Assembly: GCA_035913415.1 (NCBI GenBank)
Contig: JAMIIV010000207.1
Location: 23,498-87,497, forward strand
Reading direction: 5' to 3'
From: Fibrobacteria bacterium
GTDB taxonomy: Bacteria > Fibrobacterota > Fibrobacteria > UBA5070
DNA length: 64,000 bases
Both the position numbers and the translations under genes were made by a program. This document shows positions 1-64,000 of this stretch, piece by piece. Numbering within the stretch: the first letter of the stretch is position 1; each line of letters starts with the position of its first letter. The notes under the pieces were generated by a model. That model was given only the letters and a program-made list of their open reading frames with translations. It was not told the DNA's origin and made no database searches.

Positions 1-37
1 TCTGCCAGAGCGACTTCTGAAACGGGACTCCCGCGGA

Positions 38-2614
38 TTGGTGCTCGACACCCAGTGGATAGAGATCTCCGGCGATATGCGGCGGTGGTCGATTTACGGA
101 GACCACACGCTTTTCGGCCCCGTGGTGCTGGACACCCTCCCCGGCCAATTGCCCAGCATCCCCAACGGCACCCGATGGAGGCTGTATCGATCGTTCCCCC
201 CCCTTGTTCCGGATCTCGGCCTGGATCAGGGAGAGGATCGGATCCTGGAGTTCCGAGCCGGTCTGTTCTGCCTCCCGGCCCCTAAGCGAGTGACCCTGTC
301 GAACGCGGATGCGGCGCACTGGATCGAGGCATGCTTCGATCTCGGCAGATTGCGATCTGGAACCCTGGGAGCTCCCACGTACCAGGATCTTGTGCTCCCC
401 GGTCTGCGAATGCGCCGCGACAGCGGCGACCAGGTCCATGGGGGCCGTTTCACCCGGCCCCCGTCCCACTTGTTGCTTGGCAGATGGAATGACCTTCAGT
501 TTGAGGACAGCGCACATCCTCCCGAAGACGCCGGCCTGCATTCCGTGATGGAACCCACTTGGCGAGACGAATCGGGGCAACGGCTCGCTCCTGGCGACCA
601 GCTTCCCTGGCCCGATGCGGATTCCGTCATTCTGATCGAACGTGGGCTCTGGACGGAGATCGCATGGAGTCTTTTCGCCGATGGCACGGCGATCCCGATG
701 TGGCTGACCGTCCCGGGATCGGGCGACACCCTGTTCCGCTCGCAATCCGAAGCCCTCCAACTGTATCCCCACAAATCAAACCGGATGAACATGAGGCGCA
801 TCGGAAAGATCCACCTCCCTCGGGCTCTCCTTGGCGATGACTGGGAACGTCCGGCCCACGAAGCCATGCTGAGCGGTTACATGCTCGGATGGAGCGGCTT
901 CATGATCCCGATCCCCAGCGCTTCCTCCGGCATGTCCTGGCGGAGGGATGGTCGGTCCTGGTCCGTGGCTCCGAGGTCGGGCATCATTCCCACCCCGACA
1001 ACATCGCCCACCAATGTCCACGAGGGAACACGGTGGATCACCTCGCCACCCTACCTGCGCCCGGATTCCATCTCGCGGGTGGAAGGACTGGGGGCCGTGA
1101 CCTGGGACGGAACGTTCTCGAACAGCCACGGCACCTTGTTCGCGCACGGTCGATTGGCACCGCTTGCCAGGCATCGCAGAACGTTGGGCAGCCATTCTCT
1201 GCCCGTTGCCGTGGCCGTCGACTGGCTCCGCGGCCAGGGGCGCGACAGCATCGGCTTTCCGAGGAAGCCCATAGTCCGTTTCGACACCATTTCCGAGCAG
1301 CTTCCCCTCTGGCGCGGGGCCAAAGTGATCGGAGATGGAAGACCCTGGAATCTGGTTCTGCGGAGGGATTCCCTGGTCTTCGAAACCGCCCGCCCCTGGC
1401 AACCCGATCTTCCCCCACATGCGGACTCGTCGCCAAGTCTTCGCGCTCCCTCGCTGTTGTGGACTCGTGGTTCGAGCGCCCGCATCCTCCGGGCTCTCTC
1501 TCCCCTTCCCGAAGTCGCACCCATCTTCGATTCCTCCTCCACGAGGGCCGTTGCCGTCTCGGGCGGCGTTTCGTTTCCCGTCGCCGACGTAACCCCGGTC
1601 ACCACCCGACTTCCCCCGCTTTCCTTCGAGGATTTGTGGGGGAAGAAGCGGTACGAAGCACGCGACACCCTCTTCGAATGGGTCGCGGGGAATTCCGGTT
1701 CGGACAGCCTGGTGAAAGGTGGCCATGCCTTCCTGGGTGCGGCGGTGAAGGCCTGGAATGAACACCGTCCCTTGCGTCTGTCTCCCGATGCGGTATGGAT
1801 GGTGCTCCTGGAAGCCCTGGCCACCCGGATCGAAGGAAACCCCGAAGGCTGCCGCAGGGACATGGTCCGCCACCAGGGTCAGCTCGAGCTGCGCTTCGAG
1901 CTGGATCCTTCCCATCGAACCTTGCTCTCCGAGGACTCCACCTGGAATCGGATCGTCTCTCTGATCCTGGCCCAGATGGATGGCCACGTACTTGCCGGTG
2001 GAGGTTCGAATCTCGCCCCGGTGTTTTCCACCACCACCCCCACACGCTCCCTTGCCACACGTGGACGGCTCCTGCCCCTGTACAAGCACTACTTCACGTA
2101 CTTGGATTATCCGATCTGCGGCATTCCCCAAATCACGCTGGAGGGCACGCCGGAAGACTGGAAGCTGCTGCGCCGACGGGTGCGGCACCTCGGGGTCTGC
2201 GGCCTGCGAGGCTGGACCAGGCAGGTCGATCCTGTTCTGGCAGAATTCGTCCGCGCCTCGGAGGGTCACCCGTCGCGCGCCTTCTGGAAGGCTTTCGTAC
2301 GGTTCAGTCCAGCAAAGGGAGGATGTGGCTCCACCCCCACCGTCGACGGATGGATCTCGGCCCTGATGCCGGTCAGCGAGTCAGGAGGGATTCGCCCCTT
2401 CATGAGTGCCATGAACCCCGATGACGTTCCCGATTCCCATGGATCCGCGAACGTCAACATCCACAACGGCCACGGCTGGACTCCCTACAGCTTCCGCTCC
2501 GGCTTCTCCGGCGTCGCCCAACATGCCGACGGCTCGTTGTTCCCGGAACTGGGATGGAACGTCTGGAAGGCGACACCGGTTCCCGTGTCTCCCCCTCCCG
2601 CCCGGGAGCCATGA
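38..2614 (+). CDS. Large hypothetical protein (858 aa); the C-terminal third is aromatic-rich and globular-looking
   Basis: Longest ORF in the region, with a protein-like mix of W/Y/F/K/E residues. The competing antisense ORF (776..2269) is G/R/P-rich and looks spurious. The start is a GTG reported by the ORF track, and the true start may lie downstream. No domain motif was recognised with confidence. Confidence 0.45.
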   Translation: MVLDTQWIEISGDMRRWSIYGDHTLFGPVVLDTLPGQLPSIPNGTRWRLYRSFPPLVPDLGLDQGEDRILEFRAGLFCLPAPKRVTLSNADAAHWIEACFDLGRLRSGTLGAPTYQDLVLPGLRMRRDSGDQVHGGRFTRPPSHLLLGRWNDLQFEDSAHPPEDAGLHSVMEPTWRDESGQRLAPGDQLPWPDADSVILIERGLWTEIAWSLFADGTAIPMWLTVPGSGDTLFRSQSEALQLYPHKSNRMNMRRIGKIHLPRALLGDDWERPAHEAMLSGYMLGWSGFMIPIPSASSGMSWRRDGRSWSVAPRSGIIPTPTTSPTNVHEGTRWITSPPYLRPDSISRVEGLGAVTWDGTFSNSHGTLFAHGRLAPLARHRRTLGSHSLPVAVAVDWLRGQGRDSIGFPRKPIVRFDTISEQLPLWRGAKVIGDGRPWNLVLRRDSLVFETARPWQPDLPPHADSSPSLRAPSLLWTRGSSARILRALSPLPEVAPIFDSSSTRAVAVSGGVSFPVADVTPVTTRLPPLSFEDLWGKKRYEARDTLFEWVAGNSGSDSLVKGGHAFLGAAVKAWNEHRPLRLSPDAVWMVLLEALATRIEGNPEGCRRDMVRHQGQLELRFELDPSHRTLLSEDSTWNRIVSLILAQMDGHVLAGGGSNLAPVFSTTTPTRSLATRGRLLPLYKHYFTYLDYPICGIPQITLEGTPEDWKLLRRRVRHLGVCGLRGWTRQVDPVLAEFVRASEGHPSRAFWKAFVRFSPAKGGCGSTPTVDGWISALMPVSESGGIRPFMSAMNPDDVPDSHGSANVNIHNGHGWTPYSFRSGFSGVAQHADGSLFPELGWNVWKATPVPVSPPPAREP

Positions 2615-2685
2615 CGACGACGATGCGAAGGCCCTGCATTGGTCCATGATCCGACGGCTCGCGCCCAACCTCTCCCTCGCGGACC

Positions 2686-3672
2686 TCACCAGACGCTGAT
2701 GTACACCGAACCCCACGCGGACCGGCCCAGGGTGTCGGCCCCGACGACGGTGTAGGTTCCCGAGGAGTAGCGCCCCGGGGCGCAGCGATGGGTGGTTTGG
2801 ACGTAGAGCCCCGTGTTGGAGATCAACCCGCCCTCCGCCGCCGTGCAGGCGATCCCTTCGATGCTCACGGACACGGGTTCGTCGGAAAATCCCGGAACCA
2901 CGGCCGACACCACCAGCGGGACCATCGCCCCGGAACGCAGCGAGACCGTCCAGGTTCCTCCTCCACCCGAGGCCGACAGCACGTCCGGATGGCGCAGATC
3001 GGGCTGGACGGAAATCGTCGGCATGGGGAGGTGGCGCACCTGGAACGACGCACGGGACTCCGCCCCGTCCGAGTCGATCGCGCGCCAGTGGATTTCGCGC
3101 CGTCCGCCTCCCGGGACCGGATCGAGGCGCACGCGTTCGGTGCGGATGGAGTACCGGTCGGGGACGGTGTCCCAGGAGACCTCCGGATTCGGGCCGTCGG
3201 GATCGGAGGCCCGGAGGGTCAGGTCGGCGGTGGTGTACAGATCCTGTCGCATGGTGGCCACCGGCTCCAGGCGCGGCGGGAGGTTCCCGATCCAGACCTC
3301 CGCCTGCACGGTGGTTCCGGCGATCCCGAGTTCGTCGGTCGCCCGGGCCGTGACCCGGTGGGAACCCGGCCACCAGCCCGCGGTGGACAAGGCGGTGTCG
3401 CGCGACTCATGGAGCGCACCATCCAGGGTCCATTCCACCGAGGCGACGCGCCGGACGGGGCTGGAGGCACGGGCGAGCACCAAGCCCGATTCGGGATCGC
3501 GGATGACCGTATCGCGCAGGCCCACGGCCGGTGGGTGGTAGGCGGTGCCTTCGGGATCACGGGGATTGTCCCAATCGCCTTCCGGCACGTCGGTGGTGCA
3601 GCCCGTCAGCGCTGTCAGCACCAACGGGGCCAGCAGGGATGGAAAGGTCTTCGAGGCGCGTGGAAACTTCAT
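2686..3672 (-). CDS. Secreted lipoprotein with beta-rich (Ig-like) repeats
   Basis: N-terminus MKFPRASKTFPSLLAPLVLTALTGC is a signal peptide with an LTGC lipobox. The rest is T/S/V-rich and beta-strand-like. Confidence 0.55.
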   Translation of the reverse strand: MKFPRASKTFPSLLAPLVLTALTGCTTDVPEGDWDNPRDPEGTAYHPPAVGLRDTVIRDPESGLVLARASSPVRRVASVEWTLDGALHESRDTALSTAGWWPGSHRVTARATDELGIAGTTVQAEVWIGNLPPRLEPVATMRQDLYTTADLTLRASDPDGPNPEVSWDTVPDRYSIRTERVRLDPVPGGGRREIHWRAIDSDGAESRASFQVRHLPMPTISVQPDLRHPDVLSASGGGGTWTVSLRSGAMVPLVVSAVVPGFSDEPVSVSIEGIACTAAEGGLISNTGLYVQTTHRCAPGRYSSGTYTVVGADTLGRSAWGSVYISVW

Positions 3673-3684
3673 TCGGGTTCCCCT

Positions 3685-5592
3685 TCAGAACACCCAGGTG
3701 AGCGCGAACCCGGACGCCCCCAACACGGCGAGGGAGCCGGCCACCCAAGCGTTGCCGCGAGCGTCCCGTTCGTCGGCGCGCGCTTGGTCGTAGCGTGCCT
3801 TGGGCACGGCGAAGTCGGATTCCGCCGAACGGTAGGCGTCCTGGGCTCGTTGCGCCTCGTCGGAGGCTTCGGCGGCCTGCTGGACGTACCACCCCGCGGC
3901 GACGCCGGCCACCAGGGCGGCGCCTCCGCTGAAGACCCGGAAGAAGGTGCGCACCCGCTCCCGACGCCGGGCCTGGACTTCGGGAGACAGGGGGAGCGAG
4001 GCGTAGAAGCTCGTGGTCAGTCCGGCCGTCAGGGAGAGATCGCGCTCCCAGGGGACCCGATCCGGAGCCTGCACCACCAGACGGTGCGGCCCGGGCTCCA
4101 GTGAGTCGGAGGACCAGACCCAACTCACCACCTGCGACTCGACCCGATTTCCGTCGATCGTCCGATGCCGGGTGGCTTCCGGCATCATCGCACCCAGGGA
4201 GGTGCCGTCGAGGGTGATGCGGGCCTCGTTGCCCGTCCGCACGCGCAAGGACGAGAATCGACTTTCCAAACGGGCGTCGACCATGGTCTCGTCACCTTTG
4301 CGCAGGAAGATCTCCCGGCGCCAATCCTGTTTGCCGGGCGCACGCACCGTGACCACGCGGCGCCCCGGCGCAAGGGTGTCGATCCGCATCGGGACACGGC
4401 CTCGCGGTTGCTCGTCGATCCAGACCTCGGCCTCGGCGGAGGCGCTGAAGAACACGCCCGCGAAGCGGCGCAGGGGCTCCAGAGTTTCGGTGGCCCCCTG
4501 GCGGATCTCCACGTCCCGGTCCAGGGTGTCCCACATCGGGTGGTGCAACACCACCTTCCAGCGCCCCGGCGGCAGGGCGATGGGATCGACCCCCGCATGG
4601 GCCCGCAGGGTGTCGCGCCGGTGGATCAGGAGCAACGCGGCTTCGGGAGCCGGATCCAGGACCAGATACCCCGCCGGACGCAGACGGACCTTCAGGCTCG
4701 TGGGACGGTCGAGCACCAGGGAGGCCGTCACGACGGTGTCCAGCCAACCCGCCTTGCGCAGATGCACCTGGTGCGAACCCACCAGCAGGGAATCGAGTTT
4801 CAGGGGAGTGGTGCCCAACTCGCGACGGGTTCTGTCATCCGGGAAGACCGCGGCCCCCGACGGCTCCGAGAACACCTTGAGGGACGACATCCCGCTGTCC
4901 AGTTGGAGCTCGATCCGCTTCAGATCGTCGCGTTGCAGGTGCACCGATTGCGCCCCCCGCCGCGTGGCGGTGCGCGCTTCCAGGAGATGTACCCCGGCCG
5001 GCAAACCCTCCAGCAGGAACGGACTGCGCCCGAGCACGCGTTTCCCATCCAGGAACAGGACGGCGGTCGTGTCGGAGAGTTCCACCTGGAGGTCGCCGGC
5101 CCCCACCTCGGTGGATTCCCGCTGGCGCGCCACCAACGCGCCTTGCGCCAGCCGCTCCCCGAGCCGGGGCACCGAGACCGCGAGCAGTTCGTCCACCGAC
5201 AACGCCCCATCCTGGCTGGCGTCGAAGAGCACCTCGCCCGACTGCACATCCAGGATGCGGGCCGCCAGCACGTACTGGTCGCCGATCTTGCCCACGGTCC
5301 CCACCACCATGCGGTCGACGGCCAGCAACCGCCCGATCTCGACCGCGCACTCGCCCCGCTCGCAGGCGCCGCTGGCCTGGAAGGCCTGCTCCTTCAGGAT
5401 GCGATCCATCTCGGAACGCTCCAGGACCCGGACCTTCCCCGACTGCAACAGGACGGCCCGCAGCCGCTCGGAGAGGATCGCGGCTTCGTCGCGACCGAGC
5501 CCTCGCGGACGGAGGTCTTCCACCGCCAGCAAGGGCATCTGGGCCGCGCGGGCCAGGCCCACGAACATCAGGAACACGAACAGGAACTTCAT
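3685..5592 (-). CDS. PEGA-domain repeat protein with signal peptide and C-terminal transmembrane segment
   Basis: Start chosen at MKFLFVFLMFVGLARAAQ, a signal peptide. It has several PEGA-like repeats (for example FSEPSGAAVFPDDRTRRELGTTPL). A hydrophobic stretch AALVAGVAAGWYV lies near the C-terminus. Confidence 0.6.
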   Translation of the reverse strand: MKFLFVFLMFVGLARAAQMPLLAVEDLRPRGLGRDEAAILSERLRAVLLQSGKVRVLERSEMDRILKEQAFQASGACERGECAVEIGRLLAVDRMVVGTVGKIGDQYVLAARILDVQSGEVLFDASQDGALSVDELLAVSVPRLGERLAQGALVARQRESTEVGAGDLQVELSDTTAVLFLDGKRVLGRSPFLLEGLPAGVHLLEARTATRRGAQSVHLQRDDLKRIELQLDSGMSSLKVFSEPSGAAVFPDDRTRRELGTTPLKLDSLLVGSHQVHLRKAGWLDTVVTASLVLDRPTSLKVRLRPAGYLVLDPAPEAALLLIHRRDTLRAHAGVDPIALPPGRWKVVLHHPMWDTLDRDVEIRQGATETLEPLRRFAGVFFSASAEAEVWIDEQPRGRVPMRIDTLAPGRRVVTVRAPGKQDWRREIFLRKGDETMVDARLESRFSSLRVRTGNEARITLDGTSLGAMMPEATRHRTIDGNRVESQVVSWVWSSDSLEPGPHRLVVQAPDRVPWERDLSLTAGLTTSFYASLPLSPEVQARRRERVRTFFRVFSGGAALVAGVAAGWYVQQAAEASDEAQRAQDAYRSAESDFAVPKARYDQARADERDARGNAWVAGSLAVLGASGFALTWVF

Positions 5593-5748
5593 GGCAGCAG
5601 GGACCCGGGGGGACTGGGAAGGAAACAGGTCGAGGTGGACCTGAAAACCTACATGCCGCCGGAACGCGCAAACCGTGACGGCGCTCACATGCCCGCACCG
5701 TGCGGAATTTGTCCATTCGACACCCTGGAAGTCCCTTCCGCGCCGTGG

Positions 5749-8052
5749 TCAGAGTCCCGGGGCGAACACGGTGGACGAACCGGCCGCGCAGCGAATCCGC
5801 ACCACGGTCGAACCCTCCCGCCGTGGCAAGGGGATCCGGGTTTCCTGGGCCTCCAGGACGACCTCGCGACTCCAGAGGCGCCGACCACCGAGATCGAATT
5901 CCTCCAGGATCGCGGGTCCCGCCACGACCGAACGCACGCAGGCGACCCGACCTCGGAGGACGAGATGGATGGCCTCCGAACCCTGTGCCCCACCACCCCG
6001 GCTTCGGACGGGTTCCTGGATCGCGACCGCATACCCGAAACTGGCGTGTGTCGCCGAAGCCTGCAGGATCCAACCCTCCGCCGACCCCGCCGAGGGCAGG
6101 ACCGACAGCGAGAACGCAGTGATGGCCGACCCGAGGACCGGACTCTGCCAGAGAGGATCGGGGCTGTCCAGAGTCAGAATCCCCAACCGTCCTGCGGAGG
6201 TGGCGTACGCGTAGAGCGGCGCCGTCGAATCGCTGCCCGGCAGCAGGACGAGTTGTTCGATCGGAGCGCCCACCGCGTAGCGGCGAGTCCACACCCGCGC
6301 TCCGGTGCGGCGCGACCACGCGAAGAGGGTGGTGTCCAGGTCGGCGACCACCACGTCGGAAATTCCGCTGGGCGGGTTGGGCAGGAGCGCGAACGCACCA
6401 CTGGCCCTGGTCTGGCTGGGGAGTCGCACGGCCTTGGCGGCAGAGGAGTCGAACACCCAGACGCCACCGTTCTCCCACTGGGTGGGAGGCGAGCCGATCA
6501 CGAGATCGATCGAATCGATGTGGCGCAAACGGGCGATGGTTCCCGTGGTGAGCTGCCGATAGACCGAGGGCGACGAGCGTTTCCAGATCACGGAATCCAG
6601 CTCGTTGCGCAACTGGAGTTGGCCGTTGTGGGTCAGATGTGGCTCGCTGCGAGAGGCTCCCCCGTCCAGCAGGGTGGACCAGACCGCATAGGATTCCGGA
6701 GCGCGCCGCAGATCGGCCGTGACGAATTGCGAGGTATCGGACAGAAGCAGGGCCGTGCGCGCGTCAGATCCCGGTCGAACCTCCTTGCGCACGTAGCTGC
6801 CCGGCAGAAAACGAGCACCCCGGCTCGCCCCTGAACTGTCCAGGGACAACACGTAATCCTCGATGGCGACCAGGATCCTCCTTCGGCCTTCCTCGTCGAG
6901 GACCGAACTGGAGGGGAGAACGGGCAAACGGTGCCCCGGGCTGCGCCAGACCACTCGGCGACGGGAGGCGTCGGCCATCACCAACTGGTCGTCGGCGGTC
7001 GTGCCAACGTCGCCGGCCCAGACGACCTTCGCCTTCTTGCCCGTCCCGATCGGCCCCACCCACAACCCCCAAGCTCCCGAATTGGGGTTGGGGGTCTTCC
7101 AGTTTTCCGACGAATCCGGACCCAGGCGGTACAAATCACCCGATTGGTTGTCGACCACGAACAGGCGGTCCGGCCCACCCAGGCTCTCGGGCGCCACCGC
7201 GACCGCATCGAAATAGCCACCGTCGGCCTCCAAGGACCACAACCGCTCGCCGGTGGCGGCACGGAATCCGACCACCCTGCCGCTGTCGGCCACGATCTCG
7301 TCCAAGCCGTCCTGATCCAGGTCGCCCAGATGGACTCGGATGCCCCAGGGGAGTCGTCCAGGCCGTCTCCCCAGACTGTCGAAGCCCGTGCCGCGCCAGC
7401 GCCGAAGGATCCCGTTCGGCTCGACCAAGTCGATCGAATCGCGGTGGAGGGGGTGTCCCAGGGCGACCGCCGCGGCACTGGCCAACGACGCACGTCCCTT
7501 CTCGCGGAACTGGTGGTCGAGGAACAGAATCTGTCCCCGCGTCCGTTGGTCGTCCCCGCTCAGGCACACGATCTCCTCAGCCCCATCGTGGTCGATGTCG
7601 ACCAGATCGATCCTGCGGACGCCGTCCAGTGAATCCCCCCGGACGGACAGCGACCGAGGTACGAGGGAATCTCCCTCCAAGAGCAGCAGGCGTCCATCGG
7701 AGCGTCCCAGAAGGATGCGCAGACGGCCATTCTGCGGAGGCAGACTGCGCAGGGCACTGGCACCGATCTCTCCACCCGCCCCCCAGTACCGGGGCATCGG
7801 AACCAGCGTGGTATCCCCTTCTTCCGAACAAAAGATCTGAACGATGTTGCCACCCGTGGTCCATCCCCCGTAGATGCCGTCGTTGGACGCCACCGCAAGG
7901 CAATGTCTGCCATCGGAGAGCGTGACCGAGTCCATGCCTCCGACGCCGGGCATGGCACCGGTGAAGCCGATGTTCCAGAGCGGACGGACATCGAGCCGAG
8001 AAGGGGCCGAGGGAATGGCACAGGCAAGGACGAGGGCAACGAGGCTGATCAT
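5749..8052 (-). CDS. FG-GAP/beta-propeller repeat secreted protein with a putative T9SS C-terminal sorting domain
   Basis: Start at MISLVALVLACAIPSAPS, a signal peptide; the start position is frame-consistent. It carries repeated DxDxDG-like motifs (DLVDIDHDGAEEIV, LGDLDQDGLDEIV) typical of FG-GAP/VCBS repeats. The C-terminal approximately 60 aa resemble a Por-secretion tail (FDLGGRRLWSREV...TVVRIRCAAG). Confidence 0.6.
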   Translation of the reverse strand: MISLVALVLACAIPSAPSRLDVRPLWNIGFTGAMPGVGGMDSVTLSDGRHCLAVASNDGIYGGWTTGGNIVQIFCSEEGDTTLVPMPRYWGAGGEIGASALRSLPPQNGRLRILLGRSDGRLLLLEGDSLVPRSLSVRGDSLDGVRRIDLVDIDHDGAEEIVCLSGDDQRTRGQILFLDHQFREKGRASLASAAAVALGHPLHRDSIDLVEPNGILRRWRGTGFDSLGRRPGRLPWGIRVHLGDLDQDGLDEIVADSGRVVGFRAATGERLWSLEADGGYFDAVAVAPESLGGPDRLFVVDNQSGDLYRLGPDSSENWKTPNPNSGAWGLWVGPIGTGKKAKVVWAGDVGTTADDQLVMADASRRRVVWRSPGHRLPVLPSSSVLDEEGRRRILVAIEDYVLSLDSSGASRGARFLPGSYVRKEVRPGSDARTALLLSDTSQFVTADLRRAPESYAVWSTLLDGGASRSEPHLTHNGQLQLRNELDSVIWKRSSPSVYRQLTTGTIARLRHIDSIDLVIGSPPTQWENGGVWVFDSSAAKAVRLPSQTRASGAFALLPNPPSGISDVVVADLDTTLFAWSRRTGARVWTRRYAVGAPIEQLVLLPGSDSTAPLYAYATSAGRLGILTLDSPDPLWQSPVLGSAITAFSLSVLPSAGSAEGWILQASATHASFGYAVAIQEPVRSRGGGAQGSEAIHLVLRGRVACVRSVVAGPAILEEFDLGGRRLWSREVVLEAQETRIPLPRREGSTVVRIRCAAGSSTVFAPGL

Positions 8053-8117
8053 AAAAGCTCCGGGAATGGATCGATGATAGGAATCCGTTCCCCCGGTGCC
8101 AGCGTCCTCCGGTCTGA

Positions 8118-8744
8118 TCAGGCCAGCGCGCCGCGGGCGCCGCCCGCACCCCCCAGCAAGTGGAACTCCTCCCCCGGCGTCAGGACCGGGAGCAGATGCA
8201 GGATGTCGCCCCGCATGGCAAGCAGGATGCCCAGATAGGTGCGCAGATTGCGGGCGAACTCCGCGAAGATCCCGGCCGTACGCGAGACCGGGGGCGGCAT
8301 CCGTTCCGCCAAGTGCGCCGCGAAGCCGTAGTAGGCACTGGCGCGATCGGCGAGATTGTTCTCGGTGATCTGGTAATAACGCCCCACCTGCCGGCCCTGC
8401 AAGCCATCCCACAACCCCAGATGCAGCAGATAGCGGTCGGCCGCCGTGCGGTAGCCGTCCAGGCGTTCCCGTGGACTTCTCATCTTCGATGTCTTGTCGG
8501 CCACGTCCATGTCCAGACGCTCTCCTTGGCGATCCACCTCCAGGAGCCACGGCGCTTGCGCCATGTGCGCCAGAAGCGAGGCCAGGTAGATCGTCGCCGC
8601 CGGATCCTCTTCGAAAAGGACGTCCCGTTTTTCGCGTTCCTTCCGCGCGTCCAGGATTCGTTCCACGAACCACCCGAACAGGTTTTGTTGTCCGATGTCG
8701 ACCAAGTCCATGAGAGCCTCCTCCCGCGAACACTCCGCATCCAT
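8118..8744 (-). CDS. Hypothetical protein
   Basis: Protein-like composition with no recognised motif. It lies between the amylase and the FG-GAP gene on the same strand. Confidence 0.35.
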   Translation of the reverse strand: MDAECSREEALMDLVDIGQQNLFGWFVERILDARKEREKRDVLFEEDPAATIYLASLLAHMAQAPWLLEVDRQGERLDMDVADKTSKMRSPRERLDGYRTAADRYLLHLGLWDGLQGRQVGRYYQITENNLADRASAYYGFAAHLAERMPPPVSRTAGIFAEFARNLRTYLGILLAMRGDILHLLPVLTPGEEFHLLGGAGGARGALA

Positions 8745-9046
8745 TCACGCATCTTGCAGGAAGCGTGCCGTCGCATACGGGAGCTCGGGGACAAACGGAA
8801 CCCGGCAGGATCCGCCGCCTTCATGGACACAATCAGACAAACTTCGACAATGGAGTCAGACCCAGAGACAATGCATGGTTCCGCCAATATCGTTCCGGGC
8901 AAGAGACCGCCCCCCCGTTGCGTTCGCCGGAGCGGACAAATCGAGGCGGCTTGCTCCGGGGATCTCGACACGCTCGATCACCGGACGGACAAGCTCGACC
9001 ACCGGGCTGAAACGATCAAGCAGCTCGACCAGGGCCCCGCGAGGGA

Positions 9047-10363
9047 TCAGTCTTCCAGGAGCCACATCTGCGCTTGCCGTGGAGGCAAGGCCAGGTGGAG
9101 GTGTTCGTCGAGGATGGTCATGCGGTGCTGGTGGATCTGGCAACGGTAGGTTCCCCGGCGCAGGCACGAGGCGTCCAGGAAAGGACTGCTCCAGTGCCGG
9201 CCCTTGTTGACGGCGACCAGGCCGCGGTCGCCCCGCACGAAGACCAGGCAGTCGTCGTCCTCCCACAGCGTGCGCTGGGGGAGACCGTGTACCGCATTGT
9301 GGAATCCGACCATCTGCACGATGTCGTAGCGATCCCAGCACCCGTCCCAGCGACCGTTGTCTTCGGGGAATCGCACCACACTCTCGCCGTGGTCGGAATA
9401 GACCATGGGCACGCCTCCGTCGCGCCCCAGCACGTAGGCGTTGGCCAAAAACTCGTCGTGCCCCTCCAGGATCATGCCTCGGAATCCGTCGTTGTTGGGG
9501 ACGTCGTGGGTGATGGTGAACGTGACGGCCTGGTGCGGCGGCAGGGCCATCCCCACCGCGGCTGGATCGGAGAGGCAGCGCATGGAGCCGCCCGGAGAGA
9601 ACGCCCGCAGCAGCGATTGCTGGAGCGGGAAGTCGTAGCAGGGCAGGCCCGTGTCGCGTACGATGGGCCAGAGGAATTCGCGATTCTGCTGGTCGTCGAA
9701 GGTCAGGGTCTCGCCGAACAGGAACTTGCCCCGCAAGGGCTCGGAGTGGAAGACGGCCGTGATGTGGTCGGTGGGCAGATGCTTGACGGCGTCCACACGG
9801 AAGCCTTCGAAGCCGATGTCGACCAAAGCCTTGAGGCAGCGGATCTGTTCCTGGACCACAGCGATGGACAAGACCAGATCGGGCAAACCCGACAGGGCGC
9901 GATGGACGATCTCCTCGGAATCCGTCCAGTCGGCGATGTCGCGCGGCGGGTGGAAATCGCGCTCGGTGAACAGGCCTTCGTCGAGGTTGCCGTAGAGCCG
10001 GTCCTTCTCGAACTCCTCGCGTTCGGCGGCGTAGCGCGCCAATTCCGCACGGCCGGGGAACTGGAATCGGTCCGTGCGGTTCTCGTTGGCCATGTGGTTG
10101 AAGACGACATCGACGTACGATCGCACGCCCAGAGCCTTCAAAGCCTGGATGGCCGCGACAAGATCCGCCTTGCGCCCCGACCACGAGCGCACCACGCGGT
10201 AGTCCTTGGGCTGGTAGGCCTGCCACCATTCGGACCCCTCGGGATCGGAATAGAACGGCGGTGGGAACAACACCGCACCGTAGCCGGCGGCGGCGATCTC
10301 CTGGGCTTTGGCGGCGATCTCCTGGTAGGTCCAGTGGAAGGCGTGGAGGATGACATCGCGCAT
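9047..10363 (-). CDS. Alpha-amylase family glycoside hydrolase (GH13), likely cytoplasmic
   Basis: Start at MRDVILHAFHW. GH13 conserved regions are present: VDVVFNHM, GFRVDAVKH and FTITHD. There is no signal peptide. Confidence 0.8.
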   Translation of the reverse strand: MRDVILHAFHWTYQEIAAKAQEIAAAGYGAVLFPPPFYSDPEGSEWWQAYQPKDYRVVRSWSGRKADLVAAIQALKALGVRSYVDVVFNHMANENRTDRFQFPGRAELARYAAEREEFEKDRLYGNLDEGLFTERDFHPPRDIADWTDSEEIVHRALSGLPDLVLSIAVVQEQIRCLKALVDIGFEGFRVDAVKHLPTDHITAVFHSEPLRGKFLFGETLTFDDQQNREFLWPIVRDTGLPCYDFPLQQSLLRAFSPGGSMRCLSDPAAVGMALPPHQAVTFTITHDVPNNDGFRGMILEGHDEFLANAYVLGRDGGVPMVYSDHGESVVRFPEDNGRWDGCWDRYDIVQMVGFHNAVHGLPQRTLWEDDDCLVFVRGDRGLVAVNKGRHWSSPFLDASCLRRGTYRCQIHQHRMTILDEHLHLALPPRQAQMWLLED

Positions 10364-10485
10364 GGGGGGAACTCCTGCCGAAATCCCACCGAGGGAGGAT
10401 GAAGGGGATGCAAGGATCCGGCTTGATCGAGAAATGAAGGAAAACCGCCGAACTCCGAAGCTCCGGGAGTGAGCTCCGTCACGGA

Positions 10486-12177
10486 TCAATCGAGGGAGAC
10501 GCGTTCGAGCTCTTCCAACGTGGTGAGACCGCGCAGCACTTTCTTGAGGCCGTCCCAGCGCAGCGGTTTGTAACCCGTGCGCAAGGCGCACTCGGCGATT
10601 TCCACGGCCGTGGCCCGTTGCGAGATCTGCTGGCGCAGTTCGTCGGTGAACATGAGCGTCTCGTGGAGCGCGATACGGCCGTAGAACCCGGTGCCGCTGC
10701 AGGCGTTGCAACCGCGGCCGCGGTAGAACTTGACCTCGGTGGGCCCATCGCGTTCGAAGAGCTCCTCGATCAGATCTTCGGGGGTGTCGACAGGCTCGCG
10801 ACAGGCTTCGCAGATGCGACGCACCAGGCGCTGCCCCATGACCCCCACCAGGGCGGGCGCCACCAGGTAGGGCTCGATGCCGAAATCGATCAGGCGCGTC
10901 ACGGCGTGGATCGCGGAATTGGCATGCAGAGTGGTGAGCACGAAGTGGCCCGTGAGGGCCGCCTGCAGACCGATGCGCGCGGTTTCCTCGTCGCGGATCT
11001 CGCCCACCAGGATGATGTCGGGATCCTGGCGAAGGAAGCTTCGCAGCGCGTTGGCGAAGGTGAGGTCGACGGCGGGGTTGACCTGCACCTGGGTGATGCC
11101 GTCGAGACGGATTTCGACGGGATCCTCGATGGTCATGATGTTGACGCCCTCGCGATTGAGCTCGCGGAGCATGGCGTACAACGTGGTGGTCTTGCCCGAG
11201 CCCGTGGGGCCGGTCATGAGGAACACGCCATTGGGATGGCGGAGCGCCTTGTGCACGGCCTTGGAAGAGCCCACCGAGAGGGCGATGGCGTCCAACCCAG
11301 GGGTGGAGGCCTTCTTCATCTGGCTGAGCAGGCGCAACACCACCTTCTCGCCGTAGATGGTGGGAATGCACGAGAATCGGAAATCAAGGGAACGTCCCTC
11401 GAGGGGAAACTGGATGCGGCCGTCCTGCGGCTTGCGTTTTTCCACGATGTCGAGGTTGGCGATGACCTTCAGCCGCGACACCAGGGCCAGCATCACCCCG
11501 TGGGTGAGGGTGGTGCGTTCGTGCAACACGCCGTCGATGCGGAACCGCACGCGCACCTTGGTCTCACCTGGCTCGATGTGGATATCCGAGGCGCGATCCT
11601 TGGCCGCCCAGAGGAACAGGGCTTCGACGAACTCCACCACGCCCTGATCACCAGAGATCTGCTGTAGCATCTCGTGGGAGACGGGTTCCTCGTTGGAGAA
11701 GAAGTTCTTGGCCTGCAGGGCGCGGACCTTCTTCTCGACCTTGTCCTCCGACGAATAGTGCACCTCGATGGAGGAGGTGATGTCGTCGGGCCAAGCGAAC
11801 ACCGGGCTGACGGGCATGCGCAGCGCCGATGACAATTCCTGCAATCCCTGACGGTCGAGGGGGTCCTTGCAGGCCACGGTGACCGTGCCGCCCAGTTCGT
11901 AGAGCGGGATGGCCGAGACCTTCTCGGCCAAGGCCTTGGGAATGCGGCTCAGGAGGTCGGAGGCGAAGATGGTGGTGTCCAGATCGACCACGGCGACGGC
12001 GATGGAGTCGCCCCACACCCGGCAGAGGGGATTCTTGTCGTGGGGGCGCATGCGCACCAGGATCTGCAGCGCCCGGAACGGATCGCCTTCGGATTCGCGG
12101 AACACGCCTTCGAAGTCGGCTCGCTCCAGAAGCCGCGAAGCGATCAACCCCTTCCAGAAGTCAGGATTCGGGGTCAT
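10486..12177 (-). CDS. GspE/PilB-family type II secretion / type IV pilus assembly ATPase
   Basis: T2SSE_N-like N domain. Walker A GPTGSGKTTT, Asp box, Walker B DPDIILVGEIRD, His box TLHANSAIHAV, and the tetracysteine motif CEAC...CNAC are all present. Confidence 0.85.
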   Translation of the reverse strand: MTPNPDFWKGLIASRLLERADFEGVFRESEGDPFRALQILVRMRPHDKNPLCRVWGDSIAVAVVDLDTTIFASDLLSRIPKALAEKVSAIPLYELGGTVTVACKDPLDRQGLQELSSALRMPVSPVFAWPDDITSSIEVHYSSEDKVEKKVRALQAKNFFSNEEPVSHEMLQQISGDQGVVEFVEALFLWAAKDRASDIHIEPGETKVRVRFRIDGVLHERTTLTHGVMLALVSRLKVIANLDIVEKRKPQDGRIQFPLEGRSLDFRFSCIPTIYGEKVVLRLLSQMKKASTPGLDAIALSVGSSKAVHKALRHPNGVFLMTGPTGSGKTTTLYAMLRELNREGVNIMTIEDPVEIRLDGITQVQVNPAVDLTFANALRSFLRQDPDIILVGEIRDEETARIGLQAALTGHFVLTTLHANSAIHAVTRLIDFGIEPYLVAPALVGVMGQRLVRRICEACREPVDTPEDLIEELFERDGPTEVKFYRGRGCNACSGTGFYGRIALHETLMFTDELRQQISQRATAVEIAECALRTGYKPLRWDGLKKVLRGLTTLEELERVSLD

Positions 12178-12349
12178 GGCCGCCTCCCTTGGGCTTCTTG
12201 CGGCGCGACTTCATCAATTCGTTGATCTCCTCCTGGGAAACCCGCAGCGACTTGGCCGGGGCATCCATCATCTCGTCCTGCGCGATCTCCTCGAGCAGTT
12301 CGGAAAGCCGGAACCGCGGCTTCATTCCTGGACCTCGCCCTCGGTCCAT
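12161..12349 (-). CDS. Small charged hypothetical protein (about 54 to 62 aa)
   Basis: Short ORF overlapping both the RR stop and the PilB-like start, predicted helical and K/E-rich. It may be spurious. Confidence 0.25.
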   Translation of the reverse strand: MDRGRGPGMKPRFRLSELLEEIAQDEMMDAPAKSLRVSQEEINELMKSRRKKPKGGGHDPES

Positions 12350-12819
12350 TCCCTCCAGGTCTTGAGCACTTGGTGGCTGATTTCCTGGACGGGAGTGTCC
12401 TTGCGCAGGTAGTTGGCCGCTCCGATGTCGAAGCAGTTCTCGACCGTCATGCGGTCGGTGACCGAGGTGAGCATGATGACGGCGATTTCCGGACAGATCT
12501 CCAGGATGGCCGGCAGCGCTTCTTCCCCCGACATCTGGGGCATGTTGATGTCCAGCAGGATCACATCGGGCCGGTGTTCACGGACCGCCTCGATGGCTTC
12601 CTTGCCGTTTTTCGCTTCGGCGGCGATCTCGAACCCGGCCCGCGCCAACACGGCCTTCATGAGCATGCGGATGTGGGGCTCGTCGTCGGCCACCACCACC
12701 TTGGGCAGGAGCTGCTGGTCGGGGGGCTCCGGGGGGGCGACTGGTGCTGGCGTGGAGGGCGTCGGGGAGGCAACGGGCACCTGCACCTCCGCCGCCTTTT
12801 TGTCTCTTCCCCAGTTCAT
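12322..12819 (-). CDS. Response regulator, CheY-like receiver domain only
   Basis: Receiver motifs: VVVADDEPHIRMLMK, phospho-acceptor region ILLDINMP, and a conserved K in IMLTS...K. It has a P/A-rich N-terminal extension. ATGA overlap with the upstream kinase stop. Confidence 0.8.
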   Translation of the reverse strand: MNWGRDKKAAEVQVPVASPTPSTPAPVAPPEPPDQQLLPKVVVADDEPHIRMLMKAVLARAGFEIAAEAKNGKEAIEAVREHRPDVILLDINMPQMSGEEALPAILEICPEIAVIMLTSVTDRMTVENCFDIGAANYLRKDTPVQEISHQVLKTWREWTEGEVQE

Positions 12820-14021
12820 GCGTCACCCGCCTTCTTGCGCGGCTCAAGCGAACCTGCCAATGGGTAGACGGCGACGAACTCGGTGCCGCCCTCTTCGGTG
12901 GAGACGAACGAGATGTTTCCCCCGAGGTACTTCTCGGTGAGGTACTTCATGCTGTAGGTGCCCAATCCACGGCCATTGCCCTTGGTGGAAAAGGACCGAT
13001 TGAAGATCTGCAGCCGGATCTTCTCCGGCATGTACGCCGGGTTGCGCACCGCGAAGGCAACCTGGCCGTCCCGATCTTGGCAATCGATCACGACGGTCTC
13101 TCCCGGCAACGAGGCTTCCAAGGCGTTCTTCGTCATGTTCGACAACACGCGCAGCAACAACGTGGGATCGGAGGAAAACGAGATGTCGGCTGCATCGGGC
13201 GACACCACCAGGTGGCGCCCTTCGAGATAGTCGGGGCGATCGAAACTGTTCCGCACGGTCTCGATCGCCTCGGAAGAGCGTACGGAACGCACCTGGACCA
13301 GCAGTTCGTTGGCCTCGGCGGCCAGCAGGATGCGATGGGCGTTGATCTCGTCGACGATGCGTTCGGAGAGCACCCCCACTCGCTGGACGAGCTCGGATCG
13401 ATCGAGGATGCTGTCGCCTTCCATCCCCAGCAATGTCGAGAACCCCCGCAACGCGGAGGCGGTATTCATGATGTCGTGGAGGAAGATCTTCTCGAGGAAG
13501 TTCTTGCGTTTTTCCTCGGCGATGTCGACGGCTGTGAAGAGCGTGAAGGTCTCACCACCCATCTCGACCGGAGACGCCCAGATCCGCAGATCCATCGCTT
13601 CTTCCTGACCCTCGCGGCGGACCTTCAAGCGGCATTCTTCGGTGGCGGCACTGCCGGCCTGGCTTTGTTTGATGGCGTTGGCCGCACCGCAGTAACGACA
13701 CGACGCCGTGGTCCCGCACCCACCTGCACTTTCGTCGTGGTGCACACACCCCATGGCCTCTCCGGTCCGCATACCCACCAGGCATTCGAGATCTTCGGCC
13801 CCCAAAACCTTCAGCGCGGCCTGGTTGGCAAAGACGATCTGCCGGTGGGAATCCAGGACCACCACCAGGTTGGGCACCAGCTGGAGCGCCTCACGAAAAC
13901 TCTTTTCGGCGCGCACGATCCCGGCACCCCGCTGGAGATCTGCGGAGGTACTGCGTTCGGCAGGCAGAAATTCGGTCGGCTGCGGCGTGTTCACCAAGGA
14001 GCTCCCTCGGGTTCGAATCAT
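12816..14021 (-). CDS. Sensor histidine kinase (PAS sensor, HisKA and HATPase_c)
   Basis: H-box FLHDIMNTASAL, N-box SNMTKNALEA, G-boxes NRSFSTKGNGRGLG and GTEFV. A Cys-rich PAS-like N-terminal domain is present. Start chosen at MIRTRGS; the ORF could begin at 14069. Confidence 0.75.
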   Translation of the reverse strand: MIRTRGSSLVNTPQPTEFLPAERSTSADLQRGAGIVRAEKSFREALQLVPNLVVVLDSHRQIVFANQAALKVLGAEDLECLVGMRTGEAMGCVHHDESAGGCGTTASCRYCGAANAIKQSQAGSAATEECRLKVRREGQEEAMDLRIWASPVEMGGETFTLFTAVDIAEEKRKNFLEKIFLHDIMNTASALRGFSTLLGMEGDSILDRSELVQRVGVLSERIVDEINAHRILLAAEANELLVQVRSVRSSEAIETVRNSFDRPDYLEGRHLVVSPDAADISFSSDPTLLLRVLSNMTKNALEASLPGETVVIDCQDRDGQVAFAVRNPAYMPEKIRLQIFNRSFSTKGNGRGLGTYSMKYLTEKYLGGNISFVSTEEGGTEFVAVYPLAGSLEPRKKAGDA

Positions 14022-14120
14022 GACTCCCCACAGGAAACCATCCGGGAGTCCGAAAGTCAATGCTCGCAACGGGATAGCAGGTTTCCATCCACCCCCCGTG
14101 GCAGGCTATCTTGACCGGTC

Positions 14121-14993
14121 ATGGAGGAGTACATGGACATCGCTTTTCTGGGTCTGGGAATCATGGGATCCCGCATGGCCACCAACCTTTCCGCCGCGGG
14201 TCACACCGTACGGGTCTGGAACCGCTCATCCGACAAAGCCCAGGCCCTGGCCAGCGCCGGATGCATTCCTTGCCTCACTCCCGCGGAGGCTGTCCAAGGG
14301 GTACAGCTGGTCATCACCATGCTTGCCGATCCTCCCGCTTTGGAGTCGGTCGCCCACCAAGGCGGGCTCCTGGCCGCGATGCCCCAAAACTGCCTGTGGC
14401 TCGATTGCAGCACCGTCGACCCCGAGACCTCGCGGCGCCTGGGCGCCGAGGCCGCTTCGCGAGGCCTGCGCTTCCTGGACGCTCCCGTGTCGGGATCTCT
14501 GGGCGCCGCCGCCGCAGGCAAGCTGATCTTCCTGGTGGGAGGCGATGCCCAAGACCTGGACCAAGCACGTCCAGCCCTCGAGGCGATGGGCGTGCGCATC
14601 GTGCATGCCGGACCTGTCGGCGCCGGATCCGCCTTGAAGCTGATCAACAATCTGTTTCTCGCCCAAACCCAGGCGGCCTGGTCGGAATCGCTGGGACTGG
14701 CCACCAAGTTGGGACTGTCCATCGAGATGGTCCACGACGCCATCCTGCCGTCCCACGTCGCCCCGGGGTTCCTGACGTTCAAACGACCGAAGCTCGAGGC
14801 GAAGGAATGGAGCCCCGAATTCCCGCTGCGGCTGGCCTTGAAGGACGTCCGGCTGGCCCTGGCTTGCGCCCGGGAAGCCGGGCTGGAACTGGAGCAGGCC
14901 AACGCCTGTGAACACCTCTACACCAAAGCCTTCGAGCGATCCTTGGGCGACCTGGACATCAGCGCCATCCACGAGGTGGCATCGGGCCTCTGA
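14121..14993 (+). CDS. NAD(P)-dependent oxidoreductase, 3-hydroxyisobutyrate dehydrogenase (MmsB/GarR) family
   Basis: Rossmann motif IAFLGLGIMGSRMATNL. The family-typical catalytic region GAGSALKLINN is present. Confidence 0.8.
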   Translation: MEEYMDIAFLGLGIMGSRMATNLSAAGHTVRVWNRSSDKAQALASAGCIPCLTPAEAVQGVQLVITMLADPPALESVAHQGGLLAAMPQNCLWLDCSTVDPETSRRLGAEAASRGLRFLDAPVSGSLGAAAAGKLIFLVGGDAQDLDQARPALEAMGVRIVHAGPVGAGSALKLINNLFLAQTQAAWSESLGLATKLGLSIEMVHDAILPSHVAPGFLTFKRPKLEAKEWSPEFPLRLALKDVRLALACAREAGLELEQANACEHLYTKAFERSLGDLDISAIHEVASGL

Positions 14994-15507
14994 TTCGCCT
15001 ACGGCATCAGCAGCCGGCAGTCGACCCAACCCTCCATCGTACGGACCTGAACCCGCAGGTGGACTCCCATCCCCGTGGGCAAAAGCACCCCGTCCGTGCG
15101 ACGCCCCGACGAAAAGGATGCCCAGAGCAACTGCCCCAAAGAGTCCAGGACTCGCACAGGCGCCCCGATCAAATCGGGAGGAAGAACCAAGTGGCCGCTG
15201 GGCTCAACTCGCCCCTCAACCACATCCGAGCGAGTCCGGTTGTCGGGATGGGCAGGGGAATCGCCCTCCACTGAGGCGGACGCGGACGGTGCGGGTGGGA
15301 ACATTCCGGACATGGAGACCTCGCCGCCCGGTGCGCTGAAAGGGAATGACCGGGGCTTTGGAATATCACTTCCGCGCAGGGCGAAAGCAAAGCGAAAGTC
15401 CGCGGAAGTGTTGTCAGGCCGTCTCCACCCCTACCGCCGGAACGCCGTGTCTACCTTGGGTACTCCCCTGTTCCCGACCTCTCTTTCGCCAAGGAACCAA
15501 GACCCCC

Positions 15508-16980
15508 ATGCGCGACAACCCCACGAACGTGGCCATCTACTGGGATTTCGAAAACCTCCAGGCGAGCCTCGTCGAGAAGAAGGGCGGATCCGGCGCCTAC
15601 GGCCGCACGAAGTACCAGGCCCAGGAAGCGTTGATCGACATCGAATCCATCATGGACTACGCCGCCACCTTCGGTGTGGTGTCCATCAATCGCGCGTACT
15701 GCAACTGGCAGTGGTACGGCAAGTACCGCGAACAGCTTCTCCACAACGGTCTGGAGCTCATCCAGTTGTTCCATCCCGGTGCCTCGGGCAAAAACGGCGG
15801 CGACATCAAGCTGTGTCTGGACTGCACCGAAGACCTCATGCGTTTCCCGCACATCGACGTGGTGGTCGTCGTGGGTGGCGACAGCGATTTCCTGCCCGTG
15901 GCCCAGAAGATCAAGGCCCAGGGCAAGATGCTCGTGGGCATCGGCGCGGCGGCCAACACCAACCGCCACTGGGCCCACAGTTGCCACGAGTTCAAGTTCT
16001 ACGAAGCTCTCATCCTCGACGACGACTCCGCTCCCACCTCGGCGCCGGTGTTACCCGCCTCCGCGGTGCCCCAGCCACAGACCACCTCCCCGGTGGCGGC
16101 ACCCACCGACCCCGACAACTTCGTGATGTCGCGTCCGGAAGACCTGCTGCGCCGCGCGATCTTGCGCCTGTCGGGCAAGGGCGGTGATTCGTGGGTCCTG
16201 AAGGGATCCATCCGTCCGATGATGAAGCGTATGGACCCGACGTTCGAAGAGGAGCAGCACGGTTGTCGCAGTTTCTCGGCCTTCATGCGCAAGTTCGAGC
16301 ACCTGCTCGAAGTGCGCGCCGGGCGCAACGACCAGGAAGTCCGCATCCGCGGCAAAGGCGAGCGGCAGTCGGAACGCCCGATGGAGAACAACTCCGAGCG
16401 CGGGACGGAAACACGACCCGAGCGCAATGAACGCGGAGACCGTGGGGACAGGGGCGACCGCGGAGACCGTGGCGACCGGAACGATCGTCCCGAGCGCGGC
16501 GAACGTGGAGGACGTGACGAACGTCGCCGCGATCGCGATGGGCGACGGCAGGAGGCGCCGCAGGACCGCTCGCCGGGGCGAGTGGCCGAACGGATCGCCC
16601 AGGCTTTGGAGAAAGTCCCCGACCCGTTGGTCGATGGAGCCATCGCCGTCGAGGACGTTGCCGCCATCGAAGCCGCGTCCTTCACAACGGAGCCGCCCCC
16701 GTTCCTGGACGTGGCGCAGAACACTCCTGGAGACTCACGGGAACTGCCTCCCGCCAGCCTTGAAGCGGCACCGGACATCCCCGACTCGGCCCAGGAGACT
16801 GCGGACGAAGGCGACGTGAACGAAGGTGCACGCCCGTCGGGAACACCGGGTCGGCCCCGTGGCCCCAGGCGCCCGGCGGGCCGCAAACCAGCCACGGCCA
16901 CGGAGAAACCCGCTCCGCTCAAGGCCGCCCCCAAAGCGGCCGCGAAGCCTCGTCCTCGGGGAAAATCCAGCAAGGGATGA
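15508..16980 (+). CDS. NYN (LabA-like) nuclease-domain protein fused to an OST-HTH/LOTUS domain, with an Arg/Asp-rich low-complexity tail
   Basis: Start at MRDNPTNVAIYWDFEN. NYN features: VVVVVGGDSDFLPV. An OST-HTH-like segment LRRAILRLSGKGGDSWVLKGSIRPMMKRM follows, and then (RGD/RGE)n repeats. Confidence 0.7.
   Translation: MRDNPTNVAIYWDFENLQASLVEKKGGSGAYGRTKYQAQEALIDIESIMDYAATFGVVSINRAYCNWQWYGKYREQLLHNGLELIQLFHPGASGKNGGDIKLCLDCTEDLMRFPHIDVVVVVGGDSDFLPVAQKIKAQGKMLVGIGAAANTNRHWAHSCHEFKFYEALILDDDSAPTSAPVLPASAVPQPQTTSPVAAPTDPDNFVMSRPEDLLRRAILRLSGKGGDSWVLKGSIRPMMKRMDPTFEEEQHGCRSFSAFMRKFEHLLEVRAGRNDQEVRIRGKGERQSERPMENNSERGTETRPERNERGDRGDRGDRGDRGDRNDRPERGERGGRDERRRDRDGRRQEAPQDRSPGRVAERIAQALEKVPDPLVDGAIAVEDVAAIEAASFTTEPPPFLDVAQNTPGDSRELPPASLEAAPDIPDSAQETADEGDVNEGARPSGTPGRPRGPRRPAGRKPATATEKPAPLKAAPKAAAKPRPRGKSSKG
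16420..16530 (+). repeat. Codon-level tandem repeat (GAC-CGT-GGN) encoding DRGDRGDRGDRGDRNDR within the NYN/OST-HTH gene
   Basis: Directly visible as cgcggagaccgtggggacaggggcgaccgcggagaccgtggcgaccgg. Confidence 0.5.
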
Positions 16981-17025
16981 GACGATCCCTGCGGTACGAT
17001 CCTTTCGCGCCGCAGGGAGACCCGA

Positions 17026-17958
17026 CTACTCCGACGTACGTGGACGAGCGCGCCGCAGGCGCACGATCCCGTAGACCATGCCACCCAGCACCAGCAACAC
17101 CGTCCAGTGCGACACGAACCACAAGACGAACCCGACGAAGCCGTCCCATCCCTCCCGGGCGGCGGCACCGAAGCGGCTCCCGAGCGATTCGCGCCAGATC
17201 TGGTACAGAGGCTGCGCCAAGGTGTCCATGCGCGTTTCGGGATGCTGGTAGATCGAAACCGCCACGGCACTGAGTGCCACCTGGCCGAGCAGATCCTCTT
17301 CGCGGGACAGGGCCGCGTCGGCGCGATCCGCCCGGTCGTTGGCGTTGTCCAGAACGGAGGACAGGTCGCGGATCTTGCCGGTCCGCTCGTCGACCAAATT
17401 CTCCATCCGTTGGCTGGCTCGCTCCTGCCGCCGACGCTCGCGGTCGGCGCGTCGCAATTCCTGCCCCACGTCCTGGGCCGTCACCACCCGGCGATCGAGA
17501 GCCGCCACCAGCGGTGCCAGATGCGCCAGCACCGTATCCAGACGGTCGTTGGGCACCTGCAACTGCAGGTCGTTGACGATGTCGACGCGTTCGATGCGGA
17601 TGAGGGAATCGTCGCCGTGGGATTCTTCGTGGGCCTCCGCCATCCGGACCTGGAGATCGTTGCGCGCCACGTATCCACCCGCGTCGGCCACGATGCGCTC
17701 GATGGCCGTGGTGGTCTGCACCACCGATCGGCATCGGAAGCGCATCTCGGCGCTGCGCACGAACTTGCGATCGGCCACCACCGGGCTCGGGGCGGCGCTC
17801 ATTCCGACGGGAGGCGCCGGTGGCGCGGCTTCCTGCGGAGCGGACGAGACAGCATCGGCGTATCCCGACTCGACCATCGGGGCGGCTTCCTCCTTCTTCT
17901 GACAACCAAGCACCGCAAAACTGACCAGGCACAGGGGCAGGATCCAGCGACGACTCAT
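17026..17958 (-). CDS. DUF4349-like lipoprotein with C-terminal transmembrane anchor
   Basis: Start at MSRRWILPLCLVSFAVLGC (lipobox LGC). The central region is coiled-coil-rich. A C-terminal hydrophobic segment FVLWFVSHWTVLLVLGGMVYGIV is present. The architecture matches my recollection of DUF4349. Confidence 0.55.
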   Translation of the reverse strand: MSRRWILPLCLVSFAVLGCQKKEEAAPMVESGYADAVSSAPQEAAPPAPPVGMSAAPSPVVADRKFVRSAEMRFRCRSVVQTTTAIERIVADAGGYVARNDLQVRMAEAHEESHGDDSLIRIERVDIVNDLQLQVPNDRLDTVLAHLAPLVAALDRRVVTAQDVGQELRRADRERRRQERASQRMENLVDERTGKIRDLSSVLDNANDRADRADAALSREEDLLGQVALSAVAVSIYQHPETRMDTLAQPLYQIWRESLGSRFGAAAREGWDGFVGFVLWFVSHWTVLLVLGGMVYGIVRLRRARPRTSE

Positions 17959-18017
17959 GGTGCACTCCAGGGATACAGGGGAATGGGGGTTACGTGTTCC
18001 AACCAGGGATCGCGAGC

Positions 18018-19565
18018 TCACTCGCCTTCGCTTTCGCCGGACGCGGGTCGTCGGTTGATTTCGTCCAGAAGATGTTCGACCCGGCATCCCTGCGGGACGA
18101 AAAGAGCGATCAGAACGTCTTGTTCGAAGACGGCCACGAGCTGGATGCGATCGTCCTCGGCCCACACCAGATGGTTCGGTGCAGAGAGGAGCGCGCCCGG
18201 GATCGCTTCCTCGACGTCCATCCGGTTGTTGCCCGACGCGAGCCGCCCCAAGGCGCGGGATCCGAAGTCGCCGACGAGCACCAATCCCTCTTGCTCCGTC
18301 CAAGTCGCGAAGGGGCCTACCTCGTAGGCATCACCCTTGTAGTAGTCGCTGCGCATGCACGAAGACGTGCCAGGCACAACTCCACGCGCAACCAACCCCC
18401 GGATTTTGGAACGCTCCGGGAGCTGCTCTTCGGGGAACGGGGTCGATTTGTAGGCGAGCATGTCAGGGGTCCATTCCGACGAGGCCTCGAAGAAGAGGTC
18501 CACGACCCGGCGCGAGGCGGCCACAACCTCGGTCTCCTCGACGGTGAATCCCGGACCATCGAAGGAATCGACGGTCGCCGCGATCAGATCGATCTGACGG
18601 GGATCGACGATGGGAACATCGCGCAACACGACCCAATCCGGAGTGATCTTCTGGTCTTCGGCGCAATCCTCACCGCCCTCGAGGCAACGCGCGGGCAGAT
18701 CCAGCCAGGAGACGTTCCCGCCTAGAATTTCCAAACTGTCCACGTTCGGCATCGAGCGAAGATTCAACCGGGGCGCGAACACCTTGCGCAATACCAACGT
18801 TTGTACCGGCAACCACTGCAGCCGGTGTTGGCTCCTGGACCACGATCCGCCGTCCTGCTCCGTTGCGAGTCTGCACCCCCGCAGTTCCAGCCTGCGCAAC
18901 GAACGGAACATCGCCAGTCGGCCCACATTGATCTCTTCGGTACCGGAGCACGCCAGGACCAGCCCTTGGATGGGGCCTTTCCCGCCCGCCCGCAGCACCT
19001 GCTTGGCGACCACCTTGCCCGACTCGGCGGCCATCCACTGGCGCAGGCGCGCCGCTTCGGCCTCTCCCCCGCAGGTTTGACGGCTGCGCCATCCCGGCGC
19101 GGCGCGATCCAGCCACGGCCGGACACCCTCGGGGAGGTCGCCGCAGAGACTCGCACCGTCGATGCGGATGGAGTCGGGGAATGTGCGGCCCACCTGGAAG
19201 ACGCGGTCTTCTTCGGGCAGGGTCCAGAGGGGGAGGTTCGAGACGTCGACCACCCAACTCGAGCCGGAACGATGGATCACGTTGGAATCGACCAGATCGA
19301 GACCGTTGCGGGACTCCACTTCGTAGACCCACCACCGCAGCGATTCCTCGACCCCTTCCAAGGCTCCCGTCGCCGGAGGGAGAGTGGCAACGGAATCTGT
19401 CGCAACGGGCGCGGCGGCAGCGGGCGGCGCCTTGCGACATCCCGCGACCATCATCAGCAGGATCAGCGCCGCCGCGGAAGCCACACTGCCCGAGGACTGC
19501 AGGCCAACCGAAGGAGTCCATCGGAGGGCTGTGAACTTGACGCCTTCGGAACTGCGGTGGCTCAT
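18018..19565 (-). CDS. Hypothetical lipoprotein
   Basis: Start chosen at MSHRSSEG, which has an ATGA overlap with the rhodanese stop. A signal peptide with lipobox (LILLMMVAGC) follows. Confidence 0.5.
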   Translation of the reverse strand: MSHRSSEGVKFTALRWTPSVGLQSSGSVASAAALILLMMVAGCRKAPPAAAAPVATDSVATLPPATGALEGVEESLRWWVYEVESRNGLDLVDSNVIHRSGSSWVVDVSNLPLWTLPEEDRVFQVGRTFPDSIRIDGASLCGDLPEGVRPWLDRAAPGWRSRQTCGGEAEAARLRQWMAAESGKVVAKQVLRAGGKGPIQGLVLACSGTEEINVGRLAMFRSLRRLELRGCRLATEQDGGSWSRSQHRLQWLPVQTLVLRKVFAPRLNLRSMPNVDSLEILGGNVSWLDLPARCLEGGEDCAEDQKITPDWVVLRDVPIVDPRQIDLIAATVDSFDGPGFTVEETEVVAASRRVVDLFFEASSEWTPDMLAYKSTPFPEEQLPERSKIRGLVARGVVPGTSSCMRSDYYKGDAYEVGPFATWTEQEGLVLVGDFGSRALGRLASGNNRMDVEEAIPGALLSAPNHLVWAEDDRIQLVAVFEQDVLIALFVPQGCRVEHLLDEINRRPASGESEGE

Positions 19566-20407
19566 CGTTCGACGGGCCGACGCGGATCCACGCACCATTC
19601 ACTCCAGGAGCCGGGGTAGAGGGCGGCGCCGGAAAGACCCGCGACCTCCAGGGCCAGCAGGTTGTGGCAGGCCGTGACACCCGATCCGCACTGCATGACG
19701 GCTTCGGCGACGGAGCGACCTTCCAGGACACGTTCGAATTCCGCGCGCAGCGTCTCGGGGGTTTTGAAACGCTCGCCGTCGACGAGATTCTCGCGGAAGA
19801 AACGGTTGCACGCGCCGGGGATGTGGCCCCCCACGGGATCGAGGGATTCGCCTTCGCCCCGGAACCGCTCGGGCGAACGCGCATCGACCACCAGCAACGA
19901 CCGTCCACCCAGGCTGGCCAGAATCTGTTCGGCCGAGACCGTGGGCATCAAGGATTCCTTGGCGACCAGATCGCCGCGCCCACGAGGTGCGGGCACATCT
20001 TCCTCAAGGGCTCCACCGACGTCCCTCCAGGCGGCCACCCCACCGTCGAGCACGGCCACGGCCTCGTGGCCCAGCCAACGCAAAAGCCACCACAAGCGCG
20101 CCGCGAACATGCTGCCGGCGTCGTCGTAGACCACCACCTGCGAACAGGCCTTCACCCCTAGCCCCGCGAGGATCCCCGCCAGGACGCGTTTGTCGGGCAA
20201 GGGATGGCGCCCGTTGTGCCCCGTGCGCGCACCCGACAGCGCCTCGTCCAGCGGCAGGAACAAGGCACCGGGGATATGTCCCGCTCGCCAGGCGGCGATG
20301 CCGGCTCGGGGCAGCAGGAGATCGTGGCGGACATCGAAGACGATCCAATCGGGATCGTGCAGATGGGCCCGCAGGGTGGCAGCGTCGAGGAGGGTGTTGT
20401 GGGGCAT
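19562..20407 (-). CDS. sseA: Tandem-rhodanese sulfurtransferase (thiosulfate/3-mercaptopyruvate sulfurtransferase, SseA-like)
   Basis: Start at MPHNTLLD. Two rhodanese domains are present, and the catalytic Cys sits in CGSGVTACH. The start is frame-consistent. Confidence 0.8.
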   Translation of the reverse strand: MPHNTLLDAATLRAHLHDPDWIVFDVRHDLLLPRAGIAAWRAGHIPGALFLPLDEALSGARTGHNGRHPLPDKRVLAGILAGLGVKACSQVVVYDDAGSMFAARLWWLLRWLGHEAVAVLDGGVAAWRDVGGALEEDVPAPRGRGDLVAKESLMPTVSAEQILASLGGRSLLVVDARSPERFRGEGESLDPVGGHIPGACNRFFRENLVDGERFKTPETLRAEFERVLEGRSVAEAVMQCGSGVTACHNLLALEVAGLSGAALYPGSWSEWCVDPRRPVER

Positions 20408-20519
20408 CGGGATAGAAGGTACCTCCTGGGTGCCTGCCCGCAAACACGTTCCAGCAAAGGTCCAATGCCCCCCGCAAGCGGTCGCCTCGCGGGAATGGGT
20501 CCCAGGTTCCGCTCCGCTC

Positions 20520-21899
20520 TCAACACCGAATGCGGCCGCTTCCCAACGTCCAGCGCACCGCTCCCATCCGCTGGGCGAGGGTCTGGTCGTGGGTCGCCAG
20601 GACCAACCCTCCAGGCCAGCGCACGAGCGTTTCCTCCAACAGACGGATGCTCGCCGCATCGAGATGGTTGGTGGGCTCGTCCAGAAGCAGCACCTCGACC
20701 GGCGAGGCCAACGCCAGAGCCAGACGCAGCTTGCGCGCCTCGCCCGGAGACGGCGCTTCGGTCTCCCGAAGCGCATCGCCCCCGGCCCCCAACGCCGCCG
20801 CCAGCGTCAGAATCCGTCCGCATCGCTCCCGCCCACCCCCGCGGATCTCCCGGACCAGCAGGCGATCTTCTTCGGCCGTGGTCTCCTGGGGAAGGTGGAA
20901 GGCGAACCCTTCCGCCGCGTGCACCAACGCCTGCATCAGGGTCGATTTGCCCGTGCCGTTGGGACCCTCCAGAAGCACCCGCTCGCGAGCTTCCACCACC
21001 AATCCACCGTGTTCCAGAGCCCACCCCCCCGGGGTCGGAAGGCACCCCGCCGGCAAAGCAATGCGGCGTCCGCGGCCCACCCACGGGAACTCGACCTCGC
21101 GGAAGGTGTCGCGCCGCACCGCGGGGGCCTCCGTCGCGCGCAGACGCTCCCATTCGGCGCGCAGACGCCCCTGGTCCTGCCCCGTCCGGCCTTGGGCGCG
21201 CCGGAAGCGGAAGTCGGCCGCCAGGGATCGGGCGTCGGAATCGTGGGCGTCCTTCATGCGTCCTCCCGCCGTACGATCGCGATCGGCCCTCGAGGCGGCC
21301 TCCTTCGCCCGTTGCATCCGGTCTTGCACCGCCTCGAGGCGACCGTCGTACTCCTCCCTGCTGGCCAGGGAGGCCGCTTGACGCTCCTGGCGCGCCTGCC
21401 AGGCACGCGCGAATCCTCCCTCGGTCACCACGATGCCCCCCCTCTCGATCCACAGGGTCTGGCGCGCCAGGCGATCCAGCAGATTCCGATCGTGGCTCAC
21501 CAGCAGGGTGGGCCCACGCCGTCGGCGCAGCCGCGCCTCCAACTCGGTGGCCGCATCGATGTCCAGGTGGTTCGTCGGCTCGTCCAGCAGCAGCAGGTCC
21601 GGATCGTTCGCCAGCATCTCTCCCAGGCGCGCCCCCTGCTCCTGTCCCGGCGAAGACGCGGCGTCGCCGGTCCGTTGCCGACAGAATCCGACATCTCTCG
21701 CGCCCGAGACGATCCGCCCCGACGTCGGCGATCGCCGTCCCGCCACCAGCTCCAGGAGCGTGCTTTTGCCCGAGCCGTTCAGCCCGCACACGGCCACCAC
21801 CCCGTCCAGGCGGCAGCGCAACGACAGGTCCGCGAACAGGTCCCGACCTCCCGGCCAGCAGAATCCCACGCGATCCAACCACAGATCCAGATGAGCCAT
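20520..21899 (-). CDS. ABC-F family ATP-binding cassette protein (two NBDs, no transmembrane domain)
   Basis: Two Walker A motifs (GLNGSGKST and GPNGTGKST) and two signature/Walker B regions (LLLLDEPTNHLD, twice). The inter-domain linker is Arg-rich. Confidence 0.8.
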   Translation of the reverse strand: MAHLDLWLDRVGFCWPGGRDLFADLSLRCRLDGVVAVCGLNGSGKSTLLELVAGRRSPTSGRIVSGARDVGFCRQRTGDAASSPGQEQGARLGEMLANDPDLLLLDEPTNHLDIDAATELEARLRRRRGPTLLVSHDRNLLDRLARQTLWIERGGIVVTEGGFARAWQARQERQAASLASREEYDGRLEAVQDRMQRAKEAASRADRDRTAGGRMKDAHDSDARSLAADFRFRRAQGRTGQDQGRLRAEWERLRATEAPAVRRDTFREVEFPWVGRGRRIALPAGCLPTPGGWALEHGGLVVEARERVLLEGPNGTGKSTLMQALVHAAEGFAFHLPQETTAEEDRLLVREIRGGGRERCGRILTLAAALGAGGDALRETEAPSPGEARKLRLALALASPVEVLLLDEPTNHLDAASIRLLEETLVRWPGGLVLATHDQTLAQRMGAVRWTLGSGRIRC

Positions 21900-22104
21900 G
21901 CGCGGCTCCTTTCCACTCTCCCCCGACTCCGCGGAGCGGGGGCTGCACCGATCTCCCGCTTCGGACCCACGGGACCGAAACGCCCGAGACCTCCTCGGGA
22001 TTCGTCTCCGTCGCCGCCCAAGGGCACGAGCGCGGAGCGTGATGGTTGGTTGGTGTCAGTGTTTGCGCATGGTCGGGCGCCGCCGACGCGGGCCCGCAAC
22101 GAAT

Positions 22105-23028
22105 CTACGCCGGCGACGCTCCCTGCGCAAGAAGGAGGTCTTCAATTTCTTGCAAGCTCGGCGGAAACAGGCATCCCGGCGTGGTGGTGCAGATCCGCGC
22201 CGCCACCGCGGCGGCGAACCGCACCGTGCGGCGATCGTCCCATCCCTGCAAAACGCCCCACACCAGTCCCCCGCGGAAGCTGTCGCCGGCACCGGCCGAA
22301 TCGACCACGTCCACACGGAAGGGTTCGATCCAGCCGCTTTCGCCTCCGGCTCGGCCATAGCGCAACCGTCCCGCCCCAGAGGTGAACACCACCAGACCCG
22401 GGCAGGTCTGGAGATAGCGATGGAACAGCGCCTCGCGTGTGTCGCCTTCGAGCTCCGTGCCGGGGAATTCACGGCGCAAGAATTCATTCGAGATCGCCAG
22501 GATCGCGGCCGAGCGGGCAAGTTCGGTGTCGGGCCCGGCGTCGCAGGCCGCCAAGGGAATGCCCAGTTCGCGCGCGGCCCGCGCCACACGCAGCGTCGCT
22601 TCCCCGAAGGCGGGATCGACCACCGCGACACGCGCTCCGCGCAGGCGATCCACCGTCGGAAGGTCCCACTGGCGGGTGGTGAACAGAAGGTCGCAGTAGC
22701 GCCCGAAAACCGTACGCGAATGCCCATCGGCGATGACCAACTCCTGCACCCCCGCATACCCCGGCTCGACCCGCAGTCCCGAGACGTCCAGACCTCGCGA
22801 AGCCAAAAACGCCAGGGTCCGTCGACAGGACTCGTTGTCCCCGATCCAGTTGCCCTCCAGACGCACCTCCAGACCCAATCGGGCCAGCACCAGCGACGTG
22901 CCCGTCGCCTCGCCGGAATGGTTCTCCAGATCTTCCACCACCTCTCCGTACCCATCGGCCGAGGGGAAGGCATCCTTCAGGCGCAGCAGGCGCCCCGTAC
23001 TGACATGACCGAAGCAGTAGACGTCCAT
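22105..23028 (-). CDS. PfkB-family carbohydrate kinase (ribokinase-like)
   Basis: Start at MDVYCFGHV. The PfkB C-terminal signature DVVDSAGAGDSFRGG is present. The 5' extension of this ORF to 24186 is antisense to nnr and was rejected. Confidence 0.75.
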   Translation of the reverse strand: MDVYCFGHVSTGRLLRLKDAFPSADGYGEVVEDLENHSGEATGTSLVLARLGLEVRLEGNWIGDNESCRRTLAFLASRGLDVSGLRVEPGYAGVQELVIADGHSRTVFGRYCDLLFTTRQWDLPTVDRLRGARVAVVDPAFGEATLRVARAARELGIPLAACDAGPDTELARSAAILAISNEFLRREFPGTELEGDTREALFHRYLQTCPGLVVFTSGAGRLRYGRAGGESGWIEPFRVDVVDSAGAGDSFRGGLVWGVLQGWDDRRTVRFAAAVAARICTTTPGCLFPPSLQEIEDLLLAQGASPA

Positions 23029-23182
23029 GGCAAGCCTCCGGATCCGGGGAACGCCCCCCTTATTCCAGATTGGAGTATACCGAGTCGGAATAGAGCTCCG
23101 CAAGCCGTTTCGACACCACCGTTGCGGACACACTCCCCATTCCCACCTCGCGGCGCCGACCGGATGGGTTACACTCTGCCAC

Positions 23183-24733
23183 ATGCCCACCCCCGAGTCG
23201 TCTCCTTCGTTTCCCGCCGTCCTTCCCGCCGCCTGCCGGGTCGCCGAACGCCACGCCATGGCTACGTGGGGATTGCAGGAAGACGTCCTGATGGAGCGTG
23301 CGTCGCTGGGCGCCTGGCAGGTGTTCCGTGCCCACTTCCCCGAATCAAGGCATCTGGTCGTGGTCTGCGGGCCGGGCGCCAACGGGGGCGACGGCCTTGC
23401 CCTGGCGCGCCACGCGCTCGTCAACGGTTTTTGTCCTACCGTGGTGGGAATCGGCCCGAAGCCCGATCCCTCGACGGCCTCCGGGCGGCAATACGAGATC
23501 CTGCGCCGCCTGGGGGTGTCCGTCACCCCTTGGTCCGAATTCCACACCCGGCCGTCGGAAGCCCCGCCAGCACCCGCCGTCGACGCGATGTTCGGGACGG
23601 GGCTCTCGCGCTCCCTGGCAGGCGAGGCCGCCGAGGCCGCCGCCTGGCTCTCCCAACACCCCACCTTGGCCCTCGACCTGCCCTCGGGACTCGATGGCGC
23701 CACCGGCCAACCCCTGGGGCCCTGCGTTTCGGCGGTGGCCACCGCGACCTTCGGCCGCTCCAAACCCGGATTGTTTCTCCATCCGGGACGCGAGTTCGCC
23801 GGCGAGGTCCATGTGGTGCACCTCGGCCTGCCCAAGGCCTCGTGGGATTTCGCCGGAGGCGCCGTCGCGCTCCTGGACGAGGCGTGGTCCCATCGCCGGT
23901 TGGTCCCCCGCCCCCGCGGCACGCACAAAGGCGGAGCCGGGCGGGCGTTCCTGTTGTGCGGATCCGACGCGTATCTCGGGGCCGCCATTCTCTGCACCTC
24001 GGCCTGCCTGCGCTCCGGCGCCGGACTGGTTTCGGTGGGTACGACGGAATCCGTCAGATCCATCGTGGTGTCGGCCGTGCCGGAGGCCATGGCTTCCGTC
24101 GCCATCGGCAACATCTCCGACCCGACCGCGTTGCAGCGGCGCATCGAGACCGCCGACGCGCTTCTGGCGGGCCCCGGGTTGGGCACATCGCCCGAAGCGG
24201 CCCAGGCGCTGGAACTCCTGCTACGCCACGCCCATTCCCCCGTGGTGCTGGACGCCGACGGACTGAACCTGCTGGCCTCCCATTCGCACCTTCGCGCCTT
24301 GTTGGTCCTCGCTGCTCACGCCCACGGAGTCGTGCTCACCCCGCATCCTCTGGAGGCCTCGCGCCTGCTGGATACACCGATGGACAAACTCCTGGCCGAC
24401 CCTCTCCGTGCCGCACGAAGCCTGGCCGACCAGTTCGGCTGCGTGGCGGTATTCAAGACCTCGACCCCCGTGATCGCCTCGCCCACGGGCGATCTGGCCA
24501 TCGGGGTCGCGGGACATGCTGGGATGGCCGTTGGCGGGATGGGCGATGCGTTGGCCGGCGCCATCGCCGCGCGCCTGGCCGAAGGGGTGCAACCGTACGA
24601 AGCCGCCTGCCAAGCGGTGCGTGCCCACGCCCGAGCCGGAGACATCGCGGGTGCGAACGGACGACGAGGCATGTCGGTCACCGACCTGGTGAATGCCCTT
24701 CCGCAAGCCTGGGAGGAGATGGAAGCGTCCTGA
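23183..24733 (+). CDS. nnr: Bifunctional NAD(P)H-hydrate repair enzyme Nnr (YjeF_N epimerase plus YjeF_C ADP-dependent dehydratase)
   Basis: N-domain motif VVCGPGANGGDGLALAR. C-domain motifs HKGGAGRAFLLCGS and GMGDALAGAIAARLA. Confidence 0.8.
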   Translation: MPTPESSPSFPAVLPAACRVAERHAMATWGLQEDVLMERASLGAWQVFRAHFPESRHLVVVCGPGANGGDGLALARHALVNGFCPTVVGIGPKPDPSTASGRQYEILRRLGVSVTPWSEFHTRPSEAPPAPAVDAMFGTGLSRSLAGEAAEAAAWLSQHPTLALDLPSGLDGATGQPLGPCVSAVATATFGRSKPGLFLHPGREFAGEVHVVHLGLPKASWDFAGGAVALLDEAWSHRRLVPRPRGTHKGGAGRAFLLCGSDAYLGAAILCTSACLRSGAGLVSVGTTESVRSIVVSAVPEAMASVAIGNISDPTALQRRIETADALLAGPGLGTSPEAAQALELLLRHAHSPVVLDADGLNLLASHSHLRALLVLAAHAHGVVLTPHPLEASRLLDTPMDKLLADPLRAARSLADQFGCVAVFKTSTPVIASPTGDLAIGVAGHAGMAVGGMGDALAGAIAARLAEGVQPYEAACQAVRAHARAGDIAGANGRRGMSVTDLVNALPQAWEEMEAS

Positions 24734-25661
24734 GACTCCCTGCCACGGTCCAATCTGGATCCCGCAATGGAGATGAATCGGAAGGGGACAGATGGCGGTA
24801 GGCCGCCGCGACCACGTCGACGATCTCGACAAGGCGAGGAGGACTGTAGATGGTGTTCAGCACCTTTCGGGAGCGGGATCGCACGCGGGTGCGTTTCTCT
24901 CCGGGGCGGATGTCGGTGCGCACGCCGCCTTCATCGCCGCCAGCGGAGACGCGGAAGTCCTTCCTGCGGACGCGGACCTGAATGTCGAAGGTGCGAACCA
25001 CCTTGAATTTGACCTTGAGCCGGCTCTTGCCGCGGGGGTTGATCCGCATGCTGGTGCGGGTGCGCACCTGATCGGTGATTCCCCACCGCACCACCGCGTG
25101 GTCGGCAAAGGCGGCTTCGCCGGAAAACCATGTATCCAGATAGTACTGCGTGTCGGCGCCGTCCGGGTTCAACTGCTTGCGCTCCCTCTGCTCCTTGGCG
25201 GAGCAATTGCGCCCGCGCAGATCCAGTTCCACCAAAACGGGAGATCCGGAGGCCACGTCTTCGCGCAGCAGCGCCAGCCAGGGGAGCACAAACTCGTCCA
25301 GATCCGGCGGGAAGCGGTGCTTTTCCATTCTGCTGGAGTACACTCCCAGGAAGGCCCCCAGGGGAAGAGCCAGCAGGGGCCACCCGATGCGGAATGCGAA
25401 CACGCTGATGATCCCCCCCAGGACGCACAAGAACGCCCCGGGGACCAACCAACTTCGCACCGCGTCGACATCGCGCTCCACGACGGTCACCGGATACAGG
25501 AAGCGGATCCACGCATCGAGCGGGAGGCTCGCCCGAAGAACCTTGCTCTGCATGAAGTCCTTCTGGCGCTCATCCAGTTTGTGGTAGCGCACCCAGGCGG
25601 TCAAGAAACCCATGGGGTGCTTTCGGGGGGGAGAGAGGGTGAGGACAGGATGATGCGACAA
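24678..25661 (-). CDS. Hypothetical membrane protein, paralog A (two N-terminal TM helices plus a basic soluble domain)
   Basis: About 45% identical to the product of 29671..30537. Shared motifs: LTAWxRYxKLDxRQxDFM, LPWLALLREDV, FADHAVVxW and VAAAYRHLSP. Confidence 0.55.
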   Translation of the reverse strand: MSHHPVLTLSPPRKHPMGFLTAWVRYHKLDERQKDFMQSKVLRASLPLDAWIRFLYPVTVVERDVDAVRSWLVPGAFLCVLGGIISVFAFRIGWPLLALPLGAFLGVYSSRMEKHRFPPDLDEFVLPWLALLREDVASGSPVLVELDLRGRNCSAKEQRERKQLNPDGADTQYYLDTWFSGEAAFADHAVVRWGITDQVRTRTSMRINPRGKSRLKVKFKVVRTFDIQVRVRRKDFRVSAGGDEGGVRTDIRPGEKRTRVRSRSRKVLNTIYSPPRLVEIVDVVAAAYRHLSPSDSSPLRDPDWTVAGSLRTLPSPPRLAEGHSPGR

Positions 25662-25841
25662 AGATGACTTTCCATCAGATCCGTCTGCAACCCGAAGAGC
25701 GCCGCCACCGAACGCTGCCAGATCAGGTTTTGTCCAGGTGCGTTCGCCCCTCCCGGGCCACCGCCTGGGCTGCTTCGAGAAACTCCAGCACCAGGTGCAA
25801 GGCCCGGACCGGTGGCCTGGCAGGTGCCCGCGACCGCCGCC

Positions 25842-25912
25842 GCATGTCGGTCACCGATCTTGTGAACGCGTTGCCGCAAGCCTTGGACGAGATGGACGTG
25901 GACGGGGTTTCA
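25842..25912 (+). pseudogene. Degenerate duplicate of the 3' end of nnr (gene remnant)
   Basis: About 85% nucleotide identity to 24660..24730. In frame it encodes RRMSVTDLVNALPQALDEMD, compared with the Nnr C-terminus RRGMSVTDLVNALPQAWEEME. It has no own start codon or N-terminal domain. Confidence 0.5.
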
Positions 25913-25930
25913 CCGCCATGGCCCCGAAAT

Positions 25931-26419
25931 TCAGAGAATCGCTTCGATGGAACCCGAGAGATTCGCGGGCGTGACTCGGGGAGCGAACCGCCCCACGACG
26001 TTTCCCTGCCGGTCCACGAGGAACTTGGTGAAGTTCCACCGCACGTTCGAGTTCCCCAACCACCCCAACCATCCCGGTTTCGCCGCACGCAGGTGTTGCC
26101 AAAGGGGGTGGGCTCCGACTCCGTTGACGTCGATCTTGGCCGAAAGCGGAAAGGTCACCCCGTGATTGCGGCGACAGAATTCGGCAATCTGGGCCGGCCC
26201 TCCCGGTTCCTGCCCTCCGAACTGGTCGCAGGGAAAGCCGATCACCACCAATCCCTTGGCCGCGTATCTGCGGTGCAACTCTTCCAGTCCGTCGTACTGG
26301 GGCGTGTAGCCGCACTCGCTGGCGGTGTTCACCAGCAGCAACACCTTGCCGACATGGTCGCCCAGGCGGATCTCGCCGCCCCCCAGGGCCGGTACGGAAA
26401 ACTCGTGGATCTTGGCCAT
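25931..26419 (-). CDS. gpx: Glutathione peroxidase
   Basis: Start at MAKIHEFS. Gpx signature motifs LLLVNTASECGYT, VIGFPCDQFGGQEPG and WNFTKFLVDRQG are present. Confidence 0.85.
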   Translation of the reverse strand: MAKIHEFSVPALGGGEIRLGDHVGKVLLLVNTASECGYTPQYDGLEELHRRYAAKGLVVIGFPCDQFGGQEPGGPAQIAEFCRRNHGVTFPLSAKIDVNGVGAHPLWQHLRAAKPGWLGWLGNSNVRWNFTKFLVDRQGNVVGRFAPRVTPANLSGSIEAIL

Positions 26420-26518
26420 GTCGCGCTCCCTGAAGGGTGTCCAGGAGGCAGGATACCAAGGCCCGCGGGGAGCGACCAGCGAAGGGAGTCTCCCCGGGCA
26501 CCCCACCGACCTCGTCGG

Positions 26519-27412
26519 TCAGTCTCGCGGGCGCATTCCCAGGAAGGCCAAGCGCCGACGGGCGAACTGGTCATCGAGCGGGCGCGGGAACGGCAGGCAC
26601 AGGTGGCGCTCGCGCCAGGGCCGCGTCTCGCGCATGGTGTTCCACCCCGCCGCCGTGACCAGACGATCGACCAACGGGAACAGACCACGCACCGGGTGCA
26701 GGTCCAGGCACTCCACTTCGGGATCGTCCAAGGCCTCGGCCAAGGGACTGGCCACCACCAGGTAGGGATCCAACCCCTCCATCATGGCATGTTCCCTCGC
26801 CCAGGCCACCAGCTCGCGCACCTCGCCCAGCGGCCCCGAATGCACCACCAACCACACCGGACGCCCCACCGCGCGCCATCCCCGCACCTTTGCGCGCAGC
26901 GTTGTCCCGACGTCGACGGGCTCCATCGGGAGCTCCACGTCTTCCCACGTCCCGGCCTGAGGACGCAGCGCGTCGTGCTGCTCCTGACCCAGGGGTTCGA
27001 CGGCAAGGATGCGATCGTACCGGGGAAGCGGTCCCCGAAGGCGTTCGGCGTACCGTTGCCAGCGCACCAGACGAGCCACATGCACCGTATGGACTTCGCC
27101 GGGAAGAACCAGCCCGGAGAGCTCGCCCAGGATCCCCGCAGGGAACGCGTCGACGGAAAATGTCCGAGGTCGAAGATCCTGGAGAGTATCCCGCACCCAG
27201 GATCGGAGCCTGTCCGGATCGTTGCCCGAACCCTCGGGCGGCGATCGGGCCTCGAACCCTTCCACCACGCGGAGGTCGTCCGTGGAGGCGTTGGAGGTCA
27301 AGACTACGAAGCGATCACCCGCTGCCAGAAGGCGCTTCATCGCACGGGCCCGCACCAGATGTCCGAGCCCGCCGCCGAAGGCGTAATGCACCACGGGAGC
27401 GCCTCCTCCCAT
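26519..27412 (-). CDS. Hypothetical protein, possibly a glycosyltransferase (GT28/PseG-like fold)
   Basis: The N-terminal HYAFGGGLGHLVRARAM resembles the Gly-rich loop of MurG/PseG-type enzymes. It lies in the glycan cluster. Confidence 0.4.
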   Translation of the reverse strand: MGGGAPVVHYAFGGGLGHLVRARAMKRLLAAGDRFVVLTSNASTDDLRVVEGFEARSPPEGSGNDPDRLRSWVRDTLQDLRPRTFSVDAFPAGILGELSGLVLPGEVHTVHVARLVRWQRYAERLRGPLPRYDRILAVEPLGQEQHDALRPQAGTWEDVELPMEPVDVGTTLRAKVRGWRAVGRPVWLVVHSGPLGEVRELVAWAREHAMMEGLDPYLVVASPLAEALDDPEVECLDLHPVRGLFPLVDRLVTAAGWNTMRETRPWRERHLCLPFPRPLDDQFARRRLAFLGMRPRD

Positions 27413-27418
27413 GATCGG

Positions 27419-28072
27419 TCAGAGCCCGCGGGAAAGAAGCTCGAGTTGCAGCACGCAGCGCTCGGCTTCCGGGACGCGCGGCACCAGCAGAAGCGCCCAG
27501 CCCGCGGACAAACCTCGTGCCTTCACCACACCGACCTCGGCCCCGGTGGCATCCAGCACCCGTGCCAACCCCGTGGCGGCGTCGAAGCGCACCGAGCCGG
27601 CGGGCACCCCGTCGTTTTCAACCTCCAGGAATCCTTCGCGCACCTTCACGACCACAGGTCGCGCGTTCTCCTCGTTGTCGCTGATCTTGACTTTGCCGTC
27701 CTTGAGCTTGACTTTCCACAGCAGGCGGGAATCGGGGCTCTTGAGCTTGAAGCCCTCGTCGCCCGGCTTGACCTCGCCGAGCGCGGCCCCTCCCACCTGG
27801 GCGTAGGCGCGTTTGCCGTCGTCGCGCAACTGGCCGCGAAGGACGCGGGACCGATCGGCCGGGCCGAGCACGGCCTCCAAGACGGATCCTGTCTTCAAGG
27901 TGGCCAGAACCGCACCGGAAGGATCGCGGACCTCGGCCGAATCGGCCGCCAGCGGGGCCGAGCTCCGGGCCGGGGTCTCAGCGGAGTTGGTGGCCTCGGC
28001 GGGTTCGTCCTTCTTCTGGCAGGAAGACAGGACCAGGGGGACGACGAGCAAGAGCAGGAAGCGGGCGTTCAT
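27419..28072 (-). CDS. Hypothetical lipoprotein
   Basis: Start at MNARFLLLLVVPLVLSSC (lipobox). ATGA overlap with the upstream GT4 stop. Confidence 0.55.
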   Translation of the reverse strand: MNARFLLLLVVPLVLSSCQKKDEPAEATNSAETPARSSAPLAADSAEVRDPSGAVLATLKTGSVLEAVLGPADRSRVLRGQLRDDGKRAYAQVGGAALGEVKPGDEGFKLKSPDSRLLWKVKLKDGKVKISDNEENARPVVVKVREGFLEVENDGVPAGSVRFDAATGLARVLDATGAEVGVVKARGLSAGWALLLVPRVPEAERCVLQLELLSRGL

Positions 28073-29289
28073 GGGCGATTCTCCATTGGGGGGATGGCGG
28101 CACGGGGGCAGGACGAGAACGCCTCCAGGTAGGCGCGTGTCTCGCGCACGGGGGGGTACTCCGACGCGGTTTGGCGGCACGCCTCGCCCATGGCGGCGAG
28201 AGTGTCGTTGGAGGCCTCGGCCAGGCGCGCCAGCGCCAGACGGCAACCGTGGGGGTCTCCCGGGGCGAACAGGAATCCGTGCACGCCATCGCGCAGGACG
28301 TCGCCCATGCCACCGGCGGTGGAGGCCACCAGCGGCAGCCCCAGGCTCATGGCCTCCAGCAACACGTTGGGCATGCCGTCGTAGAAACTGGGGATCGCCA
28401 CCGCGTCGCAGGCGCAATAGTGGCGCAACAACGCGTAGCGGTCCGAGAAGGGATGGAGCGTGTGCGGTACCGGCGGTTCGCCGTAGGCCAGTCGCGAATG
28501 GATCTCTTCGTCCAGCTCACCGACGAGCAACAGGTGGAAGCGGTCGGTGCATCCCGAGCGCGCGAGGGAATCCACCAGTTGCAGCACGCCTTTCTTCGGT
28601 TTGAGCTGTCCGAAGACGCCCAGCACCCGCACCCCCGGTTCGATCCTCTCCGCGCGCCAGGCCCGGGCCTGCTCCAGGTCGGAGGGCAGGGGTCGCCAGT
28701 CGTCGGGATCGATCGCGTTGGGTGTCCACGACACCGCGGCGGAAGGCCACAGCGCCTCGATGCGCCGTTTCTTGTCGCCGCTCACCACGCAGATGCGCGC
28801 GGCACGTTCGATCGCCTCGCGCAGAAGCGGACGCCGGGACGGCGAGAACATCGCCGCGTCGAAGTCGTTGCCGCGCAACAGCAGCAGCAGGGGGAGATCC
28901 AACCAGGCGGCCAGGGTGGGCCCGGCGAGCACGGGAAGGTTCCCGCCGAACGCGACCAGATGCGTCCAGGTGGGGCGCCGTTCGTCGAGCACCAGACGTT
29001 CGTGGAGAAGGTTCAAGGCGTGGGCCGCGTCCTCGCCGACGGGAAACGACAGCAATGTGCCGCCCATCTGCGCCTCCAGGCGCGGCGCATGGCCCTGGCG
29101 CACCAGGTGCACCACGTCGATGTACACACCCTCCGCGCGCAAGCCCCGCACGATCCGATCGCACGAGACCGACATCCCTCCCGGGCCGGGCGGAAAGTTC
29201 TCGGTGACCCACAGCGCACGCACAGCAGTTTGGACGGATTCCGTCACAGCGTCAACTGTCCGAGAATCCGGCGGCTCCGTCCGGCCCAT
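28069..29289 (-). CDS. GT4-family glycosyltransferase
   Basis: N-terminal ENFPPGPGGMS. C-terminal GT4 motif region AIPSFYDGMPNVLLEAMSLGLPLVAS, with the E-x7-E-like motif. Start chosen at MGRTEPP; the alternative MNAPTW lies 27 nt upstream. Confidence 0.7.
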   Translation of the reverse strand: MGRTEPPDSRTVDAVTESVQTAVRALWVTENFPPGPGGMSVSCDRIVRGLRAEGVYIDVVHLVRQGHAPRLEAQMGGTLLSFPVGEDAAHALNLLHERLVLDERRPTWTHLVAFGGNLPVLAGPTLAAWLDLPLLLLLRGNDFDAAMFSPSRRPLLREAIERAARICVVSGDKKRRIEALWPSAAVSWTPNAIDPDDWRPLPSDLEQARAWRAERIEPGVRVLGVFGQLKPKKGVLQLVDSLARSGCTDRFHLLLVGELDEEIHSRLAYGEPPVPHTLHPFSDRYALLRHYCACDAVAIPSFYDGMPNVLLEAMSLGLPLVASTAGGMGDVLRDGVHGFLFAPGDPHGCRLALARLAEASNDTLAAMGEACRQTASEYPPVRETRAYLEAFSSCPRAAIPPMENRP

Positions 29290-29674
29290 CGTCCCCGCCC
29301 AGGTCGGCGCGTTCATTGAAGGAGCCGCGGTCGTAGCCGTCGTAGAAGACCACCGGATGGTAGGACGACGAGGCGTAGTAATTGGTGCGGTAGCGATCCG
29401 ACCATCCCGGGCGATCCCATTCGGGGACGTCGTCCCCCGTGGCACCAGTCGTACCGGTCCGACCGGTGCGCGCACCGGGGCGGGCGTTGTTCCCCTCCGA
29501 AGAGGAATCGTCCGTTCCTCCCTGGGCACCGCACTTCGAGCAGAACACCTGGGCGCTGCGATAGAGCACGTGCTCCTGGCAAAGGGCCTTGCCGCACGAG
29601 GTGCAGGTATCGGAGGATTCGGCGCCACACGGACGCAGGGAGAAGATGCCGCGCGGGGCGGTGCAGACGTTCAT
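29252..29674 (-). CDS. Zinc-ribbon small protein (Cys4)
   Basis: CTSCGKALCQEHVLYRSAQVFCSKCG. The start ATG overlaps the stop of the paralog B gene (ATGA), suggesting translational coupling. Confidence 0.45.
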   Translation of the reverse strand: MNVCTAPRGIFSLRPCGAESSDTCTSCGKALCQEHVLYRSAQVFCSKCGAQGGTDDSSSEGNNARPGARTGRTGTTGATGDDVPEWDRPGWSDRYRTNYYASSSYHPVVFYDGYDRGSFNERADLGGDDGPDGAAGFSDS

Positions 29675-30537
29675 CCGTTGGCTCCTCGGGAGTCGGCGGG
29701 GCTCAGGTGCCGGTAGGCGGCCGCGACGGAGTCGACCATCTCGACCAATCGGGGAGGTTGATCCACCCTCGAAAGCAGCACGCGGGATCGGGCCCGCACG
29801 CACGTCCGCTTCTCACCCGCCTTGATGTCGGTGCGGATCGCCTCGCCCCCTTCGGGCGCTGCCGCCGAGGCGTGGAAGTCCTTTCCTCGCACCCGCACCT
29901 GCACGTCGAAGGTCCGCAGCACCTTGTGCTTGATCTTCGTCTTGGTCTTGCCGCGGGGGTTGCGGCGCCTCCTGGTGCGCCGACGCACCAGGTCGGAGAC
30001 ATCCCACTTCACCACGGCATGGTCGGCGAAGGTGGCCTCGCCGGAAAACCAGGGATCGAGGAAGAAGTCCGTGGTCCAACCCGCGCCGTTCATCTCGCCG
30101 CTGCGGACGACCTGGCGCTTGGGGGGGCATTCGCTGCCGCGCAGATCGAGCGCCAAGTGCACCTGGGATCCGGGAACAACGTCTTCGCGCAGCAGGGCGA
30201 GCCAGGGAAGCACGGATTCCTCCAGGACGGGAGGAACATCGATTTTGCCCATCTTGCTGGCGAAGACGGTCAGCGCGATTCCCACAGGCCACAAGAGGAG
30301 CGGCCAGCCCGAACCGTACCCCATGGCAGCGAAGAAGCCCACCGGGAAACACGAGACTCCTCCCCAGAAGGCGAACTTGCGGACGACGTCGGTTTCACGA
30401 TCCACGAGACCCACTGGGTGCAGGAAGCGAATCCATTCGTCGAGTGTGAGGCTCGCCTTCAGGATCTTGGTGCGCATGAAGTCCCGTTGGCGGTCGTCCA
30501 GTTTCTGGTATCGCGACCAGGCGGTCAGGAGGCCCAT
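29671..30537 (-). CDS. Hypothetical membrane protein, paralog B
   Basis: Paralog of the product of 24678..25661. Confidence 0.55.
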   Translation of the reverse strand: MGLLTAWSRYQKLDDRQRDFMRTKILKASLTLDEWIRFLHPVGLVDRETDVVRKFAFWGGVSCFPVGFFAAMGYGSGWPLLLWPVGIALTVFASKMGKIDVPPVLEESVLPWLALLREDVVPGSQVHLALDLRGSECPPKRQVVRSGEMNGAGWTTDFFLDPWFSGEATFADHAVVKWDVSDLVRRRTRRRRNPRGKTKTKIKHKVLRTFDVQVRVRGKDFHASAAAPEGGEAIRTDIKAGEKRTCVRARSRVLLSRVDQPPRLVEMVDSVAAAYRHLSPADSRGANG

Positions 30538-31735
30538 GGAGTGCTTTCGGGGAGGTGGGGGATGACGGGCGGATGCCGCAAAGATGGTTTTCCGCCAGGC
30601 TCCCGTACAACGAAAGGAGTTGTTGAACCGATGTGGCCCAGGTCAGGGTCTGCTCCAGGTGGACCCGCCCTCGGGTCGCCATGTCCCGGGCGGCATCGGG
30701 GAACTCGAGCACCAGGCGCAATGCGCGGGCCAGTTCGGCCGGTCTTCCGGGGTGCACCAGACGCCCCGTTCCCTCCCCCAGAATCTCGCGGACCGCGGGG
30801 ATGTCGCTGGCCACCACGGGCGTCCCGAGGGCCATCGCCTCCAGGATCTTCAGGGGGCAGCAGCCTTGGTCGAGGTTGCGGGCGCACTCGACAAGGGGAG
30901 CCACACTCGCCATGGCATGGGCAACCCAGCCTCCAAGCTCGGAACGTCCCAGCGCCTGTTTCCACACCACGCGATCCTCCAGCCCCAGCCGCCGTGCGAG
31001 TCGGCGAGGGCCCTTCTCCTGGCGGGGATGCGACGACGAACACACCACGAGTTTCGTGTCGAGATCGGCCAGACGCGCGAAGGCCTGCAACAGCACGTCC
31101 AGTCCCTGCCAGGGCTGGAGCGCCCCGAAGTAGACGAAGTACGAAGCGGGAGCCTCGACCGGACGCGGCGGACGACCCACGACGGGATCCGCTCCGTTGG
31201 GGATCACGACGATCCGCCGCTGGTCGGCGCCCAGACGGACCAGGTTCCCGGCGATGGTCCGCGACGGCACCACAAGCGCATCCGCGTGTTCCCAGCAGAA
31301 CCGTTCTTGCTGACGAATCTTGTCCAGAGTGCGGGGCGAGAGCAGCGGGTAGGTGCCGGGCAGCTCGATCGAAGGCAGCCCGTTGATCTCGTACACGGTG
31401 CGATACTTCCGTGGGCGCGAGAGGATGGGAACACCGCTCCACGGATCGCGGAAGTGGCACAGTTCCAACGTCTCACCGGCGTCGTCCAGAACGCGCGCCA
31501 GCGACCGGCCGAAGGATTCGGCCCGATCCAGGAAGTTCGGCTCCCGCCCCGGATGGCGCACCACCTCGATGGCCCCTTCGACCTCGTGGGCCGCGAGGTC
31601 GCCCCCGCCCAGCACATGGAGCAGGCCGCCGCCGAAAGCCCCGAACAACGCCCCGGCGAAGCGCTCGATGTGGGTCGCGGCACCTTTGGGCGAGGGCACG
31701 CGATCGAACGACGCGTACAAGGCGCGATGCGGCAT
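30395..31735 (-). CDS. GT4-family glycosyltransferase
   Basis: Start at MPHRALYASF. Motifs include FGALQPWQGLDVLLQAF and CPLKILEAMALGTPVVASD. The C-terminal approximately 45 aa overlap paralog B, so the exact 3' end is uncertain. Confidence 0.65.
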   Translation of the reverse strand: MPHRALYASFDRVPSPKGAATHIERFAGALFGAFGGGLLHVLGGGDLAAHEVEGAIEVVRHPGREPNFLDRAESFGRSLARVLDDAGETLELCHFRDPWSGVPILSRPRKYRTVYEINGLPSIELPGTYPLLSPRTLDKIRQQERFCWEHADALVVPSRTIAGNLVRLGADQRRIVVIPNGADPVVGRPPRPVEAPASYFVYFGALQPWQGLDVLLQAFARLADLDTKLVVCSSSHPRQEKGPRRLARRLGLEDRVVWKQALGRSELGGWVAHAMASVAPLVECARNLDQGCCPLKILEAMALGTPVVASDIPAVREILGEGTGRLVHPGRPAELARALRLVLEFPDAARDMATRGRVHLEQTLTWATSVQQLLSLYGSLAENHLCGIRPSSPTSPKALHGPPDRLVAIPETGRPPTGLHAHQDPEGEPHTRRMDSLPAPSGSRGS

Positions 31736-31770
31736 TCCAGACAGAATCCGTCGATCGGGCACGCGGGCGC

Positions 31771-32910
31771 TCAGATCAGGCCGGAGAGCACCACCGCCCG
31801 CGGCGTCCAGCCGAAATCGGGATCCCAGTCCAGCGACGTGGGAAGCGTCCAGGCCATGGTGATGCCGCTGCCGACATCGAACCACATCGCGCAGCGACTG
31901 GCGCCCTCGTGGCCCCAGACCATTCCCGGTTGCACCAGCGGATGGCGGGCGGGCTCCAGGCCCAGCCCGTATCTCCAGTCGGAGAAATTGTCGCCCCAGT
32001 GGGGAGCGGGCACGTTCACGTGGACCCGCCGCATGGCCTCGACGGTGCGTCGCCCCAGGATGCGCACGCCGTCCAGCGATCCATCTTCGGCCAGAAGGCG
32101 CGCCAGGCGGTTCATGTCGCGGCAAGTGGACCAGGCGTGGCCCAGGGCCAGACGCGAATGGTGCAGGCAACTGGAGCGCCCCTCGATCATGGAACGTTCG
32201 AAGTCCGACACCCAGGCGAACTGGTCGAGCGGTCGCGAGCCGGGGTCGAAGAAGGTCTCGTGCAGGCCAGCAGGCCGGAGGATTTCGCGCTCCATCCAGA
32301 GAGCGTAAGGCTCGCCCACGGTGCGGGCGATCATCTCGCCGATCACGGCAAACCCCGCGCTGCTGTAGCGCCAGGTCTGACCAGGCGTGCCGTGCACCGG
32401 ACGCGCCGCCAGCGCATGAAGCCAGTCTTCGCGCTGGAGCAAGGTCCAGGCCGCCTGGAAGTCGGGCGCGGCTTCGCCGTCCGATCCGGGATCGGGCATC
32501 AGTCCGGAGGTGTGGGTGAGCAGGTGTTCCAACCGGAGGTTGCGCAGCTCGGGGGTGTCGAATTCCGGCAGGACCTTCGCGACCGGCCATTCCATCAGGA
32601 TGCGCCCGTCTTCCACCAGCTTGAGCACGCCGATGGCTGTGAGAACCTTGGTGACCGAGGCCATGCCGCGCCAGGTCGTGGGCTGCATGGGTGCCCCGCC
32701 TGCGGGATGGCGGGGCCCCAGGGCCTGATCGGCGAAGACCCGTCCGTGGCGCGCCAGACAGAAGGCCGCCGCCTGGACTTTCCCTTCGGAGACCAGGCGT
32801 TCGAAGATCTCCTCGAGGCGATCCAGACGAGTCGCATCAAATCCCACCTCGTCGGGGGAGGCTTCGAGGGGAGCGTGGATCCAGGACAGTCCGGCAGGAG
32901 AATCGGTCAT
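31771..32910 (-). CDS. Serine hydrolase, beta-lactamase (class C/PBP4-like) family
   Basis: Start at MTDSPAGLSW. S-x-x-K active site in MASVTKVLTAIG. A YSSAGF (Y-x-N-like) region is also present. Confidence 0.75.
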   Translation of the reverse strand: MTDSPAGLSWIHAPLEASPDEVGFDATRLDRLEEIFERLVSEGKVQAAAFCLARHGRVFADQALGPRHPAGGAPMQPTTWRGMASVTKVLTAIGVLKLVEDGRILMEWPVAKVLPEFDTPELRNLRLEHLLTHTSGLMPDPGSDGEAAPDFQAAWTLLQREDWLHALAARPVHGTPGQTWRYSSAGFAVIGEMIARTVGEPYALWMEREILRPAGLHETFFDPGSRPLDQFAWVSDFERSMIEGRSSCLHHSRLALGHAWSTCRDMNRLARLLAEDGSLDGVRILGRRTVEAMRRVHVNVPAPHWGDNFSDWRYGLGLEPARHPLVQPGMVWGHEGASRCAMWFDVGSGITMAWTLPTSLDWDPDFGWTPRAVVLSGLI

Positions 32911-33001
32911 GGACGGAAAACGTAGCCCCTTGTAAAGGTCGGCGAAGCGAAGATCGCGATGTCGTCCCGCACGGGGTGTTCCCGATCCGCCCTCGAGGAA
33001 A

Positions 33002-34447
33002 TCAGGTGTCCATGGCCTCGCGTTCGGCGCGAGCTGTCCGCAGGACGTAAGCCGACCATGCCGCGGCCAACACACCCCACAGCAGCAGGGCCGGAACGGT
33101 CCCGTGATCGTCCGGGCGATGCAGCAGGGCCAGCGGCAGGAACAGGGCGCCACCCGCCAGTGGCCGCAGGAAGCTCCTCCAGTCGAGCAGCCAGCGCTGC
33201 GCCACGCGATAGACCAGGAGGTAGTTGAGCAGGCCGGAGGCCAAGGTGGACAACCCCAGCGACAATCCCGCTCCGAGTGATCCGTGCACGGGAATGAGCC
33301 AGGCGTTGAGCCCGACGAACGAAACGAGGAACACGACCTGCGTGACGGGCAGCAGGTAGGTCTTGCCCATGCCCATCAGGGCCGTCCCGGCGAGGTTGCC
33401 CGGCAGACTGAGGGTGAACAGGATCGAGGTGGCGACCAGGGTCGCGTACCCGGAGGCGTAGGTCTGGTCCATCAACCCCAGACCCTGCGAGCCGAACAAT
33501 ACGATGCCCGCGAGGAGGGGCTGTTGGAACCCCGCCACCACCCAGGCCACGTAGCGCGCCCCCTGTCGTTTGGCCTTGCCCAGCAACTCGGGCTCGCGGC
33601 GACTGAAGAACGAGAGAGCCGTGCCGTCGTACGACTCGCGCACGGCCTGGACCGCCTTGGAGACCATGATCGCCACCGAGTAGATCTCGACTTCGCGAGC
33701 ACCGCCGAACTGGTAGAGCAGCGCATTGTCGGTGCGCAACGCGATGCTCTGCAGGATGTCGGTGACGGAAACCGGCAGCGAGTACCGAAGCAGCGACGCC
33801 CCCGGCCAGGGCACGAGGGACCAGGACCCCACGCTGGCACGGAAGCGCCAGGCGAAGACGGACAAGGCGGCCGCCGCGGCCAGAGCGCTGGCGGCGAGGT
33901 AGGCGGCAGGGAGGATCGAATCCCGAGCCTGGGGGAGGAAGGCGACCAGAGCCAGGGGCACGCCGAAGGTCCCCAACGGCAGCAGCACGTTGCGGATCAC
34001 GATGATCTCGCCGAGGTGCTGGCGCGAGACCAACGCCTGCAGGACCACCATCGCCAAAGCCTGGAAGGGCACGGCTGCGAGAATCCATCCCGTATGACCC
34101 GCCTGCCGGTAGAATCCCGCTCCATCGAGGAGGGAGAGACCCGTCCAGCCGACCGCGGCGACCAGCCCCGCGACCAGGAAGACGAACCCGAACGCACCGC
34201 TGGTCTGGCGCACGAAGGAGCGATCGTCGGATTCCGATCCGCCCAGCCACACAACCCCCTTTTCCAGTCCCAGCAACGCCAGGCGCATGAGCACCAACAC
34301 CAGCGATTCCTGGTAGGCGAAGGCGCCCCAGGCACCGCCCACGAAGGCCACGGCACAGGCCATCTTCACGATCGGCTCGAGCACCCTGGAGACATTGTCC
34401 AAGAGCATGAACACCGTCGCCCGGCGCAACACGGCATTGTCGGTCAT
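33002..34447 (-). CDS. wzx: Polysaccharide/oligosaccharide flippase (Wzx, MOP superfamily)
   Basis: About 12 predicted TM helices and a typical Wzx size. Start at MTDNAVLRRA. Confidence 0.7.
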   Translation of the reverse strand: MTDNAVLRRATVFMLLDNVSRVLEPIVKMACAVAFVGGAWGAFAYQESLVLVLMRLALLGLEKGVVWLGGSESDDRSFVRQTSGAFGFVFLVAGLVAAVGWTGLSLLDGAGFYRQAGHTGWILAAVPFQALAMVVLQALVSRQHLGEIIVIRNVLLPLGTFGVPLALVAFLPQARDSILPAAYLAASALAAAAALSVFAWRFRASVGSWSLVPWPGASLLRYSLPVSVTDILQSIALRTDNALLYQFGGAREVEIYSVAIMVSKAVQAVRESYDGTALSFFSRREPELLGKAKRQGARYVAWVVAGFQQPLLAGIVLFGSQGLGLMDQTYASGYATLVATSILFTLSLPGNLAGTALMGMGKTYLLPVTQVVFLVSFVGLNAWLIPVHGSLGAGLSLGLSTLASGLLNYLLVYRVAQRWLLDWRSFLRPLAGGALFLPLALLHRPDDHGTVPALLLWGVLAAAWSAYVLRTARAEREAMDT

Positions 34448-34690
34448 GAATTCCCGCGTACAGCCCACGGTTTGACGTGCGGGAAACCCCCGCACGACTT
34501 ACCCCCTCGACAAAAAGGGTGGGCTCCTCTCTCCAGAGAATCTCCTCTGCTTACCCCCATGAAAACAGAGGCAAAAGCCCCTATTCCTGGTCAATTTCGC
34601 TGACATTCCATTCTTATTGCACAATTATCGCCTATCGAATGGTCCATTTTTCCTGAACCATCTATCCGCTCCGACACCATTGACCGATGC

Positions 34691-35632
34691 GTGTCCTCCA
34701 TTCCACCACCCCCGGAGTCCCGCTTGGCACGCCCCCCGAAACGCGGTGTCCGCGTCCACGACATCGAGCATGCCAAGGCCGCCCTCCACCTGGAGAGCGA
34801 ACTCCCCGAATTCGGCTTCGGGCGTTTGTCGGAGGTCCTTCCCGACGGCCACGGCGACCCGGTTCGGATCGAAGCGTTTTCCGTGTGCATCTGCCTGGGC
34901 GGCAGCATGGAGCTGTCCATCGGACTGCAGACACATCGATTGGTCTCTGGGGAAGTGGTGTGCCTGCTTCCCAGCCACCTGCTGCAGATCCACGGCTGCT
35001 CCGAAGACTTCGACTGCCGCGTGTGGGTGTTGTCGCACACCTTCGTCCGCAGCCTCGAGAGCGGCCTGGAGCGCGATCTGGAAGGCTACCTCCAACTGGA
35101 GCGCAACCCCATCCTCCAACTGGACGCGCAAGAGATCCAGCTCTTCCGCAACCTCTGCGAGGCCATGTCCCTGACCCGCCGCTACGCGCACCAGCGCACC
35201 TACCCGTCGCTGGTGCGCAACCAGGTGCTGTCGCTGATCGGCCTGGTCGGCGCGATCCAGGAGCGGTCGGTCGCGAACGCGCCGCAGGCGCAGGAAGATC
35301 GCCTCCAGGCCGTCGTTAGACATTTTTTGACCTTGGCCACCCTGCACCAGAGGCAAGCCCGCGACGTCCGTTTCTACGCCGACCGCCTGGGCCTCACCCC
35401 CAAGTACCTGTCGGCCCTGGTCAAGGAAGCCACGGGCGTACCCGCTCGGGACTGGCTGATCCGCGGCACCATCCTGGAGGCCAAGGCGATGCTGCGCACC
35501 TCGGGCCAGAGCATCCAGCAGGTCGCCGCAGCCTTGCATTTTCCCGACCAGACCAGCTTCGGCAAGTACTTCCGCCGAGCCACGGGGCTCACGCCACGGG
35601 AATTCCGACTGGGGCGCGCCCACAAGGCCTGA
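34691..35632 (+). CDS. AraC/XylS-family transcriptional regulator
   Basis: C-terminal HTH: FYADRLGLTPKYLSALVKEATG...AAALHFPDQTSFGKYFRRATGLTPREFR. It is divergent from the flippase across a lower-GC intergenic region. Confidence 0.8.
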   Translation: MSSIPPPPESRLARPPKRGVRVHDIEHAKAALHLESELPEFGFGRLSEVLPDGHGDPVRIEAFSVCICLGGSMELSIGLQTHRLVSGEVVCLLPSHLLQIHGCSEDFDCRVWVLSHTFVRSLESGLERDLEGYLQLERNPILQLDAQEIQLFRNLCEAMSLTRRYAHQRTYPSLVRNQVLSLIGLVGAIQERSVANAPQAQEDRLQAVVRHFLTLATLHQRQARDVRFYADRLGLTPKYLSALVKEATGVPARDWLIRGTILEAKAMLRTSGQSIQQVAAALHFPDQTSFGKYFRRATGLTPREFRLGRAHKA

Positions 35633-35644
35633 TCCCGCGATTCT

Positions 35645-36685
35645 TCACTGCAAGGCGTTCCAGAGGCGTTCCAACTCGGCCGGATCCAACGGCACGCCAT
35701 CGACGCTGCGCATGCGAACGGTCCGTCGGCGGGCCTGGAGCCCGTTGAACACCAAAGCCTGGTATCGGGCGAACACAACTCCCCATCCGGGCACCACCAG
35801 CAAGGTCTCCCGACCATTGGTCATGATGCTGGAATATCCCCCTTCCACAAGCCAGATATGCCGAGGAGCCCCCGCGAGGACGGCCACCGTGTCGCGCCCG
35901 AACGCGGGATTCTCGAACCGGTTGGCGAGATTCGCGGTCCACCCGAGGGAGTCGACCTCCCAGGAGGAATCGGAGCGCACGGAATCCTGGAGGGACCCCT
36001 GATCGACCGACAGGCGCCTCAGGGTCCCCCGGCAGGAGTCGTAGGCTTCGGCCCGTACGACCTCCGCTTCGGTCGTGGCCATGACCAGCGAGGGCTGTTG
36101 GAGGGACGAGGAATCGAAGAGGGTGTACGTGTACCGTCCCAGTCGCCAGGGCCGGTACCAGGCGGCCGCCAGATCGAGGGAATCGCGCCGCGTGGACGTG
36201 TCGATCCGCACCGTTCCGAGGTCCCCCTGGTTCGCGGTCGCCAGGACCCGCCGCACGACCCAGGTGTAACCCCAGGTGACGACCAGGGTGTCCGGCACGG
36301 CACTCCGGACCCGGGCGGCGGAAGGCGCCGTGGGTCGCGGGCCGCCCACCGCCCTCTGCACTCCCGTCCCGAGCCGACCGGCCAGGCTTCGCCCTTCGAA
36401 TCGAAGTCCCAGACGACCGGATTCGAGCTCGAGATTGCCCTGTCGATCCACCCCGCCGATTGCCGCCTCGCGCCCGACACCTTCGATCTGGAGGTTCGAC
36501 ATGCGCCAAGCCCCCGCTGCGTCAGTCCTCGTGGACCAAGGCCCATCGGGACCGCGCAGCTCGACGAAAGCCCCGGCCAGGGGCGCCCCGGCCAGATCCT
36601 CCACCCGACCGTACAGGGACACCGCGTGGGCGGGAAGCCCCGAAAGGACGAGGGCCAGGATGGGGAGGAGAGTGCGGACGGCCAT
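35645..36685 (-). CDS. Secreted hypothetical protein with carboxypeptidase-regulatory-like N-domain
   Basis: Start at MAVRTLLPILALVLSGLPAHA, a signal peptide. SLYGRVEDLAGAPLAGAFVEL resembles a CarbopepD_reg beta-sandwich. Confidence 0.5.
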   Translation of the reverse strand: MAVRTLLPILALVLSGLPAHAVSLYGRVEDLAGAPLAGAFVELRGPDGPWSTRTDAAGAWRMSNLQIEGVGREAAIGGVDRQGNLELESGRLGLRFEGRSLAGRLGTGVQRAVGGPRPTAPSAARVRSAVPDTLVVTWGYTWVVRRVLATANQGDLGTVRIDTSTRRDSLDLAAAWYRPWRLGRYTYTLFDSSSLQQPSLVMATTEAEVVRAEAYDSCRGTLRRLSVDQGSLQDSVRSDSSWEVDSLGWTANLANRFENPAFGRDTVAVLAGAPRHIWLVEGGYSSIMTNGRETLLVVPGWGVVFARYQALVFNGLQARRRTVRMRSVDGVPLDPAELERLWNALQ

Positions 36686-36818
36686 GCAGCGCCTCGGCGG
36701 AGTAGGTTGGGAATCGAACGGGTACACGACGAATCTATCTCCCCGCCCCCCCGAGCCCTGGGCATCCCTCGTAGAACAACGATCGTCCCCTGGACCGGAA
36801 AACGCTACCATCCTGTCC

Positions 36819-37736
36819 ATGCTCATGCTGTCCGCGCTTCTGCTGGGTCTGGCCCAGGCGACGCCCTTTCCGGATTCCGCCCGGTTCGCCTGGGTGTACC
36901 GCATCCGCGACACCACCAACATCCGCGCAGCGGTGGGCGCCTGGAAATCGGCCCGCCTGGGTGGCCTTTACCTCTCGTTGGACCCTCTGCGCCTGGACGA
37001 TTCGGCGCGCGGAGGCTCTCCCCGCTACTCCCGCACGGTCGCCGAAATTCTCGACTCGTGCGCCGCCGCGGGCCTGGCCGTCCACGCCATGATCCTGCAG
37101 GAACACGAACTGGCCCTGGTGGAGCACCACGCCCGGGCCCTGGCGCGCATCGAATCGTTCGCGCGCTTCGTCGATCGCCATCCCCGGCTGCGCGGCAGCC
37201 CCCTGGTGGGTTTGCACTTCGACGTCGAGCCGCACGCCCTGCCGACCTGGTCGTCGCGGGATCCGGCGGCGTGCGAAACCCTGCTGCGCTCCTATCAAGA
37301 ACTGCTGCGCCGCATCGACTCCCTGACCCACGGGACAATTTCCGTTCCCGGGCGCCTACCCTGGGCCCGGCTCTCGGCGGCCATCGGACACTTCCACGAC
37401 CGGCAAGCGGTTTCCGGGAAGACTCCATCCGGAGCCCCCTCCATCTGGGCGAAGCATCTGGATGTGTTGGTCCCGATGGCCTACCTCGACGGCGATCGCT
37501 GGGAGGCGGCACCCCTGGATGCGAAGATCGCCACCACCTGGCGCTACGCGCGTGGCGAAGTCGAAGCCGCACCTACGGTGGTGGGGGTCCGCGGATCGCG
37601 GTTCCGCACCCCGGCCGAACGAGCCGCGCTGGAGCAGGGACTGGCCGATTCCGCGCGCGGGAACCCGAACTTCAGGGGAGTCGCCTGGTTCGGGCTCCCG
37701 GGATCGCACACCCTGGACATCGACCGAGGGGACTGA
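36819..37736 (+). CDS. Secreted hypothetical protein
   Basis: Start at MLMLSALLLGLAQA, a signal peptide. The 5' ORF extension to 36276 is G/R/P-rich and was rejected. Confidence 0.5.
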   Translation: MLMLSALLLGLAQATPFPDSARFAWVYRIRDTTNIRAAVGAWKSARLGGLYLSLDPLRLDDSARGGSPRYSRTVAEILDSCAAAGLAVHAMILQEHELALVEHHARALARIESFARFVDRHPRLRGSPLVGLHFDVEPHALPTWSSRDPAACETLLRSYQELLRRIDSLTHGTISVPGRLPWARLSAAIGHFHDRQAVSGKTPSGAPSIWAKHLDVLVPMAYLDGDRWEAAPLDAKIATTWRYARGEVEAAPTVVGVRGSRFRTPAERAALEQGLADSARGNPNFRGVAWFGLPGSHTLDIDRGD

Positions 37737-37922
37737 CTATGCCCGGCCGAACGACGGGGACGCCCTTCAAAGGGCGTTTGCGAAATGTCGACCAGAGCTC
37801 TCGGCTCGTCCATTCGACAAGCTCAGGACATGCCTGAGGAGCGCCAAAGGCGCGTCTCGAAGGGCGGGGTTGTAGGGCTATTTCCGAATTCGTAAAAACA
37901 ATCCGAGCGCCGCGCACCCAGG

Positions 37923-39122
37923 TCAGGCCGCGCGCGGCCTCACCTTCCCGGCGGCGGCTTTCGCCCGCTCCCGTGCCGTATCCACATCGTCGGCGGTCGC
38001 GAAAGCCACACCCATGCGCCGGCGCGCAAACGACTCGGGTTTGCCGAACAGGCGCAGGTCGGATTCCGGAACGGACAGGGCCTCGGCCACACCCTCGAAG
38101 ACCAAGGCCCCGGCTTCGACACCCCCGTAGATCACCGCGCTGGCGCCTGGACGCCGCAGCGACGTGTCCACGGGAAGCCCCAGGATCGCACGGGCGTGCA
38201 GATCGAACTCCGACAATCGCTGCGTCCCCAGGGTCACCAGACCGGTGTCGTGTGGCCGGGGGCTCACTTCGGAGAACCAGACCAGGTCGCCCTTCACGAA
38301 CAGCTCCACGCCGAACAATCCGCGGCCCCCCAGCGCCTCGACCACCGCCCCGGCGATGCGCCGCGCCTCGGCCAACGCCGTCGGCGACATGGCCTGGGGC
38401 TGCCAGCTTTCCACGTAGTCTCCCTGCACCTGGATGTGCCCCACCGGTTCGCAGAAGTGGGTTTCGACCTGACCCTCGGATCCGATCGCACGCACCGTCA
38501 GCATCGTGATCTCGTAGTCGAACTCCACGAACCCTTCCACGATCACGCGCCCCTGATCGACGCGCCCGCCCTTGGCGGCGTACTCCCATGCCGCGGCCAA
38601 CTCCGCCTCCGAGCGCACCACCGACTGTCCCTTGCCCGAGCTGGACATCACCGGCTTGACCACGCAGGGAAATCCGATGCCGCCCGAGGTCGCCGCCCGC
38701 ATCTCCTCCAGGCTGGACGCAAAGGCGTAGGGCGACGTGGGCAGGCCCAGCGTCTCGGCGGCCAGGCGCCGGATCCCTTCGCGGTTCATGGTGAGCCGCG
38801 CGGCCCGAGCCGTGGGGATCACCTCCGCCAGACCATCCGCCTCGATGCGCTCCAGCTCGTCGGTGGCGATCGCCTCGATCTCGGGGACCACCAGATGTGG
38901 ACGCTCCTTCTCCACCAGCGCCCGCACAGCGGCGGCGTCGGTCATGTCCAGGACGTGCGAACGGTGCGCGACCTGGTGCGCCGGTGCACCTGCGTAGCGG
39001 TCGGCCGCGATGGTCTCGCAGCCCAGGCGCTGGAGGGCGATCACGACCTCCTTGCCCAGCTCCCCGGAGCCCAGGAGCAGGACGCGCACGGCAGCGGGCG
39101 AGAGAGGGGTTCCAAGGTCCAC
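37923..39122 (-). CDS. purT: Formate-dependent phosphoribosylglycinamide formyltransferase (PurT)
   Basis: N-terminal [16 protein letters not shown]-grasp motifs are present. The sequence is clearly PurT/PurK-family, and the approximately 400 aa length fits PurT. Confidence 0.8.
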
Positions 39123-39193
39123 GGCGATCCTCCAGCGTTCGGTTGGGCAGGCAAACCTAGAAGTTCATGCCGTGCCTCGAACCCCAGAGGCGA

Positions 39194-39808
39194 TCAGAGG
39201 GTGTACCGCAACCCCACCATGGAGGTGATGGCCCAGGGGAAGCCAGGAATCATCGAGACACCCACCTCGAGACGGTCCCCCACGGTCTTCCAGGCGTCGA
39301 ATTCTCCGCCGTACCACAGGAACCGGTGTTGCCAGCCATGCCAGGTGTCGTCCGAGAAGAATCCGTTGCTCCTGTAGCCCGGCAAGCCTTGCCAATCCTC
39401 GCGCAACACGAGGGTGGGTCCCAGTCCTCCTTGGATGCCCCAGTCTTTTCCACGAAGGATCCAGCCCCGCAGGCCCAGATGGAGGAAAACCTGCTGTTTG
39501 TCAGCGCAATCGCGGTACCATGCCGTTTTGGCACGCAGACCGAAGCGTTCCCAGGGCTGGACATCCCAGGCCAGGGCGCCCCCCAGTTGCAGCACCCACC
39601 ATCCGTCGGGATCGAGCTTGCGCGGGTAGTAGGCGGGCTGGGTTCCCCCACCGGGATGGAAGGTCATCCCCACCACCTGCGCGGTCAGCGCCTGGGGGAC
39701 ACGCGGCGCGGAATCGTCGACCGAGGCCGAAAGCGGAAGGACCACTAGCAACAGGGCGGACAGCATGCGGCCAAGGTACCTCCCGCACACCCCGAAAATC
39801 GTCGTCAT
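39194..39808 (-). CDS. Outer-membrane beta-barrel protein (PagL/acyloxyacyl-hydrolase-like)
   Basis: Signal peptide. Alternating aromatic/hydrophilic strands and a C-terminal aromatic-rich strand. The PagL assignment is tentative. Confidence 0.4.
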   Translation of the reverse strand: MTTIFGVCGRYLGRMLSALLLVVLPLSASVDDSAPRVPQALTAQVVGMTFHPGGGTQPAYYPRKLDPDGWWVLQLGGALAWDVQPWERFGLRAKTAWYRDCADKQQVFLHLGLRGWILRGKDWGIQGGLGPTLVLREDWQGLPGYRSNGFFSDDTWHGWQHRFLWYGGEFDAWKTVGDRLEVGVSMIPGFPWAITSMVGLRYTL

Positions 39809-39856
39809 TTTTTGTCCGAATTGGCCGGCGCCAGAGTCCCTCCCGCCCCGAAGCCT

Positions 39857-40861
39857 TCAGGAGGCGGTAGCGTCCAGGCCCTGATACAAGCGCCGGACGG
39901 CGTCTTCCAGCGGCGGATCGACCAGCGTGAGGTCGTCGATGTGGCACGACGCGGCGAGCCGTTCGAGCACGTCGTGGAGGCTTCCCCGCTCCAGATCCAG
40001 CTCGAACTCGCGGCGGTCGCCGGTATCGCGCGAAAGCTGCAGCAGTCCGGGCATGAAAAAATCCGCCGGCAGGTCCTTGCTTCTCAGACGGATGCGCTTG
40101 CGCTCGCCCCAACGCGAGCGCAGATCGTCCAGGCCGCCGTCGAACCCGATTTTCCCCTTGTCGATGACCACCACTCGCCGCGCCAGATGTTCGATGTCGG
40201 AGAGGTCGTGGGTGGTGAGCAAAACCGTGGTCCCCTGGCGGTTGATCTCGGCCACAAAGGACCTGATGCGGTCCTTGGCCTCGATGTCCAACCCGATGGT
40301 GGGCTCGTCCAGGAACAGCAGCGGCGGCGCGTGCAGCATGGCCAAGGAGAACTCGCAGCGCATGCGCTCGCCCAGCGACAGGCTCCGCACCGGCTGCGTC
40401 ATGGTCCGGGAAATGTCGAGGAGCTCGACCAGCTCCCCCAGACGACGGTCGTAGTCGGTACGGGCGATGCCGTGGATGGCCCGCGCCATGCGGTAGGCGT
40501 CCTGGGCGGGCACGTCCCAGACCAGTTGCGATTTCTGTCCGAAGACCGCCCCCACGTGGCGCACGTACTCCTGACGGTCGTTCCACGGCACGAAACGCCC
40601 CAGGGCCGTCACGGTTCCTCCCGTGGGATGCAGGATTCCCGACAGGATCTTGAGGGTGGTGGACTTGCCGGCTCCGTTGGGCCCCAGAAACCCGACCAGC
40701 TCGCCCTGCTCCAGGTCGAGATCGATGCCCGAGACCGCCTCCACGGCGTCGAAACGGCGATGCACCAGGCTGGCGAGGGTCTCGCGCAATCCCGACCCGC
40801 GGCGGAACACCCTGTAGGTCTTCGCCAGTCCTCGGACTTCCAGGGCCTTGGGCATGTTCAT
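39857..40861 (-). CDS. ABC transporter ATP-binding protein (ABC-2 subfamily)
   Basis: Walker A GPNGAGKST, signature LSLGERMR, Walker B LLFLDEPTIGLD. ATGA overlap with the upstream permease. Confidence 0.8.
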   Translation of the reverse strand: MNMPKALEVRGLAKTYRVFRRGSGLRETLASLVHRRFDAVEAVSGIDLDLEQGELVGFLGPNGAGKSTTLKILSGILHPTGGTVTALGRFVPWNDRQEYVRHVGAVFGQKSQLVWDVPAQDAYRMARAIHGIARTDYDRRLGELVELLDISRTMTQPVRSLSLGERMRCEFSLAMLHAPPLLFLDEPTIGLDIEAKDRIRSFVAEINRQGTTVLLTTHDLSDIEHLARRVVVIDKGKIGFDGGLDDLRSRWGERKRIRLRSKDLPADFFMPGLLQLSRDTGDRREFELDLERGSLHDVLERLAASCHIDDLTLVDPPLEDAVRRLYQGLDATAS

Positions 40862-41658
40862 CCTCCCGCGCCGACCAAGCGGCGCAGCAAACGGTTCCAG
40901 GTCGTCAGGGCCAATGCCAGCAGCACCACCACGCTCACGACGGCCGTCCAGATTCCGTCGACCGAGCGTCCCAGGAGCGAGGACGCCGGAAGCACCGCGA
41001 AGGCCGCGAAGGGAAAGCCCGCGACCCCGAGGGCACGCAGCCGGGGAGGGAGGATCGTGGGCGGAAATTGCCCCAACGAAGCCATCGTCTCGAAGATCTC
41101 GTAGACGCGGAAGTTGCCCACCCACACGATCAGAAGCGACGACATCGCCACCGCCGAGGCGAGGAACAGCAGGACCGAAAGCGCGAACAGAAGCGCGAAT
41201 CCCGCCAGGGCGGCCGCTCCCGGCAGCTCCATCCCCTGCAGGCACCAGACCGCCAGGCCCACGCCCCCCATCAGCTTGCCGAGGTCCTCGGCGTCGAAGG
41301 CCCGCACCACGCTCGACTGGAGGGGATGGCGCGGCAGCAGGAGCAACAGTTCGAAAGTGCCCGCGCGGACCATCTCGGCGGTGTTCCACACCATGCCGCC
41401 GAACAGCGGGTAGGCCACACCCTTGGACATGAGGAACACGGCCTGCACCAGCAGGGCCTCGCGCACCGTCCAACCCGGAAAGGCCAGACCGTTGCCGTAG
41501 AGAAGTGCCGTGACCAGGGTGGGAACGAACTCGATTCCCATCATCACCAGGACGCTCGCCAGGAAATCGAATCGATCGGACAGGCGCACAGCCAACCCCA
41601 AGCGTATGCCTTCGAGATGGAGCGCCACATGCCCCTTCCAGCGTTCCAGGGGGTTCAT
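40858..41658 (-). CDS. ABC-2 family transporter permease
   Basis: Start at MNPLERW. Six predicted TM segments. ATGA overlaps on both sides. Confidence 0.65.
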   Translation of the reverse strand: MNPLERWKGHVALHLEGIRLGLAVRLSDRFDFLASVLVMMGIEFVPTLVTALLYGNGLAFPGWTVREALLVQAVFLMSKGVAYPLFGGMVWNTAEMVRAGTFELLLLLPRHPLQSSVVRAFDAEDLGKLMGGVGLAVWCLQGMELPGAAALAGFALLFALSVLLFLASAVAMSSLLIVWVGNFRVYEIFETMASLGQFPPTILPPRLRALGVAGFPFAAFAVLPASSLLGRSVDGIWTAVVSVVVLLALALTTWNRLLRRLVGAGG

Positions 41659-42470
41659 CCTCCCGCTGCCAGGAAACGACGGCGCGCCAGGGCATCCAGG
41701 ATGGTCAAGCCCGTGAGCGAAGCCGCCAGGACCAGCGCCTGCAACCCCACAGCCTGGGCGGGCTCGACGATCCGGCCGAGGATTTCGACGTGCCCCGTCC
41801 CCAGCCGCAGCGGGATGTACAGAGCCCACGGATAGGGCGTGAGGAACAACAATGGCTGGACCGCGGCGGGAAAGAACGAAAGCGGCAGCATGGCCCCGCC
41901 CAGCAGGTCGCGGACCAGCACCACGCAACGGCGCACGCCTTCGGCCCGCACCAACCAGAATCCGACCAGTCCCGAGGCGTAGTTCACCACGAACATCAGG
42001 AGGAAGCCCAGACCTGCCGACAGCAGGAACCAGACGGGATGGTGCGGCAACAGGGGACGACCGAGGAAGAGCGAGACGAGCACCCAGACGGGGACCGCCT
42101 CGACCAGCAGCGCCAGGGCGCGGTGCCCCAGCTTCTGCGAAAGGGCGTACCAGGCGTGGTGCATGGGCTGCAGCAGGTGGTTCGAATACGCCCCCGTACG
42201 CACCAGCATCTGCAGGTTCCAGTCGGCGAAATCGAAGACGGCGTAGCCGACCAGGATCGCCAGGCCCGAGTAGGTCACGAGGTCCACCACATCCATGCCG
42301 GCGGCGCGGCTCCCGGTTGAGGCCGTGGAGGTCCAAATCCAGGTCATGACGAGAAAGCGCAGAGGGCCCGTGAAGAGCGAGACCGCCATGTGCGAGCGAA
42401 AGGCGGCCCACTCCTTCCAGGTCACGGCGGCGATAGCCAGCATCGCGCCGCGTCGTGGCACGAGGCTCAC
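41655..42470 (-). CDS. ABC-2 family transporter permease (second subunit)
   Basis: Multiple TM segments. Overlaps the next permease start. Confidence 0.6.
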   Translation of the reverse strand: MSLVPRRGAMLAIAAVTWKEWAAFRSHMAVSLFTGPLRFLVMTWIWTSTASTGSRAAGMDVVDLVTYSGLAILVGYAVFDFADWNLQMLVRTGAYSNHLLQPMHHAWYALSQKLGHRALALLVEAVPVWVLVSLFLGRPLLPHHPVWFLLSAGLGFLLMFVVNYASGLVGFWLVRAEGVRRCVVLVRDLLGGAMLPLSFFPAAVQPLLFLTPYPWALYIPLRLGTGHVEILGRIVEPAQAVGLQALVLAASLTGLTILDALARRRFLAAGG

Positions 42471-42578
42471 GAAAAATCCTGAAGGGACGCGGTGGTCATG
42501 GCGGGAAACATAGGCTCCCGGGCCGGAGCCCGGACAGCTTCCCGCCCTCTAGGGACGGGAAGCGACGGAACCGGCGTT

Positions 42579-43106
42579 TCAGTTGTACAAGGCGGGAGGA
42601 ATCATGCGCAGGTCGCCCCCCATGATGATCGCGGCGAACAGCTTGTCCTGGGGCACACAACCTCCGGGCAGATCGTCCGGATCGATGTACTGCGACACCC
42701 AGCGCACTTCGACACCGTCGGTGAGCGACTTCGGAACCACACCCTCGATGCTCGACTCCTCGTCGTTGAGCAGGTTGGCCACGTGGCGCTCGTCGAGAGT
42801 CTCGGCCTTTTCGCGGCAGGCGACCAGGCGTTCGGCGACCGACTGCAGCCAGGCCTTGTCCTGGGAACGGGCGGAATCGACAGTCCACATCATCACGCCC
42901 TTGGCGAACTGCGCCTCTTCCTTGTCGTAGAGGCATTCGTGCGCCTGGACCACCGCCCCCAGTACCACCGGCCCGTGGGTCATTTCCTGCTCCCACTCGC
43001 GTACGGCCTTGCGCAGGAAGAAAAACGGACGTGAGCAGATCTTCTCGTGCTCCTTGGTGAGCGTTCGCGGGGTCTTCGAGAGGTCGCGGATCTTGTCGAG
43101 GTTCAT
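42579..43106 (-). CDS. Hypothetical protein
   Basis: Start at MNLDKIRDLSK. Protein-like composition with no recognised motif. Confidence 0.4.
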   Translation of the reverse strand: MNLDKIRDLSKTPRTLTKEHEKICSRPFFFLRKAVREWEQEMTHGPVVLGAVVQAHECLYDKEEAQFAKGVMMWTVDSARSQDKAWLQSVAERLVACREKAETLDERHVANLLNDEESSIEGVVPKSLTDGVEVRWVSQYIDPDDLPGGCVPQDKLFAAIIMGGDLRMIPPALYN

Positions 43107-43300
43107 GGAGTTCGACTTTCTGTTGGAAAGGGGGATGTGCGGGGGCCTTGGAACATAACCCACCACACGATCCGTCATCCTGGATTCGTGAGAGCGATCA
43201 CATTCCCCCTAACCCCGCCCGGGATCACGACCACGCCCTGCCGGCTCCGTGGCTTGACAGCAGCCGCACCGACGTCGCGACCTGAACCGACGCTCCCGGC

Positions 43301-43933
43301 TCAGCCGCCCCGCACCATGGTGGCGTTGTCGAGAATCCGCACACCCGACCAGGCGGGATCACCGACCACATCCACCAACGCGGACGCCACCTCACGATCG
43401 CGCACGGGACGCCAGGCGGCGGGCACCAGGCCTCGTACGGGGCCCAGGCAACGGCGCGCCAAGGCTTCGCCGAACCGGAACTCCGCGCGATCCCCCAGCA
43501 GCAACGACGGACGGGCGATAGCCACGCGCGGAAAGCCCAAGGCGACCACGGCCTCTTCAGCCCGCCCCTTCACACGGTTGTAGAAGATCACGGACCGGGA
43601 ATCGGCCCCCGTCGCCGAGACCAGAGCAAGCGTCGTGCAACCCATCCCCCGGGCCCGACGGGCGCACTCCACCACCAGCTCCAGATCGACCGCTTCGAAC
43701 GCCTCCCGGCTGCCGGCCTTGGTGATGGTCGTTCCCAGCGCGACGAAGAGCGCCTCCGAACGCCAGAATCCGTCATCTGGATCGGGGATCCGGGCGGAGA
43801 CCACGGTCTCGGCGCGCCCTGGAAGCGCCATGTCGCGACGCACCCAGGCCTGCACCGAACCGCGACGGCCCAGGGATTCCAGAATTCTCAAACCCACCAG
43901 GCCAGAGGCCCCCACGACCGAAGCATTGTGCAT
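43301..43933 (-). CDS. NAD(P)H-binding (atypical SDR/HTATIP2-like) protein
   Basis: N-terminal VVGASGLVGLRILESL is a Rossmann GxxGxxG motif. Confidence 0.6.
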   Translation of the reverse strand: MHNASVVGASGLVGLRILESLGRRGSVQAWVRRDMALPGRAETVVSARIPDPDDGFWRSEALFVALGTTITKAGSREAFEAVDLELVVECARRARGMGCTTLALVSATGADSRSVIFYNRVKGRAEEAVVALGFPRVAIARPSLLLGDRAEFRFGEALARRCLGPVRGLVPAAWRPVRDREVASALVDVVGDPAWSGVRILDNATMVRGG

Positions 43934-44008
43934 GGAGGGCAATATCCATTTTCGAGGGCGTTCTCGGCTGGGAAGGGCTTCCCATCGGCGGAAAGAAGGC
44001 CGCGGGAA

Positions 44009-44923
44009 TCAGCCTGGGTTCGGGGAGGAGGACATGGCGGAGCATCCCGCATCACTTGGCTTCCGCGGCCACGGAGAGGGTATGCGCTCGAGAATGCCCT
44101 CGCCGTAGAGCCCCGCCAACCCCAGGGACGGGACATGGACGTAGCCGATGTGGCAATGGCAGGTCTCGCGCGGGCAGGCCTCCTCGCGCAGCAGGCTTGC
44201 CAGATCCTGTCGGAAGATGTTCCCCATGGGCTCGCGCACGAAATGGCAGCGATGCAGATCGCCGTTGCCCTCGATGGCCACCACAGCCGAGCCCGCGGGA
44301 CAGGCCAGACCCCGTGACGGGTAGTGGTGGAGATTGTGCCGGAAGAACGGATCGATGGATTCGATCCAGGCGATCTCTTCGGCTGCGTAGTAGCCCGCAT
44401 CGCGTTTGAAGGCGTTCACCCAGAGGTAGGTGGACTCCGGCAGGGAGCTCCGCAAATTCCCGATCGCCGCGAAGTGCTCCCGCAGCCCCACCACCCCAAC
44501 GCTGTGGGAGATCCCACGGCGCGCCAGCTCTCCGCACCGGCGCAGGAACACGTCCTCACGGGCCTGCCCCGGATGGAAGGTGGCCCAGAACGCGGCTTTG
44601 GACGGCTCGAGGCCTTCGGTCCAGGCGGTGTCCCACGACAGGTTCGTCTGCGCAGCCACCTTCGCCACGTGGGGACGACGGGACAGTTCGACCATGGCCC
44701 TGCGGTACCAAGGATGGATCAGGGCCTCCCCGTAGGGGGTGAACAGGATGTCGAAGACCCAGCCCCGGGAGCCCTGTTCGTCGATCCAGGCCAGGAACCG
44801 ATCCACCGCGGCACGGTCGCGTGCGCGGTCGGCGGCGTCGTGGCGCGTCTTGGAGAACGGGCAGTAGGGACACTCGAGGTTGCAGTCGGAGACATGGCCC
44901 CGGTAGAGGATCTTCAGCCTCAT
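44009..44923 (-). CDS. Radical SAM protein, STM4011-family-like
   Basis: CNLECPYC radical-SAM cluster motif at residues 15 to 22. ATGA overlap with the upstream HemN-like gene. Confidence 0.7.
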   Translation of the reverse strand: MRLKILYRGHVSDCNLECPYCPFSKTRHDAADRARDRAAVDRFLAWIDEQGSRGWVFDILFTPYGEALIHPWYRRAMVELSRRPHVAKVAAQTNLSWDTAWTEGLEPSKAAFWATFHPGQAREDVFLRRCGELARRGISHSVGVVGLREHFAAIGNLRSSLPESTYLWVNAFKRDAGYYAAEEIAWIESIDPFFRHNLHHYPSRGLACPAGSAVVAIEGNGDLHRCHFVREPMGNIFRQDLASLLREEACPRETCHCHIGYVHVPSLGLAGLYGEGILERIPSPWPRKPSDAGCSAMSSSPNPG

Positions 44924-46251
44924 CGCGGCGGAAGCTCCCGCATCCGCTCGAGCACTCTCCGGGACACGAACCAGGCCCCCACACCGTCGGAGAGCGCCAT
45001 GCCGCGCCCGGTCAGCCGCAGGCGGTCGCCGTCGAGCACGGCAAGGTCCAGGCGGAGCAGTTCCGGAAGATCGGGGAAGTCCTGGAGAGCGTCCGTTCCG
45101 AACAGCCCGCGGTAGCGCGGCAGATCCAGGCCTGCGGACTTGAGGACGGACTTGATCAGGAATCGACGTTTTCTGTCATCGAGCGTCAGGCGGATCCCGT
45201 GGTCGGCCCGCGCGAAGTCCGCGGAGCCGCGCGCCAGGAAATCGCCCAGGATGACCTCGACCTCGTCCCGCCCCACGGCCCAATCCGTGGAGTAGTGCAC
45301 GTCGCGGGTATAGGATCGGGCCCCGGCCCCCAGGCCCACCATCCCGTCCTCCTGGCAGGAATACTCGGACGCCGCCGTCGGGGCGGTTCCCGGACGACAG
45401 AATCTGCGCAGCGAGTCCTGGACGTAGCCGGCTTCCAGCAGAACGCCACGCCCCGCCTCCAGCAAGGAGTCGATGCGCACCCCTTCCGGATCGTGCCGTC
45501 CTTCGCGCCTGTGGAGCGCGGTCAGGGGCCGCACGTACAGGGGATAGAGGAACAGTTCCGTGGGCGCATGGCGCAAGGCCGCGGCCACGCTGGCGCGGAA
45601 CGAGTCCTCGGTCTGTCCGCGCATGCCGTAGATGAGATCGATGTTGAACGCGGGAAACCCCTCCGCGGCCACCGCGTCCAGGAGGTTGTCCAGGGCGCGA
45701 TCGGGTCTCGGCCTGCCGAGCAGGCGGGCCTCGTCGGCGTCGAAGCTCTGGACCCCCAGGCTGAGTCGCTCCACTCCCGCCTGGCGCAGGAACCGGATCT
45801 TCCCGGGTGTGAGGGTGTCCGGCGACGCCTCGAAGGATCCCCCCCGGGCGGGATCGATCCCGAACACGGTACGGAGCATGCCCACCAAGCGCTCCAACTG
45901 GGCCGTATCCAGAAGGCTGGGGGTGCCGCCTCCGATCGCGTAGCCCGAGAAGGAGGCCCGACCGATGGACTCCCGCACCGCCGCCGCCTGCCTCTCCAGG
46001 GCCCCCAGATACCGATCGACCATTCCTTCGGAGGGCCGCGAGACGGACAGCAGGTTGCAGAAGGAGCATTTGCTGGCGCAGAAGGGGATGTGCGCGTAAA
46101 GGTACAGGGAGTCCTTCGGCTCGTCCCGCCACAGGCGCTCCAGCGGAACGCGTTCATCGAAAGGACGGTAGGCCGTCTTGTGGGGATAGGAGTAGAGGTA
46201 GGCCCAATCCGAACGGTCTCCGGACAGAAATTGCTCAAGCGACGGTGTCAC
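44920..46251 (-). CDS. Radical SAM protein, HemN/HemW-like (STM4012-family-like)
   Basis: YLYAHIPFCASKCSFCNL and GGGTPSLL motifs. Putative GTG start at 46249..46251, overlapping the sulfatase-like gene stop. The 5' part of the 752-aa ORF overlaps the upstream gene and was rejected. Confidence 0.65.
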   Translation of the reverse strand: MTPSLEQFLSGDRSDWAYLYSYPHKTAYRPFDERVPLERLWRDEPKDSLYLYAHIPFCASKCSFCNLLSVSRPSEGMVDRYLGALERQAAAVRESIGRASFSGYAIGGGTPSLLDTAQLERLVGMLRTVFGIDPARGGSFEASPDTLTPGKIRFLRQAGVERLSLGVQSFDADEARLLGRPRPDRALDNLLDAVAAEGFPAFNIDLIYGMRGQTEDSFRASVAAALRHAPTELFLYPLYVRPLTALHRREGRHDPEGVRIDSLLEAGRGVLLEAGYVQDSLRRFCRPGTAPTAASEYSCQEDGMVGLGAGARSYTRDVHYSTDWAVGRDEVEVILGDFLARGSADFARADHGIRLTLDDRKRRFLIKSVLKSAGLDLPRYRGLFGTDALQDFPDLPELLRLDLAVLDGDRLRLTGRGMALSDGVGAWFVSRRVLERMRELPPR

Positions 46252-47048
46252 GGCTGCTGGGCCCCATGGACAAATTCCGCGTAAGGCACGTTCCAGACGC
46301 ACTCGTGGGCGATCCGATGCCCCGTGTACCCCCCGTCGCCGTAGGCGGTGCCGTGGTCGGAGAGGAACAGGCACAAGGTGCGGCCTCGCGCCCGCAAGGC
46401 ATCCATGAGGGGAGGCAGGCAGCCATCGACATAACGCAGCGCGGCGGCATGGGATTCCATGGAATCTTCGGTGGCGCCTTCCAGGTGGTGCCGATTCGGC
46501 TGGTGCAGCGCCGAGACGTTCAGGAACAGGAAGACCTTGCGGTCGCGGCACCGTTCCAGGATTTCCAGAGCTTTGTCCACCTGGTACTCCGTCGAGCGGG
46601 GCTCCGTCACCCCGAAGCGCGGCTCCCAATGGCTTTCCTGGAACAGCCCGGGCAGGACCTGCGACAAGGCGTTTTCCTTCTTGAAGAACCCCACGCCCCC
46701 GATACATGCGGTGTGGTATCCCCGTTCGGCGAGGCCCGACACGATGTCGGGGGCGTCCAGGACCAGGGTGCGCGAGCCCGAAGTTTCGCTTCCGGAAAAG
46801 CGCAGGGCGAAAAGCCGCTCGTGGCGGCCCGGCGCGGCGGGCGTGGGGAGGAACCCCGCGAAGAAGGAACAGTGGGATGCCCACGTGAACGATCCCGGCG
46901 CATGGCGCCCTTCCCAGGCCTCCACCCACCTGTGCAGGTTCGGAGTCCGTCCGGCCTCCATCTCGGAGACCGCCACGTCCAGGCGCAGGGTGTCGAAGGT
47001 GACCATCAGGATGTCGTGGGTGCCCACGATCGCGTTCATGTCGAGCAA
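46248..47048 (-). CDS. Sulfatase/alkaline-phosphatase-superfamily hydrolase (STM4013/SEN3800-family-like)
   Basis: N-terminal LMVTFDTLRLD metal-binding region and the sulfatase-like fold motif FLSDHGTAYGDGGYTGH. Confidence 0.65.
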   Translation of the reverse strand: MLDMNAIVGTHDILMVTFDTLRLDVAVSEMEAGRTPNLHRWVEAWEGRHAPGSFTWASHCSFFAGFLPTPAAPGRHERLFALRFSGSETSGSRTLVLDAPDIVSGLAERGYHTACIGGVGFFKKENALSQVLPGLFQESHWEPRFGVTEPRSTEYQVDKALEILERCRDRKVFLFLNVSALHQPNRHHLEGATEDSMESHAAALRYVDGCLPPLMDALRARGRTLCLFLSDHGTAYGDGGYTGHRIAHECVWNVPYAEFVHGAQQP

Positions 47049-47701
47049 GGAAGGATCTCCTCGAGTTGGAGGATGCCGATGATGGCCGCATGGGGAAGCG
47101 GAAACACGCGGCGATGGAGGGGGTCCACGTGGACCGTTCCCATCCCCAGCGCCCGTGCCGGTTGGATGTCGCGCACAAGGTCGTCGCCCACCATGATCGC
47201 GGACGTCGGGTAGGCGCCTTCCAACGCGCGCAGGAACAACCGGGGATCGGGCTTCTCCATGCCCTGCTCGCCCGAGATCCAGACCGATTCGAACAGATCG
47301 TCCAGATCGGCGTAAGACATTTTCCGTCTCTGCGTGTCGCCCGCCCCGTTGCTGACCAGGCGCAACGTGTGGCGCGTCGAAAGTCTCTCGAGCATGGCGC
47401 GCACCCCAGGCAGAGGCCGCACCCGATCCGGGAGTGTCGTGTGGTGGCGTCGCAGGTCGGACATCGAACCTCCCAGCTCGGGTACCAGCTCCAATGCCCG
47501 CGTTAGGAAGGCGTCGCGATCGGTCCGCCCCCGGTCGTCGGCCCGCACCAGATCGGCCAAGGCGCGGCAGCCGCGAGGGGAATCGGGATCCGTCCCGGTC
47601 TGGACCAGGAGTTCCCGGAACAGATCATCGAAGGCGGCGTCGCGATCCAACAAGGTGTTGTCGAGGTCCAGCAGGAGCAGCGAAATCCCGGACTTTGTCA
47701 T
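47036..47701 (-). CDS. HAD-superfamily hydrolase (subfamily IA)
   Basis: Motif I LLLLDLDNTLLD. Motif III/IV region IMVGDDLVRD. ATGA overlap with the upstream gene. Confidence 0.75.
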   Translation of the reverse strand: MTKSGISLLLLDLDNTLLDRDAAFDDLFRELLVQTGTDPDSPRGCRALADLVRADDRGRTDRDAFLTRALELVPELGGSMSDLRRHHTTLPDRVRPLPGVRAMLERLSTRHTLRLVSNGAGDTQRRKMSYADLDDLFESVWISGEQGMEKPDPRLFLRALEGAYPTSAIMVGDDLVRDIQPARALGMGTVHVDPLHRRVFPLPHAAIIGILQLEEILPCST

Positions 47702-48819
47702 GGGAGGTCCGTCTTGGTGCCAAGCCGGCTAAGCTCCAGCTCCCAGGGATCCAGGCCTTCGTGTTTCAGGCCGGGGAGCAGATCGCCGAAAGCGTTGGCC
47801 TCCAGCACAAGAGGCCGCACCGGTGCTTCCGGAGAGCCGGCGGGAACGACGACGTCGAGCCCCGCGTACAGACTTCCAGGCAACCGCTCCAGGGTCTCTT
47901 CGACCACGCGCTCCACGGCCTCCCACACCCCCCGAGACAGACCGAGCCCCTCGGGGTCCAGGCGGTGGTTGCCCAGATGGAGGTTCGTCATGGGGCCACG
48001 GGAGAGTCGCGCGATCCGGTGCGCAGGTTTGCCCGCCACCCCGAGGACCCGCAGATCCCAGGCCATGCCTCGAAACGACGGCTTGGGGATCCAGGGTTCG
48101 ACGAACGCCCCTTCCGAGAAGAGGAAGTCCAGCACCTGCGTGATGCGATGCGGGTCGCGGTATTCCCGAAGCCGCAGGGAGTTGTAGAAGCGCGGTTGTC
48201 CGTCGGGGTCGGCCATCTCCAGAGTGGTGCGCAGCACCTGCCTGCCGGTGGAACGCTGCGCGCGCCAGGCGGCCACCCCGCTGGCCGACGAGGCCGCGGG
48301 CAGTTTCACGAAGACTCCGCACGCCCCCGATTCCTCGGCCCACCGCGAGAATTCCGCGGACGAGCCGAAAGTCCCCAGGGTGGGGGGCGCGAGATCGCCC
48401 AGGAGGCGCTTGAATCCGGGTTTGTCGAACATCGCGACGATGTCCGAGGGGGAATTGAACCAGGTCACCCCGCACACCTCCCCATCGCGTTCCAGCGACT
48501 CCATGTAGGCGCAAAAGCCACGAAACCAGGCCGAGGGATGCAACAGGCGCCCCCGCTCCTCGGGGATGCTCCCGGCCTCGGGAATCCCTCCGAGAGACAG
48601 AATCTGGCATTCCACGCCATGGTTCTCGCCCGTGGATTCGATCCGCACCACCGTCCCCGACCGCACGTGTTCCCGGAGGGTGGTCCGGCCCGCGAGCAGG
48701 TCGGAATGCGACACCACTCTGGCCGGATTCCATCCACGCCGGCACACCGCCCCCTGGAAGAGGGACAGCCGGCGGTTTTCCGGGTTGGCCAGGACCAGCA
48801 GGTCGGGAGATGCGCCCAA
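47698..48819 (-). CDS. ATP-grasp-like protein (STM4014-family-like)
   Basis: ATP-grasp fold features: GVFVKLPAASSASGV and LVLEANAFGDL. There is no in-frame ATG; a TTG at 48817..48819 just after the WGR-LRR stop is proposed. The start is uncertain. Confidence 0.5.
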   Translation of the reverse strand: MGASPDLLVLANPENRRLSLFQGAVCRRGWNPARVVSHSDLLAGRTTLREHVRSGTVVRIESTGENHGVECQILSLGGIPEAGSIPEERGRLLHPSAWFRGFCAYMESLERDGEVCGVTWFNSPSDIVAMFDKPGFKRLLGDLAPPTLGTFGSSAEFSRWAEESGACGVFVKLPAASSASGVAAWRAQRSTGRQVLRTTLEMADPDGQPRFYNSLRLREYRDPHRITQVLDFLFSEGAFVEPWIPKPSFRGMAWDLRVLGVAGKPAHRIARLSRGPMTNLHLGNHRLDPEGLGLSRGVWEAVERVVEETLERLPGSLYAGLDVVVPAGSPEAPVRPLVLEANAFGDLLPGLKHEGLDPWELELSRLGTKTDLP

Positions 48820-48824
48820 GAAGC

Positions 48825-49901
48825 CTATTCCGTGACGGCGGGGTAGCGCCAGGCGTCTTCGCCTTCGCCATCGGCCTCTTGTTGGTCGGAGACGTCGATG
48901 TTCCGCCCCGTGGCCTTGAACTCCTTGACCATGGCGTCCGAGAGGTAGTGGTAGTGCAGATCGAGCCGCTTCAAACGTTGGACACCGGGGGAATCCAGAA
49001 GGGCGCGACCTCCAACGTCGGTGAGCGTGCCCTGCGACAGGTCGAGCACGTCGAGCTGCCCGAGGACTTCGGCCCCGGCGATCGCCGCGGCGATTTCGTC
49101 GGCGATTTCGCTGTCGACCAGTCCCAGGCTCCGCAGCGAAGGAAACAAGCCCTTGCTGAAGAACGGGCGCAGGTCGTCGAGGGAGCCGTCGAAGCCGTAT
49201 TCGTCGACACCCAGATACAGCTCCAGATGCTGGAGCGCCGGCAGGCGCGCCGCCGCCAGCAGATGGAGAATGACCTTGGGCAATCCACCGCAGCGGATCA
49301 CGAGCTTGGTCAGCGAATCGTGGGCGATGGGGTCGCGGCTGAGCACCAAGCTGCTCGAACCCTGGATGCGCAAGGATTCCAGACCCGGGAAGGCCGCCAG
49401 GACCCCCGTGTAATCGGCCTGGATGATCCAGGAGATCTCGCATTCCTCCGAGTCCATGTCTCCGACGATGATTTCCTTGAGGCCCGGCAGGCGCGCCGCG
49501 TGACGGCAGAGCAGATCGAGAGCGGCCTGGGGGGAATTCTCCTGCGGCTCCTCCCACGAGGCGATCACCAGGGAATCGACGCCGCTGGCCCCATCGCTTT
49601 CCAGGAACGCTTCCATCTTCGACAGGAGGGTCTTGCCCTCTTCCGCTTCGTCGTAGCTTACCGCGAGGCGTCGCGAGATCTTCTTCTCGCTGGCCTGGGC
49701 CACCTCGACGTAACCCTTCTTGACCTTCTCGGCGACCAGCTTGTCGCGCTCCTTGGTCGCCTTTTCTGGCGATTCGCAGGTGGTGGTCTTGGCCTGCCCT
49801 GCGGTCCCGATCCGACCGAAGGTGACGGTGAACGCGGACCCTTCCAGTTCAATCTGCCAGAATTTGTGCGAGGTGCCGTCTTTGAATTCGAGGTAGGTCA
49901 T
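48825..49901 (-). CDS. WGR-domain plus leucine-rich-repeat protein (STM4015-family-like)
   Basis: Start at MTYLEFKDGTSHKFWQIELEGSAFTVTFGRIG, a WGR domain. C-terminal LRR-like repeats (LxxLxLxxN/D patterns such as LKRLDLHYHYLSD). Confidence 0.7.
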   Translation of the reverse strand: MTYLEFKDGTSHKFWQIELEGSAFTVTFGRIGTAGQAKTTTCESPEKATKERDKLVAEKVKKGYVEVAQASEKKISRRLAVSYDEAEEGKTLLSKMEAFLESDGASGVDSLVIASWEEPQENSPQAALDLLCRHAARLPGLKEIIVGDMDSEECEISWIIQADYTGVLAAFPGLESLRIQGSSSLVLSRDPIAHDSLTKLVIRCGGLPKVILHLLAAARLPALQHLELYLGVDEYGFDGSLDDLRPFFSKGLFPSLRSLGLVDSEIADEIAAAIAGAEVLGQLDVLDLSQGTLTDVGGRALLDSPGVQRLKRLDLHYHYLSDAMVKEFKATGRNIDVSDQQEADGEGEDAWRYPAVTE

Positions 49902-50102
49902 CGGGATCGGCCTTCCGGAGGGGGATAAGGAGGATCTGGCTGAGGCCGCCGCTGTCGAGAACGAGCGACTGTTGCAGCCGGGGTCAGGGACCTCGAATAT
50001 AGGCTCGCGCACACCCGCATCGAGAGCCCTGGTGCCCGCGGCCGAAAACGGGCTCACCGCGCCTGGAGGAGGGCCCGAGCCCTTGCCGAACCGAGGATGG
50101 AA

Positions 50103-50717
50103 TCAGGCGCTGCAGGGAGTGCAATGGTTGTCGACCCACGGGTGCCACCCGCCGTCGAACCAGACGAAGTACATGCGTAGCTGGTCCCACCCCTTGGCGA
50201 CAAAGACGACCTGCATCACCCGCCAAGGCTTGGGCACGGGAAGCCACGGCACCACGAACTCAAGGTCGCCATCCTTGCGCCAGTGGCCGAATTTCGGGAG
50301 ATCGCGGGGCTGGACCGGATCCCAGAAAAAGCCCTGGTGGCCGCGATACGGGCCGGCGTCGTCACAAGGATTCTTCACGGCGGGGATACCCCGACGGATG
50401 GTGATTCGGGTGTCCGGCGGTATGACCTCCGTTCCGTCCATGATATCCTTCCCCACCTGCGTCGACGGGTAATCCAGAACACAGCTCGCCCCCGGGTTGT
50501 CGGCCGTGCGGTAGGGAAGTTTGGGATGAATCCACCGACTGGCCTCCTTGCGGCTTCGGCGGTAGGTCTCCAGGTATTCCTTCAGAAACTGCGGGAAGAC
50601 CGAATCGGGGTCTCGCCCGATCGAGTCCCGCAGGACGATGCGTGGTTCGGGATCGCGCGGAGCCACGATCGCCGTGTCCGAGGCTCCCGCCAGCAACAGG
50701 AGAAGAGAGAGGATCAT
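50103..50717 (-). CDS. Small secreted hypothetical protein
   Basis: Start at MILSLLLLLAGASDTAIVA, a signal peptide. The ATG overlaps the rtcR stop (ATGA). Cys-containing. WHPW near the C-terminus. Confidence 0.45.
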   Translation of the reverse strand: MILSLLLLLAGASDTAIVAPRDPEPRIVLRDSIGRDPDSVFPQFLKEYLETYRRSRKEASRWIHPKLPYRTADNPGASCVLDYPSTQVGKDIMDGTEVIPPDTRITIRRGIPAVKNPCDDAGPYRGHQGFFWDPVQPRDLPKFGHWRKDGDLEFVVPWLPVPKPWRVMQVVFVAKGWDQLRMYFVWFDGGWHPWVDNHCTPCSA

Positions 50718-52327
50718 GGACGCCTCGGGGAGGAAGAGTCGTGCGCTTCGGACCAGGAAAGTCCGAAGCGGCCAAGGTACTTGCGCAGCCGATCGGAATC
50801 GTTGGGGCTTTCCTTGCGCTCGCGCGAAACGGAGAACAGGCATCGCCCCGCCTCTGCCATCGTGGCCGACGAACGGCAGACTCCCAGCACGTGCGCCAGC
50901 TGCACCCGATCGAACTCGTCCAGCCGTCCCACGCGGGACGGGACGACGGATTCCGTCACGGGATCGCCGGCGCGGATCCACGAGCGTTCCAGACGTTCGA
51001 TTTCTTCGTCCACGTTCGGCTTGGTGATGCGGCCGTCCGACAGCAGCGCCATGCGCGTCACCGCCGCGGCCAGGTCGCGGAAATTCCCCTTCCACGAAGC
51101 ACGCGCCGAGGTCCCCCACTCCAGGAAGCGCTCGCGCGCCTCGCGGGTGATCGAAACCTGGCGTCCTTCGCGTGCACGCAACCGTTCCAGCTCGTACTCC
51201 AGATTGGGCTCCAGGTCGGCCGGCCGGTCGGCCAGTCCGGGCAGGGCGAAGGTCCACAACTGGATGCGCGCCAGGAGGTCTTCGCGGAATCGCCCGCGCG
51301 CCACCTCGGCCCCCAGATCCTTGTGCGATCCGGCCAGAAGCAGGAAATCGCTCTCGACTTCCCGATCCGAACCCACGGGGCGAAAGCGTTTCTCTTCCAG
51401 GGCCACCAGAAGCATCGCCTGCTCTTCCAGCCCCAGCTCGCCGATCTCGTCCAGGAACAGGATCCCCCGGTCGGCCGCACGCAGATAACCGGCCCGATCC
51501 CCTACCGCCCCGGTGAAGGCTCCTTTCACGTGCCCGAAGAGGGCCGACATCGCCCCTTCGCCGGCCAGGGTGGCGCAATTCACCGCGACGAACTCGCCGG
51601 CCACCAGCCCCCGCTGGCGGCGCAGTTCGTGGATGCGCCGCGCCAGGCTCGATTTGCCCGATCCGGTGGGTCCACCCAGCAGGATCGGATCGCGCGACCG
51701 GGAGGCCACGACTTCGATGCGCTCGATCAGGCGGTTGAACGCCTTGTCGCGGGTGCGGATGCCGTCCTTGAGGAAGTCGCGCCGGTCGCGGATGTCTTCG
51801 CGGAAGCGCGAGGCGATGCGGTCGTACCTGGACAGATCGAGATCGATGAGGGAGATGCGGCCGGGCAGCGATTTGTCGTTGCCCTCGGGGGGACTGGTCT
51901 GCAGGAGACGCCCCGGCAGGAAACGCGCCTCGGTGAGCAGGAACAGGCAGATCTGGTGGACATGGCTGCCCGTGGTGATGTGCACCAGCAGGTCTTCCCG
52001 CGCAGGATCGAAGGCCAGGCGGCGCGACAGGTCCAGGAGCACCGAGTAGACCGCCTCGAAGTCCCACGGATCGTGGGCGGGCAGGATCTCGCAGACCACG
52101 TCCATCCCGGGGCGCAGTTGGCGCAGATCGGAGGCCACCACCTCACCCAGCTCGCGGAACTTCTCCTGGAACAGCAGATGGTAGCGATCGAAGGGAGGGT
52201 CGTCGTGCCGGGCCAGATCGACCGTGGGACGCCACCGATCCCAACGTTTACGCCCCATGCCCCCGTCGAGGACCGTGCCGAGGATACCGATGCCCACGAG
52301 GGGCCTGGAAGTCGTTTTGCGCGTCAT
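50714..52327 (-). CDS. rtcR: Sigma-54-dependent transcriptional regulator RtcR (CARF domain, AAA+ and HTH)
   Basis: Start at MTRKTTSRPLVGIGILGTVLDGG. Strong similarity throughout to E. coli RtcR as recalled, including Walker A GPTGSGKSSLARRI and the GAFTGA motif. Confidence 0.85.
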   Translation of the reverse strand: MTRKTTSRPLVGIGILGTVLDGGMGRKRWDRWRPTVDLARHDDPPFDRYHLLFQEKFRELGEVVASDLRQLRPGMDVVCEILPAHDPWDFEAVYSVLLDLSRRLAFDPAREDLLVHITTGSHVHQICLFLLTEARFLPGRLLQTSPPEGNDKSLPGRISLIDLDLSRYDRIASRFREDIRDRRDFLKDGIRTRDKAFNRLIERIEVVASRSRDPILLGGPTGSGKSSLARRIHELRRQRGLVAGEFVAVNCATLAGEGAMSALFGHVKGAFTGAVGDRAGYLRAADRGILFLDEIGELGLEEQAMLLVALEEKRFRPVGSDREVESDFLLLAGSHKDLGAEVARGRFREDLLARIQLWTFALPGLADRPADLEPNLEYELERLRAREGRQVSITREARERFLEWGTSARASWKGNFRDLAAAVTRMALLSDGRITKPNVDEEIERLERSWIRAGDPVTESVVPSRVGRLDEFDRVQLAHVLGVCRSSATMAEAGRCLFSVSRERKESPNDSDRLRKYLGRFGLSWSEAHDSSSPRRP

Positions 52328-52417
52328 TCTATCGCACAGGATAGATCCTATGCCTTGCGATATCAATGCACCCCGATCCGGGCACACGTTTCTCCGACGG
52401 ATCCGCGCGACAACGAT

Positions 52418-52433
52418 TGGCACGCCCTTCGCA
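52418..52433 (+). promoter_or_regulatory. Sigma-54 (-24/-12) promoter TGGCAC-N5-TCGCA
   Basis: ttGGCACgccctTCGCA differs from the consensus TGGCAC-N5-TTGCA at one position. It lies divergent from rtcR and about 20 nt upstream of the tRNA-like RNA, as expected for an RtcR-dependent promoter. Confidence 0.5.
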
Positions 52434-52453
52434 CTTGAAGTGGAATACCGAAA

Positions 52454-52671
52454 GGGGAGGTAGCTCAAACGGAAGAGCACCGGAAAAACGTTGGACAACG
52501 GCACTGTAACAGGCACCGCGAACCGCAAGGTCGCCGGGCAGGGTTGCGGAGGCACCTATAGCGGCCTCGAAGGGTCATCACTCCCCCGAGGTGGGTGAAG
52601 CAGCAAGGGAAGCGCGTTTCCCAAGAGCCTGGCTTGTCGCGGCGATGCGGGTTCGATCCCCGTCCTCTCCA
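52454..52671 (+). ncRNA. tRNA-like structured RNA (about 218 nt) at the 5' end of the rsr operon; candidate Y-RNA-like or processed leader
   Basis: The 5' end GGGGAGG-TA-GCTCAAACGGAAGAGC gives a 7-bp acceptor 5' strand and a canonical D-arm. The 3' end GCGGG-TTCGATC-CCCGT-CCTCTCC-A gives a T-arm and a complementary acceptor 3' strand. An approximately 165 nt insert sits where the anticodon arm should be. Confidence 0.4.
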
Positions 52672-52703
52672 CTTTCTCGAATTCCACAGCAAGGATCATC
52701 ACC

Positions 52704-54275
52704 ATGCCCAATCTCGAACTGTTCAAGACCATCGCGGGCAGACTCATCCCCGCCACCGATACCCGCAACGCAGCGGGCGGCGTTGCGTACACCCGCTCCC
52801 CCAAGTCGGAGCTGGCCCAGCTGGCGATGACCGGATGCCTCAACGGCACCTTCCATGCCCAGGCCGAAGTGCAACTGGAGGCCATCCTCAAGCGCACTGC
52901 GGAGATCGATCCCGCCTGGATCGCCAAGCTGGCCCTGGTGGCCCGCAAGAAGGGCCACATGAAAGACGTTCCCGCCCTGCTGCTGGCGACCCTCGCCGTC
53001 CGCGACCGGGACAGCGCGGCGACCGCGTTTCCCCTGGTGATCGACAACGCCCGGATGCTGCGGACCTTCGTACAGATCGTCCGCTCGGGAGCCGCGGGAC
53101 GCAAGTCCTTCGGCTCGGCGCCCCGGCGCTGGATCCGGCAGTGGCTGGAATCACGGACTCTCGAACAGCTCCTGGACGCTTCGGTAGGCAACCAGCCCTC
53201 GCTCGCCGACATCGTGAAGATGGTCCATCCCCGGCCCGACGGTCCCGAGCGCGAAGCCTTCTACGGCTGGCTCTTGGGCAAGGAGGTCGCGACGGACACG
53301 CTTCCCGAGCGGGTGCGGGCCCTGCTGGCCTGGCGCGACGGAGACCGGGAAACGGTCCCCGAAACCGCGTTCGAACTCCTGACCGATCGGCCCCTGTCCA
53401 CCGGATCCTGGGCGGCCATCGCCCGCCGCGCCGGCTGGCAGTGGACGCGCATGAACCTCGCCACCCTCGCGCGGCACGGCGTGTTCGCCGATCCGGCGAT
53501 GGTGGACCTGGTGGCCGCCCGGCTGCGGGATCCGTCTCTGATCGCCCGGTCGCGCGTCTTTCCCTACCAGATCCTGTCCGCCTGGAAGGCGGCCGGGACC
53601 GACCTCCCCTCTGTCGTCCGCGACGCCCTCCAGGACGCGCTGGAACATGCGGTAGAGAACGTTCCCGCCTTCGCGGGGAAGGTGGTCGTCCTGCCCGACG
53701 TCTCCGGCTCCATGCACAGCCCCGTCACCGGATTCCGTCCGGGTGCGAGCTCGGCCACGCGCTGCGTGGACGTCGCCGCCCTCTTCGCCGCCGCCATCCT
53801 GCGGCGCAACCCTTCCGCCACCGTCATCCCCTTCAAGGAAGACATCGTGAACCTCGTCCTGAATCCTCGCGATTCCATCAGCACCAACGCCGAGCGCATG
53901 GCTTCCGTGGGCCCCGGCGGGACCGATTGTTCGGCCCCGCTGCGGCACCTGAACCAGCGCAAGGCCAAGGCCGACCTGGTCGTATTCGTCTCCGACAACG
54001 AGTCGTGGATGGACCCCGCCCGGGGACGCTGCACCACCACCCTGCGGGAATGGGAAACCTTCCGCGCCCGCAATCCCGGCGCCCGGCTGGTGTGCATCGA
54101 CCTGGCCCCCAACACCACGGTGCAGGCGCCCGATCGGCCCGACATCCTCAACGTAGGAGGCTTCTCCGACCAGGTCTTCGGACTGGTGGGGGAATTCGCC
54201 TCCGGCGGTCTGGAAGCCGGCGCCTGGGAGACGCGCATCGAACGGGAGGGAGAACGCCTCTTGAACGCGGCGTAG
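52704..54275 (+). CDS. rsr: Ro60 ortholog Rsr (TROVE domain plus vWA domain)
   Basis: Protein-like composition across about 520 aa. The architecture recalls bacterial Ro (TROVE-like helical N-region, DVSGSM-type vWA MIDAS motif VVLPDVSGSMHSP). Confidence 0.8.
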   Translation: MPNLELFKTIAGRLIPATDTRNAAGGVAYTRSPKSELAQLAMTGCLNGTFHAQAEVQLEAILKRTAEIDPAWIAKLALVARKKGHMKDVPALLLATLAVRDRDSAATAFPLVIDNARMLRTFVQIVRSGAAGRKSFGSAPRRWIRQWLESRTLEQLLDASVGNQPSLADIVKMVHPRPDGPEREAFYGWLLGKEVATDTLPERVRALLAWRDGDRETVPETAFELLTDRPLSTGSWAAIARRAGWQWTRMNLATLARHGVFADPAMVDLVAARLRDPSLIARSRVFPYQILSAWKAAGTDLPSVVRDALQDALEHAVENVPAFAGKVVVLPDVSGSMHSPVTGFRPGASSATRCVDVAALFAAAILRRNPSATVIPFKEDIVNLVLNPRDSISTNAERMASVGPGGTDCSAPLRHLNQRKAKADLVVFVSDNESWMDPARGRCTTTLREWETFRARNPGARLVCIDLAPNTTVQAPDRPDILNVGGFSDQVFGLVGEFASGGLEAGAWETRIEREGERLLNAA

Positions 54276-54597
54276 GGCGGAGTGGAAAGGCGCGACGAAT
54301 ACCGCGGCGGTCTACACTTGGACCTGGCATCCATTCCGGAGCGCGGGGGAAGATCCCGCAGGAGCCGCAAGGCTCCCGAGGCGTCGCCAGAGGACGCACC
54401 AGGCGGCGAAAGCCGGCAGACCACGCAATCCTTGTCGCCGCGCCCCCTCCATCCTCCCAACGCCCCTGACCGGGGGCGCCCGAGACGAATACCGGACGGG
54501 AGTCCATCCTCCACCTCCGCCGCGCCGCCCCGGGAGGGGCGGCACCCCGACTCCGGGGCAGGCACCTCCCCCCACCCTTGTCGTCCTGGGCGCTCCT

Positions 54598-54705
54598 TCT
54601 TTGGCGCGGAAGAATGCTGGACGGGAATCCATTGGTCAACACCTCCGTTTGCAAGAACGGTGGTGTGGGTTCAAGTCCCAAATCCCTCCACACCTTGTCT
54701 TCCGC
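54598..54705 (+). ncRNA. Candidate small structured RNA (second Y-RNA-like element)
   Basis: Terminal helix GGCGCGGAAGA / TCTTCCGCGC enclosing about 88 nt. The enclosed region has a T-loop-like GGTTCAAGTCC hairpin (GGTGTGG...CCACACC) and a CCGTTtgcaagaAACGG hairpin. CTTTTTCC follows. Confidence 0.25.
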
Positions 54706-54750
54706 GCTTTTTCCCTTTCCCGGGGCCCTCGAGGGGGCCCCACCCCTGTG

Positions 54751-54900
54751 CCCCCCCTTATGTCGAATGCCGGACAGGTGTACATCACACGTGTCGGTGC
54801 CGGGTTCGATTCCCGGCGCGGCCACTCTTCGGCCGCGTAGCTCAGTGGTAGAGCAACCCCGCTTCGCGGGCCACTTGTCCACCCTTGTCGACATTCGGGG
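54751..54900 (+). ncRNA. Candidate Y RNA (YrlA-like) with permuted tRNA-like module
   Basis: Terminal stem CCCCttATGTCGA / TCGACATtcGGGG with a 2x2 internal loop. The interior holds a T-arm (CCGGG-TTCGATT-CCCGG), an acceptor-like stem CGCGGCC-ctcttcg-GCCGCG capped by a loop, and a D-arm (GCTC-AGTGGTAGA-GAGC). Confidence 0.5.
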
Positions 54901-54924
54901 ATACTTCCTTTGGAGACACATCCC

Positions 54925-56148
54925 ATGAACCATCCCGAAATCTTCCAGCCCTCCCGTGGCGGCCTCGTGAAGGCCTGGACCCGCGGCGTCTTGTTCGAGG
55001 ACGAAGCCCGCCGCCAGGTGGAAAACGCCGCGAGCCTCCCCTTCATCCACAAGTGGGTCGCCATCATGCCCGACGTGCACGCCGGGAAGGGCGCCACGGT
55101 CGGATCCGTGATCCCCACCCTCGACGCCATCGTTCCCGCGGCCGTGGGTGTCGACATCGGTTGCGGCATGATGGCCGTGCGCACCTCGCTGAATGCCCGC
55201 GACCTTCCCGACAATCTGGCCTCCCTCCGGTCGGCCATCGAACGCGCCGTCCCCCATGGGCGCACCGACAACGGGGGCCGCAACGACCGCGGCGCCTGGA
55301 ACACACCTCCCGAGGCCGTCCGTTCCGCATGGGACTCCATGAGCCCCATCTTCGACCAGATCCGCGAGAAGCACCCGAAGATCGGGGCCTCCAACTCCTG
55401 GAACCACCTGGGAACCCTCGGGACGGGCAACCACTTCATCGAAGTCTGCCTGGACACGACGGATTCCGTCTGGGTGATGCTGCACTCCGGATCGCGCGGC
55501 GTGGGCAACCGGATCGGGTCGTACTTCATCGAGAAGGCCAAGCGCGAGATGGAACGCTGGCACATCCACCTTCCCGACGCCGACCTCGCCTACCTGCCGG
55601 AAGGCTCGCAGCATTTCGGCGACTACGTGAAGGCCCTGAAGTGGGCGCAAGGCTTCGCGATGAAGAACCGGGAACTGATGATGGACGCCACCCTGGCGGC
55701 CCTGGCGTCGCTGCCCGGGATCCCGCCCTTCGAACGCACCCTGGACGCGGTGAACTGCCACCACAACTACGTCGACCGCGAGCACCACTTCGGCAAGGAC
55801 GTGTGGGTCACCCGCAAGGGTGCCGTGCGCGCCCGCGATGGCGAAATGGGGATCATCCCCGGCTCCATGGGAACCCGTTCGTACATCGTGCGCGGCAAGG
55901 GCAACCCGGACAGTTTCTGTTCGTGCTCGCACGGCGCGGGTCGGGCGATGAGCCGTACCGAAGCCAGACGCCGCTTCACCCTGGCAGACCATGAACGCTG
56001 GACCGCGGGAATCGAATGCCGCAAGGACGCCGAGGTGATCGACGAGACCCCCGGCGCCTACAAGGACATCGACGCCGTGATGGAGGCGCAGAAGGACCTC
56101 GTGGAGGTCGTGCACACGCTCCGGCAGGTGGTCTGCGTGAAGGGCTGA
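54925..56148 (+). CDS. rtcB: RNA-splicing ligase RtcB
   Basis: Start at MNHPEIF. Matches E. coli RtcB as recalled (MPDVHAGKGATVGSVIPT, GVDIGCGM, GTLGTGNHFIE, NCHHNY, SCSHGAGR). Confidence 0.9.
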   Translation: MNHPEIFQPSRGGLVKAWTRGVLFEDEARRQVENAASLPFIHKWVAIMPDVHAGKGATVGSVIPTLDAIVPAAVGVDIGCGMMAVRTSLNARDLPDNLASLRSAIERAVPHGRTDNGGRNDRGAWNTPPEAVRSAWDSMSPIFDQIREKHPKIGASNSWNHLGTLGTGNHFIEVCLDTTDSVWVMLHSGSRGVGNRIGSYFIEKAKREMERWHIHLPDADLAYLPEGSQHFGDYVKALKWAQGFAMKNRELMMDATLAALASLPGIPPFERTLDAVNCHHNYVDREHHFGKDVWVTRKGAVRARDGEMGIIPGSMGTRSYIVRGKGNPDSFCSCSHGAGRAMSRTEARRRFTLADHERWTAGIECRKDAEVIDETPGAYKDIDAVMEAQKDLVEVVHTLRQVVCVKG

Positions 56149-56173
56149 GGGGGTTCCGGGACTCGAAAGGTAG

Positions 56174-56743
56174 GTGGCCAGGACTACCTTCGAGAGACCG
56201 ATGCAGACTCCGCACCCTTCCCGAACTCGCGTCACGATCGTCGCCACCGCGGCGATGCTGGTGTGCGTCGGCTGCGCCCCCGCCCCCATCCTGGTTCGGA
56301 CCTCGGTCACCCAACCCGATGTATTCTTGCGCCCGGACTCTTCCTGCCCGATCCCCGCGATCCGGTTTCGCGCCGACGGCTCGATCTCCCCCGTGCAGGG
56401 GACGGACGGCCATCTCGATCGTTGCCTGATCTCGTTCCCGCAGCCCGATCGACGAGGCGTGGTGGTCGAGCTTTCGGGCGTGAGTGATCCCTGCCGCACG
56501 GGAACGCTGCGCCGCGCGTGGATGGTGGCCCGATCCGACTCTGATTCCCTGATCCTCGGCACGCCCACGCCATCCTCCCGCGCCGAGATCCGAACCGAGC
56601 CCGACGTTCCGGACGATCCCGAGCTGCGCTGCCGGGTTCTCGATTCGAGCCTGGCCTTGGTCGAGGTCGTGATGTCGGATTCCGTCGTGGCACGCACCTG
56701 TTTCGCCGACGACAAAACGGGATTCCGAAGGTGCCTTCCGTGA
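56174..56743 (+). CDS. Hypothetical lipoprotein
   Basis: Signal peptide/lipobox TIVATAAMLVCVGC. The start may be at MQTPHPS (56201). Confidence 0.45.
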   Translation: MARTTFERPMQTPHPSRTRVTIVATAAMLVCVGCAPAPILVRTSVTQPDVFLRPDSSCPIPAIRFRADGSISPVQGTDGHLDRCLISFPQPDRRGVVVELSGVSDPCRTGTLRRAWMVARSDSDSLILGTPTPSSRAEIRTEPDVPDDPELRCRVLDSSLALVEVVMSDSVVARTCFADDKTGFRRCLP

Positions 56744-57447
56744 AGCCCTCCCACCTTCTCGCGGCGGGGATCGTCGCGGCCTTCGTGCTGCAGGGTTGCG
56801 CGACCCTCGTCGCCCTGTCCACGGCCGAGCGCATCCCGTTGCGGGAGGAGCGGATCCATCGTTGGGACTCGACCGGATCACAAGACCGAATGCTCCGCGC
56901 GACGCTGGAGGGGCGGACCGCGGACAGTGCCGGGCCGTCGCTGTGGAAATTCGAAGGTGCCGACATCTGGCTTCTGTGGCCGTCGTCGGGCAACCCCGTT
57001 GTGTTGTCGGACTCCCGCGATTCGCTGGACCACCACCTCAAGACGCGCCCGGGATGGGACACGACGGGAGTCGACACGATCGATGTCTACCTGATGTCCG
57101 ACACCACCGCCCGCGTCCCACCCGCCCTGCTGTCCGGCGCCGGTCGCCAAGCCATCGCGCTTTGGAGTCGGCCACGCTCCTCCGTGGACTGGAAGCCCGC
57201 CTGGGCCCTGCGCCTTCGGGACCGGACCCCGGTGATGGAGCCCCTGGTCTGGATCGGGCACCCGCGATTCAACCCTCTCGTGTGGGGGTGGGTGGTCGTG
57301 CCTGGTGGCGTCGCGGTCGACGTCGCGGCCTGGCCCCTGTACGTGGCAGCCTGGCATGTGGCGCAACCCGCGCTTCTTCCCGTGGCGGGCGGCATTCTCG
57401 CACTCGGATTCCTCGTCGCCTACCTCATGCGGGACTGGCACTTCTAG
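56731..57447 (+). CDS. Hypothetical lipoprotein with C-terminal hydrophobic segment
   Basis: N-terminal LAAGIVAAFVLQGC lipobox. C-terminal PVAGGILALGFLVAYLM. Confidence 0.45.
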   Translation: MPSVKPSHLLAAGIVAAFVLQGCATLVALSTAERIPLREERIHRWDSTGSQDRMLRATLEGRTADSAGPSLWKFEGADIWLLWPSSGNPVVLSDSRDSLDHHLKTRPGWDTTGVDTIDVYLMSDTTARVPPALLSGAGRQAIALWSRPRSSVDWKPAWALRLRDRTPVMEPLVWIGHPRFNPLVWGWVVVPGGVAVDVAAWPLYVAAWHVAQPALLPVAGGILALGFLVAYLMRDWHF

Positions 57448-57505
57448 GCGGCTTCCCACGGACAATCCGCTGGCCCAGCGCACCCGCGACGAGCCTCCGC
57501 TCGGC

Positions 57506-58156
57506 TCACTCCGCCAGGTTTCGGCGATTCCGGGCCCGCCACCACCCGTGCAACCCATCCACCAGGCCCCACAGAACAGATCCCGCCACGGCCAGGGCCA
57601 TGTCCTTGTGGGCGTCCCAGGGATCGCCCTGCTGCCCGTTGTATCCCTCGGCGGCATCGGCCGAAAGGAGCAGCGTCAACGCCCATTCGAACAGTTCGTA
57701 GGCCAGGCTCGCGGCGGCCACCCATTGCACCACCAGGAGTCTGGCCGTGCGGGGCCGCGTCACCACGCGACGGAATCCGTCCATCAGGCGCGGCGACACC
57801 AGCACGCCGAACAGAAGATGTACCAGCCGGTCGAAATGGTTGCGCTCCCACCCGAACACCTCCGACAAGGTGTGCCCCGCGAGACTCCGGGCCCAGGTGT
57901 CGTAGGGCACGTACGAGTAGATCCAGCGCGCCGCGAACGCGTGCAGGAACATGAACCCCATCAGACAGCGGGAACTGGCCGTCGAGGCCGCACCTCGCGC
58001 GATTCCCGAAGCGATCCAGGCCGCGACCACGAGGGTCCCCGCGTGCTGCAGCGGCATCATCTCCGGATAGGGACTACCGATCGCCAGCGCCAGGCTTCCG
58101 GCCGACGCCACACCCAACTCGATCCAGGACTTCCGAAGCGAGGGCTTGGTGCTCAT
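57506..58156 (-). CDS. DUF2238-family (YjdF-like) inner-membrane protein
   Basis: Multi-TM protein. The FGWERNHFDRLVHLLFG region matches my recollection of DUF2238. Confidence 0.55.
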   Translation of the reverse strand: MSTKPSLRKSWIELGVASAGSLALAIGSPYPEMMPLQHAGTLVVAAWIASGIARGAASTASSRCLMGFMFLHAFAARWIYSYVPYDTWARSLAGHTLSEVFGWERNHFDRLVHLLFGVLVSPRLMDGFRRVVTRPRTARLLVVQWVAAASLAYELFEWALTLLLSADAAEGYNGQQGDPWDAHKDMALAVAGSVLWGLVDGLHGWWRARNRRNLAE

Positions 58157-58635
58157 GGAGCGTCGGGCATCTCGAAGACCTTCAGCGACTTGGCCATGCG
58201 CCCGATTTTGCCGTCGAAGAGCGGCCGATCCTTGTCCTGGTACTCGAGCTGGAAGACCACCCAGCGCCCTTGGGCGAGCTGCCGTCGTTCATAGACGATG
58301 CGCCCCTTGCGAAAGCCCGACACCACGCACCAGTCCTTCTTGGTCGTGCGCAGCACGACGGAATCGATTTCGGACGCATCGAAATCGCACGCCTCACCGA
58401 GGGTTTCCTCGGCGGCGTTCCACATTCCCCAGACGCGGATCTCCGCTCCCGTCGAACCCCGCCACGTCCGCCCATCGTCGTTTTCCGGCGGAGGCATTTC
58501 CTTCAATCCCGCCGGCACGTCCAGGCAGAAGGCGAAGCGCGCGTTGCAGTGGTTCACGTAGTCCTCGCGGGCGCCGGACGCCGAGGCAAGCAATGCGAGG
58601 GACAACAGGAATGCGGACAAGGCAGGAACAGACAT
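58153..58635 (-). CDS. Secreted hypothetical protein
   Basis: Start at MSVPALSAFLLSLALLASASG, a signal peptide. The upstream 5' part of the ORF is low-complexity and was rejected. Confidence 0.45.
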   Translation of the reverse strand: MSVPALSAFLLSLALLASASGAREDYVNHCNARFAFCLDVPAGLKEMPPPENDDGRTWRGSTGAEIRVWGMWNAAEETLGEACDFDASEIDSVVLRTTKKDWCVVSGFRKGRIVYERRQLAQGRWVVFQLEYQDKDRPLFDGKIGRMAKSLKVFEMPDAP

Positions 58636-58924
58636 GGGAAGAATCTCCGCTGGAGGATTCGCCGGCCGGGCCATTTCCGGGAGCGCCGAAAGATAGGCCC
58701 GCCCTGCAGGCCTGCTGCGGGGGGGCGGAAAGCGTAGGTCGCCCCAATCTCGCTCTTGGAAGACAATGACCGAAGTGAACCTCGCCCAGGTCCAGCCGCC
58801 GGATTCGACGGGACCTCCGTCGGGGGAATGCGATCGCTCAAGCGGCATTCCGCGCGGGGCACCACCGACGATGGCGCATATGAGAATGTATCTCATTTGC
58901 GCTGTCACGCAGAACGGAGCGCCC

Positions 58925-59332
58925 ATGAAGATCACCATCGAAACCCTCGTCGCCGCATCCATCGAACGCGTATGGGAGGCGTGGAACTCTCCCACCGACA
59001 TCGTGTCGTGGAACTTCGCCTCCGACGACTGGCGTTGCCCCTCGGCCCATGTGGACTTGCGCGTGGGCGGCACATTCGGAGCCAGGATGGAAGCCAAGGA
59101 CGGCTCCTTCGGCTTCGACTTCGAAGGCACCTATACCGTAGTGGACCACCTGCGGCGCCTGGAATACCGCATGGCAGATGACCGGACCGTGCAAGTAACC
59201 TTCGAGCCCGAGGCCGAAGGCGTCCGCGTCCGCGAGAGTTTCGATACCGAGGACACCAACGCCGCCGAGATGCAACGGGCCGGTTGGCAGGCCATCCTCG
59301 ACAATTTCCGCAAATACGTGGAAGCGGGCTGA
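58925..59332 (+). CDS. SRPBCC-superfamily protein (AHSA1/activator-of-Hsp90-ATPase-like)
   Basis: Start at MKITIETLVAASIERVWEAW. Typical SRPBCC N-terminus. Length 135 aa. Confidence 0.6.
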   Translation: MKITIETLVAASIERVWEAWNSPTDIVSWNFASDDWRCPSAHVDLRVGGTFGARMEAKDGSFGFDFEGTYTVVDHLRRLEYRMADDRTVQVTFEPEAEGVRVRESFDTEDTNAAEMQRAGWQAILDNFRKYVEAG

Positions 59333-59378
59333 CAGGCGGAACGAGGGCGTGCATCGAAGTCCTCGAGGCCGCTCTCCC

Positions 59379-59966
59379 TCACCACCGAACCCCCATCATC
59401 ACGCCCATGCGGAAATCGGGGTCCCACTCGTAGCGGAAATCGGAATGTTTCAGGTCGTCGGACGCACGCCCGGTCAACGACCAATCGTGGTGCGCCAATC
59501 CCCACCGAGCGTAGGGCTCCATGGTGGCGTGTTCGAAAAGTCCCCAGGTCAGGCCGCCCTCGATGCCTGCCGCCCAGGTCTCCACGTGCTGGCGGAAATC
59601 GTCCGAACCCCAGTCCCGGCGATCCTGGTAGGCGAAGGTGATGCGCCGCCAGCGACCATAGGCACCCAACTTCAGAGACCGCCATCCTGGTTCGTCGAAA
59701 GGGCGCATCCAGGCACTGGCCCAGAGGCCGCCCCCTCGCACCTGGACATCACCGGTTTCTTCGTCCACCCAACCGTTGAAGTTGGCGTACTCGCGATCCA
59801 TCCATTCCGGAGCAAGCCCCACACCCCATCCGTCGAACTCGTGGCCCACCTGCACGATGTGCGACTTCGTCTTTTCCAGCACCGGTCCCAGCAGGTCGTA
59901 CTGCACCTGCCACGCGCCACAGGTGCCGACCACGACCAGTGCCAGTGCAATTGCCCTGCAGTTCAT
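59379..59966 (-). CDS. Putative outer-membrane beta-barrel protein
   Basis: Signal peptide MNCRAIALALVVVGTCGA. W/Y-rich amphipathic strands and a terminal aromatic residue. Confidence 0.45.
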   Translation of the reverse strand: MNCRAIALALVVVGTCGAWQVQYDLLGPVLEKTKSHIVQVGHEFDGWGVGLAPEWMDREYANFNGWVDEETGDVQVRGGGLWASAWMRPFDEPGWRSLKLGAYGRWRRITFAYQDRRDWGSDDFRQHVETWAAGIEGGLTWGLFEHATMEPYARWGLAHHDWSLTGRASDDLKHSDFRYEWDPDFRMGVMMGVRW

Positions 59967-60305
59967 TTGGTTGTTCTTTCGCATCCCGAAAGTCCTAAGC
60001 ATTTTCCGGGCCATCCATCTGCATTCGCTTCACGGAAGAGGAACCTGCCGAAGTGAAGCCCTGTTCCTGCACCGTCTTCCGGCTCGAGCACATTTGCTCG
60101 ACACAACCTCGATCACCGCGAGGTCCGGTCGCCAGGACACAAGATTCGGAGGCTCCAGAGTCCTACAATCCATGCACTTTCCGCATGCATAAGACCACCA
60201 TTTCGCATCACGGCGCATGAAATCGAGGAAATATCTTCCTCCCTCGACACCCCTGGGCGACAGATGGCAACCATGCCCTCTCGCACCAGGCACAGAGGAT
60301 CCCCC

Positions 60306-61076
60306 ATGAGCGCCGTGATCTTCCTGGCCGTTGGCGTTGGCGCCGGCATCCTTTCCGGGCTCTTCGGGATCGGCGGGGGCAGCCTCATCGTGCCGTGCCT
60401 GATCGCCCTGGCCGGCATGGATGTGCTGCACGCCAGCGCCACGTCGCTGGCCGCGTTGCTGCTGCCCGTCGGCGCCCTGGGGGTGTGGCAGTACCACAAG
60501 GCCGGTCTGGTGCAGTGGAAGGTGGCGGGATGGCTTTCCGCCGGTCTGTTGCTGGGCTCGGCGCTGGGCGCACAGTTCGCGCTCTCGCTGCCCTCAGTCT
60601 GGCTGGAGCGTGCGTACGCGTGTTTCCTGCTCTACATCGCCCAAGGGTATCTGGGACTCGGGAAGATCCTGCGCGGCGAGTCCCTCGCCGAAGTCGAACC
60701 CGGGCCACGCCAGGAAGGGCACATCCCTGTTTGGCTGGCCACAGGCTTCGCCGCGGGCATCGTGGCGGGTCTGTTCGGCAAGGGCGGAGGCGTCGTCGTC
60801 GTCCCCATTCTGATGGCCTTCTACGCCTACCGCGCCAAGGAGGCGACAGGCACATCGCTGGCCGCCCTGCAACTGCCCGTCGGGCTTCCGGGAGTGCTGC
60901 TCTACGCGCGCAACGGCGTGCTCGACGTCCGTCTCGCCGGGTGGGTCGCTCTGGGCTTGGTCGCCGGCACGTTCTTTGGAACCCGCATCGCCATCGGCTT
61001 GAAACCCGCCCTGTTCAAGAAGCTCTTCGGAACCTTCCTGCTGGGCGTCTCGCTGTTTCTCTTCCTGCGGACCTGA
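60306..61076 (+). CDS. TauE/SafE-family (DUF81) sulfite/anion exporter
   Basis: Two internal repeats each with the GxGGG motif (GLFGIGGGSLIVP and GLFGKGGGVVVVP). Confidence 0.75.
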   Translation: MSAVIFLAVGVGAGILSGLFGIGGGSLIVPCLIALAGMDVLHASATSLAALLLPVGALGVWQYHKAGLVQWKVAGWLSAGLLLGSALGAQFALSLPSVWLERAYACFLLYIAQGYLGLGKILRGESLAEVEPGPRQEGHIPVWLATGFAAGIVAGLFGKGGGVVVVPILMAFYAYRAKEATGTSLAALQLPVGLPGVLLYARNGVLDVRLAGWVALGLVAGTFFGTRIAIGLKPALFKKLFGTFLLGVSLFLFLRT

Positions 61077-61085
61077 GGCCACACG

Positions 61086-61994
61086 ATGGCGAAACGATCC
61101 GACGGCGACCAACTGCTCCAGGAGCTTTGGGGAGGCTACGGGCGACTGGTGCGCCGGAGCACCCCCGAGGGGACGGAAATCGTCAAGGATGTCCGCTGGC
61201 CTCCGGGGAAGACCGACCTCTCGCACCGGCGCAAGCTGCGCTCCTACCAGGTGGAAGCGCACTGGTACCGGCACTGGGGTGCCAGGGTTCCCGCGGTGTG
61301 CCGGATTCCGTCGTGTCGCGAGGTGCGGACGCGACCCGACGGCATGGTCCTGCTGCTGGAGGATCTCGATGCGGCGGGGTACACCAGACGCAGCTCGCAC
61401 CTGGGGAGGGAAGACCTGCAAGGCGCCATCGACTGGTTGGCGCGCTTCCACGCGACCTTCCTGGGGATCCCGCCCGAGGGATTGTGGAAGGAAGGCTCGT
61501 ACTGGCATCTGGACACGCGTCCGGACGAATGGAAGGGCATGCCCGCGGGGCCGCTGCGGGACGCCGCGGCGGAGATCCATCGGAGGCTTTCCGGGGCGCG
61601 GTTCCGCACCATCGTCCACGGGGACGCCAAACCTGACAATTTCTGTCTCGGATCTCCGGGGAGCGTCGCGGCGGTGGATTTCCAGTACGTGGGAGGGGGG
61701 TGCGGCATGCGCGACCTGGCCTACCTGCTGGACGACTTTCGCGGCGGCGCCCTCGAGGAGGCTTCCACGCGTCCGGCGCTGGACCGGTACTTCCGCACTT
61801 TCCGGGAGGCCCTGGCCGGCAATCCCGCGCACGCCCCGTTCGCCGAAGAGATCGAGGCGGAATGGCGCGCGTTGTTCCCGGTGGCATGGCTGGATTTCCA
61901 GCGCTTCCTGCAAGGCTGGAGCTCCGCCTGCCGCCGTCCCTCGCCCGGCCTGGAACGAGCCATCCGCGCCGAGCTGGAGCGCCTGGGTCGCTGA
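61086..61994 (+). CDS. Protein-kinase-like phosphotransferase (APH/choline-kinase family)
   Basis: Brenner-type catalytic motif IVHGDAKPDNF and a DFQY-like metal-binding D. Confidence 0.6.
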   Translation: MAKRSDGDQLLQELWGGYGRLVRRSTPEGTEIVKDVRWPPGKTDLSHRRKLRSYQVEAHWYRHWGARVPAVCRIPSCREVRTRPDGMVLLLEDLDAAGYTRRSSHLGREDLQGAIDWLARFHATFLGIPPEGLWKEGSYWHLDTRPDEWKGMPAGPLRDAAAEIHRRLSGARFRTIVHGDAKPDNFCLGSPGSVAAVDFQYVGGGCGMRDLAYLLDDFRGGALEEASTRPALDRYFRTFREALAGNPAHAPFAEEIEAEWRALFPVAWLDFQRFLQGWSSACRRPSPGLERAIRAELERLGR

Positions 61995-62229
61995 ATCCGG
62001 GGCGGTGGGGCGATCCTGATCACGCATCGAGACCGTGCGCGTCCTGTCCGGAACAGCGGTGGTGAAGCGCTTGCTTTTTCCTGCTTCCAGGGTATGTTAG
62101 AGGAATGGTCAACCTGAAGATCCTTCTGCAGCCGGACATGAACCGGTTCCTCGCCGTCCCGGCCGCTGGTCGGGAGGGGTATTCCCGACGCGGAGGACTT
62201 CGGTAGGATCGACGCAGGTTGACCTTCCC

Positions 62230-62260
62230 AAAGCCCTCCCGCACCGGGAGGGCTTTTTTG
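62230..62260 (+). terminator. Rho-independent terminator
   Basis: AAAGCCCTCCCG-cacc-GGGAGGGCTTTTTTG: a perfect 11-bp stem and a T6 run. It lies about 235 nt downstream of the phosphotransferase stop. Confidence 0.5.
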
Positions 62261-62289
62261 TTGCATCCGAAACAGCGCAAGGAGACATC

Positions 62290-62577
62290 ATGCATTCGAC
62301 CGACAACTACACGGAACCCATCCGCCTCGGGTCCGTCGTGGACGTACTGTATCTGGACAAGGGGCTCCGCCGCGAACTTGCCGTCGTGGCGCCGCAGGAA
62401 GCCAATCCATTCAAAGGGAAGATGAGCGTGCGCTCTCCACTGTGCAGAGCGATCCTTGGGCAGAAGAGCGGCGACATCGTGGACCTGTCCGCACCAGGTG
62501 GGCGATTCAGAATCCAGATCATGGGAGTCCAGAACTCCGAGCCCGCCTGCGACGGAGACCAGCGCGAGGGTCCGTGA
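62290..62577 (+). CDS. GreA/GreB C-terminal-domain-like small protein (Rnk-like)
   Basis: The pattern LGSVVDVLYLDKG...VRSPLCRAILGQKSGDIVDL...G resembles the FKBP-like GreA C-terminal domain. Confidence 0.45.
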   Translation: MHSTDNYTEPIRLGSVVDVLYLDKGLRRELAVVAPQEANPFKGKMSVRSPLCRAILGQKSGDIVDLSAPGGRFRIQIMGVQNSEPACDGDQREGP

Positions 62578-62679
62578 GGGATTCGACGAGAAGCGGATGA
62601 CCACCCTGTCGGCGCACCTCCATCGCCACGGCCATCGCCGCGACCGAGTTGCCAGTGCCCGACAGGCTCGGGGGAATTC

Positions 62680-63993
62680 CTACCGCGATGGAACCACGAT
62701 TCGCACGGCCACGTCTTTGGCCGCATCGGGGGTGGCTATGTACACCCCCGGGCGGATCCCTGCCCGGGAGATCGTCGCCATCAGGCTTCGGCCTGCCGGG
62801 ACTTCCACCGATCCCGCATCGCGGCCCTGGAGATCCACGATCCGATAGGTCTCGGTGCGCGCGGCGATCCCTGTGCTCCGGGGTTCCACTCCCGTGGTTG
62901 CCGGGGTGATGGACAAACGATACCCGTAGAATTCGCTGGTCACGTTGACGGGCACGGTGAAGGATCCGTTCGTCACGGCAACTTTGGTGGATGACAGCGT
63001 GGTGGGCCCGTTGACCGGCGTGTCCTTGTTGGCCCAGGTGACCTGCTCGACCTTCACGTTCACGCTGGAGCCCATCCACGAGGGCACCCCGGTGACGTTC
63101 ACGTTCACGGTCCCGATGCTCTTGCCTCCCAGCACGATGCTCGCGAACTGCTGCGACTTGTCGACGTTGGCGAACGCATCGACACCATCGCTCTTGTCGT
63201 TGGGAGGAACGGTCTTGGCCATGTAGCCCGACATGTCGCCGTACCACTTGTAGAGATGCCAGCCTCCGCCCTTCTGGTTCCCGGAAGTCAGGAGGCTTCC
63301 CAGCCGCCCCGGCAAGGCCGTGAACCACCACGAAATCATGGCGCTCTCCACGCCGTGACGCTCGAACTTGGAAATGAACGGGACCGAGTATCCCGGCGAC
63401 CCTTCATAAGGGTCGCTGATCTTGGAGGAGTATTCGTTGATGCTGATCGCACGCGGGGTGATGCCCAGACTCTTCTCCAGGGCACGGTAATTTTCCAGAG
63501 CGCCGACAAATCCTGCCGAGCCCCACTGGTGCCAACTGATCACGTCCGGAAGACAGTTGTTGGCCTTGGCGAACTTGAGGAAGTCCGACATGCGCGTGCT
63601 GTTGTAGAACGAGAACGAGGGTCCGATGACCCGCATCCCGGGATCCTGGGACTTGATCAGGTCGTAGGTGGGTTTCCAACAGAGGGTATTGAAATCGCCA
63701 TTGGCGGCAGGCCAGGTGTCGGGGGGTTCGTTCCAGATCTCGTAGCCGTCCCAGTTGGTCAGACCCGAGGCCTTCTTGGCGGCGATGACGTTCTTCACTT
63801 CATTGAGCCAGGTGGTTTGGCCGGGCCACTTGTAGGGCCATCCCGGCAGGACGTCGGGCAGGCGGATCTGGACCTTGGTTCCCACGGACGCGACACGACG
63901 GGCCACCGGGATCGCGGCGCCGATGGGCTGTTGCCTCCCGGTGCCCGACAACGCCGGATTGGTGAGCGAACGGGGTTTCAGGGGAGCGACCAT
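62680..63993 (-). CDS. Clan GH-A glycoside hydrolase with T9SS-like C-terminal sorting domain (N-terminus may extend beyond the window)
   Basis: YEIWNEPP carries the catalytic acid/base NEP motif. ISWHQWG. The C-terminal tail is YRIVDLQGRDAGSVEV...GVYIATPDAAKDVAVRIVVPSR. The ORF reaches the window edge. Confidence 0.6.
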   Translation of the reverse strand: MVAPLKPRSLTNPALSGTGRQQPIGAAIPVARRVASVGTKVQIRLPDVLPGWPYKWPGQTTWLNEVKNVIAAKKASGLTNWDGYEIWNEPPDTWPAANGDFNTLCWKPTYDLIKSQDPGMRVIGPSFSFYNSTRMSDFLKFAKANNCLPDVISWHQWGSAGFVGALENYRALEKSLGITPRAISINEYSSKISDPYEGSPGYSVPFISKFERHGVESAMISWWFTALPGRLGSLLTSGNQKGGGWHLYKWYGDMSGYMAKTVPPNDKSDGVDAFANVDKSQQFASIVLGGKSIGTVNVNVTGVPSWMGSSVNVKVEQVTWANKDTPVNGPTTLSSTKVAVTNGSFTVPVNVTSEFYGYRLSITPATTGVEPRSTGIAARTETYRIVDLQGRDAGSVEVPAGRSLMATISRAGIRPGVYIATPDAAKDVAVRIVVPSR

Positions 63994-64000
63994 CCCATTG

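Follow-up and report, generated by a model that had tools for sequence, protein, structure and literature searches.

A probable divergent YrlA-class Y RNA between rsr and rtcB in a Fibrobacteria bacterium, accompanied by Y-RNA-like modules and a large tRNA-like RNA

The stretch of Fibrobacteria DNA analysed here (64,000 nucleotides, referred to as the window) carries a gene for a Ro60 orthologue, rsr, that is followed on the same strand by the RNA ligase gene rtcB, while rtcR, encoding a sigma-54 activator, is divergent from rsr and lies on its upstream side (Table 1). The start of rtcR was placed by comparison with relatives; the listed 613-aa open reading frame over-extends the gene. An earlier note on this DNA had placed a candidate Y RNA between rsr and rtcB, and this position was borne out by the Pfam matches of the flanking genes, vWA_Ro60 and TROVE upstream and RtcB downstream. 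The candidate begins 479 nt after the rsr stop codon, on the same strand, and ends 24 nt ahead of the rtcB start codon, with the GGAG that we read as the rtcB ribosome-binding site a few bases 3' of its closing helix. It is the fourth of four modules that tile the 649-nt spacer between the two genes.

Table 1. Genes, promoter and RNA features of the rsr–rtcB locus, with positions in the window
Feature	Positions	Strand	Basis or remark
rtcR (sigma-54 activator, 537 aa)	50714-52327	-	Pfam RtcR 219 bits and Sigma54_activat
Sigma-54-type promoter TGGCACGCCCTTCGCA	52418-52433	+	Sole match to the motif in the 64-kb window
219-nt tRNA-like RNA	52454-52672	+	Between sigma-54 promoter and rsr
rsr (Ro60 orthologue, 523 aa)	52704-54275	+	Pfam vWA_Ro60 70.9 bits, TROVE 29.7 bits
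Y-RNA-like module 1	54287-54449	+	Model R1, filters off: 21.3 bits, E 1.5e-5
Y-RNA-like module 2	54474-54595	+	Model R1, filters off: 12.8 bits, E 0.0036; RNAalifold, 5 orthologues
Y-RNA-like module 3	54599-54712	+	Model R1, filters off: 19.4 bits, E 5.1e-5; MFE z = -4.7
Probable YrlA-class Y RNA, whole (147 bases)	54754-54900	+	RF02553 and covariance model R1 matches, covariation
Terminal helix 5' strand CCCC-uu-AUGUCGA	54754-54766	+	Pairs with 54888-54900
GUCGAAUG (GNCGAAN0-1G motif, proposed Rsr contact)	54762-54769	+	Sequence reading; motif from PMC4201824
Helix 2 5' strand GGACAGGUG	54772-54780	+	Pairs with 54872-54880
V (variable) arm, weak hairpin CAUCAC-ACGU-GU(C)GGUG	54783-54799	+	Fold constrained to family structure
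T arm CCGGG-UUCGAUU-CCCGG	54800-54816	+	RF02553 alignment, MFE fold, covariation
Loop-closed acceptor-like stem, 7 bp CGCGGCC/GGCCGCG, loop ACUCUUC	54817-54837	+	Covariation
UA linker, equivalent to tRNA U8-A9	54838-54839	+	Sequence reading; conserved in relatives' alignment
D arm GCUC-AGUGGUA-GAGC	54840-54854	+	RF02553 alignment, covariation
Extra hairpin CCCGC-UUC-GCGGG, between D arm and helix 2	54858-54870	+	MFE and constrained folds
Helix 2 3' strand CACUUGUCC	54872-54880	+	Covariation in 96 homologues
CCUUGUC motif, then terminal helix 3' strand UCGACAU-uc-GGGG	54883-54900	+	Sequence and constrained fold
rtcB (RNA ligase, 407 aa)	54925-56148	+	Pfam RtcB 441.7 bits

The sigma-54 promoter motif was also found upstream of rsr in 14 related loci. 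It stands directly 5' of rsr in L002, L087, L088 and L090; no such promoter was found directly upstream of rsr in the window's clade, where it lies some 270 nt further up, before the 219-nt tRNA-like RNA, and the rtcR–rsr spacer is about 375 nt in the window's sub-clade against about 130 nt otherwise. Between 52400 and 56400 there were zero matches to sigma-70-like promoters or to terminators. We infer that the rsr-to-rtcB unit is co-transcribed, and a single sigma-54 promoter appears to drive the 219-nt RNA, rsr, three Y-RNA-like modules, the YrlA and rtcB. An rtcA gene adjoining rtcB was not found, and the open reading frames at 56174-56743, 56796-57701 and 57305-58294 gave no Pfam match. 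A search for Rsr homologues returned 7971 at E <= 1e-20, the closest of which, on metagenomic contigs, are 94, 91, 81, 76, 70, 70 and 68% identical; a scan of GTDB genomes gave Rsr relatives that are only 52-58% identical. The relatives' contigs keep the order of divergent rtcR, rsr, spacer and rtcB, with spacers of 220-820 nt.

When Rfam was scanned with E-value thresholds, RF02553 (YrlA) matched 54760-54897 over the full model, positions 1-114, with 47.1 bits (E 2.6e-9), and it is the only Rfam family that matches this segment along its whole length. This end-to-end match upholds the YrlA-type identity that had been proposed. The Rfam check suggested together with it was successful with the E-value thresholds and gave nothing at gathering score: the scan of the whole window at gathering scores was empty because 47.1 bits is less than the gathering score of RF02553, 69 bits. 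Much of the loss of score can be put down to two insertions in the RF02553 alignment, of 9 nt in the variable region and of 10 nt after the D arm. YrlAs adjacent to rsr reach 69-86 bits where the Rsr is 52-58% identical, and the additional copies that stand in tandem in these arrays next to rsr, at 42-68 bits, are likewise under the gathering score. An apparently bona fide YrlA missed by the Rfam threshold is a finding whose value lies mostly in annotation and which is fairly ordinary. Many other rsr-adjacent tandem Y RNAs are under the threshold too, and the Y-RNA content of environmental bacteria is therefore under-called.

For the comparative work we built a covariance model, R1, from ten YrlA-type sequences taken out of the relatives' spacers and used it to search 88 rsr loci. 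It gave 203 matches (E < 0.001), all of them on the rsr strand, and a single match in the 64-kb window, at 54752-54902 with 154 bits. The full-length set used for covariation comprised 96 homologues next to rsr. In this set, whose alignment was fitted to the model and whose absolute pairing figures therefore lean towards the structure, standard pairs filled 94.3% of cells as against 71.4% after column shuffles and 35-59% with slid partners, and 32 of the 37 pairs showed changes on both sides, with a covariation score of 0.549 vs 0.160. Broken down by helix under the same proviso, the two segments of the terminal helix were 69.6% and 93.2% paired (both-side changes in 11 of 12 pairs), helix 2 was 95.5% paired (8 of 9), the acceptor stem 97.5% (7 of 7), the T-arm helix 99.6% and the D-arm helix 100%; taking the 93.2% terminal-helix segment and helix 2 together, 15 of 17 pairs are compensated. 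What makes the covariation case strong is the control with slid partners together with the variety of pair types, and the covariation check advised in the earlier note came out clearly in favour of the fold. The tertiary Levitt pair 15:48 also covaries, being G:C in 58 and A:U in 27 of the 96 sequences, which reproduces the Levitt-pair covariation published for YrlA (PMC4201824). Helix 2 was missed when ten relatives were aligned with MAFFT and folded with RNAalifold, because its 3' strands were one column out of register, and it was recovered by realignment to the covariance model; in L002-type relatives it reads UGUCAGGUC/GACCUGACA, with three compensated positions. The RNA thus has sequence and structure homology to the YrlA family, a covarying fold, the strand of rsr and an operon setting. 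We conclude that 54754-54900 very probably encodes a YrlA-class bacterial Y RNA, as judged from its sequence, and that it is a divergent member of a known family.

The fold consists of the terminal helix, helix 2, the V arm, the T arm, the acceptor-like stem, the D arm and an extra hairpin. The 153-nt stretch has a minimum free energy of -74.3 kcal/mol (z = -4.84), a value reached by 0 of 200 dinucleotide shuffles. In the terminal helix, CCCC (54754-57) pairs with GGGG (54897-900) and AUGUCGA (54760-66) with UCGACAU (54888-94), leaving a UU/UC 2x2 internal loop between them. The pairing and the loop were found where the earlier note had put them; its view of the loop as a Ro-binding feature was not sustained, as the loop results from a private GA-to-UU mismatch and GNCGAAN0-1G is the determinant proposed for the family (PMC4201824). 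Conservation does not extend to the 2x2 loop: in L001 the helix, CCCCGAAUGUCGA/UCGACAUUCGGGG, runs through 13 bp without interruption, and in L085 it has a one-base bulge. The GNCGAAN0-1G motif was found in 70 of the 96 homologues and sits at the top of the terminal helix in the window. Near the other end, YUUGUY occurs within the last 45 nt in 76 of the 96.

Of the interior elements, the T arm and the CCCGC-UUC-GCGGG hairpin stand exactly as first drawn, and the order of T arm, closed acceptor and D arm is indeed that described for YrlA (PMC4201824). The acceptor is closed by a loop, as had been said, with a stem of 7 bp that is one pair longer than parsed; the D arm was correctly located, its loop being AGTGGTA, two letters fewer than the AGTGGTAGA given. 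An acceptor of 7-8 bp is the commonest state among the homologues (59 of 96), and its length is therefore no distinguishing feature of the window's YrlA. The GG in the D loop corresponds to tRNA G18-G19, and the V-arm region ranges from 8 to 25 nt across the family. The extra hairpin after the D arm is a clade-specific expansion: it covaries, reading CUGC-GCAA-GCAG, GCC-GAAA-GGC or CCCGC-GCAA-GCGGG in relatives, and only 12 of 96 homologues have at least 17 nt at its position.

The hairpin that had been put first in the interior, CCGGACAGGTGT/ACACGTGTCGG, can form and is present in the minimum free energy structure of this sequence; the family fold does not include it. Its formation and that of the conserved helix 2, GGACAGGUG/CACUUGUCC, are in competition. 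In single-sequence minimum free energy folds, helix 2 was present in 74 of the 96 homologues and the local hairpin in 2, the window and one other. L001 and L085 differ from the window by few bases, yet they fold the family way, and L002-type relatives do not have the sequence that the local hairpin requires. Adopting the family fold costs the window 2.3 kcal/mol (-72.0 against -74.3 kcal/mol).

A potential explanation for these departures is that the window holds a slightly decayed YrlA paralogue that is non-functional here, the work being done by the other modules or by the copies of relatives. In its favour, the Levitt pair is broken: G54799, at position 48, faces G54845, a G:G combination seen in only 3 of 96 homologues, 85 of which have G:C or A:U, and the place of the published pyrimidine is taken by a G, whereas the nearest relatives at 91-94%, L001 and L085, have C at position 48 and a G:C Levitt pair. 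The GA-to-UU change that produces the 2x2 mismatch and the preference of the minimum free energy fold for the non-family hairpin point the same way. Against this, all five helices are still fully paired, the T loop UUCGAUU, the D loop AGUGGUA with its GG, the UA linker and the GNCGAAUG motif are unbroken, and the family fold is merely 2.3 kcal/mol above the minimum; moreover, the module is near-identical to its counterparts in L001 and L085, whereas the linker just upstream varies and carries indels. There is a small chance that G54799 and the terminal-helix mismatch leave this copy slightly degraded, and we regard a non-functional paralogue as improbable.

The closeness of the RNA to rtcB (24 nt from its start codon, with the GGAG site a few bases past the helix) and the absence of a promoter or terminator between the two might also suggest that it is nothing other than a structured rtcB 5' leader acting in cis, through stability, translation control or as a processing signal, from which an Rsr-binding RNA is never released. 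At no fewer than 11 loci, among them L009, L054, L072 and L006, homologous elements are, however, found upstream of rsr and away from rtcB, and homologues form tandem arrays of 2-6 copies; a pure cis-leader role is for these reasons unlikely, and we give it very little credence, all the more as the co-transcribed Salmonella YrlA is a discrete Rsr-bound RNA (PMC4201824, PMC7790460). Least credible of all, to the point of being almost negligible, is that the sequence represents a tRNA gene in permuted or split form, or else supplies the acceptor piece for a tmRNA made of two pieces. Both the T arm and the D arm do look canonical, and the only other Rfam match on the element is a weak one of its T arm and acceptor to tmRNA_permuted (22.3 bits, E 0.022), but this covers no more than positions 36-95 of the 213 in that model and falls well short of the gathering score of 47, the match along the whole length being to YrlA. 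In addition, ARAGORN reported neither a tRNA nor a tmRNA in the whole window, the acceptor stem is closed by a loop, and there is neither an anticodon loop nor a tag-coding piece. The reading as a YrlA-class Y RNA is retained in what follows.

Published YrlAs lie within about 4 kb of a Ro60/TROVE orthologue on the same strand, carry GNCGAAN0-1G near the 5' end and have near-invariant T and D stem-loops with a structurally conserved acceptor-like stem-loop between them; their 5' and 3' ends form a long stem, in the position of the anticodon stem, that joins the tRNA-like and Rsr-binding parts (PMC4201824). A conserved (Y)UA(Y) stands at the start of the variable region and a UA linker precedes the D arm, the last pyrimidine of the variable loop forms a Levitt pair with D-loop position 15, and the RNAs are bound by Rsr in vivo and occur as discrete species containing pseudouridine 55 and dihydrouridine (PMC4201824). 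We found in the window the same proximity to rsr and strand, the motif, the T, acceptor and D arms, the long 5'/3' stem and the UA linker. The G-UAC at 54780-83 agrees with (Y)UA(Y), its first Y being a G that is paired in helix 2.

The best comparison is with Salmonella Typhimurium, for which the structure of the YrlA tRNA-like domain has been reported (bioRxiv 10.1101/312249) and where the rsr-yrlBA-rtcBA operon has a divergent rtcR and a sigma-54 promoter followed by rsr, the Y RNAs and rtcB (PMC7790460). The window shares with this RNA repair operon the divergent rtcR, the sigma-54 promoter, rsr and rtcB, and with the Salmonella YrlA the operon logic, the 5'/3' stem bearing GNCGAAN0-1G, the order of V region, T arm, closed acceptor, UA and D arm, and the conserved elbow nucleotides of the T and D loops. 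The window's YrlA differs in having an acceptor of 7 bp where that of Salmonella has 6, a 17-nt V arm, a G at position 48 and the extra 13-nt hairpin between D arm and stem, which appears as an insertion in the Rfam alignment. At the level of the locus, there are four Y-type modules here and two in S. Typhimurium, and rtcA was not found after rtcB here. The M. smegmatis YrlA, for which cleavage and CCA addition have been shown (PMC4201824), differs from that of the window in lying upstream of rsr and in being without RtcR control. D. radiodurans Yrn1, an Rsr-bound Y RNA, resembles the window's YrlA in lying beside rsr and in having a T arm and tRNA-like features; in Yrn1, however, the T and D elements are in the opposite order relative to the RNA ends, and the stem-loop between them occupies the anticodon-arm position and not the acceptor position (PMC4201824).

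We infer a possible mode of action from S. Typhimurium, M. smegmatis and D. radiodurans (PMC4201824, PMC7790460, 10.1101/312249). By analogy, the accumulation of nicked tRNAs with 2',3'-cyclic phosphate ends would lead RtcR and sigma-54 to activate an operon transcript that includes the YrlA, and the Y RNAs would be cut out of this polycistronic transcript. The 5'/3' stem with GUCGAAUG would then bind Rsr, while the distal domain might adopt a tRNA-like L-shape through the D-loop/T-loop elbow, the UA linker and the closed acceptor stem and could serve as the effector or tether end. In the species studied the tRNA-like domain is recognised by TruB and DusA, and it links Rsr to partners such as PNPase (PMC4201824, PMC7790460, 10.1101/312249). 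In the window the corresponding domain may be a binding site for a tRNA-binding factor, a tether for PNPase or a competitor of an anticodon nuclease.

The remainder of the spacer is occupied by three further modules, which are the next three best R1 matches after the YrlA within 52400-55000, all on the + strand. Module 1 has the terminal stem GGCGCGACGA/UCGCCGCGCC, four pairs of which are compensated in L086, and a multi-hairpin interior; module 2 has a terminal stem followed by a GGA(C)GGGAG helix with a bulged C; and module 3 has a 10-bp terminal stem (5 of 7 pairs compensated), a bulged helix 2 and a T-arm-like hairpin, UGGG-UUCAAGU-CCCA. They match R1 through the terminal stem, a CGAAU(G/A)C loop, helix 2 and the CCUUGUCG strand, and each of the four spacer modules ends in CCUUGUC (at 54430, 54576, 54693 and 54883). 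The stems are kept with compensatory changes in the orthologues in L001, L085, L086, L087, L002 and L088, and the linkers between the modules vary and carry indels. The GNCGAA-like motif is degenerate in the window, reading GACGAAUA in modules 1 and 2 and GAAGAAUG in module 3. Like the YrlBs of S. Typhimurium and M. smegmatis, modules 1-3 are adjacent to rsr and have a closing 5'/3' stem and a GNCGAA-like motif without a full tRNA-like domain, and the T-arm-like hairpin of module 3 is a further likeness to M. smegmatis YrlB; unlike the published YrlBs, they have no detectable sequence homology and are three in number rather than one. From these sequence features we read modules 1-3 as putative YrlB-like additional Y RNAs, with individual statistics that are modest.

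Between the sigma-54 promoter and rsr lies the 219-nt RNA, which reads GGGGAGG-UA-GCUC-AAACGGAA-GAGC-A, then an insert, then GCGGG-UUCGAUC-CCCGU-CCUCUCC-A. It can be seen that this gives a 7-bp acceptor, GGGGAGG/CCUCUCC, with G3.U70 and A73, a D arm and a T arm in the normal tRNA order, and that an insert of roughly 190 nt replaces the anticodon arm. In the window's clade the insert is bounded by a Y-RNA-like stem, CCGCGAA.../...CUUGUCGCGG together with GCCGGGC/GCCUGGC, of which two pairs are compensated in L086. With nhmmer and a second covariance model, R2, full-length relatives were found in 11 rsr loci; ordinary tRNAs fit R2 over the whole length of its frame with 20-48 bits. A core-motif scan of metagenomes picked out 53 contigs, of which some 48 carry a full-length copy, and where the contig was long enough the large RNA was located between rsr and rtcB on the same strand; a 12-mer core-motif scan allowing two mismatches was too noisy for use. 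Between sub-types of the large RNA, covariation is seen in the acceptor stem, in the T arm and in a single helix of the interior, and the core is conserved mainly in sequence. The 219-nt RNA matched no family in Rfam 15, and we found no description of it in the searchable literature. We conclude that a large tRNA-shaped RNA family recurs in rsr-rtcB operons and is not matched to any described family.

Several known kinds of RNA were considered for the 219-nt RNA and rejected. It shares with tmRNA and tRNA-Ala the pairing of its ends as a 7-bp acceptor with G3.U70 and A73, the T arm and a large insert between D-side and T-side elements; a tmRNA is nevertheless set aside, as the 219-nt RNA has a regular D arm, lacks a tag reading frame and is recognised by neither ARAGORN nor Rfam. 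For a tRNA with a group I intron the insert, at about 115-165 nt, is too short and gives no Intron_gpI match, and in place of a relic tRNA 3' fragment left by integration there is a full acceptor, D and T frame that is conserved and covarying. A possible, and on balance somewhat doubtful, reading of the whole locus is that it encodes a set of five RNAs under one RtcR/sigma-54 promoter, in which the 219-nt RNA would be an undescribed class, and it and the YrlA would be circular permutations of one design, tRNA mimics for a tRNA damage/repair circuit. The 219-nt RNA would then have free acceptor ends, with its anticodon arm replaced by a Y-RNA-like stem on which a highly conserved core of about 110 nt forms the cap; the tRNA mimics could be substrates, decoys or sensors for anticodon or HEPN nucleases, RtcB or RtcR, and the large RNA might be aminoacylated too.

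The locus provides comparative material on the role of the tRNA-like domain of bacterial Y RNAs: related operons have up to six Y RNAs, there is a clade-specific hairpin on the anticodon-arm side, and an unpermuted tRNA-shaped RNA family is tightly tied to rsr and rtcB, with a HEPN-domain open reading frame joining them in Acidobacteria. It is this operon context, above all the large tRNA-shaped RNA, that merits follow-up. Should the repair system use the large RNA as a substrate or sensor, the function of RtcB and Rsr could be studied with a defined RNA encoded in the operon. In L091 the large RNA is followed by an open reading frame with a HEPN_AbiV domain, and the Acidobacteria-type copies have U3-A70, unlike the G3.U70 of tmRNA and tRNA-Ala. 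Variovorax and Undibacterium have weaker relatives that terminate in A-CCA, so that these betaproteobacterial copies encode CCA, a likeness to tmRNA and tRNA-Ala; the Undibacterium copy lies directly 3' of a sigma-54 promoter.

In the large tRNA-like RNA encoded ahead of rsr, the 7-bp acceptor stem (GGGGAGG/CCUCUCC) carries G3.U70 together with A73, and both a D arm and a T arm are present, while the anticodon arm is replaced by an insert of ~190 nt. The family to which this RNA belongs occurs at ~60 rsr-rtcB loci; the 219-nt RNA had no match in Rfam and no description of it was found in the searchable literature. The sigma-54 promoter is the sole match within the window. It should be noted that the mechanically called ORF for rtcR, the divergent sigma-54 activator gene (50714..52555, minus strand, 613 aa), runs antisense across both this promoter and the 219-nt RNA; the true start codon of rtcR is an ATG at position 52327, giving a protein of 537 aa. 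The coordinates of these and other features are listed in the table.

Features of the window and of related rsr loci (L091, L052)
Feature	Location	Strand	Remark
WGR-domain protein gene	window 48825-50057	-	two genes away from rtcR
Sigma-54 promoter TGGCACGCCCTTCGCA	window 52418-52433	+	
219-nt unpermuted tRNA-like RNA	window 52454-52672	+	between sigma-54 promoter and rsr
Y-RNA-like module 1	window 54287-54449	+	tandem, upstream of YrlA
Y-RNA-like module 2	window 54474-54595	+	tandem, upstream of YrlA
Y-RNA-like module 3	window 54599-54712	+	tandem, upstream of YrlA
HEPN_AbiV-domain ORF, 271 aa	L091 7516-8331	+	domain match 37.8 bits
Acido-Lenti-1 RNA motif (RF01687)	L052 4927-4972	-	near-threshold match, 36.9 bits
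Acido-Lenti-1 RNA motif (RF01687)	L052 5069-5114	+	near-threshold match, 36.3 bits

Clearly syntenic tandem copies of YrlA were seen in the related loci L071, L017, L052 and L067, and these YrlA operons hold up to six Y RNAs per locus. We conclude that standard annotation under-counts Y RNAs in such operons, because many of the tandem copies reach only 42-68 bits with RF02553, for which the gathering score is 69 bits. At L017 4723-4841 (plus strand), an Rfam 'tRNA' match of 41.2 bits, above the gathering score, spans the junction of two tandem YrlAs, where the D side of one unit and the T side of the next can together be read as a tRNA in unpermuted order that contains a long insert. Such a junction is consistent with the idea of a dimeric-tRNA origin and also with how the large tRNA-like RNA is built.

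Each of the three modules is closed by a stem and contains a loop reading CGAAU(G/A)C, a second helix and a 3' CCUUGUC motif. In modules 2 and 3 a C is bulged out of the second helix, and a hairpin resembling a T arm occurs in module 3. The window has CGAAUAC at 54301-54302 (module 1) and 54489-54490 (module 2), where the 91-94% relatives have CGAAUGC. An identical G-to-A change at the homologous motif position of two paralogous modules could reflect either parallel change or gene conversion.

Among relatives carrying the large tRNA-like RNA, the L091 ORF belongs to an operon of the Acidobacteria type and is flanked by that RNA on one side and rtcB on the other; its product is a predicted RNase, encoded beside a tRNA mimic and the gene for an RNA ligase. 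Both L052 matches to RF01687 fall marginally below its gathering score of 37 and lie a short way upstream of the large tRNA-like RNA (5124-5316), with the nearer stopping 10 nt short of it; the same sequence is also found ahead of this RNA in L044 and L051.

In the window, no rtcA adjoins rtcB, and the ORFs 3' of rtcB (56174-58294, plus strand) had no Pfam match. In genomes of Pyrinomonadaceae and other Acidobacteria, rsr is immediately preceded by arrays of ~10-17 tRNA genes encoded on its own strand (L008, L009 and L014; also L019, L024, L048, L059, L063, L065, L066, L073 and others).
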